Shown: positions 1-64,000 of the stretch, piece by piece
Numbering within the stretch: position 1 is the stretch's first letter
Layout: the number at the start of each line of letters is the position of its first letter
Source: an uncultured cyanobacterium
GTDB lineage: Bacteria > Cyanobacteriota > Cyanobacteriia > Cyanobacteriales > Cyanobacteriaceae
Assembly (NCBI GenBank): GCA_963710605.1
Contig: CAVQBA010000006.1
Coordinates: 672,001 to 736,000, forward strand
Length of the DNA: 64,000 nt
Reading direction: 5' to 3'
Notes under the pieces: generated by a model
The model's input: the letters and a program-made list of their open reading frames with translations, nothing else
Told to the model about the DNA's origin: nothing
The model's database searches: none
Position numbers and translations under genes: made by a program

Positions 1-27
1 AAGTAATTAGAAAACTAAAATTTCAGG

Positions 28-384
28 CTAATCGATTATTTCGCCAGTTTTCTTTAATTTTCTTACTTTTTTACCATCCTCTTGGATGACATAGCTAATG
101 CGACTGGCAACTTTTTCTTTCTCAGAATAAAGCATGACGTTAGAACTGTGGATAGGAGCTTCAAATGTTGCAATTTGTCCGCTTTCTCCATCTTGAGTTG
201 GTTTAACGTGCTTGGTTTTAACGTTTACACCTTTAACAATAATTTTACTGTCACGAGGGTTAGTACTTAATACTTCAGCAACTTTACCTTTGTCTTTTCC
301 GGAAATGACCTGCACTGTGTCACCTTTTTTAACGTGCATTTTCAATCTAGCGATCTTGGTTGGGGCTTTTTTTAATGCTCTCAT
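28..384 (-). CDS. rplX: 50S ribosomal protein L24
   Basis: [21 protein letters not shown] motif; [10 protein letters not shown]; follows rplN. Confidence 0.97.
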
Positions 385-387
385 GTT

Positions 388-756
388 TTAAATTACCTCT
401 GGTGCTAGAGAAATAATTTTTGTGAAATTTCTGTCCCGTAACTCACGAGCTATTGGGCCAAATACACGAGTTCCTCTAGGGTTGTTATCTTTATTGATGA
501 TTACAGCTGCGTTGTCATCAAAACGAATACTCATACCACTGTCACGGCGTAGAGCTTGTTTTGTCCGAACAATTACTGCTCTGACTATCTCAGATTTCTT
601 AACTGTCATATTGGGGTTAGCTTCTTTAACTACGGCGACAATTACATCACCGATCCCGCCGTATGTACAGTTTCCAGTAGATAAGACTCGCAAACACATA
701 ATTTTACGTGCACCACTGTTATCAGCTACATTGAGATAACTTTGTTGTTGAATCAT
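388..756 (-). CDS. rplN: 50S ribosomal protein L14
   Basis: [17 protein letters not shown]...FDDNAAV...RVFGP...SLAPEV. Confidence 0.98.
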
Positions 757-813
757 AGTCGTTAATTGGTTAGATGTGATGGGAAGTATGTGATCAATTT
801 TGAATTGAGCTGA

Positions 814-1062
814 CTAAATAGCTCGACGACTAATAACCTCAGCTATTTCCCAACGTTTAGTTTTGCTAAGGGGACGAGTTTCTTTGATTCTGACACGATC
901 GCCTTCTTGACATTCATTTTCAGGATCGTGTGCTTTGTATTTTTTAGTATTGACAACGATTTTGCCATACTTAGGATGAGGTGAGCGGTTTTCGATCGCA
1001 ACTACTGCGGTTTTATCCATTTTGTTGCTAACTACTACACCGACTCTTTCTTTTACTGCCAT
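814..1062 (-). CDS. rpsQ: 30S ribosomal protein S17
   Basis: [11 protein letters not shown]...HPKYGK...[11 protein letters not shown]. Confidence 0.98.
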
Positions 1063-1106
1063 TGATTTTTACTTTAATTGATTGAGTATTAGTAAAAATT
1101 GCTTAA

Positions 1107-1307
1107 CTATTGTTTACTACGTTCGGTTTGAACTGTAAGTAGTTGGGCAATCCAACGCTTAGTATGTCTAAACTCATGAGGTTTTTCTAAGCGTCCAGTA
1201 CTTTGTTCGAGTCTTAATTGAAAAAGTTTTTGTTTAGCTTCGACAATCTCGGTAGCTAATTCTTGATCGTTTAATTCTCTTGCTTCTGCTATTTTTTTAA
1301 ACGCCAT
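1107..1307 (-). CDS. rpmC: 50S ribosomal protein L29
   Basis: 66 aa, LFQLR...LEKPHEF...IAQLLT; operon position. Confidence 0.95.
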   Translation of the reverse strand: MAFKKIAEARELNDQELATEIVEAKQKLFQLRLEQSTGRLEKPHEFRHTKRWIAQLLTVQTERSKQ

Positions 1308-1310
1308 TTT

Positions 1311-1727
1311 TTAGTACTCCTGCTCACGAGTGATAAATTTGGTTTTGATAGGAAGTTTTTGTGCCGCTAGACGCATTGCTTCTTTGGCTGTTGCTTCAGG
1401 AATACCCGCTATTTCAAACATGATACGACCTGGTTTAACAACTGCTACCCAAAATTCAGGATTACCTTTACCAGAACCCATCCGAGTTTCAGCAGGACGC
1501 ATTGTTACTGGTTTGTCGGGGAAAACACGAATCCAGAGTTTACCACCACGACGTACATAACGGGTGATAGCTCGTCTGGCGGCTTCAATTTGACGAGATG
1601 TAATCCAACAAGGTTCAATAGCTTGAAGGGCAAAATCACCGAAGTTGATAGTATTACCACGGTTGGCATTACCTCTCATTCTTCCCCGATGTTGTTTGCG
1701 GAATTTCGTTCTTCTTGGACTTAACAT
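1311..1727 (-). CDS. rplP: 50S ribosomal protein L16
   Basis: [15 protein letters not shown]...ETRMGSGKG. Confidence 0.98.
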
Positions 1728-1825
1728 AACAGTTAATAGTTAATAGTTAATAATTACTCTCTAATTAAAAATTATCTTTGAGTTATGAAAAACTAATTTT
1801 CAATTCTCAATTGAACAATTCTTAA

Positions 1826-2548
1826 TTATTCTGAGCGATCTTCAAATTTTTGACGACGAGGTTTTTTCCTTGCGGGTTTACTACGATTATCAGTAACTGG
1901 TAATGATTCTTCCCCAGGAATAATTTCCCCTTGGAAAATCCAGACTTTGATGCCTAAAATTCCATAAATAGTTTTAGCTTTTTTGTAGCTATAATCAATG
2001 TCTGCTCTCAGGGTATGAAGAGGTACACGACCTTCTCTAATCCACTCTGTACGAGCAATTTCAGCACCGTTAAGACGACCACTTACTTGAATTTTAATTC
2101 CTAATACTTCTGCTTTTTGAGCTCTTTGGATAGCTTGTCTGACTACACGACGGAAAGAAACACGTCTTTCTAGTTGTGAAGCAATAAACTCAGCCATAAG
2201 AGCGGCATTAGCATCAACATTAGTTACTTCAATTACATTGACTCTAAAGGAGCGTTGATTTTGTAATAGTGTTTGTAAATCTTCACGTATTTTTTCGATT
2301 CCCGATCCACCTTTACCTACAACCACACCAGGTCTAGCTGTATGAATAGAGAGTTCTACTTGATCTGCTTTTCTGGCAATTTTGACTTCAGCAATACTAG
2401 CGTTTGCTAAGTTTTTTTCAATATATTGACGGATTTTGTGATCTTCTTGAAGAATTTGTGGATAGTTTTTCTTATCAGCAAACCAACAGGATAAATGATC
2501 CTTGGTATAACCGAGACGAAAACCGACTGGATGTACTTTTTGTCCCAT
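1826..2548 (-). CDS. rpsC: 30S ribosomal protein S3
   Basis: [13 protein letters not shown]...[10 protein letters not shown]...[12 protein letters not shown]. Confidence 0.98.
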
Positions 2549-2555
2549 ATTTTTT

Positions 2556-2945
2556 TTATTCAGGGTTGACTATGCTACTTGGAGCGACTGCCACTGTGAT
2601 ATGGCAAGTACGCTTACGAATTTGATAGGCACGACCTTGAGCTCTAGGGCGGTAACGTTTTAAGGTTGGACCACCATCTGCAAAGGCTTGAGATACGACT
2701 AAGTCTTTACGATCGAGACCATTATTATGTTCGGCATTCGCTGCGGCTGAACGAAGTACTTTCACAATTGGCTCACAGGCACGATAGGGCATAAATTCGA
2801 GAACAATTAATGCTTCTGAGTAGCTACGCCCTCTGATTTGATTTAATACTCGTCTTGCTTTGAATGGTGACATTCTAATATAACGAGCAATTGCTTTTGT
2901 TTGTTGAGAGGTATCTACCTCTGTTTTTTGCTTTTGTTTTGCCAT
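2556..2945 (-). CDS. rplV: 50S ribosomal protein L22 (likely start ATG at 2945)
   Basis: [14 protein letters not shown]...[20 protein letters not shown]. Confidence 0.97.
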
Positions 2946-3057
2946 GATACTGATTGCAGTAATAAGTGATGGGCTGATGTTCAAATTTATTTATTCGTTA
3001 TAAGAAGATTGCCTAATTAATGTCAATCTTAAACTTGTGAATAGATTTGATCATCGT

Positions 3058-3339
3058 TTATCTTCTGCCAGCCTTTTTGTCACCTTTAGCATGACCTCTG
3101 AAAGTACGAGTTGGAGCAAATTCTCCTAACTTATGTCCTACCATTTGGTCTGTGATAAAGATAGGAACGTGCTGACGACCATTATGAACAGCAATAGTGT
3201 GACCGATCATATCAGGAATGATAGTGGAAGCTCTTGACCAGGTTTTTAAGACTGATTTATCTCCATTTTGATTCATTTTTTCAATTTTGGAGAATAAGCT
3301 ATCGGCTACAAATGGTCCTTTTTTTAGTGAACGACTCAT
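3058..3339 (-). CDS. rpsS: 30S ribosomal protein S19
   Basis: [11 protein letters not shown]...[11 protein letters not shown]. Confidence 0.98.
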
Positions 3340-3420
3340 GTTTTTTCCTTACTTTGTGTTGCGGTATAAAATTATCGAAGTATTAATTAAACTCTTTTTG
3401 ATTAAAAAATCAGTAAGAGC

Positions 3421-4263
3421 TTATCTGCCTTTATTGGCATTACGACGACGAACAATATACTTGTTACTAAGTTTTTTCTTTTTACGAGTTTTCTTACCTA
3501 ATGCAGGTTGACCCCAAGGAGAAACAGGTCCTGAACGACCGATAGGCGCACGTCCTTCACCACCACCATGAGGGTGATCGCAAGGGTTCATGGCACTACC
3601 TCTGACGTGAGGTCTGATACCTAAGTGACGGGTTTTTCCAGCTTTACCTAGTTTTAGGTTACGAGCTTCGATGTTACCGACACGACCAATTGTCGCCATA
3701 CATTCTTTACGAACCATGCGAACTTCTTTGGAGGGTAAACGAAGGGTGACATAGTTTCCTTCTTTTGCCATTAGTTGAGCGAAACCACCAGCAGCACGGA
3801 CGATTTGACCACCTTTACCTTTTACCATCTCCACGTTATGAACTTCTGTTCCTAAGGGGATTTTGGCTAGTGGTAAGGCGTTACCGATTTCAAATGGAGC
3901 TTCTTCACTAGCTATAATAGTGACACCTACTTGAATTCCTGCCGGGGCGAGAATATATCTTTTTTCGCCGTCTTCATATTGCAATAGGGCAATACGAGCG
4001 TTACGATTTGGATCATATTCGATCGCTAAAACTTCTGCGTTAATGTCTAATTTGTCTCGTTTAAAATCTATAATACGATATAGTTTTTTGTGACCACCAC
4101 CACGATGACGACTAGTAATGACACCACGGTTATTACGACCTTTTTTGCGGTGTACATATTTTGTCAGTGACTTTTCGGGTTTACTTTTGGTAATTTCTGA
4201 AAAGTCAGATGATACTGCTTGTCTTCGACCGGGGGTATATGGTCTGTAAGTACGAACACCCAT
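3421..4263 (-). CDS. rplB: 50S ribosomal protein L2
   Basis: [13 protein letters not shown]...[17 protein letters not shown]. Confidence 0.98.
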
Positions 4264-4334
4264 AATTAAATTTGATAATTATTCAGTTGGCAATTAACAA
4301 TTCCCTTGATTTTAGAAATAATCTTGATGAAGGA

Positions 4335-4676
4335 TTATAAGTCAGGGAAGAATATGCTTTGTAAGGAATCACCTTCTGCTAAAGTAACGATCGCTTTTTT
4401 ATATTGAGATTTGTAACCAATGTATTGACCAACACGACGTTTTCTGCGTGGTTGATTCATTGTATTAACTTTAGTTACTTTGACCTCAAATAAGCTTTCG
4501 ATAGCGGCTCTAATTTCTGGTTTTTTAGCCGTTTTGACTACTTCAAACACATACTTATTTTCTTCCATCATATAGGTCGCTTTTTCAGAAACGATCGGAC
4601 GGAGAATAAGATCTGCTAGTTCACCTGTAGATTTTCTTACTTTAGTTGTTTTTCCGTATCTTGTATTACTCGCCAC
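4335..4676 (-). CDS. rplW: 50S ribosomal protein L23
   Basis: PIVSEKA...NKYVFEV...YKKAIVTL. Confidence 0.96.
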
Positions 4677-5305
4677 AGTAAACCTCCTGTATTTTAGTAA
4701 TTGCCTCAGAGGTAGCTACGATGTAATCAGCGTTTAAGATGTCATAAATATTTAAACAATCATGCTTAATTATTTTGACTGTCGGTAAATTACGAACAGA
4801 CAAGTTGAGGTTATCAGCAATAGGATCAGTTACAATTAAAAGTACTTTTTGTCCTTTTTCGATTCCCAAACGAGTAAATGCCGCTATCACTTCTTTTGTT
4901 TTAGGAGTAGATAGTTGTTCGGCAAAGTTTTCGACGACGATTAGATCTTCGCTACGGCTAATAAAAGCTGTTCTCAATGCTAATCTTCTCTCTTTACGGT
5001 TCATTTTGATGCTGAAATCTCTTGGTTTAGGAACCAAAGATGACACCACCACCACGCCATAAAGGAGAACGAATCGAACCTGCACGGGCTCTACCTGTTC
5101 CTTTTTGTCTCCAAGGTTTGCGTCCACCACCACGTACTTCAGCACGGGTTTTAGCACTAACTGTTCCTTGACGCTGATTATGTAGTTGACGAACTAAGGC
5201 ACGATGAACAATATGTTCAGCATTTTCTTCTTTAGCGACTTTCATCTCTAAAGAGGTTTCGCCTACTTGCTCTCCTTGCCAATTTTTGACTACACAATTA
5301 ACCAT
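4666..5305 (-). CDS. rplD: 50S ribosomal protein L4, split by an apparent +1 frameshift near 5032 (probable sequence error)
   Basis: [15 protein letters not shown]...GGGVIFG in one frame continues as [19 protein letters not shown] in the next; minus strand reads GGT-T-CCT where GGT CCT restores the frame. Confidence 0.95.
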
Positions 5306-5349
5306 AATGATTTTAATTAACTTTTATGTCTTATTTTTTCTTAGTTAAA

Positions 5350-6033
5350 TTACTGTTGCCCGACGATGGTTGCGGGGGTAACACTAACTAAATTTCCAGA
5401 CTTTCCGGGAATTGAACCTTTAACAATTAATAAATTACGCTCAGTGTCAATTCTGACAACTTTTAGTTTGCGAATTTTTGTTTGGGTATTACCGAATTGA
5501 CCTGCCATTTTCTTCCCTGGGTAAACACGACCAGGAGTAGTTCCTGCACCAGTTGAACCTGGTAAACGGTGGTTTTTAGAACCGTGAGTCATGTTACCTC
5601 TTTTGAAGTTATGACGTTTTTGGTAACCAGAGAAACCTTTACCGATCGATTTACCACCGATGTCAACTAAGTCTCCTTCTGAAAACAAACTAACGTTAAG
5701 ACTTTGTCCTAACTCATATTCGCTGACATTTTCTAGGCGATATTCTTTTAAATGACGCACAAGAGGAAGCCCTTTGTTGGATAAGTGTCCATACTCAGGG
5801 CTTGTCAGATATTTATTTACTTCTTTAGAAGTTTTTGTTTTCAAGGTACGTTGACGATCTGGTAGTTCGCTATAACCTATTTGCAAGGATACATAACCAT
5901 CGGTTTCTTTGGTTTTGATTTGAGTAACTGGACATGGACCTGCTTGAATGATAGTTACAGGAATTGCAACTCCTGTTTCTTGCTCAAAAATGGTCGTCAT
6001 GCCTAGTTTAGTACCGAGTAAACCTAAGCTCAC
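5350..6033 (-). CDS. rplC: 50S ribosomal protein L3 (likely GTG start at 6033)
   Basis: LGTKLGMT...[13 protein letters not shown]...[12 protein letters not shown]. Confidence 0.97.
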
Positions 6034-6535
6034 GGGATTTATCCCTCTATAATTGCTAAACAACAGATCTTTACTTTGAGGGCAAATTTTATTTATTCCT
6101 CAAGGATTTGTCTGCACCATAAACAAGAGGTTATTAAACTTTGTTTATCTAATAACCATTGTTTTAGTTATTTTTTGATGCGAAGACTTGGACAATCGAC
6201 AATTAATTACTAGTTCTCATCATGTTGATTTAACTAGTACCAGCCACTAAATATCTCAATAGACTTAAGATTTAGAGTTGTTTTTCACCATCTCAGTTTC
6301 TTTGAGGGGCTATTTATTTTTTGTACTTTTCGTCACAAATAATCATTATATACTATTTGCTTAAAATTACGCAATAGTTTAATTTATTTTTTTATTATTT
6401 TATTCAATATTAGTCTTACGCCTTGCAATCAATTGCTAAGGCTAATAGAATTCGTTTAATAAATTAAACTATGAATAGGAAGGACTAAAGTCCTAATTAC
6501 GAGCATAACGATCTAATATTGATCGTCAAAAACTA

Positions 6536-7687
6536 TCAACTATTAACTGAATAAAGATCTCCTAAAACGACATCTTTTGTTGCACCTGTGACGGTGGGAA
6601 GATTACCGGGGTAGTTATGAATACGCCAATAAGCTAAAATAGCAAATGCGATCGCTTCTTTATACTCACTACTGATTTCCAGATCATCACTAACTAATAA
6701 TTTAGAGTTGGGTAGATAAGATTGTAAACGTTCTTTGAGATAACTATTGTAACTACCACCACCAGCTAGAATCACTTCATTGGGTATTGCTGGTAAAAAA
6801 CGATCGTAACTATCAGCAATAGAAGCGGCAGTAAATTCAGTCAAGGTAGCTAACCAATCAGCAGAAGATAGATGATAAGGTTGAGAATCTTGGGTTAGTT
6901 GAGCTAAGTATTCGTCACTAAATAATTCTCTACCTGTTGATTTTGGTGGCTGTAACAGGAAGAAATCTTGTTTTAACCATTTTTGGACTAATTCTTGGTT
7001 CGGTTTGCCCTGACGGCTAAAGTTACCGTTATTATCGTATTTTTGTTCGTTATTAGTTAGTCGTTGAATCGCTAGATCCATTAAAACATTTCCAGGTCCT
7101 GTATCCCAACCTAAAATTTTACTTTGCCATTTTTCGGTGCTAGTTGCAGGTAAATAAGTAGCGTTACCTATACCACCAATATTTTGTAAACAACGACTAT
7201 TGTCTGGTGTTGCATACAAACACAAATCAATTTTGGAGACTAAAGGTGCACCTTGTCCATAATGATTTATATCTGCCGCCCGAAAGTTATTGACTGTATC
7301 AATATGAGTTTGATGAGCAATTAAATCGCCTCTACCTAATTGTAAGCTATAGCCTAATCGATCGTCTTGGGGGGGTTGATGATAAACAGTTTGTCCGTGA
7401 GAGCCAATTAAATCTACTTCAATACCTGTGGGGATAGTATTTAAAGCGGCTTTGGCAAATTCAGTAGCGATCGCATTATCTAATTTAGTAAACTCTTCCA
7501 TAGATAAGGGTTTACCTGCACAAACTTCCAGAATATGCGATCGTAAATTAGAGGAATAAGTAAGAGTATTACCCGCAATCAATTCGACTTGTAAATCCAA
7601 ACCTTGACCTGTGATATCGACAACAGCAACATCAATTCCATCAACCGATGTCCCGCTCATTAAACCAACAACAATCATAATTTTCAA
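6536..7687 (-). CDS. anmK: anhydro-N-acetylmuramic acid kinase
   Basis: GLMSGTSVDGID, IGSHGQT, NIGGIGN, DTGPGN, KEAIAFA. Confidence 0.95.
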   Translation of the reverse strand: MKIMIVVGLMSGTSVDGIDVAVVDITGQGLDLQVELIAGNTLTYSSNLRSHILEVCAGKPLSMEEFTKLDNAIATEFAKAALNTIPTGIEVDLIGSHGQTVYHQPPQDDRLGYSLQLGRGDLIAHQTHIDTVNNFRAADINHYGQGAPLVSKIDLCLYATPDNSRCLQNIGGIGNATYLPATSTEKWQSKILGWDTGPGNVLMDLAIQRLTNNEQKYDNNGNFSRQGKPNQELVQKWLKQDFFLLQPPKSTGRELFSDEYLAQLTQDSQPYHLSSADWLATLTEFTAASIADSYDRFLPAIPNEVILAGGGSYNSYLKERLQSYLPNSKLLVSDDLEISSEYKEAIAFAILAYWRIHNYPGNLPTVTGATKDVVLGDLYSVNS

Positions 7688-7884
7688 TTATATTCTGCTT
7701 AAAAAAATCGATCTTTAAACTAGAATGCGATAGTAATTAGAATAATTATAGTCCGCTCGAAAAATAATTAATTGAATAACTTAAGGTGATACATAAAAAT
7801 TGACAGTTAATGATAACTTTTTGAGACAAAATGTAATTAAACAAATATATCTAACTATCAGCTATTAATTATTAAATAAAAGTC

Positions 7885-8457
7885 ATGTCAGATCTTGAAA
7901 ATTTAAGATTACCTGAATCTCATTTTAATATTTTACAAATTTTAAGTGCTTTAGCATGGGCAGATGGAGATTTAAGCCAAAAAGAAATCAAAATCTTATT
8001 AGAAGAGTTTAAAGAAGATTTACCAGTCGAACCTCAGGCTATATCATTAATAGATAACACGGGAATAGCTAATTTAAATCTTGAGCAAGAAGCATTTGCC
8101 TTCGAGCAAATGGAAAAGAGAATTAATGCTGAATTAGCTTTTCAACAAATTATTGAGAATTATCATCAAAATCCTATTCCTTTGACTGATTTGGTTTCTA
8201 AACTAAAGACTAGCGAAGATCGTAGTTTAACTGTTAAGTTGGCTTATATGCTGATTTGTGTAAGCTATGACTCTAAAACACAGACAATTCCATTAGTTGA
8301 AAAAGCTCTTTATCGTGAATTAATTCAACTTCTAAATTTGGATAACAATTTAGTTAAAGAAATTGAATGGGAGGCGAAAAAAGAATTAGATGAGTTTCAA
8401 CATCCTTTTAAAGCATTCATAACTAGTATTGGAAATATTTTAAACACAAAAATTTAA
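7885..8457 (+). CDS. TerB-like protein
   Basis: ALAWADGDLSQKE resembles the TerB-family motif. Confidence 0.6.
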   Translation: MSDLENLRLPESHFNILQILSALAWADGDLSQKEIKILLEEFKEDLPVEPQAISLIDNTGIANLNLEQEAFAFEQMEKRINAELAFQQIIENYHQNPIPLTDLVSKLKTSEDRSLTVKLAYMLICVSYDSKTQTIPLVEKALYRELIQLLNLDNNLVKEIEWEAKKELDEFQHPFKAFITSIGNILNTKI

Positions 8458-8577
8458 GCTCGATTGATTTAGCTAGTTATTAAAAGTAGATTAAGAAAGT
8501 CAAATAGGCTTTTGTTGTCAAGTTGGTGTGTTTCTTGTATGCTAAAATTTGAGTGTTTTTTAGGCAAAAAGGTTGAG

Positions 8578-9054
8578 ATGGGTATTACTGTTGAAGTTAG
8601 TCAAGAACAAATCGATCGATTAGATTTATCTAGTGTCTCGACAACGATTGAAGAATTAAGCCAAAGAGGAGAAATTACGACATTAGAGCAACAGCTTAGT
8701 TTTAATATCGATTATAAAACTAGTGAAACCGATCCGCGTGAATTATCAGAAATTCCTGAAGTTAGACTTTGGTTTATCGCTTTAGATAGTCATTATCCTT
8801 GGTTACCGTTTTGTCTTAACTGGAGAGAAGGAGAGTTAGCTAGATACGCCGCCATGCTAGTTCCACATCAGTTCAATCGTACTGAGGGAATTCAATATAA
8901 TAGTGAGGCATTAGATATTTTTATCATGCAAAAAACTTTTATTTTGAATAATTGGCTAAAACAACAGAATATGAAAAGTAATTCCCGTCTTAAAGCTATG
9001 GCACAAATTTTTGGTTATGATTTGCAAGGTGATTTTCTTGATTTATTACCATAA
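8578..9054 (+). CDS. CRR6-family NDH-1 (NdhI) maturation factor, DUF1817
   Basis: DPRELSEIPEVRLWF...YPWLP...YAAMLVPHQF. Confidence 0.9.
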   Translation: MGITVEVSQEQIDRLDLSSVSTTIEELSQRGEITTLEQQLSFNIDYKTSETDPRELSEIPEVRLWFIALDSHYPWLPFCLNWREGELARYAAMLVPHQFNRTEGIQYNSEALDIFIMQKTFILNNWLKQQNMKSNSRLKAMAQIFGYDLQGDFLDLLP

Positions 9055-9254
9055 TAAATTTTAGTTGATTATGTTTTAATCTCTATTTAGTTCGGCAATT
9101 TGTTCTCAAAAATTATCAAATCACTCAAATTATTTTTTGTTATATTTATTGATTACTATTACTTAGTTTGAAACTATTTTCTTTCCTAGTCAGTCTATTT
9201 ATCTAAACATAATTTTAATCGAATCTAATAATCAAGTTTTTTTAGGATAATTAT

Positions 9255-9992
9255 ATGAAGAGCGGTAAATTTAGTTTATCAAATTTAAGTTTTTTAATTA
9301 TTTCCACGATCGTAATCTGTCTAACTTTAGCTTTTGGGTTTAATCCAGTTATGGCACAAGAACAAGTATTATCAACTTTAACAGTTACTGGGCAAGGAAT
9401 AGAAAGGATTCCTACTACTCTAACGCAGGTACAATTAGGAGTAGAAATTGAAAACAAGACAGCACAAGAAGTACAACAAGAAATTGCCGAGCGTACTTCA
9501 GCAGTGGTAGATTTACTTCGTCAACGTCAAGTGGAAAAATTAGAAACGACAGGAATTAATTTACGACCTAATTATAAATACGATGGTAATAATCAAAGAA
9601 GCTTAGTTGGCTATGTTGGCACAAACACAGTCAGTTTTCGACTTCCTACAGAGCAAGTCGGTAATATCTTAGACGAAGCAGTAAAAGTAGGTGCTACACG
9701 AATTGATAATATTAGTTTTACGGCTACGGATGAAGCTGTTAAAACAGCAAAAAAAGCGGCTTTAGCTCAAGCTACTGGAGACGCACAACAACAAGCTGAT
9801 GCTGTTTTAGATAGTTTAAATTTAAATGCTAAAAAAATTATCAGTATTCAACTCGATCGAGCCAATCCTCCTCAACCTGTAGTTGTTCGAGAACAAGCTT
9901 TATCCTCACGGACAGCTAACGATGCGGTAACTCCTGTCATTGGTGGTGAGCAAACGGTTCGTGCTTCTGTTACTTTACAAATTACTTATTAA
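9255..9992 (+). CDS. SIMPL/DUF541 exported protein
   Basis: signal peptide; TLTVTGQG; GEQTVRASVTL C-terminus. Confidence 0.85.
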   Translation: MKSGKFSLSNLSFLIISTIVICLTLAFGFNPVMAQEQVLSTLTVTGQGIERIPTTLTQVQLGVEIENKTAQEVQQEIAERTSAVVDLLRQRQVEKLETTGINLRPNYKYDGNNQRSLVGYVGTNTVSFRLPTEQVGNILDEAVKVGATRIDNISFTATDEAVKTAKKAALAQATGDAQQQADAVLDSLNLNAKKIISIQLDRANPPQPVVVREQALSSRTANDAVTPVIGGEQTVRASVTLQITY

Positions 9993-10136
9993 AGTTTTTT
10001 ATTGATTAATCGATGTGAGATTAACATTTATCTGTGGAGTAATTAATTCGATCGATATTTATTAGTAGAATTTGATACCTAAATATTAGATAATGTAAAA
10101 TTATTGTTCATTTATTTATCAATACTAATAGTTATT

Positions 10137-10601
10137 ATGCCTTTACCTAGTAATCTTAAAACTATTGACGGTACTAGCTTAGCTAGTTCAGAAATAGAAG
10201 ACAAAGTTGTTTTATTTGTTAACGTCGCTAGCCAGTGTGGTTTAACACCTCAATATTCTGGTTTGGTGGAATTAGAAAAAAAATACAGTGACAAGGGATT
10301 GAAAGTTGTTGGCGTGCCTTGTAATCAGTTTGGCGCACAAGAGCCGGGAAGTCCAGAAGAAATTAAAGAATTTGCTAAAAGTAAATATGATGCTGATTTT
10401 ACTTTACTAGAAAAACAAGATGTAAATGGGGCAAATCGTAGCCCTCTTTATCAATTTTTAGTTGATGATGGTAGCGATATTGGTTGGAATTTTGGTAAAT
10501 TTGTTGTTGGGCGTGATGGCGAAGTGGCAGAGCGTTTTGAGCCTAAAGTTGCACCTGATGATGCTGATTTAATTGCCGCTATTGAAAAAGCTTTAGGTTA
10601 A
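10137..10601 (+). CDS. glutathione peroxidase family protein
   Basis: VNVASQCGLTPQY, PCNQFGAQEPG, WNFGKF. Confidence 0.93.
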   Translation: MPLPSNLKTIDGTSLASSEIEDKVVLFVNVASQCGLTPQYSGLVELEKKYSDKGLKVVGVPCNQFGAQEPGSPEEIKEFAKSKYDADFTLLEKQDVNGANRSPLYQFLVDDGSDIGWNFGKFVVGRDGEVAERFEPKVAPDDADLIAAIEKALG

Positions 10602-10684
10602 TTTATTGATTTAATGTGAAGTAGAGATTAATAGTCTCTACTTATGCCTGAGAAACGATCGATGTAAGACTATAATTTGCTTAT

Positions 10685-10843
10685 TGTCTGTATCAGGATT
10701 AAACAGGATTGGTAGATTAACAGGATGTTTTGTTTTTAATTAGTTCGTTATTATCGAAATTATCCTACCATTCACAATACAAACTGATACACTATTAACA
10801 ATCATCCTACAATTGGTTAATTCTCTAAATTCTGATACTGATA
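10685..10843. repeat. ~158-bp element A with CAGGATT/AATCCT-type inverted arms, 3' of GxxExxY
   Basis: colinear with 11267-11424 by eye; imperfect inverted ends. Confidence 0.75.
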
Positions 10844-10853
10844 AGTAAGTTAA

Positions 10854-11228
10854 TTAATTATATTTGCGATTAAAAATCTTTTTATATTGCAAACTATTAC
10901 TACCAAAATTAATTAATAAGCCGATCGGAAAATCATAAGCAACGACATAATTTTTTGCTTGGGCTAAATGTACATTTTCTAAATTAATTACCGCTTTAAG
11001 TTCAACAATTATTTTATTCTCTACAACAAAATCTGCTCGTCTTGTGCCTACTTGTGTACCTTCATAAAAGATAGCTTGTTCTTTTTCTCTTTCATAAGTT
11101 AGATCACTTTTTTGAAATTCGATCGCTAAACATCTTTGATAAATTACTTCTTGAAAACCATTACCAAGAGTGTTATGTATTCTCATTGAGCATCCTATTA
11201 CTTTGTAGGTGATGTCTTCTAATTTCAT
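10854..11228 (-). CDS. GxxExxY protein (PD-(D/E)XK-like nuclease fold)
   Basis: LGNGFQEVIYQRCL, RADFVVE, IVELKAV, GLLINFG. Confidence 0.93.
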   Translation of the reverse strand: MKLEDITYKVIGCSMRIHNTLGNGFQEVIYQRCLAIEFQKSDLTYEREKEQAIFYEGTQVGTRRADFVVENKIIVELKAVINLENVHLAQAKNYVVAYDFPIGLLINFGSNSLQYKKIFNRKYN

Positions 11229-11266
11229 TCACCCATTCATAATCTCTTATTTTTAAATAATTATAC

Positions 11267-11424
11267 TGTCTAGATCAGGATTAGACAGAATTATTTGATT
11301 AACAAGATTTTTCGTTTCTAATTTATTTATTATTATCAAAATAGTTCGATCGATTTATAATACAAACTAGAACATTATCAACAACAATCCTGAAATCCCT
11401 TAATCCTTAAAATCCTGATTTTAG
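11267..11424. repeat. ~158-bp element B, paralog of element A
   Basis: ATCAGGATT...AATCCTGATT inverted ends; colinear with A. Confidence 0.75.
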
Positions 11425-11431
11425 GGGGGAA

Positions 11432-11534
11432 TAATTAATTATATTTAGGATTAAATACTCGTTTATGTTGTAAGCTATTACTACCAAAATTAATTAGTAA
11501 GCCGATCGGAAAATTATAAGCAACTGTATAATTT
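11432..11534 (-). pseudogene. 3' remnant of a second GxxExxY gene
   Basis: translates NYTVAYNFPIGLLINFGSNSLQHKRVFNPKYN* versus NYVVAYDFPIGLLINFGSNSLQYKKIFNRKYN* in the intact copy. Confidence 0.85.
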
Positions 11535-11563
11535 GGAAATAATTAATATCTTTCATAAATAAA

Positions 11564-12541
11564 ATGGATGAAAAAAATTTAGAAAATAACGATAATAATA
11601 TAGAAGGGGAGTCAGGTTGTTGTTGTCTGGGTTGTTTATTCTTTTTTATTTTTTTTGCATTTTTGATTCCTTACTATATAAATACATCGAGTATTATTGT
11701 TGAACAAATTAATAAGACTTACGATGTTTTTTGTAATGATCTTCTGGATGAAAAAATTTTAGAGGTCTTTTTACAACATAATATTTTTAGTATTTTTCCT
11801 CATGAAAAAATTCCTGAAATATTACAACTAATATATATATCTCCAATGATTTTTATAACATATATAATTACAATTATATTTTGTTTAATAATTGTTTTAT
11901 TTGGCATTTTTGTTATTTTATGGGTACTATCTCTGATTATATATGTAGTTATATATCTACCTATCATCCTAATTACACGTATAATGATAATGATAGATAA
12001 AACTATCTTCTTTTTAGCAGATAAAATATTTTTTATTGATTGGATAATAGGTTTATTCGGAATTATCGTTTTTGCACTACCAAACTTATTTTATTTTCTT
12101 AAATGGATACTTAAAATATCTTTGATAGGAACTTCAATAATTTACGAGTTTATAAAGAAAAAACTATATGAAGATATAGAAGTTAATGACGAATTAACTG
12201 AAAACGAAGATACGAATTTAGAAAATACTAATATTAAAAATCAATTACAAAATAATCAAATAACCCCTCAAGAAGAGTTATTACAAGCAGAAAATAATGA
12301 GAATAAGTTTAATCAAATGATTATCAATTATATAGAAACTCAAAGTAAACTGATAGAAGAAAAAGAAAATAAATGGAAAGAACAAAAAGAAGATGAATGG
12401 ATAGAAGATAAATCTCAACTAAAGGTAGTAAAATTTATAAACTCATGGAAATTTGAGAATTCAACTCTTTTCATAATTGACAAAAAAATTATTATAATTA
12501 GAAAAATAGTTGTTAGTTTGATGTCTGTAGCAAAAAAATAA
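11564..12541 (+). CDS. hypothetical multi-pass membrane protein, very AT-rich
   Basis: 325-aa ORF with several hydrophobic segments, a GCCCLGCL motif and a charged C-terminus. Confidence 0.55.
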   Translation: MDEKNLENNDNNIEGESGCCCLGCLFFFIFFAFLIPYYINTSSIIVEQINKTYDVFCNDLLDEKILEVFLQHNIFSIFPHEKIPEILQLIYISPMIFITYIITIIFCLIIVLFGIFVILWVLSLIIYVVIYLPIILITRIMIMIDKTIFFLADKIFFIDWIIGLFGIIVFALPNLFYFLKWILKISLIGTSIIYEFIKKKLYEDIEVNDELTENEDTNLENTNIKNQLQNNQITPQEELLQAENNENKFNQMIINYIETQSKLIEEKENKWKEQKEDEWIEDKSQLKVVKFINSWKFENSTLFIIDKKIIIIRKIVVSLMSVAKK

Positions 12542-12645
12542 TTCACTAAGTAAAAGAAAAGATACTTATAATTTGATAATTTATAGATAATTTACGTAAG
12601 TTATATCGTAAATACATGAATGTAGATTACAAGTTTGAATTTTAA

Positions 12646-15600
12646 TTAAACAATAACCCCCTCCAACTCATCATCAGCCATATCATACAACCCTCTCAAC
12701 TTCTCTAACTTATCCTCATCTGCATCCCAAAAACCACGCCCTGAAGCCTCTAACATTCGTCCAATAATATTACGAAACGCCTCTGGATTAGCTTCTCTTA
12801 ACTTATTTGCCATCTCTTCATCTAACGCATAAGTATCCACCGCTTGATCATATACCCAGTCATCGGTAAAATCAGTTGTACCTGCCCAACCAATCATCGC
12901 CGTCATCCGTTGGGAAATTTCATATGCACCGCCCGAACCTTGCTCAGACATAGCTTTTGCCCATTTAGGATTAAGTAGCTTGGTGCGATACTCCATCCTT
13001 AATACCGATTCTAATTGACGAGGAGTAGTATCCTTAGAAAAACTCTCCACAAAACTAGCCGTTACTTTTTTACCGCTTTGTTTTTCTGCCGCTCGTTTTA
13101 ATCCTCCTGTATTAGCATAATACTCTTGAATATCCGTTAAGCCATACTCTACCGAATCAATTTCTTGCACTACCGTTGAGCTAGTTGCTAATAGTTTATC
13201 CAAAATTTCGGGGCGTGTTTGCCCTTTATCTTTTCTGCCATAACTAAAGCTATTTCTACCCTTCCATGTATCTGCTAACTCATCACCAGACTCCCAATCA
13301 CCATCTACAACTCGATCGTTTACTAACGAACCAAAATCACCGCTAGGATTAGAAAATAGTCTTGCTGTCGGATTTTCTATCCCTTTTTCTTGTAACTCTA
13401 AATAATGTTTACGAATAAAATTATCCTCAATCGATTCATCCGCTAAAGATGCCCTTGTAAATAAATCGTCTAATAATTCAATGATATTGACAAAAGTATC
13501 ACGGAAGATTCCTGATAAATTACCTAAAATATCAATGCGAGGATGACCTATTTTATCTAAAGGCATTAGCTCATATCTAACTATTCGTCCTGTGCCTTCT
13601 TTGACAGGCTCTGCACCTACTAATTCTAATAAAATACCGATCGACTCCCCTTTAGTTTTAATCGCATCTAAACCCCATAACATGACCGCTACTGTCTCTG
13701 GATAACTACCATTGTCGGTTAAATTTTGTTCAATGATTTTTTTACCGATTTCTCTACCTCGTAAATATGCACCTTGTGATGGCATCCGATAAGGGTCGAG
13801 TGCGTGTATATTTCTACCTGTAGGTAAAACACCAGCACCATCTCGAAGTAAATCTCCACCAGGGGCAGGAGGGATATATTCACCATTCAAACCTTTAAGT
13901 AAGTTAGTTAATTCATCGTCTGTTTGCATCAGTAAATCAGTAATTAACTGTTTCTGCTCAAGTCTTTGTTTTGATTCTTCTTCTTTTAAGGCTCTTTTGT
14001 TAGCACGATCGATTAAACTACTATTATCTAAATCTTTGGTAAATTCGGCTTGTTGTTGAGTATCATCAAAATAAGCATCTAGATATGAATTTAATTGTTC
14101 TTCTGTTGGTTTTGCACCAAGAATATGCAACCCTGAAGAAAATAATCTTTGCTCGACTATTTGTAGGTAGTCATATATTTTAATAAAGTAATCGTTTAAA
14201 GCTGACTTACTAAATAATTTAGCATTCTCGGCAGTTAAATCAATACCTCTTTTTTGAGCTTCATTAAATTGACAATCTTTATTTAAACCACTATCAACAA
14301 TCTTTTGAATAATATCTTGTCTTAATAACTCATTTTTATCTGTATCTTCTCGATACTCATTAATTAACTCTTTTAGTGCCATTAATTCTTTATATAATCC
14401 TGCCCTTCCGTAAGGAGGCACGTTATGAGAAATTAAGACACCGTAACCTCTACGTTTAGCTAACATCGATTCGGAGGGATTATTAGCGGCATAGATATAT
14501 AAGTTGGGTAAATCACCAAGTAATACATCCGACCACGAATAACCTGTATTACCTAAAGGATTACCAGGTAGCCATTCCACTGTGCCGTGCATCCCAAAGT
14601 GAATTAAAGCATCAGGTTGATATTCATTTTGTAACCATTTATAAAAGGCGGCGTACTGAGGATGAGGGGTTAAATCTTTCTCAAACATAAGCCTCATCGG
14701 GTCTCCAGCGATACCTAACGGTGGTTGTACTCCGATCCAGACATTACCTAATTGTATGCCACCTATTTGAAATCGATCGCCAATGGTTTTTATTCCTGTT
14801 TGGGTTAAGTTACCCCATTGTTTTTCCATCCGCTGGGTAAGGATATAACCAAGCCATTTTTCAAGAGTTTGTACATCGACGGAATTTGAACCCCCCGACT
14901 GCGTCTCCCCCCTTACGAAGGGGGGCTGGGGGGGATTGTTTCCATTCCTTACTAAAGCAGACTGGGGGCGATCGTTTTTACCACTTTGTAAGGGGGGAAT
15001 ACTATAAGAGAGAAAATCATCGGCGTTTTTAACAGCTTTAATAATCTCTTCACCATCTTCTGGTATCTCGCCTACGTCATAACCTTCTGCCTTGAGAGAG
15101 GTTAATAATTTACGTAAAGATTTAGGCACATTTAAAAGTGCGGCTGTACCTGTCGCTCCATATCCGGGGGGAAAGCCATATAATATAATGGCTATTTTAC
15201 GATCGTTTTTCTCTTTTCTTCTTAAGTTTATCCAACTGTTAATACGACTAGTTAAACGTTTGACTCTGTCTGGTACAAGATATATCTCTTCTCCTACTAA
15301 CCCTCCTAATGGTATAGTATCGATCGCACCATCTAATTCTGGCAGGGCATATAACACTACACTTTGTAATCCACCAATACCTTGTCTTACCCACGATTTG
15401 ATGTCTTGAATTAACAAAGGGGCGGCAACGATATAAGGAATATTTTTGGCGGTTAAGATAGTTTTAGCTACTTCTACTTGTCTTCCTGCTTCCATACTAC
15501 CAGCAGGACCACCCACTAAAGGAAAACCGATCGTGGAAACGATACTATCTACTTGCACCGCCTCTTGAGACAAAGACAATGTATCTTTGATACCTACATT

Positions 15601-16656
15601 TCTTCTATTTTGTTCGTATTCTGTCGTCATCCAATCCCTAACCGCAACATGCCCTTCTACACCGTTAATAAAAATAGGCACGGGAATTAAACCAGCAGAT
15701 TCAAAATGACGAATTAATTGAGGAATATAAGATAATTTGCTGATGACGTGTTTGCGATATAAAAGAATACCAACAACAGGTTTTAATCCCTCCTTGCCCT
15801 GCTTTGAACGGGAGGGATTGATGTTTTGGTTGGAGTCAGAAAATCGATCGTTGGTAGAAGATTCAGTATTTAACTTGCTTTTTATGGTAGGAGTTAGGGC
15901 AGTTGAATCAGAGTGAGAAAATCGATCGTTCGAGGATTGAGTCTTTAACTCCCCCCTTACAAAGGGGGGTTGGGGGGGATTCTTCTCATACCAATCTAGA
16001 TAGTCTTTGGGTGAGATGAAATAACCATCATAGTCAGGATGCAATAATCCCATATTCGGAGTTTCAATTATCTCTGGTATCTCTTTAACAGTTAAACCTA
16101 AATATTTTTCGGCAATTACCCAACACATCGAAGCAACATTTTCTGTACCTCCGGCATTCCAATAACCATAGATAATCAACCAGTTACGTAAGTCTTGGAC
16201 TTTTTTGACAGGCACATATTTTAATAATTTGGGACCAGTTTTGAGGAAACTGATATAACCTGCGAGTTTGTCTTCTTCCTTACTATTGGTAAATTTACTT
16301 AGGATAAATTTTACAGGTTTGGGCATTCCTTTAGGTTTATCACCGATCGCAAATTTACCTATTTGGGTAAGACTCATCAACTCAAGGGCAGATTCAAACA
16401 CTAAACGTATAGAGATGTGTTGAACTCTTTCTCTTAACCAGATTACTTGATCGTAGTCAAATATTAAACTAGCAAAAAAGACATCGGCAGTTTGTAAAGC
16501 TCGATCGACTTTCTCGGCTTCTGTATTGATGCTAGTATCACTAAATACTATTACTTCTAAATCTGGACAACATGAGGTTGCTTTAGTGGCGGCTTGGCGA
16601 TAGAGGTTACTGTTGAAGGTTTCAAATCCGGTGATTAAAACTATGCGTTTTTTCAT
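12646..16656 (-). CDS. bchH: magnesium chelatase subunit H family (CobN/ChlH), with two repeat-derived insertions
   Basis: STIGFPLVGGPAG, HFGMHGTVEWLPG, YAANNPSES, LPTGRNIHALDP, RTKLLNPKW. Confidence 0.9.
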   Translation of the reverse strand: MKKRIVLITGFETFNSNLYRQAATKATSCCPDLEVIVFSDTSINTEAEKVDRALQTADVFFASLIFDYDQVIWLRERVQHISIRLVFESALELMSLTQIGKFAIGDKPKGMPKPVKFILSKFTNSKEEDKLAGYISFLKTGPKLLKYVPVKKVQDLRNWLIIYGYWNAGGTENVASMCWVIAEKYLGLTVKEIPEIIETPNMGLLHPDYDGYFISPKDYLDWYEKNPPQPPFVRGELKTQSSNDRFSHSDSTALTPTIKSKLNTESSTNDRFSDSNQNINPSRSKQGKEGLKPVVGILLYRKHVISKLSYIPQLIRHFESAGLIPVPIFINGVEGHVAVRDWMTTEYEQNRRNVGIKDTLSLSQEAVQVDSIVSTIGFPLVGGPAGSMEAGRQVEVAKTILTAKNIPYIVAAPLLIQDIKSWVRQGIGGLQSVVLYALPELDGAIDTIPLGGLVGEEIYLVPDRVKRLTSRINSWINLRRKEKNDRKIAIILYGFPPGYGATGTAALLNVPKSLRKLLTSLKAEGYDVGEIPEDGEEIIKAVKNADDFLSYSIPPLQSGKNDRPQSALVRNGNNPPQPPFVRGETQSGGSNSVDVQTLEKWLGYILTQRMEKQWGNLTQTGIKTIGDRFQIGGIQLGNVWIGVQPPLGIAGDPMRLMFEKDLTPHPQYAAFYKWLQNEYQPDALIHFGMHGTVEWLPGNPLGNTGYSWSDVLLGDLPNLYIYAANNPSESMLAKRRGYGVLISHNVPPYGRAGLYKELMALKELINEYREDTDKNELLRQDIIQKIVDSGLNKDCQFNEAQKRGIDLTAENAKLFSKSALNDYFIKIYDYLQIVEQRLFSSGLHILGAKPTEEQLNSYLDAYFDDTQQQAEFTKDLDNSSLIDRANKRALKEEESKQRLEQKQLITDLLMQTDDELTNLLKGLNGEYIPPAPGGDLLRDGAGVLPTGRNIHALDPYRMPSQGAYLRGREIGKKIIEQNLTDNGSYPETVAVMLWGLDAIKTKGESIGILLELVGAEPVKEGTGRIVRYELMPLDKIGHPRIDILGNLSGIFRDTFVNIIELLDDLFTRASLADESIEDNFIRKHYLELQEKGIENPTARLFSNPSGDFGSLVNDRVVDGDWESGDELADTWKGRNSFSYGRKDKGQTRPEILDKLLATSSTVVQEIDSVEYGLTDIQEYYANTGGLKRAAEKQSGKKVTASFVESFSKDTTPRQLESVLRMEYRTKLLNPKWAKAMSEQGSGGAYEISQRMTAMIGWAGTTDFTDDWVYDQAVDTYALDEEMANKLREANPEAFRNIIGRMLEASGRGFWDADEDKLEKLRGLYDMADDELEGVIV

Positions 16657-16774
16657 TGTTGCCCTAATAGAAGAAATAGTTATTCTATCAAGTATTGTAA
16701 CGACTATTTAAGAGAATTTAAGGACTGAAAAAGTTATTATTAAAATTAAGTTTATTCTTATACAGATTATACAG

Positions 16775-17125
16775 ATGTTGTCTTTTATTGATTTTTCGAT
16801 ACCTCAAGTTCAAGCAGCTATTATTAGTGGATTATTTACTATTATTACTACTGGAGTTTTTGGTCTTATAGGTATATTTATTTCTAATAGATTTAAGAAA
16901 GATGCTGAAAAAGCTAAAAATTTAGAAAGAAAATTACAAGAAGCGATCAACGATATTCACTTTTTATTAAAAGTAGAGAAGTTACATTGTGAAAGAAATC
17001 AGGAAAATTTTCCACAAGGATATAAAATCATAACTAGAGACAAAGTCAGAGAATTGTATTCACCGCTGAAGTTCTCTGGTAAGTTTACTCCTGGAAGGGT
17101 TAATAATCCAGATTACAACAACTAA
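16775..17125 (+). CDS. hypothetical single-TM protein
   Basis: ORF with an N-terminal TM segment followed by a coiled-coil-like region. Confidence 0.55.
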   Translation: MLSFIDFSIPQVQAAIISGLFTIITTGVFGLIGIFISNRFKKDAEKAKNLERKLQEAINDIHFLLKVEKLHCERNQENFPQGYKIITRDKVRELYSPLKFSGKFTPGRVNNPDYNN

Positions 17126-17286
17126 ATATTGATTTTTGTTTTTTCTTAATTAATTGCCCTGTCAGTATTACCGATTTTTAAGATTAAAGGATTTCACGAT
17201 CGATTTATCGGCTCAAATAAGCTCATGTAAATTAATAAGTTTTATCGTTAAGAAAATACCTTTTTTGTCTATCATTTGAATTTACT

Positions 17287-17970
17287 TTATCTTTGCCTTA
17301 AATTCAATTCTGGTACATCTACATGGGGAGATAAAATCAAAATCCAGTCGATCGTACTCATCAAATCAGCAAGAGGAATTGGTTTTTGCGGTGGGAATCT
17401 TCCTTCTTTAATATCTAATATCACCTCTGGTGTTTTTATATTACTAGGATTAATGACCGTAAATCCGATCTTTTTTTGAAAAGTGATTCTTAAGGCTTGG
17501 ATTGCACCACGTAAAGCAAATTTAGATGCTGTATTCGCTACTTCAATTGAGGCGTTATTATCTAAACCCGATGTTGCACCGATATAAATTGCTCTGGGGT
17601 TTTTTGCCAGAAGTAGATTTGATGATAAAATTCTAGTTATCTCGATCGGTGCGATCGTATTTACGCTAATTACAAAACGAGTTTCTTGATCGCAACTTTT
17701 TAAAAAGTCATAGTCTTGGGTAAAAGCATTTTTTTCCCATACTCCTCCCATAAATAATAAGGCATCGATCGTTTCTGAACCGATTATCTGTTTAATTTTA
17801 TTGATTCCTTCTGTTGTAGATATGTCTGCTTGAATCCAAATACCAACAGAAGATTTACTTCGAGAAATTGTATATATTTTATTCCCATTAGTATCTAAGT
17901 GATTAGCAACTTCTGCACCAATACCACGACTCGCTCCTACAATTACAAAGTTTTTAATTTGATCAGCCAT
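17287..17970 (-). CDS. short-chain dehydrogenase/reductase
   Basis: VIVGASRGIG Rossmann motif; ANTASKFALRG (catalytic YxxxK Tyr replaced by Asn). Confidence 0.85.
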   Translation of the reverse strand: MADQIKNFVIVGASRGIGAEVANHLDTNGNKIYTISRSKSSVGIWIQADISTTEGINKIKQIIGSETIDALLFMGGVWEKNAFTQDYDFLKSCDQETRFVISVNTIAPIEITRILSSNLLLAKNPRAIYIGATSGLDNNASIEVANTASKFALRGAIQALRITFQKKIGFTVINPSNIKTPEVILDIKEGRFPPQKPIPLADLMSTIDWILILSPHVDVPELNLRQR

Positions 17971-18121
17971 GATTTAACCAAAAACTTGCTTCATAGTTAA
18001 GGTTTCTCCTTTTTAACTATTGTCTTAGTTAAAATAGTCATTCCAATTTTAAATATATATGCCAATAAAAAAGGACAATTATTCTTGCCCCTTGTCAAAG
18101 ATAAATTAGTTTTAAATTATT

Positions 18122-18830
18122 TTATTCGGCATTTTCTTGCTTACGCTTTTTCATTAAAGTACCCAACCCTAAAGCAATACCAGTACCTAAAATAGTCACT
18201 GGTTCGGGTGTTGGTACAACAGGAATTGTAATAGCAACATCAGGGTCCATCGTCATTGACTGATTATCACTAATTTTTTTAAAACTAGAAATACTTGAGG
18301 AGCTAAAATCTTCAAAAGACGAAAAAAGGATTACATCATTACTGCGATTCCCTCCTAGCGCTTGATCTCCATCATTACCAAAATCACCTCCACTTACTAG
18401 ATTGTCACTGGTACTTGCGGCAAATCGAAAAGAATCACCTACACCAAAGGAGTCTTCTTGAAAATTAAAGGTAATGAATTTGGATTGCTCTCCTGCAAAT
18501 TCAAAACTGATATCATCTGCTGTTAATCCGACTAAAGAACCTAAAACAGGTTGTTTTTGATTATTAAAAGAACTATCATCACTAAAATCAAAAAATCCAT
18601 TGGATTTGAGATTCGAAAGTAACTGATCTAACGTGAGTCGATTCACTAACATTACCCGAATCACTGTTAAATACTACTCCAAACATCTCAAAAGTATTGG
18701 ATGTATCTTGGCCTGTAATGTCACCTATAATTGTAGCCGCATTAGTTTGAGCGTTACTTACTATAATTGAGCCGCCTACAACGCAAAAGGTTATAGAATT
18801 TTTAATTATAGTATTGAATAGTTTATTCAT
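18122..18830 (-). CDS. PEP-CTERM protein copy 1, apparent +1 frameshift near 18612
   Basis: near-identical to 19684-20361 except GATTCG versus GATCG; C-terminal PEPVTILGTGIALGLGTLMKKRKQ. Confidence 0.85.
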
Positions 18831-19311
18831 AATTATTTTGCTTTATTTGTAATCAATTGATGATATTTATATAATAATTTAGATTTAAATTAACTTTAAT
18901 GTAGGTAAAAGTTTCTTTTTACAGCACCTATTTTGTGATAGGACTTCAACTTTTTATCGGCGGAACACGATCGTCAATCGTCATCGACCAGTGGCTATTA
19001 TTATTATTAATTATTAATCTGCTTTCACCAACCCTATCCTAAAATCACTCTAAATTTATCCGTAAAATTACTGAAAAAATATTAGTAGATTTAGAATACT
19101 TGAATTATTGAAGTACTTAGAATTTTAGTTAGGGTTAAAAACTAGAGATTATCGTTATTTTTTGTAGAGTTTAACTGAACGTAGTTTTTATAGCGATCGA
19201 CGAATGTTTAATATTATTCAACCGTAATGGTTGTCCTCGTCAAAAATAGATTAATCCCCAAAAAATTTTTAGTAGTAGTAGTAGTAGTAGATGAGTTATA
19301 TGTTTGATTAT

Positions 19312-19442
19312 TGAGTAGCCCCAATTAATTAAACGTCAGAAAGATTAAGTTCGTAGTAAGGGCTTAAGCCCTTATCTTAATAGCTTTTTATCTCCCTAAA
19401 AGGGTAACTACAAACTTTTTTTTATTTAGGTGGAGCTACTTA
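19312..19442. mobile_element. MITE-like element with internal GTAG-type hairpins
   Basis: ends TGAGTAGCCCCA / TGGAGCTACTTA are imperfect inverted repeats; internal AAGGGCTTAAGCCCTT palindrome. Confidence 0.5.
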
Positions 19443-19683
19443 TTGTGTAATTTAAAAATTATATAATTTAAAAACAATTATTAAAATTACTTTTTTTTGG
19501 TTGTATGAAGTATCAAACGATCAATCTAACTTTTCTTGATGAGCAAAAATATCAGAAGTAAATAAATGCAGGAGCGTTACAATGTTGAGGTGATTGACAA
19601 AAAAGAATACACGACAAGCAAAGATAATTATACGGCTTAATTATAGAGTGCAAAAGGAGTAGTTAATAACAAATATAAGTTTA

Positions 19684-20361
19684 TCAACTATTTTCTTGCT
19701 TACGCTTTTTCATCAAACTACCCAAACCAAGAGCAACTCCCGTACCTAAAATAGTTAACGGTTCTGGTACAATTTCGGGTTCTAATTCATTTTCGATAGC
19801 AACATTAGGGTCCGTCGTAATTGACTTATTATCATTAATTTTTTTAAAACTAGAATTACTAGAGGAGCTAAAATCTTCAAAAGATGAGAAAAGAACTACA
19901 TTCTTATCACCAAAATCACCTCCACTTACTAGATTGTCGCTGGTACTTGCGGCAAATCGAAAAGAATCACCTACACCAAAGGAGTCTTCTTGAAAATTAA
20001 AGGTAATGTATTGGGATTGCTCTGCATCAAAATCAAAACTAATATCATCTGCTGTTAATCCGACTAAAGAACCTAAAACAGGTTGTTTTTGATTATTAAA
20101 AGAACTATCATCACTAAAATCAAAAAATCCATTGGATTTGAGATCGAAAGTAACCGATCTAACGTGAGCCAATTCACTAACATTACCCGAATCACTCCTA
20201 AATTCTACTCCAAACATATCAAAAGTATTGGATGTATCTGATCCCGTAATATCACCTATAATTGTAGCCGCATTAGTTTGAGCGTTGCTTGCTATAATTC
20301 CACCGCCAACAACGCAAAGGGTTATCGAATTTTTGATTATAGTATTGAATAGTTTATTCAT
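19684..20361 (-). CDS. PEP-CTERM protein copy 2
   Basis: signal peptide; VPEPLTILGTGVALGLGSLMKKRKQ. Confidence 0.88.
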   Translation of the reverse strand: MNKLFNTIIKNSITLCVVGGGIIASNAQTNAATIIGDITGSDTSNTFDMFGVEFRSDSGNVSELAHVRSVTFDLKSNGFFDFSDDSSFNNQKQPVLGSLVGLTADDISFDFDAEQSQYITFNFQEDSFGVGDSFRFAASTSDNLVSGGDFGDKNVVLFSSFEDFSSSSNSSFKKINDNKSITTDPNVAIENELEPEIVPEPLTILGTGVALGLGSLMKKRKQENS

Positions 20362-20803
20362 AATTATTTTGCTTTATTTGTAATCAATTGAGGATACAAA
20401 TATCATAATTTAGATTTAGGTTAACTTTAATCTATACAAAGGTTGATTTTTGCAGAATCCAATTTTATTATAATGCTTCAAATTTTTATCGGTGGAACAC
20501 GATCGTAAATTGTCATAAATTCGCTATTATTGTTATTCATTATTGAATGACTTTGACTAAAGTTATCTTAAAAATACTCCCAATTTATCCGTAAAATCAC
20601 TGAAAAACATTAGTCAATTTAAAACACTAGAATTGTCGAAGCTTTCTCAATTTAAGTTAGTGTTAAAGACTAGAGATTATCGTTACTTTATTGTAAAGTT
20701 TAACTAAGCTTGATTTTTGTGTAGCGATCGACGGATGTTTAATCTTACTCAATAGTAACCGATTGTCCCCGCCGAGAATATATTAATCTAAAAATATTTT
20801 TGA

Positions 20804-21496
20804 TTAACTGTTTTGTTGCTTACGCTTCTTTTTTATGAAGCTACCAAATCCTAATGCCGTCATTGTACCTAAGATAGTTACAGGTTCTGGTACAGGTTCT
20901 GGGTCGATAGGATCATTTCCGAACTCAAAGGTAATGGTATCAGCACCGCCATTAAAACCGGAAAAATAAGTACCTGATTCTATTCCTAAAGTGTCAAAAT
21001 CGGTATTATTAAAAGTCATGGTAGAACTAAGTTCCGTACCTGTCATATATCCTTGAGGTAGCCTAACTCTACTTCTTGAAACTTGTTGATCAGCTCCACG
21101 AAAAATGAGATCAAAGACAACAGGATCGCCTGATTTCGTATCTGGGTTGGTTCTCATACCACTTCCAAAAGATAAATTTGATGGATTATCAATCAAGTTA
21201 ACATAGACATCAAGGTTTGGAATGTCAACCGGTTCGTTGGGATTAAACGCTATAGTACCACGTTGTGGTAGTATTCGAGTACCTTGAAAATATAAACCAC
21301 TGAGGATATTGACATTTTCTATATCACTGACATCTAAACTTCCGCTCAGAGTAAAGGTTACATTCCCTCCTGTTTCGAGTCCTGAAACGAGTATCGCCGC
21401 ATCTGCTTTTTCTGCTGTTAAGCCGTTAATCAATCCTCCACTAAGAATAGTAAGGGCTAAAGCGTTTTTTATTTTTGATTTGAGTAATCTATTCAT
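20804..21496 (-). CDS. PEP-CTERM protein with an unrelated passenger domain
   Basis: signal peptide ending ADAA; VPEPVTILGTMTALGFGSFIKKKRKQ. Confidence 0.88.
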   Translation of the reverse strand: MNRLLKSKIKNALALTILSGGLINGLTAEKADAAILVSGLETGGNVTFTLSGSLDVSDIENVNILSGLYFQGTRILPQRGTIAFNPNEPVDIPNLDVYVNLIDNPSNLSFGSGMRTNPDTKSGDPVVFDLIFRGADQQVSRSRVRLPQGYMTGTELSSTMTFNNTDFDTLGIESGTYFSGFNGGADTITFEFGNDPIDPEPVPEPVTILGTMTALGFGSFIKKKRKQQNS

Positions 21497-21926
21497 GAAA
21501 AGATTTGTGTCTTTTAGACTTTTAAATATTACCTTTTATCATACTCAGGAAAATAATGAATGTCAATTAATAACGTTAATAAATTTTAATTTTATCGCAA
21601 TTTATTAACACGTGTTTTTAGATAGATATGATTTCATAAATTATAATCAATTGAGCCTTTACAAGGATTATTTCAGTTTTTGCTAACAACTGTTTTAAGT
21701 ATTATTACGCAAAAGTAAATTATTTTTACAAATTAACAAATTTACGTTGAATATATATACTCAGTAATGATAATTTTATTACTTTTTTCTGGAAAAAGAC
21801 GCTTTAAATTGCCTAATAATTGACTAAAACGTTGTCGAAACAAAAAAAGCCTTTGATTGAAGTATCTCATTATAAACTAACCTGTTTTCGAGTAAGATAT
21901 TGATAATTATTTTAATATCTTTTCTT

Positions 21927-23096
21927 ATGAAATTAATTTCTATATTAGGTTCTACAGGTTCGATCGGTACTCAGACTTTAGATATTGTGAGAGAAAATCC
22001 CCAAGGGTTTAAAGTAGTTGGATTAGCCGCAGGAAATAATATTACTTTACTTGCAGGGCAAATAAAAGAATTTAAACCTGAAATTGTTGCTATTTGCGAT
22101 CGTAATAAGTTACCTCAATTAAAAGAAGCTATTAGTGATGTCAATCCGCAACCGATTCTCCTCGCTGAAAACGAAGGTATTTGTGAAGTTGCTCGTTATG
22201 GAAATGCCCAAAGCGTGGTAACGGGAATTGTCGGTTGTGCGGGGCTATTACCAACCATTGCGGCGATAAAAGCGGGTAAAGATATTGCTTTGGCTAATAA
22301 AGAAACATTGATTGCCGGTGGTCCTGTTGTGTTACCTTTAGTAGAAGAATATGGTGTCAAACTTTTACCCGCCGATTCGGAACACTCGGCTATTTTTCAG
22401 TGTTTACAAGGTGTACCGCCTGAAGGTTTGCGTCGCATTATTTTAACTGCTTCTGGTGGCTCATTCCGTGATTTACCTGTTGAGAAACTGGCTGATGTTA
22501 CTGTTGCTGATGCTTTAAAACATCCGAATTGGTCGATGGGGCAGAAAATAACGATCGATTCTGCTACTTTAATGAATAAGGGTTTAGAAGTTATCGAAGC
22601 TCATTATCTCTTTGGTATGGATTACGATAACATTGATATTGTTATTCATCCCCAAAGTATCATCCATTCTTTAATCGAATTACAAGATACATCAGTTTTG
22701 GCTCAATTAGGTTGGGCGGATATGCGTTTACCTTTACTTTATGCTTTATCTTACCCTGAGCGTTTATCAACTAATTGGGAAACTTTAGATTTAGTCAAAG
22801 CTGGGGATTTAACTTTCCGTGAGCCTGATCATGATAAATATCCTTGTATGCAATTAGCTTACTCAGCAGGAAAAGCAGGTGGTTGTATGCCTGCGGTATT
22901 GAATGCGGCGAATGAACAAGCTGTGGCTTTATTTTTAGCTGAAAAAATTACTTTTCTCGATATTCCTCGTGTAATTGAGTCAGTATGCGATCGTTTTGGC
23001 TCACAAAATAATAGTCAACCTAATTTAGATGATATTATAGAGTCAGATAAATGGGCAAGACAAGCTGTATTAGAGCAATTTTCAACTTTAGTTTAA
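21927..23096 (+). CDS. dxr: 1-deoxy-D-xylulose-5-phosphate reductoisomerase
   Basis: [33 protein letters not shown]. Confidence 0.98.
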
Positions 23097-23251
23097 ACTC
23101 TCGATCGTCTATTTATCAATGAATAATGATGTGATAAACTCTAAGCTACAAGAATCATATAATTAGTGAAAATTGGTAATGATTGTTCTTATATATATCA
23201 ATAACATTTTAATTATTCATTATTCATTATTCATTATTAATTAACTACAGA

Positions 23252-24142
23252 ATGAATTGGGATTTTTCACCACACATATTAATACAAGGCATCAATCAAC
23301 CTGAAGCCATCAGTTATTTACAAAAATCTGAATTACCCAAAAAAAGTGTAATTGCGGGTGTAGCGGATGAATATATTGGCGACTCGATCGAAGATATACC
23401 GATTTTTGATTTAGTTACATCTGTAGTTGAGCAAAAAAATAAGGTGGTTACGAGTTTAGTGTTTAGTCATCCCCATCATGTTTTAGATTCTTGTTACGAA
23501 GCTATTAATGCGGGTATCAAACAGATAGTGATTAATTCAGGTAAGGTTTCTCCTTTAGATTTAATCAAACTTTATCAAATTGCTCACAACAATCAAGTTT
23601 TGATACTCGGCCCTTCTGGAGGAGGAATTTTAAAACCGGGGCAATATAATTGTGGCGTTAAAAATAGGCATATTTTTAGTAAGGGTAATGTGGGTATCAT
23701 TAATTTTGCTCATCAGACAATCCCTTCTGAAATAGCTTTATCTTTAAAAGAAGATGATTTGGCGATTTCTATTTTAATTAATTTAGGTAATGATTATTTT
23801 ACGAAAACTAATTGGGATGTATGGCTGAAGTTTTTAAATAAGAATAGACAGACAAGATCGATCGTGGTTATTATTAGTCAAATCACTCCTTTAGAAGCTG
23901 AACAGTTAATTTTAGCTTTAAATCAAGTTGCCAAGAAGAAAGTTGTTATTTATTTATTAGACACTGACAATTGGCATGACAAAATTAATCACCGTCAAGC
24001 AGAGGTAATTTCTGATCAAATCCATACTCATTTATACCCAATTTCAGCGATAAAATTAATTAAAGAATGTGATTTTCCAGAGAATATTATCATTAGCGAA
24101 AATTATGCGCAAATTGGTGAAATACTAACTAAAGATAATTAA
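23252..24142 (+). CDS. divergent succinyl-CoA synthetase alpha-like CoA-binding protein
   Basis: ILIQGI, IPIFDLV, EAINAGIKQIVI, ILGPSGGGIL; no GHAG phospho-His motif seen. Confidence 0.7.
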   Translation: MNWDFSPHILIQGINQPEAISYLQKSELPKKSVIAGVADEYIGDSIEDIPIFDLVTSVVEQKNKVVTSLVFSHPHHVLDSCYEAINAGIKQIVINSGKVSPLDLIKLYQIAHNNQVLILGPSGGGILKPGQYNCGVKNRHIFSKGNVGIINFAHQTIPSEIALSLKEDDLAISILINLGNDYFTKTNWDVWLKFLNKNRQTRSIVVIISQITPLEAEQLILALNQVAKKKVVIYLLDTDNWHDKINHRQAEVISDQIHTHLYPISAIKLIKECDFPENIIISENYAQIGEILTKDN

Positions 24143-24218
24143 AACTGTATTGTAGTAAAGACTTTGGTCTTTATCTATTTTTTTACCAATTTTGATTCGT
24201 GGTTGATTAAAATCAAAA

Positions 24219-24249
24219 TATCCCATTCATCGATAAGACAAATGGGATA
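24219..24249. terminator. hairpin between convergent sucD-like gene and ctaE
   Basis: TATCCCATT...AATGGGATA inverted repeat. Confidence 0.55.
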
Positions 24250-24280
24250 CTATTAAATATTGAGTTTTTAGGTTGATTAT

Positions 24281-24916
24281 CTAAGATAAAGGTAATAGAT
24301 AAACTAAACCAAAAAGAATAATCCAAACTACATCGACAAAGTGCCAATAAAGTTCAGCCGCTTCTACACCAAAGTGACTATCAGCTGAATAATGACCTTC
24401 AGTGCGCGATCGCCACAAAACAGCTAAGATGAATAATAATCCAGCGGTAACGTGTAAACCGTGAAAACCAGTCAAGACGTAAAAACAACTAGCAAATAAG
24501 CTATCAGTTAAACCAAAACTTGTATGGGCATATTCAAATAACTGACCACCTAAAAAGATAATTCCCATTAAAGCTGTGATGCCAAACCATAACTGCAAAC
24601 CTTTGACATCGTTGTTTTTGATCGCACTTTGTCCTTTGTGCATCACAAAACTACTAGCAATCAGAATAACCGAGTTGACACCGGGTAATAATAATTCTAA
24701 CTCGATGCCTCCTGTTGGCCATTCAGGGCTAGTAGCATAATAAATCAGATAAGCACTAAAAAGACCAAAAAAGATCATACTTTCAGCGATTAAAAATAAA
24801 ACTAAACCAAACATCCGTAAATCAGGATGTTCACCATGTCCTTCATGTGCATGAGCAGAATTAGTAGTTTCGTAATCTACCGTAACTTGAGAATCGATCG
24901 AAGTTGTACCTTGCAT
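24281..24916 (-). CDS. ctaE: cytochrome c oxidase subunit III
   Basis: FYVLTGFHGLHV, YWHFVDVVW. Confidence 0.95.
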   Translation of the reverse strand: MQGTTSIDSQVTVDYETTNSAHAHEGHGEHPDLRMFGLVLFLIAESMIFFGLFSAYLIYYATSPEWPTGGIELELLLPGVNSVILIASSFVMHKGQSAIKNNDVKGLQLWFGITALMGIIFLGGQLFEYAHTSFGLTDSLFASCFYVLTGFHGLHVTAGLLFILAVLWRSRTEGHYSADSHFGVEAAELYWHFVDVVWIILFGLVYLLPLS

Positions 24917-25082
24917 AATTAATTTCGAGAGTGAATAGTAAAATAAATAGTTATCTTGTAATTAACCTTAATGCTATAAACTAATGCTAACTAAAATTTA
25001 AGAGTGAATAATTAAACTAGTAAAAGTTAATAGCAATAACTAAAAAACTACTAACTATTAACTTTTAACTGTTAACTGTTAA

Positions 25083-26741
25083 CTATTTTGCACTTGCTTC
25101 AGATAACATATCGGTAACACTTTCTTCTTCAGAATCCGATTCGCTATCAATACCGTAATCATATGGGCCACTCCATAAAACAGGCTCTTCTTCAAAGTTT
25201 TCAATAATTGGCGGAGAAGCAGTTTGCCATTCAAGAGTTAAAGCACGCCAAGGATTACGAGCGGCTTGTTCACCTTTCCATAAACTCCAAACAACGTTGA
25301 TAAGAAAAGGAATAGTCGAAACAGCCATGGTATAAGCACCCGCAGTAGCTAGTACATTCAACGGTTGAAATTGTACATCATATAACGCAATACGACGATT
25401 CATACCCATTAATCCTAATTGGTGCATCGGCATGAAAGTTAGATTCAAACCAATGAAAGTCAGAATAAAATGTAAACGCCCTAAACCATCGTGAAACATT
25501 TTGCCTGTAATTTTAGGAAACCAATGATAAACACCAGAGAATAAGGCTAAGGCTGAACCACCAAATAAGACGTAATGGAAGTGTCCGACGACAAAATAAG
25601 TATCATGTACATGAATGTCAAATGGTACAGATGCCACCATTACCCCAGTCAAACCACCGATGAGGAATGAAGAGATAAAACCGAGGGCAAATAACATGGG
25701 GGTGTTTAGTTCAATTTTACCATTCCATAAAGTAGCACACCAGCTAAAGACTTTAATTCCTGTTGGTACAGCAATAATCATGGTTGTTGCCATAAAGAAC
25801 ATTCTCAACCAACCAGGTGTACCACTAGTAAACATATGGTGAGCCCAAACAATCAAACCGAGGAAACTAATGGCTAAACTAGAATAAGCGATCGCACGAT
25901 AACCAAAAATAGGTTTACGAGCATGAACAGGAATCACTTCAGAAATTACCCCAAAGAAAGGCAAAATCATAATATAAACCGCAGGGTGAGAATAGAACCA
26001 GAATAAGTGCTGATATACTACTGGGTCTCCTCCTCCTGTAGGATTAAAGAAACTCGTACCTGCCATCAAATCAAAGGAAAGTAAAATTAAAGCACCAGCT
26101 AAGACAGGAGTAGAAAGTAATGCCAAAGCAGATGTAGCCAACATTGACCAACAAAATAAAGGCATACTATACAAATCCATATCCTTGATTCGCATTTTAA
26201 GGATAGTGGTGGCAAAATTAATTCCGCCTAAAATTGAGGATGTACCTAATAATAAAAGACTAAGTATCCAAAATTCTTCTCCCCATTTACCCGTCATCAA
26301 ACTAAGAGGAGGATAAGATGTCCAACCAGATTGAGGTGCACCGACGAAGAAACTTCCGAGTAATAAAATCCCACCAGGAGGAATTAACCAAAAAGCTACT
26401 GCATTCAAGCGAGGAAAAGCCATATCCTCAGCACCAATCATCAAAGGAATGAGATAATTAGCAAAAGCCGCTCCCGCAGGTACAATCCATAAGAAAATCA
26501 TGATTGTACCGTGAAGGGTAAACATTTGGTTATAAACTTCAGGGGTAACAAAATCAGGGTCAGGTGTGGCTAATTCTGTACGTACGACTTCGGCAAACGC
26601 ACCACCGACGAAGTAAAAGAAAAATGAAGTTACTAAATACTGAATACCAATCACTTTATGATCTGTATTAAAAGTGAAGTATTCCCATAGTTTTCTTTTT
26701 CGATGGACGGGATTATTTTCTACTGTTACTGTTGTATTCAT
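25083..26741 (-). CDS. ctaD: cytochrome c oxidase subunit I
   Basis: WFYSHPAVY, WAHHMF, HDTYFVVGHFH. Confidence 0.98.
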   Translation of the reverse strand: MNTTVTVENNPVHRKRKLWEYFTFNTDHKVIGIQYLVTSFFFYFVGGAFAEVVRTELATPDPDFVTPEVYNQMFTLHGTIMIFLWIVPAGAAFANYLIPLMIGAEDMAFPRLNAVAFWLIPPGGILLLGSFFVGAPQSGWTSYPPLSLMTGKWGEEFWILSLLLLGTSSILGGINFATTILKMRIKDMDLYSMPLFCWSMLATSALALLSTPVLAGALILLSFDLMAGTSFFNPTGGGDPVVYQHLFWFYSHPAVYIMILPFFGVISEVIPVHARKPIFGYRAIAYSSLAISFLGLIVWAHHMFTSGTPGWLRMFFMATTMIIAVPTGIKVFSWCATLWNGKIELNTPMLFALGFISSFLIGGLTGVMVASVPFDIHVHDTYFVVGHFHYVLFGGSALALFSGVYHWFPKITGKMFHDGLGRLHFILTFIGLNLTFMPMHQLGLMGMNRRIALYDVQFQPLNVLATAGAYTMAVSTIPFLINVVWSLWKGEQAARNPWRALTLEWQTASPPIIENFEEEPVLWSGPYDYGIDSESDSEEESVTDMLSEASAK

Positions 26742-26776
26742 ACAATCTTCAAAAAAGTTAAAATTTTTGTATTGAT

Positions 26777-26799
26777 GAGCCTGAATGATTATCAGGCTC
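26777..26799. other. intercistronic hairpin between ctaC and ctaD
   Basis: GAGCCTGA...TCAGGCTC. Confidence 0.5.
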
Positions 26800-26815
26800 T
26801 AGTTTTTAGTGGTAA

Positions 26816-27799
26816 TTAATTGTCAATAGTGTCAGTAGGATGCAACTGAGCTAACATTTCTGGAGTTACACCTAAATGATGAGCGTGCATTTCCATATTT
26901 GATTCAGGATTAGTTTGGGCTGAGAGTAAAGCCACTGTTTGTGATGAATCTGTTTCTGGTGCTTGAGCTACGATCGTATTTTCTTCTATCCATTGTTGGT
27001 AATCTTCTTCGCTTTGTACGTATAAGAAGGTTTTCATCCCACCATGATAGGGGCCACATAACTCCGCACAGATGATTGGATATTCACCAATTCTATTGGA
27101 ATTGAATGCTAATTCGGAATCTCTACCCGGTAATACGTCTTGCTTTAGTCTTAATTGAGGTACCCAAAAAGCGTGAATGACATCACCTGCTTTCATGTTT
27201 AGTTTGACTTGTTTATTCACTGGTACGTGTAATTCACCAGAAACAATACCTGAATCTGGATAAGTAAATAACCAAGCGTATTGAATACCATTTACTTCCA
27301 CTTGCATATCAGAAACTCCTGATGAGCCTATTCCTAAAGCCATATGCCCTTGATGAGGATTGAAAGCAACTAATTTACCTGAGTCGCTATTCGCATCAGC
27401 TATTTGCATTTGCTCTTGAGGAAAGTCACGAGAAGAATCTGGATCTAATCCACCGAGGTTATTGTAAACTTCAAAACTGTATAGAGAAAGAATGAGTACT
27501 ATAACTGTGGGAATTGCTGTCCAGACAATTTCTAAAGGAACATTTCCTTCTGTTGGGGGACCATCTGTCTGATCGCCTTTTTTGCGTCTAAATTTAAAAA
27601 TAGAGTACACTAAGACTCCTTCGACGATTAAAAATAGACCTGTTGCGATCGTCATCATCAAGTCAAATAACTCATCGACCTCCACTGCATTTTGTGATGC
27701 TTCGATGGGCATTAAACCATGATTTTGTCCATACCACAGACTGATCAAGGTGAGGAGGATACCTGCTATCAGTGTGATAATATTGCCAGGGATATTCAC
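26816..27799 (-). CDS. ctaC: cytochrome c oxidase subunit II
   Basis: DVIHAFWVP, CAELCGPYHGGM CuA motif. Confidence 0.97.
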   Translation of the reverse strand: MNIPGNIITLIAGILLTLISLWYGQNHGLMPIEASQNAVEVDELFDLMMTIATGLFLIVEGVLVYSIFKFRRKKGDQTDGPPTEGNVPLEIVWTAIPTVIVLILSLYSFEVYNNLGGLDPDSSRDFPQEQMQIADANSDSGKLVAFNPHQGHMALGIGSSGVSDMQVEVNGIQYAWLFTYPDSGIVSGELHVPVNKQVKLNMKAGDVIHAFWVPQLRLKQDVLPGRDSELAFNSNRIGEYPIICAELCGPYHGGMKTFLYVQSEEDYQQWIEENTIVAQAPETDSSQTVALLSAQTNPESNMEMHAHHLGVTPEMLAQLHPTDTIDN

Positions 27800-27979
27800 T
27801 ATTATTAAATTTACCTTAATGTTGTATTTTTATGATCTCTATCTTTCAGGATAATTCAATTTATCGGAATTTTGAAGATAATTACAGGTATGATCACATT
27901 TCTTTAGCTTTTTTTCATACTATCTTTACTAAGGATGAAGGATGAAGAAGTAATAATTAATAATTAGTTTTTAGCTTCT

Positions 27980-28021
27980 AACTCTTAACTCTTAACTCTT
28001 AACTCTTAACTCTTAACTCTT
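27980..28021. repeat. heptamer STRR (AACTCTT)n
   Basis: about 6 tandem copies after the aroH stop. Confidence 0.9.
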
Positions 28022-28024
28022 GAC

Positions 28025-28420
28025 TTAAAAGATTTTAGTCAGATGCCAATCGGGGCGTAAATTCCCGGCTTTTCTTAGGTAAGGATGACATATTTGGGCT
28101 TGAGGTTTGTCAGTATTCCAATAAATCAAAACTCGAATACATTTTTCTAAACTACCTTTAACTTGCATTTGTTGTAAGTCTAACAAAGGTACGTCTTCCC
28201 ATTGAGGGTTTTCACGAGCGATCGCAGCAGGAAAAATAGCGTCTAAATCTGGGGTGGCGGTAAAAATCACACTTACAATATTGTCGTAATCTAACTGGTT
28301 GCGATTTTCGATTTCTTGTAATAGTTCTGTAATGGCTTCTCGCATGGCTTCTACCGTATTAGCTCGTGCGGTAGTAGCACCTCTGACAGCTCTTACTTTA
28401 GTCATTAACGGTTCACTCAT
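28025..28420 (-). CDS. aroH: AroH-type chorismate mutase
   Basis: VRAVRGATT, DLDAIFPA, CIRVLI, LRPD. Confidence 0.95.
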   Translation of the reverse strand: MSEPLMTKVRAVRGATTARANTVEAMREAITELLQEIENRNQLDYDNIVSVIFTATPDLDAIFPAAIARENPQWEDVPLLDLQQMQVKGSLEKCIRVLIYWNTDKPQAQICHPYLRKAGNLRPDWHLTKIF

Positions 28421-28453
28421 TACTTGTTCGATATTTTACCAATTTTTCATGAT

Positions 28454-29273
28454 TTAAGGACGATATAACCATAAAGGTTGACCATTGGTAGCCAATTCAA
28501 ATTCTAACCAATTTGTAGCCGTCACTATTTTTGATTTTGTTTGACTACGGTTGAGAAAACGATCGACTAAAGTTTTTGGTTCTTCAATAGTATGACATTC
28601 TGTTTTATCTGGGTCAAGTCCTACTAATTCACAAGCCCAAATCCGAGCATCTTCTTGAGTGCCAGTTCGAATCGACTAAACCTAATTTTACAGCTTGTTC
28701 GCCTGAAAAAATACGCCCATCCGCAAAACTTTTGACTGTTTCTGTTGTTAAGTTACGATTCTCGGCTATTATTTGCACGAATTGCTCATAAGTACTATCA
28801 ATCAATTGTTGTAAAATTTCTTTTTCTTCTGGACTCAAATCTCGATCGAAAGATAAAATATCTTTATAAGGTCCTGATTTGATTGTTTGAAAAGAAACAC
28901 CTACTTTATCTAATAGTTTTTCTAAGTTATTCCCACGAATAATTACCCCGATACTACCTGTAATAGTTCCGGGATTAGAAACAATATGATTTGCTCCTGC
29001 ACTAATATATACTCCTCCCGATGCGGAAATATTACCAAAAGAAGCGACTATTTTTACTTTTTTTTGTAGTCTTTTAAGTGCTGAATATATTTCATGAGAA
29101 TCAGCAACTGTACCACCGGGAGAGTCTATTCTTAAGAGTAAAGCGGGATATTTTTTTTCTTCGACTTCTTCTAAGGCACTTAAAACTGTTTCTCTAGTAC
29201 CAGAGGCGATCGCACCATTGATTTCAATACAAGCTATTTGTTTGCGGGTAGAGGGTTTAAAAGGCCAAATCAT
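28454..29273 (-). CDS. sppA: signal peptide peptidase SppA (36K type), apparent +1 frameshift near 28670
   Basis: RIDSPGG, SASGGVY, GSIGVI; second frame continues GTQEDARIWACELVGLDP...NGQPLWLYRP*. Confidence 0.9.
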
Positions 29274-29622
29274 TATTTATTTATCTTGTGCAATACTGCT
29301 AAGGTTAGAGTTTTTAGTCCAATTTATTATCATAACAGCATAGTATAACAATTGATAATTGTTCAGTAAGAGAATTGAGAATGAATAACTAATAATTAAT
29401 CGTCGAGCGATTTTTTCGCTTAGTTACTCAATGTTTTATGTACTCACAGAGTTATCATTCATAAGGTTGACCTCAAGTGTGTGGTTAAAAAACAGGTTTT
29501 TCAAGCACCTAAATTAAACTTAGGTAAAAAACCCTTTTGTTTCGCTTTACGAACACTTTTTATTGTACTGTTAACTCACGGGCTCTCCATTCTCAATTCT
29601 CCATTCTCAATTCTCCATTCTC

Positions 29623-30661
29623 CTAGTATCTAATTTGTTTGGCGGTTTCAAAGAAAGTTCTGACATTTTCTTCTGGTGTACCAACTAAAACACCATGTCC
29701 TAAATTAAGGATATGTCCTTGGTTTCCAGCTTGTTTAACCGTATCATGAACTCTTTGCTTGATAAAGTCATGAGAACCAAATAATACGCCAGGATCGATA
29801 TTACCTTGAACTTTCATCTCTTTACCTAGTCTTTGTCTTGCTTGAGCCATATCAACAGTCCAATCAACACTAACAATATCAACTCCTGTACGTCCCATTC
29901 TTTCTAATACTCCTGCACTGCCACTGATATAAAGAATTAAGGGAGTATCAGGATGAGTCTGTTTAACTTGATCGATTACTCTTTTTTGATACGGTAAAGC
30001 AAAAGTATCATAATCTTGAGGAGTTAGTTGCCCAGCCCATGAATCAAATAACTGAATAATTTGTGCACCGCAATCAATTTGGTAACGAACATAGATAGCG
30101 ATCGAATCAGCAATTTTAGCTAATAATTTATGGAGAATATCAGGTTGAGAAAATGCCATATTTTTGATCACGGCATAATTTTTAGAACTTTTACCCTCGA
30201 TCGCGTAAGCGGCTAAAGTCCAAGGAGAACCAACGAAACCTAGCACAGTTGACTTGTTACCTACTTCTTGACGTAGAGTACCTAAAATCTTTTTAATAAA
30301 GGGTAAAGACTCTTCTGGGTCTAATGTGTGTAATGCTTCTATTTGTTCTAAGCTACGAATAGGAGGATCAATAATTGCAACCATTACTTTCGACAATATC
30401 AAAAGGAATACCCATACCGGGTAAAGGAGTTAGAATATCGGAAAACATAATCACACCATCAGGAGCGAAAGCATCCCACGGTTGTAACGATATTTCGATC
30501 GCTAAATCGGGATTTTCAGAACGTTCGCGAAAGCTAGGATGCTTATCCCTTAAATCACGATAAATTTTCATGTATCTACCCGCTTGACGCATCATCCAGA
30601 CAGGAGGACGATCGGCTGTTTGACCACGAGCAACTCTCAGTAAAAGAGGTAAATCTGACAT
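29623..30661 (-). CDS. hemE: uroporphyrinogen decarboxylase, apparent +1 frameshift near 30378
   Basis: [19 protein letters not shown]; second ORF has [11 protein letters not shown] and NLGHGVL. Confidence 0.95.
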
Positions 30662-30857
30662 TATAATATCTTTAATCTGATCAATTTTTTAGTGCATTTT
30701 TTAGCTTATCACTAGACTCATACACTACCAAAACAAATGTAACGATCTTTTATTATTTTACTGATGTTGAGTAAAAATGTTTTAGTAAAAAGTAGAAGTC
30801 AGAAGTAAGATGTATTAATTAACAACTAAAATATTCTTATCGATATTTGGCTGTTTA

Positions 30858-30889
30858 ACTCTTAACTCTTAACTCTTAACTCTTAACTC
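30858..30889. repeat. heptamer STRR (AACTCTT)n
   Basis: 4-5 tandem copies. Confidence 0.85.
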
Positions 30890-31250
30890 ACTGTTGTCTT
30901 TGGTTAGCGGTACATATTTATTATCCAGCCACTGAGAAAAACCAATTAAGAAACAATCAAAGAAACATTAACGTCAAAGTAACTAAACTAACAATTAGAA
31001 GAATATAAGTTTGAAAACAAATGTATTGATCAAGTCTGTTTAGGCATTAAGCGAAGATAATTGATTATTAATGATAAATCACCTGTTTTTTCCTGAATTA
31101 AATTTAGTAGATTTACCAGAAACTAGTCGTATTTTCTCTTTTTTGTTACATTATTTAGTAATATAAATAAAAGCCTAACTTATTTCTTAGCTTTTATTTA
31201 ACTTACTACTTCAAAACTACTCTTATACTTAAAATTAATTAAAATATTAA

Positions 31251-32276
31251 ATGTTTGGTCTTATCGGTCATTTAAGCAATTTAGAACAAGCTCAAATACA
31301 AACAGGGAAACTTGGTCATCCTGATTACGCAAAAGAAGGATTTGAATTTTGGTGTTCTGCACCTCCTATTCTAATAGATGAATTTCAGGTCACTAGTGCA
31401 ACAGGTAAAATTATAGAGGGGCGTTACATCGAATCTTGTTTTTTACCTGAAATGTTAGGTAAACGTAGAATCAAAACGGCTATTCGCAAAATATTAAATG
31501 CAATGGCTTTAGCCCAAAAAAATGGTCTTAATATAACGGCTTTAGGTGGCTTTTCTTCAATTATTTTTGAGGAGTTTAATCTTAAACAAAATAAACAAGT
31601 TCGTAATGTTAATTTAGAATTTGAAAGATTTACGACAGGTAATACTCACACTGCATATGTTATTTGCCGTCAAGTTGAACAAGGTTGTGCTAAAGTTGGT
31701 ATTGATTTAAGTAAAGCGACAGTAGCTGTTTGTGGGGCAACCGGTGATATCGGTAGTGCTGTTTGTCGTTGGTTAGATAAAAAAACTGATGTGGCTGATT
31801 TGCTTTTAATCGCTCGTAATCGTGAGCGTTTAGATAATTTACAATCAGATTTAGGTAGAGGTAAAATAATGAGCTTAGAAGAGGCTTTACCTCAAGCTGA
31901 CGTTATTGTTTGGGTTGCTAGTATGCCTAAAGGTGTTCATATTAACAACGATATAATCAAAAAGCCTTGTCTATTAATTGATGGCGGTTATCCTAAAAAT
32001 TTAGGTACTAAATTTGACCATCCTGAAATTAAGCTTTTAAATGGTGGTGTTGTTGAGCATTCTTTGGATATTGATTGGAAGATTATGGAAACTGTCGATA
32101 TGGATATTCCTAGCCGACAAATGTTTGCTTGTTTTGCTGAGGCTATGTTACTAGAATTTGAGCAATGGCATACTAATTTTTCTTGGGGCAGAAATCAGAT
32201 TACTGTCGAAAAAATGGAACAAATTGGTGGTGCTTCTGTTAAGCATGGTTTTCAACCTTTACTTACTTTTTCTTGA
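31251..32276 (+). CDS. aar: long-chain acyl-ACP reductase (alkane pathway)
   Basis: [56 protein letters not shown]. Confidence 0.95.
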
Positions 32277-32610
32277 TCATTATAAAAGCACCCGGTGTAA
32301 CGCTGATGTTATCGCTGAGTTTGAAGTTGTAAAAAGCTTCTATTTGGTAGGGAGTGGCTCGATCGCCAATATTGTTTGGACTCAGCAGACTTGCTCCCTT
32401 ACCTGCGGCTACCCGATGTATAGGTTGTCCTCCCAAAATACCAGCTAAGTTCCCTTCAATAAAGGCATCAGGGAAATAAAAACCAGCCATCCAACTAGTA
32501 AGATTGGTATAAGCTGAACCTCCTGTTTCATCTACCATGGTGTAAGCCCCATAAGTCGTAAAGGATATTTTAGGGTTAATACGCCAAGTTAAAGTAGCTC
32601 CCACAGAATT
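32275..32610 (-). pseudogene. fragment of a cyanobacterial OprB-like outer-membrane porin
   Basis: WMAGFYFPDAFIEGNLAGILGGQP...IEAFYNFKLSDNISVTPG; lacks the N-terminal SLH/barrel and the terminal strand. Confidence 0.75.
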
Positions 32611-33060
32611 ATAGTCTTAATTGTCAATAATTTTTACTTAAATAATTCCTTTTTAAATGTTATTTATTACTATTTATTGTTTCAAGCTTAAAATTGGGTA
32701 GATTAATTAATACTTACTAGGCTTTAATTTTACTGTGATTAGCTTTGCGTTATTTACTTTTATTAGTAAGTAGAATTATTTATTTAAATCATTATTTTGA
32801 CTAGAAATTCCTAATTTATTATTACTGTATAATTGTTTGAGAGCTTCATTTGGAGAATAATTTACTAGTGGCTCGTAATAATGAATAATGGCATTGTGAT
32901 TGCTTGTTTGTCTGTTATTATTTGATTCACAATTGGACAAAAACAATTTATTAAAAGAGTAGGAAATAAAAAAATAAAGAATTAGATTGAATCAATAGTA
33001 TCAATTTCCGTTAAAATAAATATTACTATTGACCAACAACTTTTTTGTAGTGATTTATCA

Positions 33061-33381
33061 ATGTCAGCTAATGTAAATATCCTCAAACCTAAAGGAATAT
33101 TAGATAATAATAATACAATTCCGCTACGTAATCAAATCAAAGAATTAATCCAGCAAGGAAATAATGTAATTGCGATCGATTTTAAAAATGTTACTTTTAT
33201 GGATAGTTCGGGATTAGGTATTTTAATTATTATTCGTCGAATGATAGTTGATGATGAAGGGCAATTGTTTTTAATGTCTTTGAATGAACAAGTAAAAATG
33301 TTATTGTTTGAGTTAACTAATACAGGTCAGTTTTTTGAAGTTGTTGCTGATGAAAACGAATTAAACGCTATTTTAGGTTGA
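33061..33381 (+). CDS. STAS-domain anti-sigma factor antagonist
   Basis: IDFKNVTFMDSSGLGIL. Confidence 0.92.
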   Translation: MSANVNILKPKGILDNNNTIPLRNQIKELIQQGNNVIAIDFKNVTFMDSSGLGILIIIRRMIVDDEGQLFLMSLNEQVKMLLFELTNTGQFFEVVADENELNAILG

Positions 33382-33485
33382 CGATTAATTCTCGCAAGAA
33401 AAAAATTAATCGTTGCTTTTCAAAAACAAAGTATTATAAATACCAATTCGGTAAAACTGACTGATCACGATCGTATTAGGGTTAT

Positions 33486-34646
33486 TTATTGTTGATCAAT
33501 AATTTGGATTAAATCGTCTATTTCTGTTTCTGTAGTTAAATAATGTACACAGGCACGGATACAATAAGGATAAACTAATGTCCGTAGATAAAAACCTTTA
33601 TTTTCTAAATTTTGGACCATTTTTTGAGCATCTATTCCTGTACGAGGATAAAAAGAAACTAACCCTGATTGGGGTGGACTATTTTTGACACATTCGATGC
33701 GGGGTAGTTGATCTAACTTAATCCATAAATACTCGCTCAATTGACAAATACGTTGATAACGTTGTTCGATCGTTCCCCATTTTTGATGAATAGCGATCGC
33801 TTCGGTTAAACTAGAAAAAAGAGGATAAGCTGAAGTTGCTACTTCATAACGACGAGCATCTTCATGTAAAGGCATATCAGGTTGACTATAATTTAAACCA
33901 CGCCAACCAATAAAGGTAGCAGGAAATGAAGAGAGTAAATCGCTTCTAACATACAAAAAACCAACTCCACCAGGACCACATAACCATTTATGTCCTGTAC
34001 AACCATAATAATCTACTTCTGAATCAATCAGATCTACAGGTAAACATCCTGCTGATTGCGCACCATCAACTAATACTTGGGTTTGTTTTTCGGCTGAGTT
34101 GTTATGACAGGTTGAGACTATTTCTTTTAAGGGTAAAACTTGCCCTGTATTCCAAAGAATATGACTAATGACAACTAATCTGGTTTTAGGAGTTAGATGA
34201 TTTTTGATTACTTGAATCGGATTACCTTCATTAACTGTGGCAACTATTGGGCAGGTAGAAATTTTGACATCAAAACGACGAGCAATTTCTTCAATGATAG
34301 CAATCACCCCCGGATGTTCGGCATCGGTGAGTAATATTTCATCTCCTGCTTCCCACTTTATACCCCACAAAGCTATGTTACAACTACTGGTTACGTTTTC
34401 AGTTAAAGCGATCGTTTCTGGGGTTACTTTCATTTCATCAGCGATCGCTTTTTTCGTATCCTGAATATTTTCCATTACCCAAGTATTGATTTTTAGACCA
34501 AAAGGACCTACTTTATCGATATATTGATAAGTATCGATCATTTTTCCGAAGGCAGATTTAGGTAAAATTCCTTGCCCACCAAAATTGAAATAATGTTTAT
34601 CTTTTAAACCTAAAAATTCTTCTCGGTGTTGTTGTAAATCAGACAT
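33486..34646 (-). CDS. class V PLP aminotransferase (cysteine/cystine lyase-like)
   Basis: YFNFGGQG, VDGAQSAG, TGHKWLCGPGG. Confidence 0.88.
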   Translation of the reverse strand: MSDLQQHREEFLGLKDKHYFNFGGQGILPKSAFGKMIDTYQYIDKVGPFGLKINTWVMENIQDTKKAIADEMKVTPETIALTENVTSSCNIALWGIKWEAGDEILLTDAEHPGVIAIIEEIARRFDVKISTCPIVATVNEGNPIQVIKNHLTPKTRLVVISHILWNTGQVLPLKEIVSTCHNNSAEKQTQVLVDGAQSAGCLPVDLIDSEVDYYGCTGHKWLCGPGGVGFLYVRSDLLSSFPATFIGWRGLNYSQPDMPLHEDARRYEVATSAYPLFSSLTEAIAIHQKWGTIEQRYQRICQLSEYLWIKLDQLPRIECVKNSPPQSGLVSFYPRTGIDAQKMVQNLENKGFYLRTLVYPYCIRACVHYLTTETEIDDLIQIIDQQ

Positions 34647-34961
34647 AAATAGTTAATAGTTAATAGTTAATAGTTAATAGTTGAGAGTTATTTTAAGTAG
34701 CGATGAAACAATTTGTCGTTTAGAATCTTAGTTTAATTTATTAAACGATATCTATTAGCCTTGTTAATTCATTGCAAGGCGGTTTTAATATTCAAATTTT
34801 TCCTATTCATATTAATGTCTCATCTCGTTATCAAAATAAGGATAACAACTAATGCAATATAAAAAAGCCCAGAAATATAATTAAAATAATAACTATATTT
34901 TACTGAGCATTAAACAATATTGAGAACTATAGTCCTAACTACAATACTTCTTACTTCTTAA

Positions 34962-36410
34962 TTATTTGGTAATGGCTTCGCCACGACGATATAATTCACG
35001 AGCATAATCTGTCCATGTGCCTTGCCCCCAGTAACGGAAACAGCTAGTTTCGACAAGCAGGTTATAAAGAAGGGCTTCTTTGTAATCGTTTCGTTGTGTT
35101 ATGCTAGGATCTTCGGCTACAAGACGATCGAATTTTTGATGAAACATTGCACTTAACTTGTTCATCGGCTCAAGAACGTTTTCATACCCTTGTACCCAGC
35201 TTAAATCATTTGTCCATGATGCACCATCAGTATGGAATTGATGATCGTTTTCTTGTAAATCAGCGATCGCTTTTTCCACATTTTCAGTCGTAACTGTATC
35301 ACCAACTTTAGCCCAAATTTTATGTTGCCCTATAGGTTGACAAACAGGATAGTCTTCTTCTTTTACTCCCGCCTCTTCTAATAACTCTAAATATTCAGTG
35401 CCATTAAAACCAACAGTGCCACCACCGTTTTTAATTTCGTGCCAAACCCGATTATAACCACCGGGGAATTCATTCATCATTACCCCACCGTTTTCACCAT
35501 CAGCAATCTGACTAACACAAGAAGGAACAGAAATACCACCGATTTCTTGTCTGCCTCTACCCTTAGCTTCATAATAAGGTTGCATTTGAGCCACTAATTT
35601 AGTATCTGAGCCTTGAGTCTTAATTAATGCTGTAATACTAATAGTATCGCCATGGGAATTTTTAGCCACCAAACGATTAGGAATATATTTATTATCATGG
35701 TGTAACCCCAAGCCATCAATTTGTTCAACTGAATGCTCTTGTACTAACAACCAACGATAGCCACATTCTTTTAAAGCTTTGATATATTCATAGAAAGTAT
35801 CAGGATGATTGGGCATATGCATTTCTGGTGGTGAAAAACCCTTGACTCGACGTAATGCCTCTTCGCCAAACAGGGATAAAAATTGATGTTGCCATGCCAG
35901 AATATGTAACTTAAGATCAGGTATAGGAGTAGAAGAAGCCACAGCATGAGACCACATTGTACCTAACCATTCTACATTAGCAAAGTAACGTCGATCGCAA
36001 GTAATTTTCTTCAGATTATCAAGAATATCATGACGATTCATTTGCTCGAATCCCCAAAGTAAATTACCTGAATAATCCAACATGATACGAGGATTACAAC
36101 CGTTGTTAACTAATTCGGGGATAAATTCTCCCATACGTTTGTAACACCAAGCAAAAGGGTCAGCATTATGATTATCACCTTCATTCGGGTTTTCATACAT
36201 ATGTTGTAGATTACAAATTAAACTACCATCATGTCCTGCGGGAATAGTTGGTTGGTGCATATGTAATGCAGAAGCAAAACCTGAATTAATATTATCTAGA
36301 TTTAGGTTTGTATAGGGTAAAAATACACGATCGTTATGATTAACTATCTTTGATATCTTATCTTCTAAACCGCTAATTGGCGGTATGTTTACTATTGTTT
36401 GTGTTGACAT
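34962..36410 (-). CDS. glycoside hydrolase family 57 protein
   Basis: ALHMHQP, GFSPPEM, ADGENGG, ETSCFRYWG. Confidence 0.8.
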   Translation of the reverse strand: MSTQTIVNIPPISGLEDKISKIVNHNDRVFLPYTNLNLDNINSGFASALHMHQPTIPAGHDGSLICNLQHMYENPNEGDNHNADPFAWCYKRMGEFIPELVNNGCNPRIMLDYSGNLLWGFEQMNRHDILDNLKKITCDRRYFANVEWLGTMWSHAVASSTPIPDLKLHILAWQHQFLSLFGEEALRRVKGFSPPEMHMPNHPDTFYEYIKALKECGYRWLLVQEHSVEQIDGLGLHHDNKYIPNRLVAKNSHGDTISITALIKTQGSDTKLVAQMQPYYEAKGRGRQEIGGISVPSCVSQIADGENGGVMMNEFPGGYNRVWHEIKNGGGTVGFNGTEYLELLEEAGVKEEDYPVCQPIGQHKIWAKVGDTVTTENVEKAIADLQENDHQFHTDGASWTNDLSWVQGYENVLEPMNKLSAMFHQKFDRLVAEDPSITQRNDYKEALLYNLLVETSCFRYWGQGTWTDYARELYRRGEAITK

Positions 36411-36978
36411 TAATTCTCCTTTTGTAATAAGTAAAGCAAAAACTATACTCTTTTTTGTAGTGATAATTTAGGAATAATAAATATTGCCAAAAACTAGCTT
36501 TTTCTTCTTTTTATATTATCTTAATTATCTCAGTGCTTCTTTTAATAAATAGTAAGTTATTTAAAGTTATTTTAATTATTTTTAAGTAAACTTAATCTTA
36601 TGATTATTTCAAGATTTAGTTTTTTAGACAAAACTTAATCTCAATAGAAAAATCGATCGAGATTGTTAGCAAGATATAATCTGTTAAAGTAATCTTTACT
36701 ATAATCTGTCAAAATAATTAGTTTTCCTGAAGAAATTATCCAGAAAAATAAACGAAATGTGTATTAAACATCTCCCATAATTATCGTCAAAATATGGTAA
36801 ATACTTTTTTTAAACAGAAGCTTTAGACGACATAAAATTAGTTGATACCGAAAGTTTATTCTCCTAAACAAATCTATCTTATTACAAATGTCGATAAAGG
36901 ATGAAACACGTGCTAAACTACTGCTGTTAAAGATTGGTAGTTAACATTAACTTTAAAATCAGTTTAATCTAGTCACAA

Positions 36979-38748
36979 ATGAGAACAATAAAAATATTTG
37001 ACAACTTTTATCGCCATAAATTTTGGTTTTGGTTTGGTCTTAGTTGTGCCTTTTGCTTATACTATGGCTTAATGTCTTTTTATCATGTATCTATTCCTGA
37101 TTATATAATTCAAGATGATGCCAGACAGCATGTTGTTTGGCTACAAAAATTTAGTGATGCTGAACTTTTTCCTAATGATTTGCTTGCTGATTATTATTTA
37201 GGTATTGCCCCATTAGGTTACAAAGCACTGTATTTTTTAGTTGCCAAAATAGGAATTCAACCTTTAGTTTTTGCGAAAATATTGCCGATAGTTTTAGGGT
37301 TAATAACTACTATTTATTTATTTTTATTTACTTTTGAAATATTTCCTTTTCCTTTCGGTTCATTTATAGTTACTTTATCTTTCAATCAGATTATTTGGCC
37401 AGAAGATAATTTAATTTCAGCAACACCGAGAGCTTTTCTTTATCCAATTCTTGCCGCATTTTTATACTATCTTAGTACTAAAAAAATAATTCCTTGTGTA
37501 ATAGTTATGCTTCTTCAAGGGATATTTTATCCTCAAACACTTTTAGTCGAAAATTCTATCTTATTCTTAAACTTATTTTATTTTAATCGACAGAATAAAC
37601 TTAGTTTAACTAATGATAAAAAAAAGCGTATTTTATTTTTTGCTAGTATTTTAGTTACTTTAATTATCGCTGTTTTATTACAGATAAAATCGCCAGAATC
37701 TCAAGATTTTGTTAGTTTAGCGAATATGAAGCAAATGCCAGAATTTAATCTTTATGGAAGAAATGAGTATTTTGGACATAATGCAATGTTTTTCTGGTTT
37801 GAAGGACGAAGTGGTATAAATATACCTTTTTTCCCACGAGAAGCTTGGATTTACAATACATTAGTTATCTTTTTGCCGATAATGGTTTGGTGTAGTCTTG
37901 TTTTACCTTTCTTACTAATTAAAAAAATAGGAATTACTAAATTAGTTACTAAAAATATTTTTATTTTAAGACATATTTTAATTGGTTCTTTTTCGTTATT
38001 TTTTATCGCCCATCTAGTCTTTCCCAAATTATATTTACCTAGTCGTTATACTTATCATAGTTCACGTTTTGTTATTGCTATTGCTTTTGGAATTATAGTA
38101 ACAACAATGATTGATTTGAGTTATACTTGGTTGAAAAAAAGATTAGAAAATAAACAACAAAACCGTTTACGAGAGAAAAGTTTAACTGGTTTGATTAGTT
38201 TATTTTTAGCTATTACGATTATTTTTCCTTTTATTTTTCCTGCTTTTATCAACTGGCATCGTCATTGGGAAATAGGAACACAAAAACCTATTTATCAGTT
38301 TTTAGCTCAACAACCTAAAGATATTTTAATCGCTTCAATTACTCCTGAAACCGAGAGCTTACCAGCTTTTACTCAACGATCGATTTTATTTGGTCGAGAA
38401 TTATCGATCGCTTATCATCCTCAATATTATAATCAAATAATCACCAGAGTAACCGATCTACTTAATGCCTTATACACAGATAATTACGAAGAAATGACCG
38501 CAGTTATTAATAAATACGATATAGATTATTTATTATTAGAAGACAATACTTTTTCGGCTGAATATTTAGAAAAAAGTAGTAAAGGTTGGTATGTTTACGG
38601 TTCTTGGCAAGACACTACTAAACAAATAATTACTGAATTAAATCAAGGAAAAACACCTGTTTTAACTAAGTATATAGAATCATGTAAAGTTGAATCTAGT
38701 AATAGCTTATATTTGTTAGATACTTCATGTATTTTAGAAAATAAATAA
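36979..38748 (+). CDS. polytopic membrane protein, possibly GT-C-like
   Basis: many TM segments; QDDARQHV; adjacent to a GT2 gene. Confidence 0.6.
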   Translation: MRTIKIFDNFYRHKFWFWFGLSCAFCLYYGLMSFYHVSIPDYIIQDDARQHVVWLQKFSDAELFPNDLLADYYLGIAPLGYKALYFLVAKIGIQPLVFAKILPIVLGLITTIYLFLFTFEIFPFPFGSFIVTLSFNQIIWPEDNLISATPRAFLYPILAAFLYYLSTKKIIPCVIVMLLQGIFYPQTLLVENSILFLNLFYFNRQNKLSLTNDKKKRILFFASILVTLIIAVLLQIKSPESQDFVSLANMKQMPEFNLYGRNEYFGHNAMFFWFEGRSGINIPFFPREAWIYNTLVIFLPIMVWCSLVLPFLLIKKIGITKLVTKNIFILRHILIGSFSLFFIAHLVFPKLYLPSRYTYHSSRFVIAIAFGIIVTTMIDLSYTWLKKRLENKQQNRLREKSLTGLISLFLAITIIFPFIFPAFINWHRHWEIGTQKPIYQFLAQQPKDILIASITPETESLPAFTQRSILFGRELSIAYHPQYYNQIITRVTDLLNALYTDNYEEMTAVINKYDIDYLLLEDNTFSAEYLEKSSKGWYVYGSWQDTTKQIITELNQGKTPVLTKYIESCKVESSNSLYLLDTSCILENK

Positions 38749-38875
38749 TTAACGATCGATCGTACAGTAAACAGATAAAGTTAGTCTGATATTTAATTGT
38801 CAATTATTTATCCTGAGCAGTTCGACAGGCTCACTGTATCACGTTAGTCGAAGTATCAATTATCAATTATTAATT

Positions 38876-39754
38876 ATGAATCTTGAAAACACTGAAAGTT
38901 TATTTCCATTTTCGATCGTTATTCCTATTTACAACGAAGAGAATAGTATAACTTCAACAATAGATCAACTTCATCAAGTAATGAGAGAGGCTCAGTGTGA
39001 ATATGAAATAATTGTAGTTAATGATGGTTCAACAGACAATAGTCAAAAAGTTTTAGCAATTAGAAATGATATTAGACTTATTTTACATCGCAAAAATAGA
39101 GGTTATGGGGCGGCATTAAAAACAGGAATTAGTCAGGCAACATATCCATTAATTGTAATTACTGATGGTGACGGCACTTATCCTAACCACATGATTCCTT
39201 ATTTAGTCAGTATGAGCCGAGATGCTGATATGGTGGTAGGCTCAAGAACAGGTGAGAATGTAACTTATTCTAATTTACGTAAGATACCCAAATGGTTTTT
39301 AGTTCGTTTTGCGGAGTGGGTGACAGATACAAATATACCTGATATGAATAGCGGATTGCGAGTTATACGAAAAACAGAAGTAGAAAAATTCAAAAAAATT
39401 CTTCCTAATGCTTTTAGTTTTACCACGACAATAACAGTTGCCTTACTCACTAATGGATATATTGTTAATTATGTACCGATTGATTATTATCATCGAGAAG
39501 GTAAAAGTAAAATTAAACCAATTCGAGATACTTTACATTTTGTTCAGTTAATTCTACGTACAGGGCTTTATTTTGCACCATTGAGAATCTTTTTACCCAT
39601 TTCAGGATTCTTTTTTAGTCTTTTTCTGTTTACTTTATATCGAGATATTGTTTTAAGACAAGATTTGACAGATAGAACATTAATATTACTGATTGCTTCT
39701 AGTCAAACTATCTTGTTAGCATTGATAGCGGATATGTTGGATAAAAGAACTTAA
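38876..39754 (+). CDS. glycosyltransferase family 2
   Basis: SIVIPIYNEE, VNDGSTD, NRGYGAAL, TDGDGTY. Confidence 0.92.
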   Translation: MNLENTESLFPFSIVIPIYNEENSITSTIDQLHQVMREAQCEYEIIVVNDGSTDNSQKVLAIRNDIRLILHRKNRGYGAALKTGISQATYPLIVITDGDGTYPNHMIPYLVSMSRDADMVVGSRTGENVTYSNLRKIPKWFLVRFAEWVTDTNIPDMNSGLRVIRKTEVEKFKKILPNAFSFTTTITVALLTNGYIVNYVPIDYYHREGKSKIKPIRDTLHFVQLILRTGLYFAPLRIFLPISGFFFSLFLFTLYRDIVLRQDLTDRTLILLIASSQTILLALIADMLDKRT

Positions 39755-40124
39755 AGTTAATTTTTATCTTAGTATATAAAAACTAAAATGTTGTCATTAC
39801 AAATCGCCTTACAATAAATTGACAAGGCTAATAGATAACGTTCATTAAAATGAACTAATTACTTTTCTATTCTAAATTCTGGATGAAATTATAGTGGTTT
39901 AAAATAAAAAATTTTTTGTATTTGATTTTAGTTCAATTCATTGAACGACATTTATTAGCCGTATAATTCATTACACGGTGGGTATTGGACTTATATCGGG
40001 AATTTGATTACTTACTTTCTGTGTAATCAAGTTATCAGCTTTGGATTTTTCACAACTGTATTTTCTGGGTGATACAGAAAAGGTATAATACTCATCGATA
40101 CTTATAAGAAAAATTGTATTATAA

Positions 40125-41007
40125 ATGACTAAAACGGCATGGGTATTCCCAGGGCAAGGCTCACAAACACCAGGAATGGAAGTAGATTTACTCGAATCTA
40201 GCATCGCTCAAGAAAAATTTAAACAAGCCGAAGAAATTTTGGGTTGGAGTGTAATCGAAAAATGTCAGGCAGATGAAGAGACATTATCTCAGACTCAATA
40301 TACCCAACCTTGTTTATATACGATCGAATCTATTTTAATCGATTTACTAAACGACAAAGGGAAAAAACCTGATTTAGTTGCCGGGCATAGTTTAGGTGAA
40401 TATGTCGCCTTATACGCCGCAGGTGTTTATGATTTTGCTACAGGTTTAAAACTCGTACAACGTCGTGGTGAATTGATGAGTCAAGCTGAAGGTGGCAAGA
40501 TGGTAGCCTTGATGAAATTTAAACGAGATATTCTAGAAACTACTATTAATCAAGCTGAAAATGTCGTCATTGCTAATGATAACAGTGATGGGCAAGTCGT
40601 AATTTCAGGTGAGGATGGTGCGGTGGATGAGGTAGTTGAAGCAGTTAACCCTAAATTGAAAGTACCGTTAAAAGTTTCGGGGGCGTTTCATTCTCCTTTG
40701 ATGGCAACAGCGGCGGCAGAATTTGCTTTGATGTTAGATGCGGTTGAGTTTAACGAGGCGACAATTCCTGTTTTAGCTAATGTTGATCCTACACCAACGA
40801 TCGATTCTGAACAAATTAAAACTAGATTAAAACAACAAATGACAGGCGGAGTACGTTGGCGTGAGATTATGTTACGTTTACCTCAAGAATCTGTTACTAG
40901 TGTAGTAGAAATAGGCACCGGGTAAAGTTTTAAGTGGTTTACTAAAACGTACTGTCAAGGAATTAGAATTATCTCAAGTCGGAAGCATCGAAGCAGTTGA
41001 TAGTTGA
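40125..41007 (+). CDS. fabD: malonyl-CoA:ACP transacylase, apparent +1 frameshift near 40916
   Basis: FPGQGSQ, GHSLGEY, SGAFHS; removing one base restores EIGPGKVLSGLLKR...DS*. Confidence 0.95.
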
Positions 41008-41085
41008 TAAACGTCTGTATTTAAAAGTCTCATTTTTAAATGCCTTAAAATATAATTGATAGTGATGTGATGTAATAGATAGTTT

Positions 41086-42267
41086 ATGACTACTGAAAAA
41101 GAAAGAATATATTGGTTAGCATGGTCGAAGATAAGAGGTTTAGGCCCTGTTTCACTCAAAAAAATCTATAATCATTTTGGTAGTCTAGAAAAGGCTTGGT
41201 ATTGTGCGGATAATCAATATTTACAAGTAGATGGTATAGGTAAAAAAAGTCTAGTCTCTTTGGTTGAAGAAAAAGCGAAAATTGAGCCTGAAAAACTATT
41301 TATTCAACATCAACAACAAAATCCTCATTTTTGTACTCCTAGTGATGCCGAATACCCGCAATTGTTATTAGAAATACCTAGTACTCCTGCGGTGTTATAT
41401 TATACTGGTGATTTAAAATTAGCTCAAACCGAAGGAGTCAATCATCTAATAGGGATTGTTGGGACAAGAAATCCGACCGAACATGGTCGTAGATGGACTT
41501 ATAATATCAGTCAGGCATTAGCAAAAAGTGGTTTGACGATCGTTTCTGGTTTGGCTAAAGGTATTGATACTGTCGCTCATCGTGCTTGTTTAGATGTTGG
41601 TGGAAAAACGATCGCTGTTTTAGGAAATGGACTCGATCGAGCTTATCCTTATCAAAACAAGAAATTAATGGCAGAAATAGCTGAAAAAGGGCTTATACTG
41701 ACAGAATATGAATATGGTAGTACCCCCGAAAGAGGAAACTTTCCTGCTCGTAATCGAATTGTAGCAGGGTTATCTAGAGCAGTATTAGTAATGGAAGCAC
41801 CAGAAAAATCAGGGGCATTAATTACCGCCCGTTATGCTAATGAATTTAATCGAGATGTATATACTTTACCTAATACTCCAGATAATTTACAAGCTAGAGG
41901 ATGTTTGAAGTTGATTCATAAAGGTGCAGAAGTTATTATCACTGAAGAAGAATTATTATCTAGTTTGGGTGATATTCCTAGTTTGACTCCTTCTGCTTCA
42001 CAACAATTATCTTTATTTAATTCGACTAACGAAACGACTAGCCAAACAACAACTGAATCTATACCTACGCCAACTAAATCAAATCGTCCTGATTTACAAC
42101 CGCCTTTTGCTACAGTCTATAATGCGATCGCTTCATCTCCAACTTCATTAGATACCATCGTCAATAATTCGGGATTAAATGCACCTGAAGTATCGGCTAT
42201 TCTATTGCAATTAGAGTTAGATAGTCTTGTGACTCAATTACCCGGAATGATGTACAAAATCAATTGA
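41086..42267 (+). CDS. dprA: DNA processing protein DprA
   Basis: IVGTRNP, VSGLAKGID, FPARNRIVAGLS, SGALITA. Confidence 0.95.
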   Translation: MTTEKERIYWLAWSKIRGLGPVSLKKIYNHFGSLEKAWYCADNQYLQVDGIGKKSLVSLVEEKAKIEPEKLFIQHQQQNPHFCTPSDAEYPQLLLEIPSTPAVLYYTGDLKLAQTEGVNHLIGIVGTRNPTEHGRRWTYNISQALAKSGLTIVSGLAKGIDTVAHRACLDVGGKTIAVLGNGLDRAYPYQNKKLMAEIAEKGLILTEYEYGSTPERGNFPARNRIVAGLSRAVLVMEAPEKSGALITARYANEFNRDVYTLPNTPDNLQARGCLKLIHKGAEVIITEEELLSSLGDIPSLTPSASQQLSLFNSTNETTSQTTTESIPTPTKSNRPDLQPPFATVYNAIASSPTSLDTIVNNSGLNAPEVSAILLQLELDSLVTQLPGMMYKIN

Positions 42268-42272
42268 TAATT

Positions 42273-42373
42273 GCGGTGGAAGCCCGCGTCGGCGAAAGAC
42301 GCAAGCGGTCAGAACCCGCGACGACTATAAGTCGCAAGGGAAGGCTGACCAAGACGGGAATGTCCACCAAGAC
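42273..42373. mobile_element. self-nested small structured repeat (50-nt outer plus 51-nt inner copy)
   Basis: inner copy 42305-42355 aligns end to end with the rejoined outer copy; compensatory stem changes. Confidence 0.8.
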
Positions 42374-42604
42374 GAGAATTGAGAATTGATAATTAAAATT
42401 GTAGCAATAGTATTGTTTAATATCAGTTAACGCTCCGATTCTATTTGTAATCATGTGATACTCAAAAACAGTCGATTGAGGAAAACTTCTCCTCTCTCTT
42501 GAATTGATTTATAGCCTCAAACAAATAAATTCCTCTGTGTACTCTGCGACCTCTGCGGTTAATAATACGATAAAGTATAAAGACTCTAACCAATCCATTA
42601 AGTA

Positions 42605-43660
42605 ATGAAAATATTAATATTATCCACACCTGTAGGTGCATTAAGCTCAGGTATTGGTGGAGGAGTGGAATTAACGATTTATAATCTAATTGGGCAGTTA
42701 CTTGCACGTAATCATCAAGTTAGAGTAGTCGCCCCGAAAGGTTCACAATTTGATGGTGTTGATATTATTGGAATAGATGGTAATGTGCATATTCCTGCTC
42801 AAACCCAAAATCGTGATACACCTATCACCATGCCTGAAAATTCAGTTTTAGCTAATATGTGGGAATATGCTCGTCAAATACAATCAGATTATGACATCTT
42901 GGTTAATTTTGCTTTTGATTGGCTTCCTTTTTATTTAACTCCATTTTTCCAAACTTCGATTGCTCATTTTATTAGTATGGGTTCGTTATCTGATAGTCTA
43001 GACCAAATGATGACTCAAACTGCTTGTTTATATCCGCAAAATTTTGCAGTTTACACCCATGCCCAAGCACTCACTTTTCCTTTTGCCCAAGTCTGTCAAT
43101 CTTTAGGTAGCGGTATCGATTTATCTTTATACCAATTCCAGCCAGTCGCTACTAACAAATTAGCTTGGTTAGGTAGAATCGCCCCCGAAAAAGCCCTTGA
43201 AGATGCCGTTAAAGCCGCCCAAGTTACTAAGATACCATTACTAGTTTTTGGTAAAATTCAAGACGAAAACTATTGGCAAAATATCCTGACAGAATATCCT
43301 CATGCACCGATTGAGTATCAAGGTTTTTTATCTACTATTGATTTACAACGAGAATTAGGTAATTGTAGTGCTTTACTAATGACTCCTCGTTGGTTAGAGG
43401 CTTTTGGTAATGTCGCCATTGAAGCTTTAGCTTGTGGTGTTCCTGTCATTAGTTATGCTAGAGGAGGTCCAGCCGAGATTGTCATTGATGGGCAAAATGG
43501 CTTTTTAGTTACTCCTGATAGTGTAGAAGGTTTAGTCGAGGCAATCAAAAAAATTGACCAAATCGATCGAGAATATTGCCGTCAAATTGCCGAACAAAAA
43601 TACTCTTTAGATAGTTGGGGCGATTGATTTGAAGCATGGTTGTTATCAATTGACAGTTGA
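42605..43660 (+). CDS. glycosyltransferase family 4; TGA at 43625 may be an error for CGA
   Basis: LGRIAPEK, EAFGNVAIEALACGVPV; reading CGA gives DRFEAWLLSIDS*. Confidence 0.88.
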
Positions 43661-43755
43661 CAATGGACAATTGACAATTAATAATCAATTATCGATAATT
43701 AGCGACTCATAATCAACAAAATAATCCTGAAATCCCTTAATCCTCCAAATCCTGA

Positions 43756-44151
43756 TTAAAGCTGTTGAGTAAGTAATAAACCGAAGCTAATCAAACAACC
43801 AAATAATAATCCTAATACACTTAAACCACTAATCCCAAAACCGAGAGTTCTTTTTTCGGCTTGTTGATAATAACCCCAAGCATATAAAACTCGACCTAAT
43901 ATCCAAACACCACCTAAAATTGCTCCCCATAATTCACTGACATAATAAGAAAAAATCCAGACTAAAGGCAAAAACAAAACTAATTGCTCAAGGGTATTTT
44001 GTTGAACTCTTAATGCTCTTTCAAAATTAGCATCTCCTGTCATGGCAGGGGGTTTAACGTTATATTTGTTTCTAGCTAAACCAACAAAAATAACAGTTGC
44101 ATAATAAACTATTAATGCGGAAACGGTAATAATACTTGCTCCGAGTAACAT
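43756..44151 (-). CDS. MAPEG family protein
   Basis: FERALRVQQNTLEQ, GRVLYAWGY. Confidence 0.9.
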   Translation of the reverse strand: MLLGASIITVSALIVYYATVIFVGLARNKYNVKPPAMTGDANFERALRVQQNTLEQLVLFLPLVWIFSYYVSELWGAILGGVWILGRVLYAWGYYQQAEKRTLGFGISGLSVLGLLFGCLISFGLLLTQQL

Positions 44152-44184
44152 AAAATAAATTCCTTTTTTATTAAGATTAAATAA

Positions 44185-44535
44185 TTACGATTTCCAGTTG
44201 TTTTCCGCTTGACTTAAGACGTATTCGGCTACATTTTTTATTTCTGTTTCGCTTAAACGATCGTTATATGCCGACATATTATTCTTACCATAACTCACAA
44301 TTTCAGTAATAGTATCTACCGAATCGTAACCATATTTATGTAAAGCCTTGGTGCGTAAATTTTTACCTCTTCTGAGAATATTACCACCATTGACATGACA
44401 TCCTGCACAATGAACTTCAAAAACTTGTTCTCCTGAAAGACTAACTAAATTACTCTGGGCAATGGCACTCAAATTATGAGGAATAAAAAAACTTAAGCAA
44501 ATTGTGAATATTAAAACCAAAAAAATTTTGAACAT
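44185..44535 (-). CDS. petJ: cytochrome c6 family protein
   Basis: signal peptide, CAGCH, GKNNMSAY. Confidence 0.85.
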   Translation of the reverse strand: MFKIFLVLIFTICLSFFIPHNLSAIAQSNLVSLSGEQVFEVHCAGCHVNGGNILRRGKNLRTKALHKYGYDSVDTITEIVSYGKNNMSAYNDRLSETEIKNVAEYVLSQAENNWKS

Positions 44536-45050
44536 CTAGTCAAATCTCTATTTAATTATCTTTGATATAAATCAACAATTAAGACGATGAAAATAGTTAT
44601 AGTTAACAAACTATAAAGCAATCATTTTTCTTTAATAACTTCTTAGTATAAACCATTAAGAGTTAATCACGATCGAGTAGTGTATAGCCGTTAATGTCTG
44701 TATTTAGGACATTTAGATCAAGTTTTCTTCTTTCCTCAAGAGGGTTTAAAGATACTCCTTTGATAGGCGTATTGAATTTTAATGATAGTAACGGTGCTAT
44801 TTTTTCTCATTACCTTTGCACGAGTGCTCTTTTGACAAAGTATTAATTAACTTGTTAGTTGCTATACGTACAAGTTAGAAATATTACTTTTACTTAACAA
44901 AAAAGAGGATTATTTTTAATAATTATTTACAATTGATGCAAAAATATCAAAAAATATAACTTTTGGTAGAGGAAATTTTTGTAAAATACTAAAATAGATC
45001 GTATAACGTAGAGTAAAAAAATCTTAATTATAATTTAAGGAGGGGAAACT

Positions 45051-45249
45051 ATGTTAGTCATTCTCCAAAAAGGAAATATTTTACCGACCACGTGCAATTT
45101 GTCAGCAATGTGTTTTAGCAAATCAAACAGGTAAACCTCGTTTAGCTGAAGGCAAATTAAGCTGTGGGCATTGTTTAACTGAAAAAAAATCCGATCAAGC
45201 TAAAATATACGAATGTCAGATGGGGTTTCGTCTTGCTAATATCGAATAA
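45051..45249 (+). CDS. conserved cyanobacterial small Cys-rich protein (~65 aa), +1 frameshift near 45087; missing from the ORF track
   Basis: RBS AAGGAGG; corrected MLVILQKGNILPPRAICQQCVLANQTGKPR...LSCGH...YECQMGFRLANIE*. Confidence 0.7.
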
Positions 45250-45283
45250 GTAAACTCAAAAAATTTAGTAGTTATTATCATAT

Positions 45284-45763
45284 ATGAATTGGAATAGTAC
45301 TAGCACCGATTGGAAAGATAAATTGTTTGCGGCTTTAGTTTATCTTTTTCCACTTTATTATGCTTTGGATTTTGGGATATTTTTGTTTAGACAATTTCCT
45401 TTTTTACAGTTAATCGCAATTCCGCTTACACCTTTAATTTTTGTCAATAGTATTCCTTTTGGCGGTTTAATCTTGTTTTTTGCTTTATTCGCCGCAGTAG
45501 TAAGAAACCCTAAAATTAGTCATTTTATTCGTTTTAATACTATGCAGGCAATTTTAATTGATATTTTATTAATTTTAGTCAGTTTGGTGGGTAATATTCT
45601 TTTAGGTGGTTTAGGGCAATCAATTCTTACAGAAACTGTTTATAACGCTATATTTTTAGGAACTTTAGCCGTTTGTCTGTATTCAATCATCCAATCAGCA
45701 ACAGGAAAATATCCTCAATTGCCAGCTATTTCTGAAGCCGCTTCTTCACAAGTGCCTTGGTAA
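45284..45763 (+). CDS. Tic20/Ycf60 family protein
   Basis: VVRNPKISHFIRFNTMQAILIDI. Confidence 0.9.
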   Translation: MNWNSTSTDWKDKLFAALVYLFPLYYALDFGIFLFRQFPFLQLIAIPLTPLIFVNSIPFGGLILFFALFAAVVRNPKISHFIRFNTMQAILIDILLILVSLVGNILLGGLGQSILTETVYNAIFLGTLAVCLYSIIQSATGKYPQLPAISEAASSQVPW

Positions 45764-45850
45764 AAAAAACTTAAGACACAAAATATTTGACAATTAGCGA
45801 GTTATGTGCATCTAATGTTGATCAACTAGTAATTTAAATACAGGTTTTGA

Positions 45851-46654
45851 TTATGAGATTAATTTTTCAACTTGAATCAATTCACCTTGGATAGAATTAG
45901 TTAATTTACCGATACTTTCAATTTCGATCGTGATTGAATCTCCTAATTGTAAAGGTGCAACACCTTGTGGAGTACCAGTTAAGATAACATCCCCTGGAAG
46001 TAAACTCATAATTTGAGAAATATAGTGAACTAAATATTCAGGAGAAAACACCATATCTGAAAGTAAAGCCGATTGTTTTACCTTTTCTTCATCATCATTA
46101 AGATAAGTTTGTAACCTAGCACCAGAAGTTAATTCTCGCACAATCCAAGGTCCTAAAGGACAAAAAGTATCAAATCCTTTAGCCCTTGTCCATTGCCCGT
46201 CTTTTTGCTGTAAATCTCTGGCGGTTACATCATTAGCGATGGTATAACCCCAAATTTTATTTTTAGCATCTTCAACCGAACAATTTTGAGTTAGTTCGCC
46301 TACTACTAAAGCTAACTCGCCTTCAAAATCGACACGTTGCGATTGTTTAGGGTAGATAATACTCTGTTCGTGGGCAATAATGGCAGAAGGGGGCTTCAAA
46401 AAAATTAAAGGCTCAGGTGGCACTTGTGACTCCATTTCCTCTGCATGAGCTGTGTAGTTTTTGCCTACCGCTATAATTTTAGACGGTGCGCAAGGTGGTA
46501 ACAAATAATACTCTGATTCTTCTAATATTTGTTCTGTTACTTTACCGTCTAACCAAGGAGGGGCATCTAAGACTTCTACTGTCCCATTTAATTGTAACCG
46601 ACCATAGTAAGTTTGTCCTGAGGTAGTTTTAACCCTCACATAACGTTGTGCCAT
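45851..46654 (-). CDS. fumarylacetoacetate hydrolase family protein
   Basis: VGKNY, FLKP, EGELA, NDVTARD, KGFDTFCPLGP. Confidence 0.92.
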   Translation of the reverse strand: MAQRYVRVKTTSGQTYYGRLQLNGTVEVLDAPPWLDGKVTEQILEESEYYLLPPCAPSKIIAVGKNYTAHAEEMESQVPPEPLIFLKPPSAIIAHEQSIIYPKQSQRVDFEGELALVVGELTQNCSVEDAKNKIWGYTIANDVTARDLQQKDGQWTRAKGFDTFCPLGPWIVRELTSGARLQTYLNDDEEKVKQSALLSDMVFSPEYLVHYISQIMSLLPGDVILTGTPQGVAPLQLGDSITIEIESIGKLTNSIQGELIQVEKLIS

Positions 46655-46845
46655 AATAATAAAGATAAAAGTGGAAAAAGTGTTAATAATTATGAAATAA
46701 ATTCTTTTTCTGCTATAAATATATAAGCACTATTGCCCAAAAGGATCAATTAATTTTAGATCTAATTTAGTGTTAAGCAAATATAAACCTTGCTTCTGTT
46801 GGCTATTTTAGAAGCCGTTTTAGACCAAAAGGAGAATCTAATCTA

Positions 46846-47412
46846 ATGACTGATGTAATTAATGTTTACGAAATGATGTTTATCTTGCGTCCAGACTTAA
46901 ATGGAGAGCAAGTTAATAAGCAGTTACACAAATACAATAATTTTCTTAAAGAAAATGGAGCGAAGAAAGTTTCCCTTGAAGTTTGGGGTAAACGTCGTTT
47001 AGCTTATCTGATTCAAAAATTTCAAGATGGAATTTATGTTTTAGCTTACTACACTGGTGATGGTACTCAAGTGGCTAAAATTGAACGAGATATGCGTTTT
47101 AGTGATGATATATTACGTTATTTAACCATCAAACTAGAACCTGATTTTGAATTTGAGGAAAAAAACATTCCTGAATTACAAACAGTTTCTGTTGAGCCGA
47201 AGGAAGAAGTTACTATTGCTAGTGATAATAAGCCTGAAGAAGCTACTCCTACTCCTGCTACTCCTATTGTAAATCAAACTCCTACAGAACCAGAAGAAGA
47301 AGTTACTGAGGAAACAACAACAACAGAAGCTACTTCTGAAACTGAAGCTACTCCTGAAACTGAAGCTACTCCTGAAACTGAAACTGAAGAAGAAGTTACT
47401 GTAGAAGCATAG
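46846..47412 (+). CDS. rpsF: 30S ribosomal protein S6 with a long acidic tail
   Basis: [24 protein letters not shown]. Confidence 0.93.
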
Positions 47413-47439
47413 TTTTCAATCATCGAAAAGGTAGATAGC

Positions 47440-47808
47440 TTGATTAAATATGGTAAAGGATGGCGTTTAGGTTGGAAATCATCCCCTCTTGTCTATAAAG
47501 GATTAATTGGGGCTGATGATTGGGCAATCGAATTAACCCAAGCTGAGATGAAAGACTTTATTCGTCTAATTTTACAAATTGATCAAGCTATCATTGATAT
47601 TCATCAACACCTCATGGACGAAGAAACGATCGAAATTGAGGTGGAAAGTGAATTGATCTGGTTAGGTGCTAAAGGATACCCTGATAATTACTCTCTACGA
47701 ATTATCTTATCGCAACAACGTGGATGTGAAGGTACATGGTCAGAAAATGCGATTAAATCTTTAATTAACGCTACTCAATCTTTAGATTTTGATTCGGCTA
47801 CCTTTTAG
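47440..47808 (+). CDS. DUF1818 family protein
   Basis: GKGWRLGW...GLIGADDWAIELT. Confidence 0.8.
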   Translation: MIKYGKGWRLGWKSSPLVYKGLIGADDWAIELTQAEMKDFIRLILQIDQAIIDIHQHLMDEETIEIEVESELIWLGAKGYPDNYSLRIILSQQRGCEGTWSENAIKSLINATQSLDFDSATF

Positions 47809-48425
47809 TTGGTTTAAATGATTGATACAAGTATTAAACTAATTAATTAGTTTAAGTTTTTTTACTCATAGCTAGGTTGACAAATCATATTTTAATTTAA
47901 AAATAAGATGAACATTTTTGCTTTCAAAATTAAGTTATTAACTATTTTGTAACTACTTATTCTTTATTTACGCACGATACTGAGGCTTTAGCGTATAGTT
48001 TTGACCTAAACTGGAGCAGAAATTATTAGTAAATTTAATTTACTATTTTTTTTGGTAGCATATTAGTTTAATATTGATTATTATATCAAATCTCTATTTT
48101 AATACCCGAGATAATTAGTTTGTTAATAAATATTAATAAACTATCATATCTACTTAATATTTATTATACTTTTATCACAAAGAGTAGTAGTTGGTATTAT
48201 TAATTAATCTTTAATTAGTAAAAATACTTAGTTACTAAAATTAAATAAATAATTTAAACTTTTCTAGTACTTTCGTTTTTATCTACAGACTTAATACACT
48301 ACCTAAAAACTATTTATTAGTACTTACTCATTATTAAGTAAGATCGTCTATGATGGAAAAATAAAGGTAATCACGATCGTGTATTTTAAACTACAAATAA
48401 AAATCTTTGCAGTAGCAGACAAAAG

Positions 48426-50345
48426 ATGAAAATACTTTTAGCAGAGGATGATCACATTTTAGGAAAACTAATCAAAGATTACCTAATCTCAGAATCAGAA
48501 TTAATTAATGTTGTCAATACAGGTGAAGGCATTAAAGAGCAACTAGTATCGGAAAATTATGATGTTTTGATTTTAGATATGATGTTACCGAAAAAAAATG
48601 GGATTGATATTTGCCGAGAATTAAGAGCCGAAAAAATCGATATAGCTATTTTATTTATTACCGCATTAAACAACCAAAGTGACAAAATAAAAGCCTTTGA
48701 ATCAGGTGCAGACGACTATCTAATTAAACCTTTCGATTTACAAGAATTGTTATTAAGAGTTCAAGCTTTAACTAGAAGAAAAACCGAACTAGTAACAGAA
48801 AATTTGGTTTTGAAATGGGGAGAATTAATGATGATTCCTAACGAGAAAAAAGTTTATTATCATGATCTCAATCTTAATTTAACCCCAACAGAATACAAAA
48901 TATTACAAATTTTTTTAGAATCCCCTAAACAAGTATTTAATCTTGATAATATTATCGATCGATTATGGGATTTAGATAGTATCCCTACTTATAATACATT
49001 TCGATCGCATATCAAATCATTAAGAAAAAAAATTGCCAAAACTGGTTTAGATAGAGATTTTATCGAAACAGTTTATGGTATGGGTTATAAATTAAAAGAG
49101 CAACTTAACCAAAAGCAAACAGTCTTCTCTAATATAACCACTAATACAAACCAAGCAAATTCTCAAATTACACAAGCTAGCAAAATAGCTAAGAACCTGC
49201 AAAAAGAAGTAGAATTAGAAACATTAATTGAAGAAATTTGGTTTGATAATCAAGTTGCTATTTATCAGAATTGCCAACAGATAAAAGATTATATCGCTCA
49301 ACATAATCACCCTTTAAATACAGAAGAAATCATACGTATTATTCACAATTTATCAGGTTGTCTAGGTAGTATAGGTTTTAAGACAGGTACGATAATTGCT
49401 AAACAGATAGAAAGTTTGTTACGAAATAATAATGATCATCTTTGTAATTCTCAGGTTAGTAAACAAGTTGCTAAATTAGCTGACGAATTAGAAAAAACCT
49501 TATTTCCTGATGGTAAACCTCTACTAGAAGCCACAAAATCAACTCAAGATATACAAATTAATCAGCAAATAAATATTTTAGTAGTTAATGAAGATCAAAA
49601 ATTAACTAATAAACTAATTCTTTTTATTGAACATCCTCAAATAAATTTGTCTTTCGCATATACTATTTCATCAGCAGTCGAATATTTAAAAGAGCAAAAA
49701 TTTCAGATTATTTTAGTTGAGACTATTTGGCAAAATCAGTCGATCGAACAATCTAACATTTTATCAGCTTTGATGAAAAATAAAGCTCAAAGTCAAATTC
49801 TGATTTATACCCAAGAAGATAGTTTAGAAAATAGATTATATTGTAATAATTATCCTATTTTTGCTTTTCTAACTCAAACTAATTGTTTAGATATATTATG
49901 GAATAATCTAAAAAATATTATCTTAAATACTGAGCTTAATTCTTCAGTAAAAGAGCGACTTTATGACTTATTGATAATTGATGATGATCAGATTTTTATT
50001 CGATTACTAGAAAATAAATTGAAAATTCAGCAACTACCAATTAATATTTATAGTATTAGTAATAGTGAAAAATTTTTAGATACAATTAAAGAAATTAAAC
50101 CTCAACTAATTATACTAGACTTACAAATGCCAAAATTAAATGGTTTAGATATTTGTAAAATTATCAAAACCGATCCTTTTTTACAAAAAATACCTGTCAT
50201 CTTTTTAACGGGTAATTTAACTCCTGAAGCAATTGAAGCATTTGTTAAAGTAGGTGCAGATGATTTTATTAGTAAATCAAAAATAGATGTAGAATTATAT
50301 CCTCGAATTATGACTCATCTCAAACGGTTTCAATTCGATAACTAG
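48426..50345 (+). CDS. multidomain response regulator (REC-OmpR wHTH-Hpt-degenerate REC-REC)
   Basis: MKILLAEDD..ILDMMLP; IETVYGMGY; IHNLSGCLG (Hpt His); ILDLQMP. Confidence 0.88.
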   Translation: MKILLAEDDHILGKLIKDYLISESELINVVNTGEGIKEQLVSENYDVLILDMMLPKKNGIDICRELRAEKIDIAILFITALNNQSDKIKAFESGADDYLIKPFDLQELLLRVQALTRRKTELVTENLVLKWGELMMIPNEKKVYYHDLNLNLTPTEYKILQIFLESPKQVFNLDNIIDRLWDLDSIPTYNTFRSHIKSLRKKIAKTGLDRDFIETVYGMGYKLKEQLNQKQTVFSNITTNTNQANSQITQASKIAKNLQKEVELETLIEEIWFDNQVAIYQNCQQIKDYIAQHNHPLNTEEIIRIIHNLSGCLGSIGFKTGTIIAKQIESLLRNNNDHLCNSQVSKQVAKLADELEKTLFPDGKPLLEATKSTQDIQINQQINILVVNEDQKLTNKLILFIEHPQINLSFAYTISSAVEYLKEQKFQIILVETIWQNQSIEQSNILSALMKNKAQSQILIYTQEDSLENRLYCNNYPIFAFLTQTNCLDILWNNLKNIILNTELNSSVKERLYDLLIIDDDQIFIRLLENKLKIQQLPINIYSISNSEKFLDTIKEIKPQLIILDLQMPKLNGLDICKIIKTDPFLQKIPVIFLTGNLTPEAIEAFVKVGADDFISKSKIDVELYPRIMTHLKRFQFDN

Positions 50346-50665
50346 TTTAACTATAATATTTTTGCTTAATTAAGAAATTTGATTTGATTTATCTTAGCGT
50401 CTGTATCATCAAATGAGTAGTTATTCACAAATAATTTAAGGTACTAACGTACAAAAAATAAACTAACAATTTTTTTAGAGAAAGGCACTATTTAATGTAA
50501 GACACATTTTTAATTTTAGGTTTCTAGTTAACTTTAGTTAACGTGCATGGTTAGCCTTGAACTTAAGTTCAAGGCTAAGATAAAATCGTTCAATAAATTG
50601 AACTAAAATTATGGCAAACTTAGAAGAATAATGAAATTATCGTGAGGTCAAAGATTTATTTTAGC

Positions 50666-51115
50666 TTATTTACTTAAAGCTTCAATTAAAATAGCTATAT
50701 TCTCCTCATTATTAACATCAAAAATATCGTTATTAAACTCTATATACTTAACATCGATCGAATCAAAATATTGAACTAATTCCCAATAATCTAACTTATC
50801 TTGTTGACTACAAATACCCTGATGAATATCGATCGTCTTTCCTGATTTTTCTTCAGTAAAAGAAATACCAATTCCATGACGTTGGAAATACCATTTTTGC
50901 CTCTCTATTTCGATTGCTCCTTGACGAGGGCAATCTGATAAATATTGTAAGTCTTGAATATGAGAAAAAGATTGAAGAAATTTTTGTTGTAAGTTATTTC
51001 TTAATAAAATAAACTCATTAATTAATTGAGGTGCGTGAGGAATGGTAGTTGAATTTTTCACGGGTAAACTTATCCTTAGCCTAGTAATCTCTATTATATT
51101 TTTGTGCGTCAGCAA
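50666..51115 (-). CDS. hypothetical protein, DUF6896-like, possible immunity protein
   Basis: WYFQRHGIGISF; overlaps the 3' end of the ParB-like ORF. Confidence 0.5.
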   Translation of the reverse strand: MLTHKNIIEITRLRISLPVKNSTTIPHAPQLINEFILLRNNLQQKFLQSFSHIQDLQYLSDCPRQGAIEIERQKWYFQRHGIGISFTEEKSGKTIDIHQGICSQQDKLDYWELVQYFDSIDVKYIEFNNDIFDVNNEENIAILIEALSK

Positions 51116-51392
51116 CGTCCACTAAAAATTGTTTAGCTTGAGAATCACAAACTATCTCTTTGATAATAGGAATTTTGGTTAATCTTAATTTTTTGACTAC
51201 TTCTACTCGATGATGTCCATCTATAATAACTAATTGATTTTCTATTTCTGCTACCTTTACAGGATGATTAACATCAAATCCCTCATTTTTAATTTTTTTA
51301 CGTAATCTTTTAATTTTGCTACCCGACATTTCTGAGGGTGTTTGTCGAGATATTAAAATCTTCGGATTAACATAAATAATACTTTCTTCCAT
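51081..51392 (-). CDS. stand-alone ParB/sulfiredoxin-like domain protein
   Basis: PVKV...LVIIDGHHRV; no HTH. Confidence 0.75.
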   Translation of the reverse strand: MEESIIYVNPKILISRQTPSEMSGSKIKRLRKKIKNEGFDVNHPVKVAEIENQLVIIDGHHRVEVVKKLRLTKIPIIKEIVCDSQAKQFLVDVADAQKYNRDY

Positions 51393-51414
51393 CTTAAACA
51401 AAGGCAATAAAATA

Positions 51415-52173
51415 ATGAATCTTCAAGCCATTCTTAAACTATATTCTCAAGGTATCAGAGATTTTACTAGTATTAATTTATCATATGAAAATCTCAGCGA
51501 GATGAAATTAAGAGATGTTGATTTGACATTGGCTTACATCAAAGCAAGTAATTGCCGAAATAATAAATTGGCAAACGTAAATTTTTGCAAGGCAACTCTA
51601 ACAGAAGTTGATTTTAGTCAAGCTGATTTACAAGAATGTAATTTTACTGGTGCCGACTTAAGAGGAGCAAATTTTACTGATACCAGATTATGGAAAGTTG
51701 ATTTTACGGGTGCCGATTTAACAGATGCCATTTTTGAGGATGCTGAATTAAAAGAATGTAATTTAAGAAATACTAATATTAGTAATAGTAATTGGAGTTT
51801 AGCATATATAGCTCATTGTAATTTTAGTGGAACTGACTTTACAACTTGCTTAAATATGGATGAACTAGATAATGGTTTTCAAGGTATTGATTTAAGTGAA
51901 GCAAATTTGAGCGGAATTGATTTTTATCGTACAAATTTTTTAGGTTGTAATCTAAAAAATGCTGATTTATCAGAATGTGATTTAAGTAGGACTCTTTTTT
52001 TTAATTGTAATATGGAAAATGCAAACTTACAAAATACAAAGTTGATCGAATCTATTTTCGATAATTGTAATTTTATTACAACCAATTTTCGTAATTCTAC
52101 TTATGGTGCTGATTTTCATAATTGTTATTTTAAGAAAGCTATAATGCAAGATGGCACAATAAGAGATAGATGA
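51415..52173 (+). CDS. pentapeptide repeat protein
   Basis: repeated A(D/N)L/F-xx units; Y..G.RDF N-terminus. Confidence 0.9.
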   Translation: MNLQAILKLYSQGIRDFTSINLSYENLSEMKLRDVDLTLAYIKASNCRNNKLANVNFCKATLTEVDFSQADLQECNFTGADLRGANFTDTRLWKVDFTGADLTDAIFEDAELKECNLRNTNISNSNWSLAYIAHCNFSGTDFTTCLNMDELDNGFQGIDLSEANLSGIDFYRTNFLGCNLKNADLSECDLSRTLFFNCNMENANLQNTKLIESIFDNCNFITTNFRNSTYGADFHNCYFKKAIMQDGTIRDR

Positions 52174-52306
52174 ATCAGATATATAGTAATAAATCTCGAT
52201 CGTCAACAGCTATCTGGTAATAATTAATCTCAAAAATGAGGGTTAAAACCCTCACTACAAACAAAGTAATAAATATTGTCTAACTCTAAACTCTAAACTC
52301 TAAACT

Positions 52307-53701
52307 CTAAAATTCAGCATTCATCGGCGTACGAGGGAAAGGAATCACATCACGAATATTATCCATCCCTGTCATAAATTGGACTAGTCTTTCAAAACCT
52401 AACCCGAATCCTGCATGAGGCACAGTGCCATAACGACGTAAATCAAGATACCACCAAATATCATCTGCTTGAATATTCATTTCGGCAATTCTCGATTCTA
52501 AAACATCTAGTCTTTCTTCTCGTTGAGCGCCACCAATTATTTCACCGATATTCGGGGCAAGAATATCCATCGCCGCTACCGTGTTACGATCGTCATTTAA
52601 ACGCATATAAAACGCTTTAATATCTTTAGGATAATCAGTCACAATTACAGGTTTTTTAAAATATTCTTCAGCTAAATAACGTTCGTGTTCGGATTGTAAA
52701 TCGATTCCCCATTCTACAGGAAACTCAAATTTTTTACTAGTTTTTTCTAATAATTTAATAGCTTCAGTATAAGTAACTCTGGCAAACTCATTATTAATAA
52801 TATTATCGGCATTACTTAAGACTGTTTTGTTGATTCTTTTGTTAAAAAACTCTAAATCTTCAGGACATTTTTCTAAGACAAAATTGAAAATATATTTCAA
52901 AAATTCTTCAGCTAAATCTTGATCGCCTTCTAAATCACAAAAAGCCATTTCTGGTTCAACCATCCAAAACTCAGCTAAATGGCGTGATGTATTTGAATTT
53001 TCTGCCCGAAAAGTAGGTCCAAAAGTATAAACATTTTGAAACGACATTGCCATGATTTCGGCTTCTAACTGACCGCTAACAGTTAAATAAGATTTCCGTC
53101 CAAAAAAGTCTTTTTGATAATCTACGCCTTCTTTTTGTTCTGCTACTAGCTTATTTAGATCATAGTTGGTAACTGTAAATAATTCTCCTGCACCTTCACA
53201 ATCACTAGCAGTGATAATAGGTGTATGAGCCCAGAGAAAATCTTTAGATTGAAAAAATTGATGAATCGCAGTAGCACAAGCATTTCTAACTCGCATAACT
53301 GCCCCGATCGTATTTGTTCTTCCTCTTAAATGACCGATCGTTCTCAGAAATTCAAAAGAGTGACGTTTTTTCTGTAAAGGATAGGTTTCAGGGTCACAAT
53401 CACCATAGATTTCGACATTAGTGGCTTGTAACTCTACTCTTTGCCCTTTAGCTGGAGATTCTACTAACTTGCCTTCGACACCAACTGAAACTCCTGTATT
53501 TAGTCTTTTAATCAAGTCATCGTAGTTGGCTAAATCTTGATTTAAAACTACTTGTAAATTAGCCAAGGATGAACCATCACTAACTTCCATAAAGGCAAAT
53601 TCTTTTAGTTCTCTTTTGGTTCTAACCCATCCAGTAATTTCTATTTGTTCGTCTATTTTTCCTGTTTTTAATACTTTAGCTATTCTACTTTTATTAGTCA
53701 T
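52307..53701 (-). CDS. asnS: asparagine--tRNA ligase
   Basis: [36 protein letters not shown]. Confidence 0.97.
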
Positions 53702-54299
53702 TATTTGCCTTTATATATATGACAATCTTTTGGTGTTTGATTATAACATCAAATATGAGTAATTAGTAAGTAATTATCACACTTAAGTTAAAAAAAGTTT
53801 TTTTGACAACTGAGTAAGGGAAAATAATTGAAGATATTTCACCCATTATAAAATTTTGTTTAATTTAACATTAATAAAAATAATATTCTTAATTAAAACG
53901 ATCGCTAAAAAGAATCGAAAAAATGGAGAAGAAAAAGAAAATATCTCAAAATAAAAATTAGAAATAAGACTGAAGATAGCTAATAACTTTAAATTAGTTA
54001 ATTTCCTACTTAATGACTCTAAAAACAAATATAGCGTTTATCATCGTTAAGAAGTACAGTTAAGATTGGTAAGTCCCCTTTTCTAAGGGGGACCCGTGGG
54101 GGATTAGTCTGTGTTTCATGATACTGATAATTGCTATAGTTATACTTAATAATATTAATCTGAGATAAAAGATAATATTTTCTGCTGATAATTATTTTGC
54201 AAGCAAACTGAAACAAATTAGTTTCAAACTACGTCTTTAAAGATAGTTAATCATGATTAATTGTTTGATTATTCTATATTTAATCTAGAGAAAAAACAA

Positions 54300-54668
54300 A
54301 TGTTAAAAAAGTTTATTACCATTTCTAGTCTAATTGCTACCTTTTCTATGTCTCCTCTGGTAGTAATACCACAAGCGAGTGCAAACTCAAACATTGTTGA
54401 TAACACGACTCTGGCACAAAAAAAGACTGAAAACACAGGAGTTTTAAGAGCTAATAATCCTTATAGTAGAATCAATCTGCGATCGAAACCGACAATTGCG
54501 AGTAAAGCTTTAGGTTATGGTTTGACAGGTGACGGTGTAGAAATTATTGGTTGTTCGAGTGAATATGGAGACACTTGGCTTCAAGTTAGATTTATTAAAC
54601 CTCCTTATGCGACTGGTTGGATTAGAGCAGATTTAATTCGGACTTCAGTTTCTTTACAATATTGCTAA
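54300..54668 (+). CDS. secreted SH3-domain protein
   Basis: signal peptide; INLRSKP...GYGLTGD...GWIRADL. Confidence 0.8.
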   Translation: MLKKFITISSLIATFSMSPLVVIPQASANSNIVDNTTLAQKKTENTGVLRANNPYSRINLRSKPTIASKALGYGLTGDGVEIIGCSSEYGDTWLQVRFIKPPYATGWIRADLIRTSVSLQYC

Positions 54669-54976
54669 TTTTTTCAGCAGGTGAGAAAATAAGAGTTGCT
54701 TTTTTTACTTTTGCTGTTTTGGATTATAAGTTTAGATCAATATTATTCATCGCCAATAATACTTATTTTGATTAACTAAAAAAATCTGCTTATATTTAAG
54801 TTGATGAGGCATAATCAGCTAATTAAATTCATAGTTTAGTTTAATCGATCGAGCTTTAAATCAAAATTAATTTTTACGGCAAAATTTTGAGTTAATCGTT
54901 GTCTGTTGATTGCTCAACTGCGTTGACAGTCTCTTTTGTTTTAGTTATAATTGTATCTTGTCAGTTTAAAAATTGG

Positions 54977-55050
54977 CGGGACGTAGCGCAGCTTGGTAGC
55001 GCACCACTTTGGGGTAGTGGGGGTCGTAGGTTCAAATCCTATCGTTCCGA
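54977..55050 (+). tRNA. tRNA-Pro (GGG)
   Basis: acceptor stem CGGGACG/CGTTCCG, D-loop GCTTGGTAGC, anticodon arm CCACT-TTGGGGT-AGTGG, T-loop GGTTCAAATCC. Confidence 0.96.
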
Positions 55051-55118
55051 TATTTAAATCATATTTAACAGTGGTAGAGACAATGAATTTGTATGCCACT
55101 ACAAGATGACATTGATTA

Positions 55119-55419
55119 TTATTTTTCGTCTTGCCAGTTTTCTAATTCTTCCTTAATAAAATAGTGAACTCTCATCACGATACATTTTTTCAATTACATC
55201 TGGGTTTAATTTTTCTTCTTCTGCCCAAACTCTTCTTTGAGACAGCATTAATTTCAATCTTTCTGGTGCTTTGACACTGGTTTCGCTAGTTTTATATTTA
55301 GCGGCGGCTTTGACATATTCAAATCTTTTACCTAAGATGGCGATCGTTTCTCGATCTAATCTATCAATTTCTGTTCTAATTTCTTTGATATTCGAGCATT
55401 CATTTGGTTGTTTCATCAT
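55119..55419 (-). CDS. AroQ-fold chorismate mutase/isochorismate pyruvate lyase (PchB-like), apparent +1 frameshift near 55170
   Basis: IRTEIDRLD..LGKRF..AAKYK..APER; second frame continues VHYFIKEELENWQDEK*. Confidence 0.8.
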
Positions 55420-55732
55420 CAAAAAGAAAAAATATAGTATAGCGCAAATACGAGTAAGGAGTAATTTAGAACATCTAGATCTATTTCCCCTCCTTATGAA
55501 GGAGGAGGGGCTGTCATCTGAATTTAATTCAGATGAATGTCAACGCCCCGTAGGGTTAGGGGTGGTTACAAAATGTTAATTAACTTGTTAGTTGCTATAT
55601 CTAAATTTTTCGCATTTGTACTGAGGTAGTAAGATAACTTACGTCTAATACATTGCCAGTTTTATTTTTAATGGACTTATCATATTTTGATGCAGATAAT
55701 TAAAAACTAAATTGTCATCAGCTTTAAAAAAA

Positions 55733-56762
55733 TTAGTCTTCAGCAAAAATATAACGATATAGCTCACTAGGATCTGGTTCTGGACTATTTTCAGCAAATT
55801 CTACCGCTTCAATGATTTCTTTTTCTATTTTTTTATCGATCGCATCTAGTTTGCTTTGATCGACAATATTATTAGTTGTCAAATAACTAGCGAATGTTTT
55901 GATCGGATCTTTTGCATTCCAAAACTCTTTTTCTTTCTCATCTCTTAGCTCATCAGGATCGGCTAGAGAGTGACCACGGAAGCGATAGGTTAAGGCTTCA
56001 ATTAAAGTAGGCACCTTCCCCTGCTCTAGCACGAGCGATCGCTTTTTGGGCTACTTCACGTACCGCTAACAAATCCATACCGTCAACTTCATAACCTTCC
56101 ATATTAAAGACACTGGCTTTTTTATAAATTTCAGGTTGAGATGTAGCACGATCGTGTGCCATACCGATCGCCCATTTATTATTTTCGACAACAAATAAAA
56201 TTGGTAATTTCCACAACGCCGCCATATTTAAACATTCAAAAAATTGACCATTATTACTAGCACCATCACCAAAGAAACAAACACTTACTTGATCAAAATC
56301 TTTTTCTCCTAATACCTTACGGCGATACAAACTCTGATAAGCCGCACCTGTAGCTACAGGAATTCCTTCAGCCACGAACGCATAACCACCTAATAACTTA
56401 TGTTCAGCCGAAAACATATGCATCGAACCACCACGCCCTTTGCTACAACCTGTAGCTTTTCCAAATAATTCAGCCATAACCTCATTTGCTGGTACACCAC
56501 TACTAAGAGCATGAACATGATCTCGATAGGTACTACAAACATAATCAAAATCAGGACGTAAAGATTTGACAATCCCACTAGAAACAGCTTCTTGTCCGTT
56601 GTAGAGGTGAACGAAGCCAAACATTCGACCACGATAATACATTTCGGCACATTTATCTTCAAATAAACGTCCTAGTACCATATCCTCGTAGTACATTAAA
56701 CTTTCGTCAACTGATATTTTTACTTGAGAGTTATCAAATTTAGGAACTATTCTTTCTGCCAT
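55733..56762 (-). CDS. pdhA: pyruvate dehydrogenase E1 alpha, apparent +1 frameshift near 56012
   Basis: [25 protein letters not shown]; second ORF has [12 protein letters not shown]. Confidence 0.96.
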
Positions 56763-57090
56763 AGTATTTTATTTTAATTATCCATAGATAATAATTATTG
56801 ACGATCGTTGACGATTAATCAATTTGTCCTTGACAATTATACCAAAGGGCAACTAATAACGATGAAACAGATAACGATCAAATCAATCAATAATTATTAG
56901 TTGAGAACTTGTTAATTGTTAATTATCATTCATCCTTCATATTTAGGTATAATCAATCTGTGTGTATTATAAATTCAATTATATTAACCTTAATCGTTTA
57001 AATCATTAAAACAGCAATATTAATCATTAGTTAATTCATTTTTTTATTGTAGCTACAATATATCTCTAGCAGTTAAGCCAACATTTAGCC

Positions 57091-59406
57091 GTGCAAATTT
57101 CTCTAGATTATTACCGTATTTTGAGTGTGCCGATTCAGGCAGAATTGAGTTTAATTCAACAAGCCTACGAAGATCGAATTGTACAACTACCTCATCACAA
57201 TTATACTGAATATGCGATCGCATCTCGAAAAGAGTTAGTGACCAAAGCATATCAAATTTTAAGTGATGAACAAGCTCGTTTAGATTACGAATCATCGTTT
57301 TTTCAAAATCCACAAGAAACACCAGTAGCAACAGGAGAAGTTTTTCGGGAAGTTAGTATTACGATCGATGATCATTTATTACTTGGTAGTTTAATTATTC
57401 TACTAGATTTGGGAGAATACGAATTAATTTTGCGTATTTGTCAACCTTATCTCCAAGACAAGATTAAAGCGAAGAAATTAGCCAGAAGTCAAGCCCAATT
57501 TAATCTTTTATGGCAAGACTTAATCTTAACTGTTGTTTTAGCTCATTTAGAACTAGCTAGAGAAAAATGGCATGAGCAAGAATATGATTCCGCCGCTGAT
57601 TCTTTAAAGCAATCTTATCAACTTCTATCAAAAGAGCGTTTATTTGCTAATATTTGCAAAGAAGTCAAACAAGATTTGGCTAAACTACGCCCATATCAAA
57701 TCTTAGAATTACTCACTCAAAATCAAGTCGATTTAGAAATGAGAAATAAAGGCATTTATTTATTAAAAGAAATGCTTAATAGTAGAGGCGGTATGGAAAG
57801 TAAGCAAATTGATGAATCAGGATTAAATATTGATGGGTTTTTACGCTTTATTCAACAAATTAGAGTATATCTAACTGTAGAAGAACAACAAAAATTATTT
57901 GAACAAGAAACTAAACGCCCTTCTTCTGCCGCCGCTTATCTTTGTGCTTCTGCTTGTATTGCTAGAGGAGTCAATCAAAAAAATCCTGAATTAATTGTTC
58001 AAGCTAAAAACTACTTAATTTCTCTTACTCTTCAACAAGATGTTTATTTAGAACAAGCTATTTGTGCTTTATTATTAGGACAAACAGCAGAGGCTGAATT
58101 TTCTTTAACTCAAAGTAAAGAAGAAGAAATTATTCAATATATTAAAGAGCTTTCTGAAAATTCTCCTGATTTATTACCTGGGTTATTTGTTTATAGTGAA
58201 AAATGGTTACAGACAGAAGTTTTTCCACAATTTAAAGATTTAAGAAATACATCGGTTTCTTTACAAGAATATTTCACTAACGATTCAGTACAAAAATATC
58301 TTGATAATCTTTCTCCTCCTTTACAAACGGACAATAATGACGAGCCAGCCGATTTAGAATTTCCTCGTTTAGAGATTGATAATTCTTTATCTTTGTTATC
58401 AAACCAAGATGATGAGCAAACAATCTTGATATCTAAAACTGAAGTACAATCTTCAGATAATAACTCTGAATTTGATCAGCAATCTATTGCTTTAAACGAC
58501 GAAAATATCACATTTATTCAGCAACAGCAACAAAATGACGATCGTGTAATAATAACTAAAGTCAATGATAATCAACCAGAAAAGGAAGAAGATTTAATTG
58601 TTTTTGAAGACTTTTTAAGTGCCGATATGACTTTTGAAAAATCGGCTTCAGGAGAATTAGAAGTTTCTTCTCTAACCACAAATGAAACTGTTACACCAAC
58701 TAATGATGAAAATCAAACTCAGGTAACTACAACTTCAAAATCAGTAGAAAAAAAGGCAACTTCTAATGATAAAAGTAATAATTACAATTCATGGAAAATT
58801 GGCGACAAACTAATTGTTTCAATGTTAGTGGCTTTAGTTTCTTTAATTGTGCTTTTACTGTTAGGTTTTCTAGCTTGGCAGGCATGGTCAAAAATTAAAA
58901 ATAATGATCAAGAAGCCGAAAATTTGACGATTTCTTTATCACAACCGATCGTTAATTTTCCGATTCCACCAGATGTATTGACCCCTGTTTCTCCTAATCA
59001 AAATCTACCGACTATACTTAACAACAATACAGCTTTAAACATCGTTAATCAATGGTTAGAAGCTAAAACTCAAGCAACAGGTCCTGATTATGATTTTACT
59101 AAACTTAATCAAATCTTAACAGAACCACAGTTATCTTTATGGTTAGTTAATAGCAAAGCCCTACAAGCGGATAAAGCCTACCGACGTTACGAACATGAAG
59201 TCGAAATTTTATCAGCAAAGACTAATCCTCAAAATGAAACCAAGGGTAAAATACAAGCTAGAGTAAAAGAAAAGTCTCAATATTATGTCAATGATACTTT
59301 ATTGGCTAATTCTTCTTATGAAGATAATTTAGTCGTGGAATATAATTTGGTTCAACAAACAAATAAATGGTTAATACAAGAAATACAGGTGATTAAGACA
59401 AACTAA
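57091..59406 (+). CDS. ftn2: cell division protein Ftn2/ZipN (ARC6 family)
   Basis: N-terminal DYYRIL J-like domain, LRPYQILELL, DLLPGL, TM segment, C-terminal IMS/DUF4101-type domain. Confidence 0.9.
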   Translation: MQISLDYYRILSVPIQAELSLIQQAYEDRIVQLPHHNYTEYAIASRKELVTKAYQILSDEQARLDYESSFFQNPQETPVATGEVFREVSITIDDHLLLGSLIILLDLGEYELILRICQPYLQDKIKAKKLARSQAQFNLLWQDLILTVVLAHLELAREKWHEQEYDSAADSLKQSYQLLSKERLFANICKEVKQDLAKLRPYQILELLTQNQVDLEMRNKGIYLLKEMLNSRGGMESKQIDESGLNIDGFLRFIQQIRVYLTVEEQQKLFEQETKRPSSAAAYLCASACIARGVNQKNPELIVQAKNYLISLTLQQDVYLEQAICALLLGQTAEAEFSLTQSKEEEIIQYIKELSENSPDLLPGLFVYSEKWLQTEVFPQFKDLRNTSVSLQEYFTNDSVQKYLDNLSPPLQTDNNDEPADLEFPRLEIDNSLSLLSNQDDEQTILISKTEVQSSDNNSEFDQQSIALNDENITFIQQQQQNDDRVIITKVNDNQPEKEEDLIVFEDFLSADMTFEKSASGELEVSSLTTNETVTPTNDENQTQVTTTSKSVEKKATSNDKSNNYNSWKIGDKLIVSMLVALVSLIVLLLLGFLAWQAWSKIKNNDQEAENLTISLSQPIVNFPIPPDVLTPVSPNQNLPTILNNNTALNIVNQWLEAKTQATGPDYDFTKLNQILTEPQLSLWLVNSKALQADKAYRRYEHEVEILSAKTNPQNETKGKIQARVKEKSQYYVNDTLLANSSYEDNLVVEYNLVQQTNKWLIQEIQVIKTN

Positions 59407-59408
59407 AT

Positions 59409-59505
59409 AGTTAAGAGTTAAGAGTTAAGAGTTAAGAGTTAAGAGTTTATAGAGTTAAGAGTTAAGAGTTAAGAGTTAAGAGTTAAGAGTTAAGAGTTAA
59501 GAGTT
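59409..59505. repeat. long heptamer STRR (AGTTAAG)n
   Basis: about 13 copies with one interruption. Confidence 0.92.
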
Positions 59506-59716
59506 ATTTCAAATAACAATGAGACAATTTTTCCTCTAAAATATTAGTCGCAGTTCAGTGGATAGCGATACTTATTAGCCGTGAAATTCATGACACGAGG
59601 GGCAAATAGCTCATATATTTAAGCTGATTATTACTGTCTCAGCCCAAAAAATTGAAATAACTATAATTAACCTTTAATATTTTATTGTCAATTGTCAATT
59701 GTCAATTGTCAATTAT

Positions 59717-59750
59717 AAAAGGATGAACGATCGATTATCATTCATCCTTT
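59717..59750 (-). terminator. probable typA terminator
   Basis: AAAGGATGAA...TTCATCCTTT stem followed by T-rich sequence on the minus strand. Confidence 0.6.
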
Positions 59751-59781
59751 AAAAACAATTATTAATTAGTAACTATCTAAA

Positions 59782-61576
59782 TTAACGTTTAACTAATTTT
59801 TTATTTTTTACTTTACGTAAGCGAATTGATTCTGGAGTAACTTCAACTAGTTCATCAGGACCAATATATTCTAAAGCTCTTTCGAGGTTCATTTCGATTG
59901 GTGCTTGTAATTGGACTAATTCATCACCACCTGCGGCACGATGGTTAGTTAATTGTTTAGTTTTACAAACATTAATTTCCACATCTTGAGGACGATTACT
60001 TTCACCAATAATCATGTGTTTATAAACTTTAGTACCGGGTTCAATAAAGAAAACACCTCTGTCTTCAGCATTTTTCATCGCATAGAAAGTAGAAACACCT
60101 TCTTCAAAAGAAGTAAGCACACCGTTATAACGATTATCTAATTCACCCACTAAAGGACGATATTCGTGGAAACTATGGTTCATGATACCCTCACCCTTAG
60201 TCATCCGAATAAAGTCACCACGGAAGCCAATTAAGCCACGAGCAGGAACGATAAACTCTAACTGAGTACGACCATTGATACCACCTTGCATATCTTGCAT
60301 TTCGGCTTTACGTTGTCCTAAACGTTCGATACAAGAGCCTTGACCCCATTCTGGAACATCTAAAACTAAATATTCAAAAGGTTCGTAAGGTTGACCATTC
60401 ATTTCACGGAAAATAACCTGAGGTTGTGATACTTGAAACTCAAAACCTTCACGACGCATATTTTCAATCAAGATACCTAAATGTAATTCACCACGCCCTG
60501 AGACAATAAATTGATCGGTAGTTTCACCGTCTTCTATTCTCATGGCTACATTAGTTTCTAATTCACGATATAAACGATCGCGTATTTGACGAGAGGTGAC
60601 AAATTTACCTTCTAAACCAGCAAAGGGAGAATTATTAACTGAGAAAGTCATTCTCAAAGTCGGCTCATCTACTTTAATTAAAGGTAAAGCTTGAGGCTCA
60701 TTCGGGCAAGTAATTGTTTCACCAATATTGGCATCACCAAAACCTGCTACAGCTACTAAGTTTCCTGCACTTGCTTCGGGGATTTCGACTCTTTGTAAAC
60801 CTTTAAAACCTAATAATTTGTTCACACGGGTTTTGACCATGCTACCATCTTCTTTCATTAAAGCGGCTTGTTGCCCTGCTTGAATAGTACCGTTTTGGAT
60901 TCTACCGATAACGATTCTACCTAAATATTCTGAGTAATCTAAAGTCGTTACTTGTAACTGTAGAGGTTTTTCAGGATCACCTGCTGGGGGTGGAACGTGG
61001 TGTAAGATAGCTTCAAATAATGGTTTCATATCTTTATCTTCATCTTCTATCTCATCTTTAGCAAATCCTGCTAAACCAGAGGCATAAAGAGTTGTAAAGT
61101 CACATTGGTCATCATCTGCACCTAATTCCACGAAATAGGTCAAATACTTTATCTACCGCACTATCTGGATCGGCACGAGGGCGATCGATTTTATTAACAA
61201 CCACGATCGGGCGTAAACCTTTTTCTAAAGCTTTTTTAAGCACAAAACGAGTCTGGGGCATAGGGCCTTCATTAGCATCAACGATGAGTATGCAACCATC
61301 TACCATTCCCAATACACGCTCGACTTCACCACCAAAATCGGCGTGTCCGGGAGTATCAACAATATTAATTAATGTATCTTCGTAAGTTACTGCTGTATTT
61401 TTCGATAGAATTGTGATTCCTCTTTCTCTTTCAATGTCATTAGAATCCAAGACACAAGTTGGTACTTCTTCTCCTTCTCGGAAGATACCTGATTGCTTTA
61501 AAAGTGCATCTACTAAAGTTGTTTTACCGTGGTCAACGTGTGCAATAATCGCAACATTGCGAATAGGTAGAGACAT
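59782..61576 (-). CDS. typA: GTPase TypA/BipA, apparent +1 frameshift near 61133
   Basis: [23 protein letters not shown]; second ORF has GRGELHL and LERALEYI. Confidence 0.96.
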
Positions 61577-61982
61577 ATAAGTTTTTTATTTAATGTAATA
61601 ATTATTCATAGTGTCTTTTAATTCTAACTGATGAGTGTTATTTTTTGTAAATTCTCTGGCTAATATAGAAATTTTTAGTTATTAATACACTACATAATTT
61701 GGGAATTACTTAATGTCGGGATGTTGCAATGCAATGTCTTTGCGAGTAAATTAATATTTATCAGAATCGATCGTCTTTAATGCTCGATCGCACTTTGTTA
61801 AATTTAAAATGTATTTAGTAAGTAGTAACGCAAAATTAATTGTGTATTTTGATTATGCTTTGACAACCATAAAACCTCAACTGAATCAAGGGTGCAAACC
61901 TTGCACCCCTACAAATAAATATACAAACAATTTTGTACAGGTACTTAGAAGCGATTTAGATAATTAAAAATAAAGATTAGAG

Positions 61983-62228
61983 TTATCTTCTTTTTTTGCG
62001 TTTACGGTTAGTAACTAGCACTGGCGTACCTAAACAAGAAATTGAACCACAATGACAAGTTATATGATTGATTTGATAATCATTTGGATTTAAACGCTTT
62101 AGTTGAGAATTAACGACGCTTTCTTCCCATCTTATTTCACGCATACGCCTTAGAGGAATATAAGCTGAATCTCCATCACAAATATGATTCTTTTTACGCT
62201 CAGTTATTTGACGATATTTCTTTCTCAT
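61983..62228 (-). CDS. small basic protein with a Cys/His cluster
   Basis: 81 aa, ATG start, HITCHCGSISC, K/R-rich ends. Confidence 0.5.
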   Translation of the reverse strand: MRKKYRQITERKKNHICDGDSAYIPLRRMREIRWEESVVNSQLKRLNPNDYQINHITCHCGSISCLGTPVLVTNRKRKKRR

Positions 62229-62416
62229 CTTTTTGTTTCAAAGTATTCTTTATTTAAAATAGTAAGAGAAGAAACGATCGATCTATTTTTTCTGTGGTTC
62301 GATCGTCATCATAAGCCAAAGGTTAAAGGTTTAGTTAGTAATAAAAACGGACATAAGCCGTGCGACAAGGAAAAGCACACGTATAAAGCTCATGCCTGAG
62401 AGTTAATTATTAGTCT

Positions 62417-63304
62417 TTATTTAAGAGGAAAATAAATCAGCGGAAACCAACTACAATTAAGCATATTATTAGAATCGTTACCAACGGTTAGGTTAAGAAT
62501 ACGATCGATTACATTACCCTCTCGATCGTTAGCAACCGCAATCGCACTAATATTAGAAGTAAAAGCAGTTTCAAAAATCTCTTCTAAACGATTACCTGTT
62601 TTAACAATAGTTTCTACTTCAACTCCAGCAGATTCTAAATCTTCTTTGTATTTAGCTAATTTTGTTTGAGCTTCATGCAGATGATTTTCCATTAATATTT
62701 TTGAGCGAGAAACATCTTCAACTACTGTTATCAAGAGACATTTAGGTGGATTACAACTACCTTTACCGATAGCACAAGTTTTAATTTTAGTTAGTAAATC
62801 TCGATCGTGTTCATGATTTTGGTAAGGTATTAGCCAATAATCATTTAAACTACTTAGTCTTAAAGCTATCTCTTCTTCACGATAAACAGAAACTAATTGA
62901 GGGCGTAACACCATCATCGGTACATTTAATCTTTTGGTTAATTTAGCAGTAGTTGAACCAAAAAGTAAATTTTGCCACGAACTACTTAAGGGTGTTCCTG
63001 TAATAATAAAATCAATCTCATATTTTTTGACAGTTGCCAAAATATTATCTGCCGCATTACCAGATAAAACTTCTATATTTACCTTCATTCCTTCAGGGAT
63101 ATTCTCTGATGCAGGTGCTAATTTTTCTTTGGCTTCTGCCATTCTTTCTTTATCAACACGAGGTATTTCGCCTTCTTCCCAAAGGGGAACACTATGAAGA
63201 AATGTTACCTGTTGAAATCCTCCTTCTTTTAATGAGGAAACAAAGTGAATTATTCTTTGTAAACCATCGGTAAAATCAGTACAAATTAAGCAATTTTTAA
63301 ACAT
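62417..63304 (-). CDS. tandem-domain universal stress protein
   Basis: MFKNCLICTDF, LFGSTT. Confidence 0.85.
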   Translation of the reverse strand: MFKNCLICTDFTDGLQRIIHFVSSLKEGGFQQVTFLHSVPLWEEGEIPRVDKERMAEAKEKLAPASENIPEGMKVNIEVLSGNAADNILATVKKYEIDFIITGTPLSSSWQNLLFGSTTAKLTKRLNVPMMVLRPQLVSVYREEEIALRLSSLNDYWLIPYQNHEHDRDLLTKIKTCAIGKGSCNPPKCLLITVVEDVSRSKILMENHLHEAQTKLAKYKEDLESAGVEVETIVKTGNRLEEIFETAFTSNISAIAVANDREGNVIDRILNLTVGNDSNNMLNCSWFPLIYFPLK

Positions 63305-63423
63305 TATCTTTACAGTTTTTTATTCTTTATTCTTTATAATCTATTATCTATTATCGCCTAAAGGTATCAGCTATTGACTTATCGATTTATATAAATAGAT
63401 AATTAGTATAGTTAGTTAAAATT

Positions 63424-64000
63424 TTAAGTCACTATTTTTTCACCACTTAAAATAAAAATAGGGGCAACCGCCGCAAATACTTGACTCAAGCCTCTTTTTT
63501 CTAATCGATTCAATGATGATTGGACTACTTCAATATTACACGCTCTGAGGTATGCCAAAGTCTCGGATATTTGATACAAATTTTCTAGATTATTTGCCGA
63601 TGCTACTATTCTGCCTTCTGTCGGTAGATGTTTCCATCCTTTAAGTAAAATATCTTTGATTGATTTACCGCCACCGATATGAATTCGATCGGGTTTTTGA
63701 GGCAATTTTTCAAAACAATCAGGTGCATTTGCTTCTATTACAGTTATATTATTTACACCAAATCGATCGCAATTTTGATTAATTAAATCTACCACTTCTG
63801 GATCTCTTTCGACGGCGATAATTTGAGTTTGTGGACAAAGTAAAGCAATTTCGATCGCAATTGTACCTGTACCTGCACCAATATCCCAAACCACAGAATT
63901 TTCTTTTAGTCTAAGTGCGGACAAAATTAAAAGCCTAACTTCTTTTTTCGTTAAAGGAATACCAGGCAATCTAGCAAATAATTCATCGGGAATACCGGGA
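63424..64000 (-). CDS. cbiT: precorrin-6Y C5,15-methyltransferase (decarboxylating) CbiT; start lies beyond the window edge
   Basis: PGIPDELF..PGIPLTKKEVR, WDIGAGTG. Confidence 0.9.
   Translation of the reverse strand, partial: PGIPDELFARLPGIPLTKKEVRLLILSALRLKENSVVWDIGAGTGTIAIEIALLCPQTQIIAVERDPEVVDLINQNCDRFGVNNITVIEANAPDCFEKLPQKPDRIHIGGGKSIKDILLKGWKHLPTEGRIVASANNLENLYQISETLAYLRACNIEVVQSSLNRLEKRGLSQVFAAVAPIFILSGEKIVT

Follow-up and report, generated by a model that had tools for sequence, protein, structure and literature searches.

The DNA directly behind dprA in the window, by which we mean the whole 64,000-nt stretch from an uncultured cyanobacterium analysed here, carries a 51-nt element nested inside a diverged 50-nt copy of itself, and both copies belong to a family that is almost certainly mobile. 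Its members are dispersed, begin at an exact 5' end, insert into one another, keep a conserved rod-like fold and reside in frame within genes, all of which could be seen directly. As for the way in which they move, the explanation that we would put first, at slightly less than even confidence, is that a folded single-stranded unit is joined to its target in trans by an HUH/Y1-type enzyme encoded elsewhere.

Layout of the nested block

The dprA gene (41086..42267, + strand; an ORF call with Pfam PF02481, DNA_processg_A, at E 7e-77, and DprA_WH) has its stop codon within the first heptamer of a host array, the left part of which (AATTGAT plus AATT, 42262..42272, +) supplies T as base -1 of the target. 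The block starts at 42273, hence 5 nt past the stop, as the earlier note had placed it. The 5' part of the outer element (42273..42304, +) consists of the GC foot, the closing-stem arm GGTGGA (42275-80), the loop AG, CCC, a distal hairpin (42286-42302) and an AA bulge. At this bulge (GCAA|GGG) sits the inner element (42305..42355, +), without duplication, and behind it the 3' part of the outer element (42356..42373, +) resumes with GGG, the loop AATG, the arm TCCACC (42363-68) and the unpaired tail AAGAC. The sequence of the host array then continues with GAG AATTGAG AATTGAT (42374..42390, +), G being target base +1. The reconstruction proposed earlier was borne out, in that taking out the 51-nt inner copy rejoins a 50-nt outer copy, and taking out both leaves the heptamers in register and free of duplication, from AATTGAT (42262-68) across AATT|GAG and AATTGAG to the AATTGAT that ends at 42390. 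The two copies differ, in fact, by the compensatory pairs that had been described, with double changes at three pairs of the closing stem and at one of the distal stem. Both have a twin with 100% identity in the source genome (G000), an intact 50-nt unit at C6:537771-537820 for the rejoined outer copy and C7:445595-445645 for the inner one. The inner element was scored at 58.1 bits (E 1e-15) by covariance model R1, and fold z-scores were -4.56 for the inner copy and -5.59 for the 101-nt block, with 0/200 shuffles as good.

Such a strong fold directly past a stop codon could point to a regulatory RNA or terminator fixed at the dprA 3' end. As an origin of the block this is refuted, and we attach virtually no weight to it: when the dprA 3' ends of relatives were compared, the block was absent in 17 genomes (14 and 3 more), some of which have heptamer runs there without the element (in G001, of the same genus, the match was limited to the first 105 residues of dprA), and elsewhere the family lies beside unrelated genes in either orientation. 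Nor did a search for an already described family return any Rfam match at gathering scores, the best for the block being 17.3 bits against a cut-off of 50, and for eight other loci 23.3 bits against a cut-off of 48. Downstream context is given by a glycosyltransferase gene (42605..43627, +; PF00534). Between it and the element, a CTCTG-rich short repeat at 42540-42565 looks, by eye, like a further type of host repeat, one that the element occupies in other genomes (L055, L251).

Copies in the source genome

The source genome was scanned recursively with a pattern made of the ends and the closing stem, with the reversed genome as a control, and 54 units were found against 3 in the control, with the CCC/GGG core in 47. 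The hosts are the element itself (12/54 units, at the same bulge site as the 42305 copy), TACTCCT heptamers (8/54), AATTGA(G/C) heptamers of the type behind dprA (7/54), GTAG-type hairpins (7/54), GTTGATA-type heptamers (5/54), CCTCTCCT hairpins (5/54) and others (10/54). Each host type is entered at a single site and in a single orientation, and empty host hairpins are frequent in this genome (35 and 22).

Eight loci, the one behind dprA included, carry the same composite of a GGTGGA-type outer and a GGTCAG-type inner copy, near-identical and 101-103 nt long, in four host types. Because it recurs in four host types and no free, un-nested copy of the GGTCAG inner type was seen in the source genome, this composite may move whole; recombination, or nesting that happened independently several times, would fit as well, as the outer copies vary like un-nested ones. 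At the dprA site, the composite may have arrived whole rather than by two separate insertions. A few units share the ends of the family and have a different middle, in register within the same hosts. One of these few, at G000 C7:410081 (+), is a sister element of 51 nt with GCGG and CAAGA ends and another middle, noticed on the opposite strand within copies of the dprA-block family (also C4:1172020-1172123 and C1:220565-220711). In deeper nests ACCG replaces GGG after the inner copy (G000 C1:252203-252359, C4:1143697-1143820, C6:367903-367973), in Okeania nests (L069, L143, L154) the bases preceding the inner copy come close to being the complement of its tail, and a second self-insertion site, the internal loop (GGGAA|CGC), was seen at L303 (G328 C160).

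Three copies in the source genome lie in tnpB-like genes, so labelled by similarity to L174, where an in-frame copy resides in a tnpB of 437 aa with OrfB_IS605 and Cas12f1-like domains; one of the three genes keeps an intact 420-aa frame with 17 residues added by the element. Another observation concerns tnpB-type genes of several genomes, where one and the same site, K-K|G-Y-P, holds different variants in frame (L064, L099, L169, L174, L191; G000 C6:583081-584343).

Ends, target and orientation

The core of the element measures 49 nt at 129/137 sites, the next bases being GA (86) or CA (36). Distinct filled junctions number 336, and the fetched DNA contained a matching empty junction for 62 of them, most of these empties being other copies of the host repeat rather than orthologous alleles. 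In these pairs the unit is 51 nt long in 43 and 50 nt in 19 (18 of the 19 from the source genome), and the target was duplicated at none of the 62 sites. The idea that a single A is duplicated was rejected, as 51-nt copies also occur after T (L072, L130). At one DDE-transposase site (L321), the longest frame is obtained by removing 48 nt. Overall, the 3' junction is variable (unit of 48-51 nt, with a tail varying by 0-3 nt) and the 5' end is fixed, a fixity that is partly built in, as the search pattern requires an intact 5' end.

A variable 3' junction is less typical of exact HUH cutting. A tail that varies where priming would occur, combined with a fixed 5' end, would rather suit a very small folded RNA, copied in trans by a reverse transcriptase and joined to DNA, its arrays arising from rolling-circle copying of circular RNA, and Elhai et al. 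(2008) reportedly proposed an RNA route for the SDRs, the small dispersed repeats to which we return below. We consider such a route unlikely here, though deserving of attention, and the observations that bear on it are given in turn.

Base -1 is A at 83% and T at 13% of 111 sites, and 98 A and 12 T were counted in 110 metagenome sites; base +1 is G in most cases, and purines predominate in the upstream flank. No guide-like base pairing or covariation between element positions and target was found in 121 sites. Among 234 sites, 49 units lie in sense and 19 in antisense within open frames, and a target matrix derived from the other 166 sites predicts a sense fraction of 0.60-0.67, from which 49:19 is not different (p 0.37). 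As this coding-strand bias matches the purine-rich target preference, DNA is the likely target, and no orientation result requires an mRNA target. Insertion into mRNA as the only route was rejected, since true antisense insertions exist and target composition explains the bias; that orientation is explicable without transcription also weakens the case for a reverse-transcribed RNA. The intergenic copies of the source genome are oriented with the upstream gene in 32 cases and against it in 24 (p 0.35), and in this genome, whose skew is very weak, the G-rich strand carries 22/57 copies (p 0.11). In G302 and G315 the strands of the element are interleaved.

Fold and covariation

The canonical 51-nt unit reads GCGGT...ACCAAGA-N-A, its foot being GC and its tail AAGA-N(-A), and the monomer folds as one rod. 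In this rod the closing stem of 6 bp leads through an internal loop (2x4) to the CCC/GGG helix, and a bulge of 2 nt separates that helix from the distal stem of 5 bp. The three-stem element pictured in the earlier note is thus right as to the number of helices (6 + 3 + 5 bp), but these are stacked as one rod in the monomer and branch only when nested. The covariation set comprised 87 sequences selected from 109 distinct cores, plus two, among which kin are not independent. RNAalifold recovered the same 14 pairs from the 87 sequences, in which 99.3% of cells pair, 193 cells carry double changes and 8/14 pairs are doubly changed; the covariation score was reached by 0/500 shuffles, and slid controls pair in at most 46%. 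Six invariant pairs are fixed by the search pattern, and all eight free pairs covary. In 119 distinct 49-mers, moreover, the top six mutual-information pairs are all stem pairs, and the stem cells comprise 1616 Watson-Crick, 30 G-T (20 of them in one column), 5 A-C and 15 other combinations. The loop variants GGTTTCC and GGAAACC are both present. That the structure is under selection, as had been claimed, agrees with the conservation of pairing over the 87 sequences, but arm-to-arm correction could equally maintain it.

Several features of the fold lean towards the RNA route: the unpaired bases of the + strand are A-rich, G-T exceeds A-C by 30 to 5, so that the wobbles lean to the + strand, and the RNA fold of the + strand is well defined (frequency 0.90 vs 0.22). 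Against it, the + strand gives the more stable RNA fold in only 39/119 variants.

Distribution in other genomes

Pattern matches were found in 74/401 genomes of the order, with 0 in the reversed control, which together with the 54 units of the source genome confirms, on the earlier note's own terms, that other copies exist, and in 8/201 genomes of a sample of the phylum. In the species collection, 117 stretches came from 7/64 parts (about 1200 estimated overall), and all 117 named stretches are cyanobacterial, mostly from Okeania, Moorena, Xenococcus, Crocosphaera, Lyngbya, Spirulina and relatives. Metagenomes yielded 123 stretches from 8/64 parts; in plasmid records the window block was unmatched and another variant was found in 4 records.

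Matches among viral contigs were confined to one, a phage contig of 99.9 kb (G538, IMGVR_UViG_3300045998_000148) with four head-to-tail arrays on one strand and a period of exactly 51 (32177-33039, 43494-43644, 50389-50488). Two of the arrays begin with a 5'-truncated unit, an observation in favour of the RNA route, and one ends with a 3'-truncated unit; at least two lie in frame within ORFs, and isolated unit fragments are also present. Being head to tail with a period of 51, these arrays could stem from a circle or a concatemer, or from an element inserting at its own tail. The head-to-tail arrangement was seen in 0/110 metagenome sites, the same contig also carries unrelated tandem duplications, and neither an RT or HUH family nor a mover gene was found in the 85 of its 105 called ORFs that were scanned.

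It could be argued that the family has no mobility of its own and is spread by gene conversion between similar repeats and as a passenger of transposons or larger repeats. Passive spread does occur: in G002 C1, 12/12 full DDE_5 transposase-type elements carry the same variant at the same codon, with no empty copy seen (this DDE_5-type element forms two subfamilies 82% alike, and the inserted unit creates a stop, e.g. in L220 and L229); many G328 copies have common flanks beyond the heptamers, and chimeric nested copies indicate recombination (L247). Identical or near-identical units are found, however, in unrelated hosts and unique flanks, and the 336 distinct filled junctions have in common a target consensus that conversion cannot create, and we therefore hold purely passive spread to be highly improbable.

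Search for the mover

The earlier note had left the mobilising enzyme unnamed and had pointed to HUH/RAYT, IS200/605 and reverse-transcriptase genes as candidates for co-occurrence. In a comparison of 16 genomes with at least 10 matches and 16 related element-free genomes, which is limited by draft assemblies and kinship, no tested candidate tracks the element. Group II-type RT was found in 12/16 high-copy and 11/16 element-free genomes and, at E<=1e-30, was not found in 4/16 high-copy genomes, G328 with its 57 matches included. IS200/IS605-type TnpA was found in 13/16 vs 12/16, RAYT-type Y1 in 8/16 vs 8/16, and Y1 resembling subclass 1.2, as defined in an excerpt of PMC6006769 and queried with a 92-aa piece, in 5/16 vs 3/16, while for IS110 the result was 0/32 genomes at E<=1e-25, a threshold so strict that the count carries no information. 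RtcB was present in 12/16 high-copy and 14/16 element-free genomes; the source genome, which is 85% complete, has no RtcB candidate, and nine family members have one. With respect to the RNA route, the 18 reverse-transcriptase matches in the source genome speak for it, and the RT and RtcB counts against it.

No mover gene was seen beside the copies at the source-genome loci, nor at the 30 of 57 G328 loci inspected by eye; the neighbours at 60 source-genome loci resemble ordinary genes, as judged from their N-terminal sequences. The 450-nt flanks of five low-scoring Y1 genes contain no element copies. A frame-broken Y1 gene of the source genome (C1:190168-190452, L466) has a Q-KEHH motif like that of subclass 1.2 in the excerpt of PMC6006769.

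The lack of co-occurrence with any tested enzyme family favours yet another explanation, namely a different, uncharacterised recombinase, or host repair that captures the folded strand where the repeats' own nucleases have nicked them. The hosts are many unrelated kinds of repeat, and the patchiness of the family even within a genus (26 matches in G433 and 0 in six congeners) fits chance acquisition together with a common host function. On the other hand, the exact site and single orientation per host type suggest a specific strand-transfer step, and ordinary coding sequence also receives insertions. We regard this explanation as rather improbable.

A possible mechanism

Going into the tests, we had rated an RNA route as the probable one and an HUH route as unlikely. 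The shift to an HUH-like DNA route came about because target composition explains the orientation, the stems are almost purely Watson-Crick, and some high-copy genomes gave no match to group II-type RT. In the HUH/Y1 scheme, the gene-less 50-51-nt element would be a folded single DNA strand, cut out or copied by an HUH/Y1-type enzyme and transferred into single-stranded DNA after A or T, with no duplication of the target. The enzyme would recognise the closing-stem foot (5' GC-GG ... CC-AAGA tail), as suggested by the fact that the ends are preserved even in units with an exchanged or enlarged middle. As the intermediate we would expect a single-strand circle, closed at a junction, tail|GCGG, that would resemble the target A|G, and copy number would be partly passive, with host repeats and transposons carrying the element along.

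Two hints of HUH chemistry can be named. According to the portion of PMC8266576 on which we draw, TnpA-REP cleaves at a CT dinucleotide, and the A|G junction reads CT on the opposite strand. Moreover, positions 7-43 of the element resemble, by eye, the IS200/IS605-type right ends of the source genome, of which 8 were found; in IS200/IS605 elements a guide tetranucleotide pairs with the cleavage site (PMC5934647, in part). A covariance model aligned positions 7-41 to one IS right end at E 7.5, which is not significant, and units without the 7-43 core also occur. Since the likeness to IS ends is on the + strand and CT on the - strand, at most one of these hints holds. Against an HUH/Y1 enzyme, no Y1 type tracks the element, no guide-target pairing was seen, and no replication-strand bias was apparent among the 57 copies of the source genome, given its very weak skew. 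Alternatively, the unit might be defined by its hairpin foot alone and be a closed single-strand dumbbell that carries folded cargo, such as other copies or other repeats, and is moved by an enzyme of an undescribed type, its core perhaps derived from an IS200/IS605 right end, a prospect that we rate as fairly remote.

Significance

In the literature that was searched, no mover of micro-repeats of the SDR kind was found. The family described here is long enough for its parts to be mutated one at a time, its ends are defined, and its target consensus derives from more than 300 junctions. It is present in cultured strains, among them Xenococcus sp. PCC 7305 with a high copy number, adds 17 residues in frame to proteins, and offers a concrete substrate (the predicted circle junction and the A|G target) for an enzyme hunt. 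There would be practical use, too, for an inserter that leaves no scar and takes up cargo within a single hairpin.

Comparison with known systems

Unlike MITEs mobilised by DDE transposases, the dprA-block family shows no target-site duplication (0/62 sites). The absence of duplication is instead shared with IS200/IS605 elements (PMC5934647), and by eye positions 7-43 recall their right end (a tetranucleotide, a CCC...GGG hairpin with a 3' bulge, a spacer and the paired tetranucleotide); the family differs in having one hairpin rather than left and right subterminal hairpins, and in lacking a fixed target tetranucleotide or guide-target pairing (121 sites). With REP/REPIN-RAYT systems, as portrayed in excerpts of PMC8266576, PMC6006769, PMC3733652 and PMC3116915, it has in common a short hairpin, unpaired feet, strand specificity and many copies. 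It has no GTAG foot, however, its ends being GC/GG and AAGA-N-A, it is a single unit and not a doublet, it inserts into GTAG-type hairpins, and its copies do not flank RAYT genes in the source genome. The family is not described in the portions of the literature that were covered (including PMC3733652, PMC3116915, PMC4476775 and PMC6513891); Elhai et al. 2008 and its supplements lie outside this coverage and may include it.

Among the SDRs, SDR5 inserts precisely in HIP1, according to an excerpt of PMC4390886, and our family differs in targeting A|G or T|G and not HIP1. The likeness to SDRs is nonetheless extensive, both being gene-less, dispersed and structured, with compensatory changes, precise insertion, and nesting in heptamers and in themselves. 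For the SDRs of Nostoc and its relatives, Elhai et al. (2008, Genome Res 18:1484) reportedly gave a length of 21-27 nt and described nesting in heptamer repeats and within SDRs themselves. The dprA-block family is about twice this length, with a core of 49 nt and a tail of 1-2 nt, and differs in being a rod with an internal loop and a bulge. Judged by these general features of SDRs, it belongs to their kind as a longer variant.
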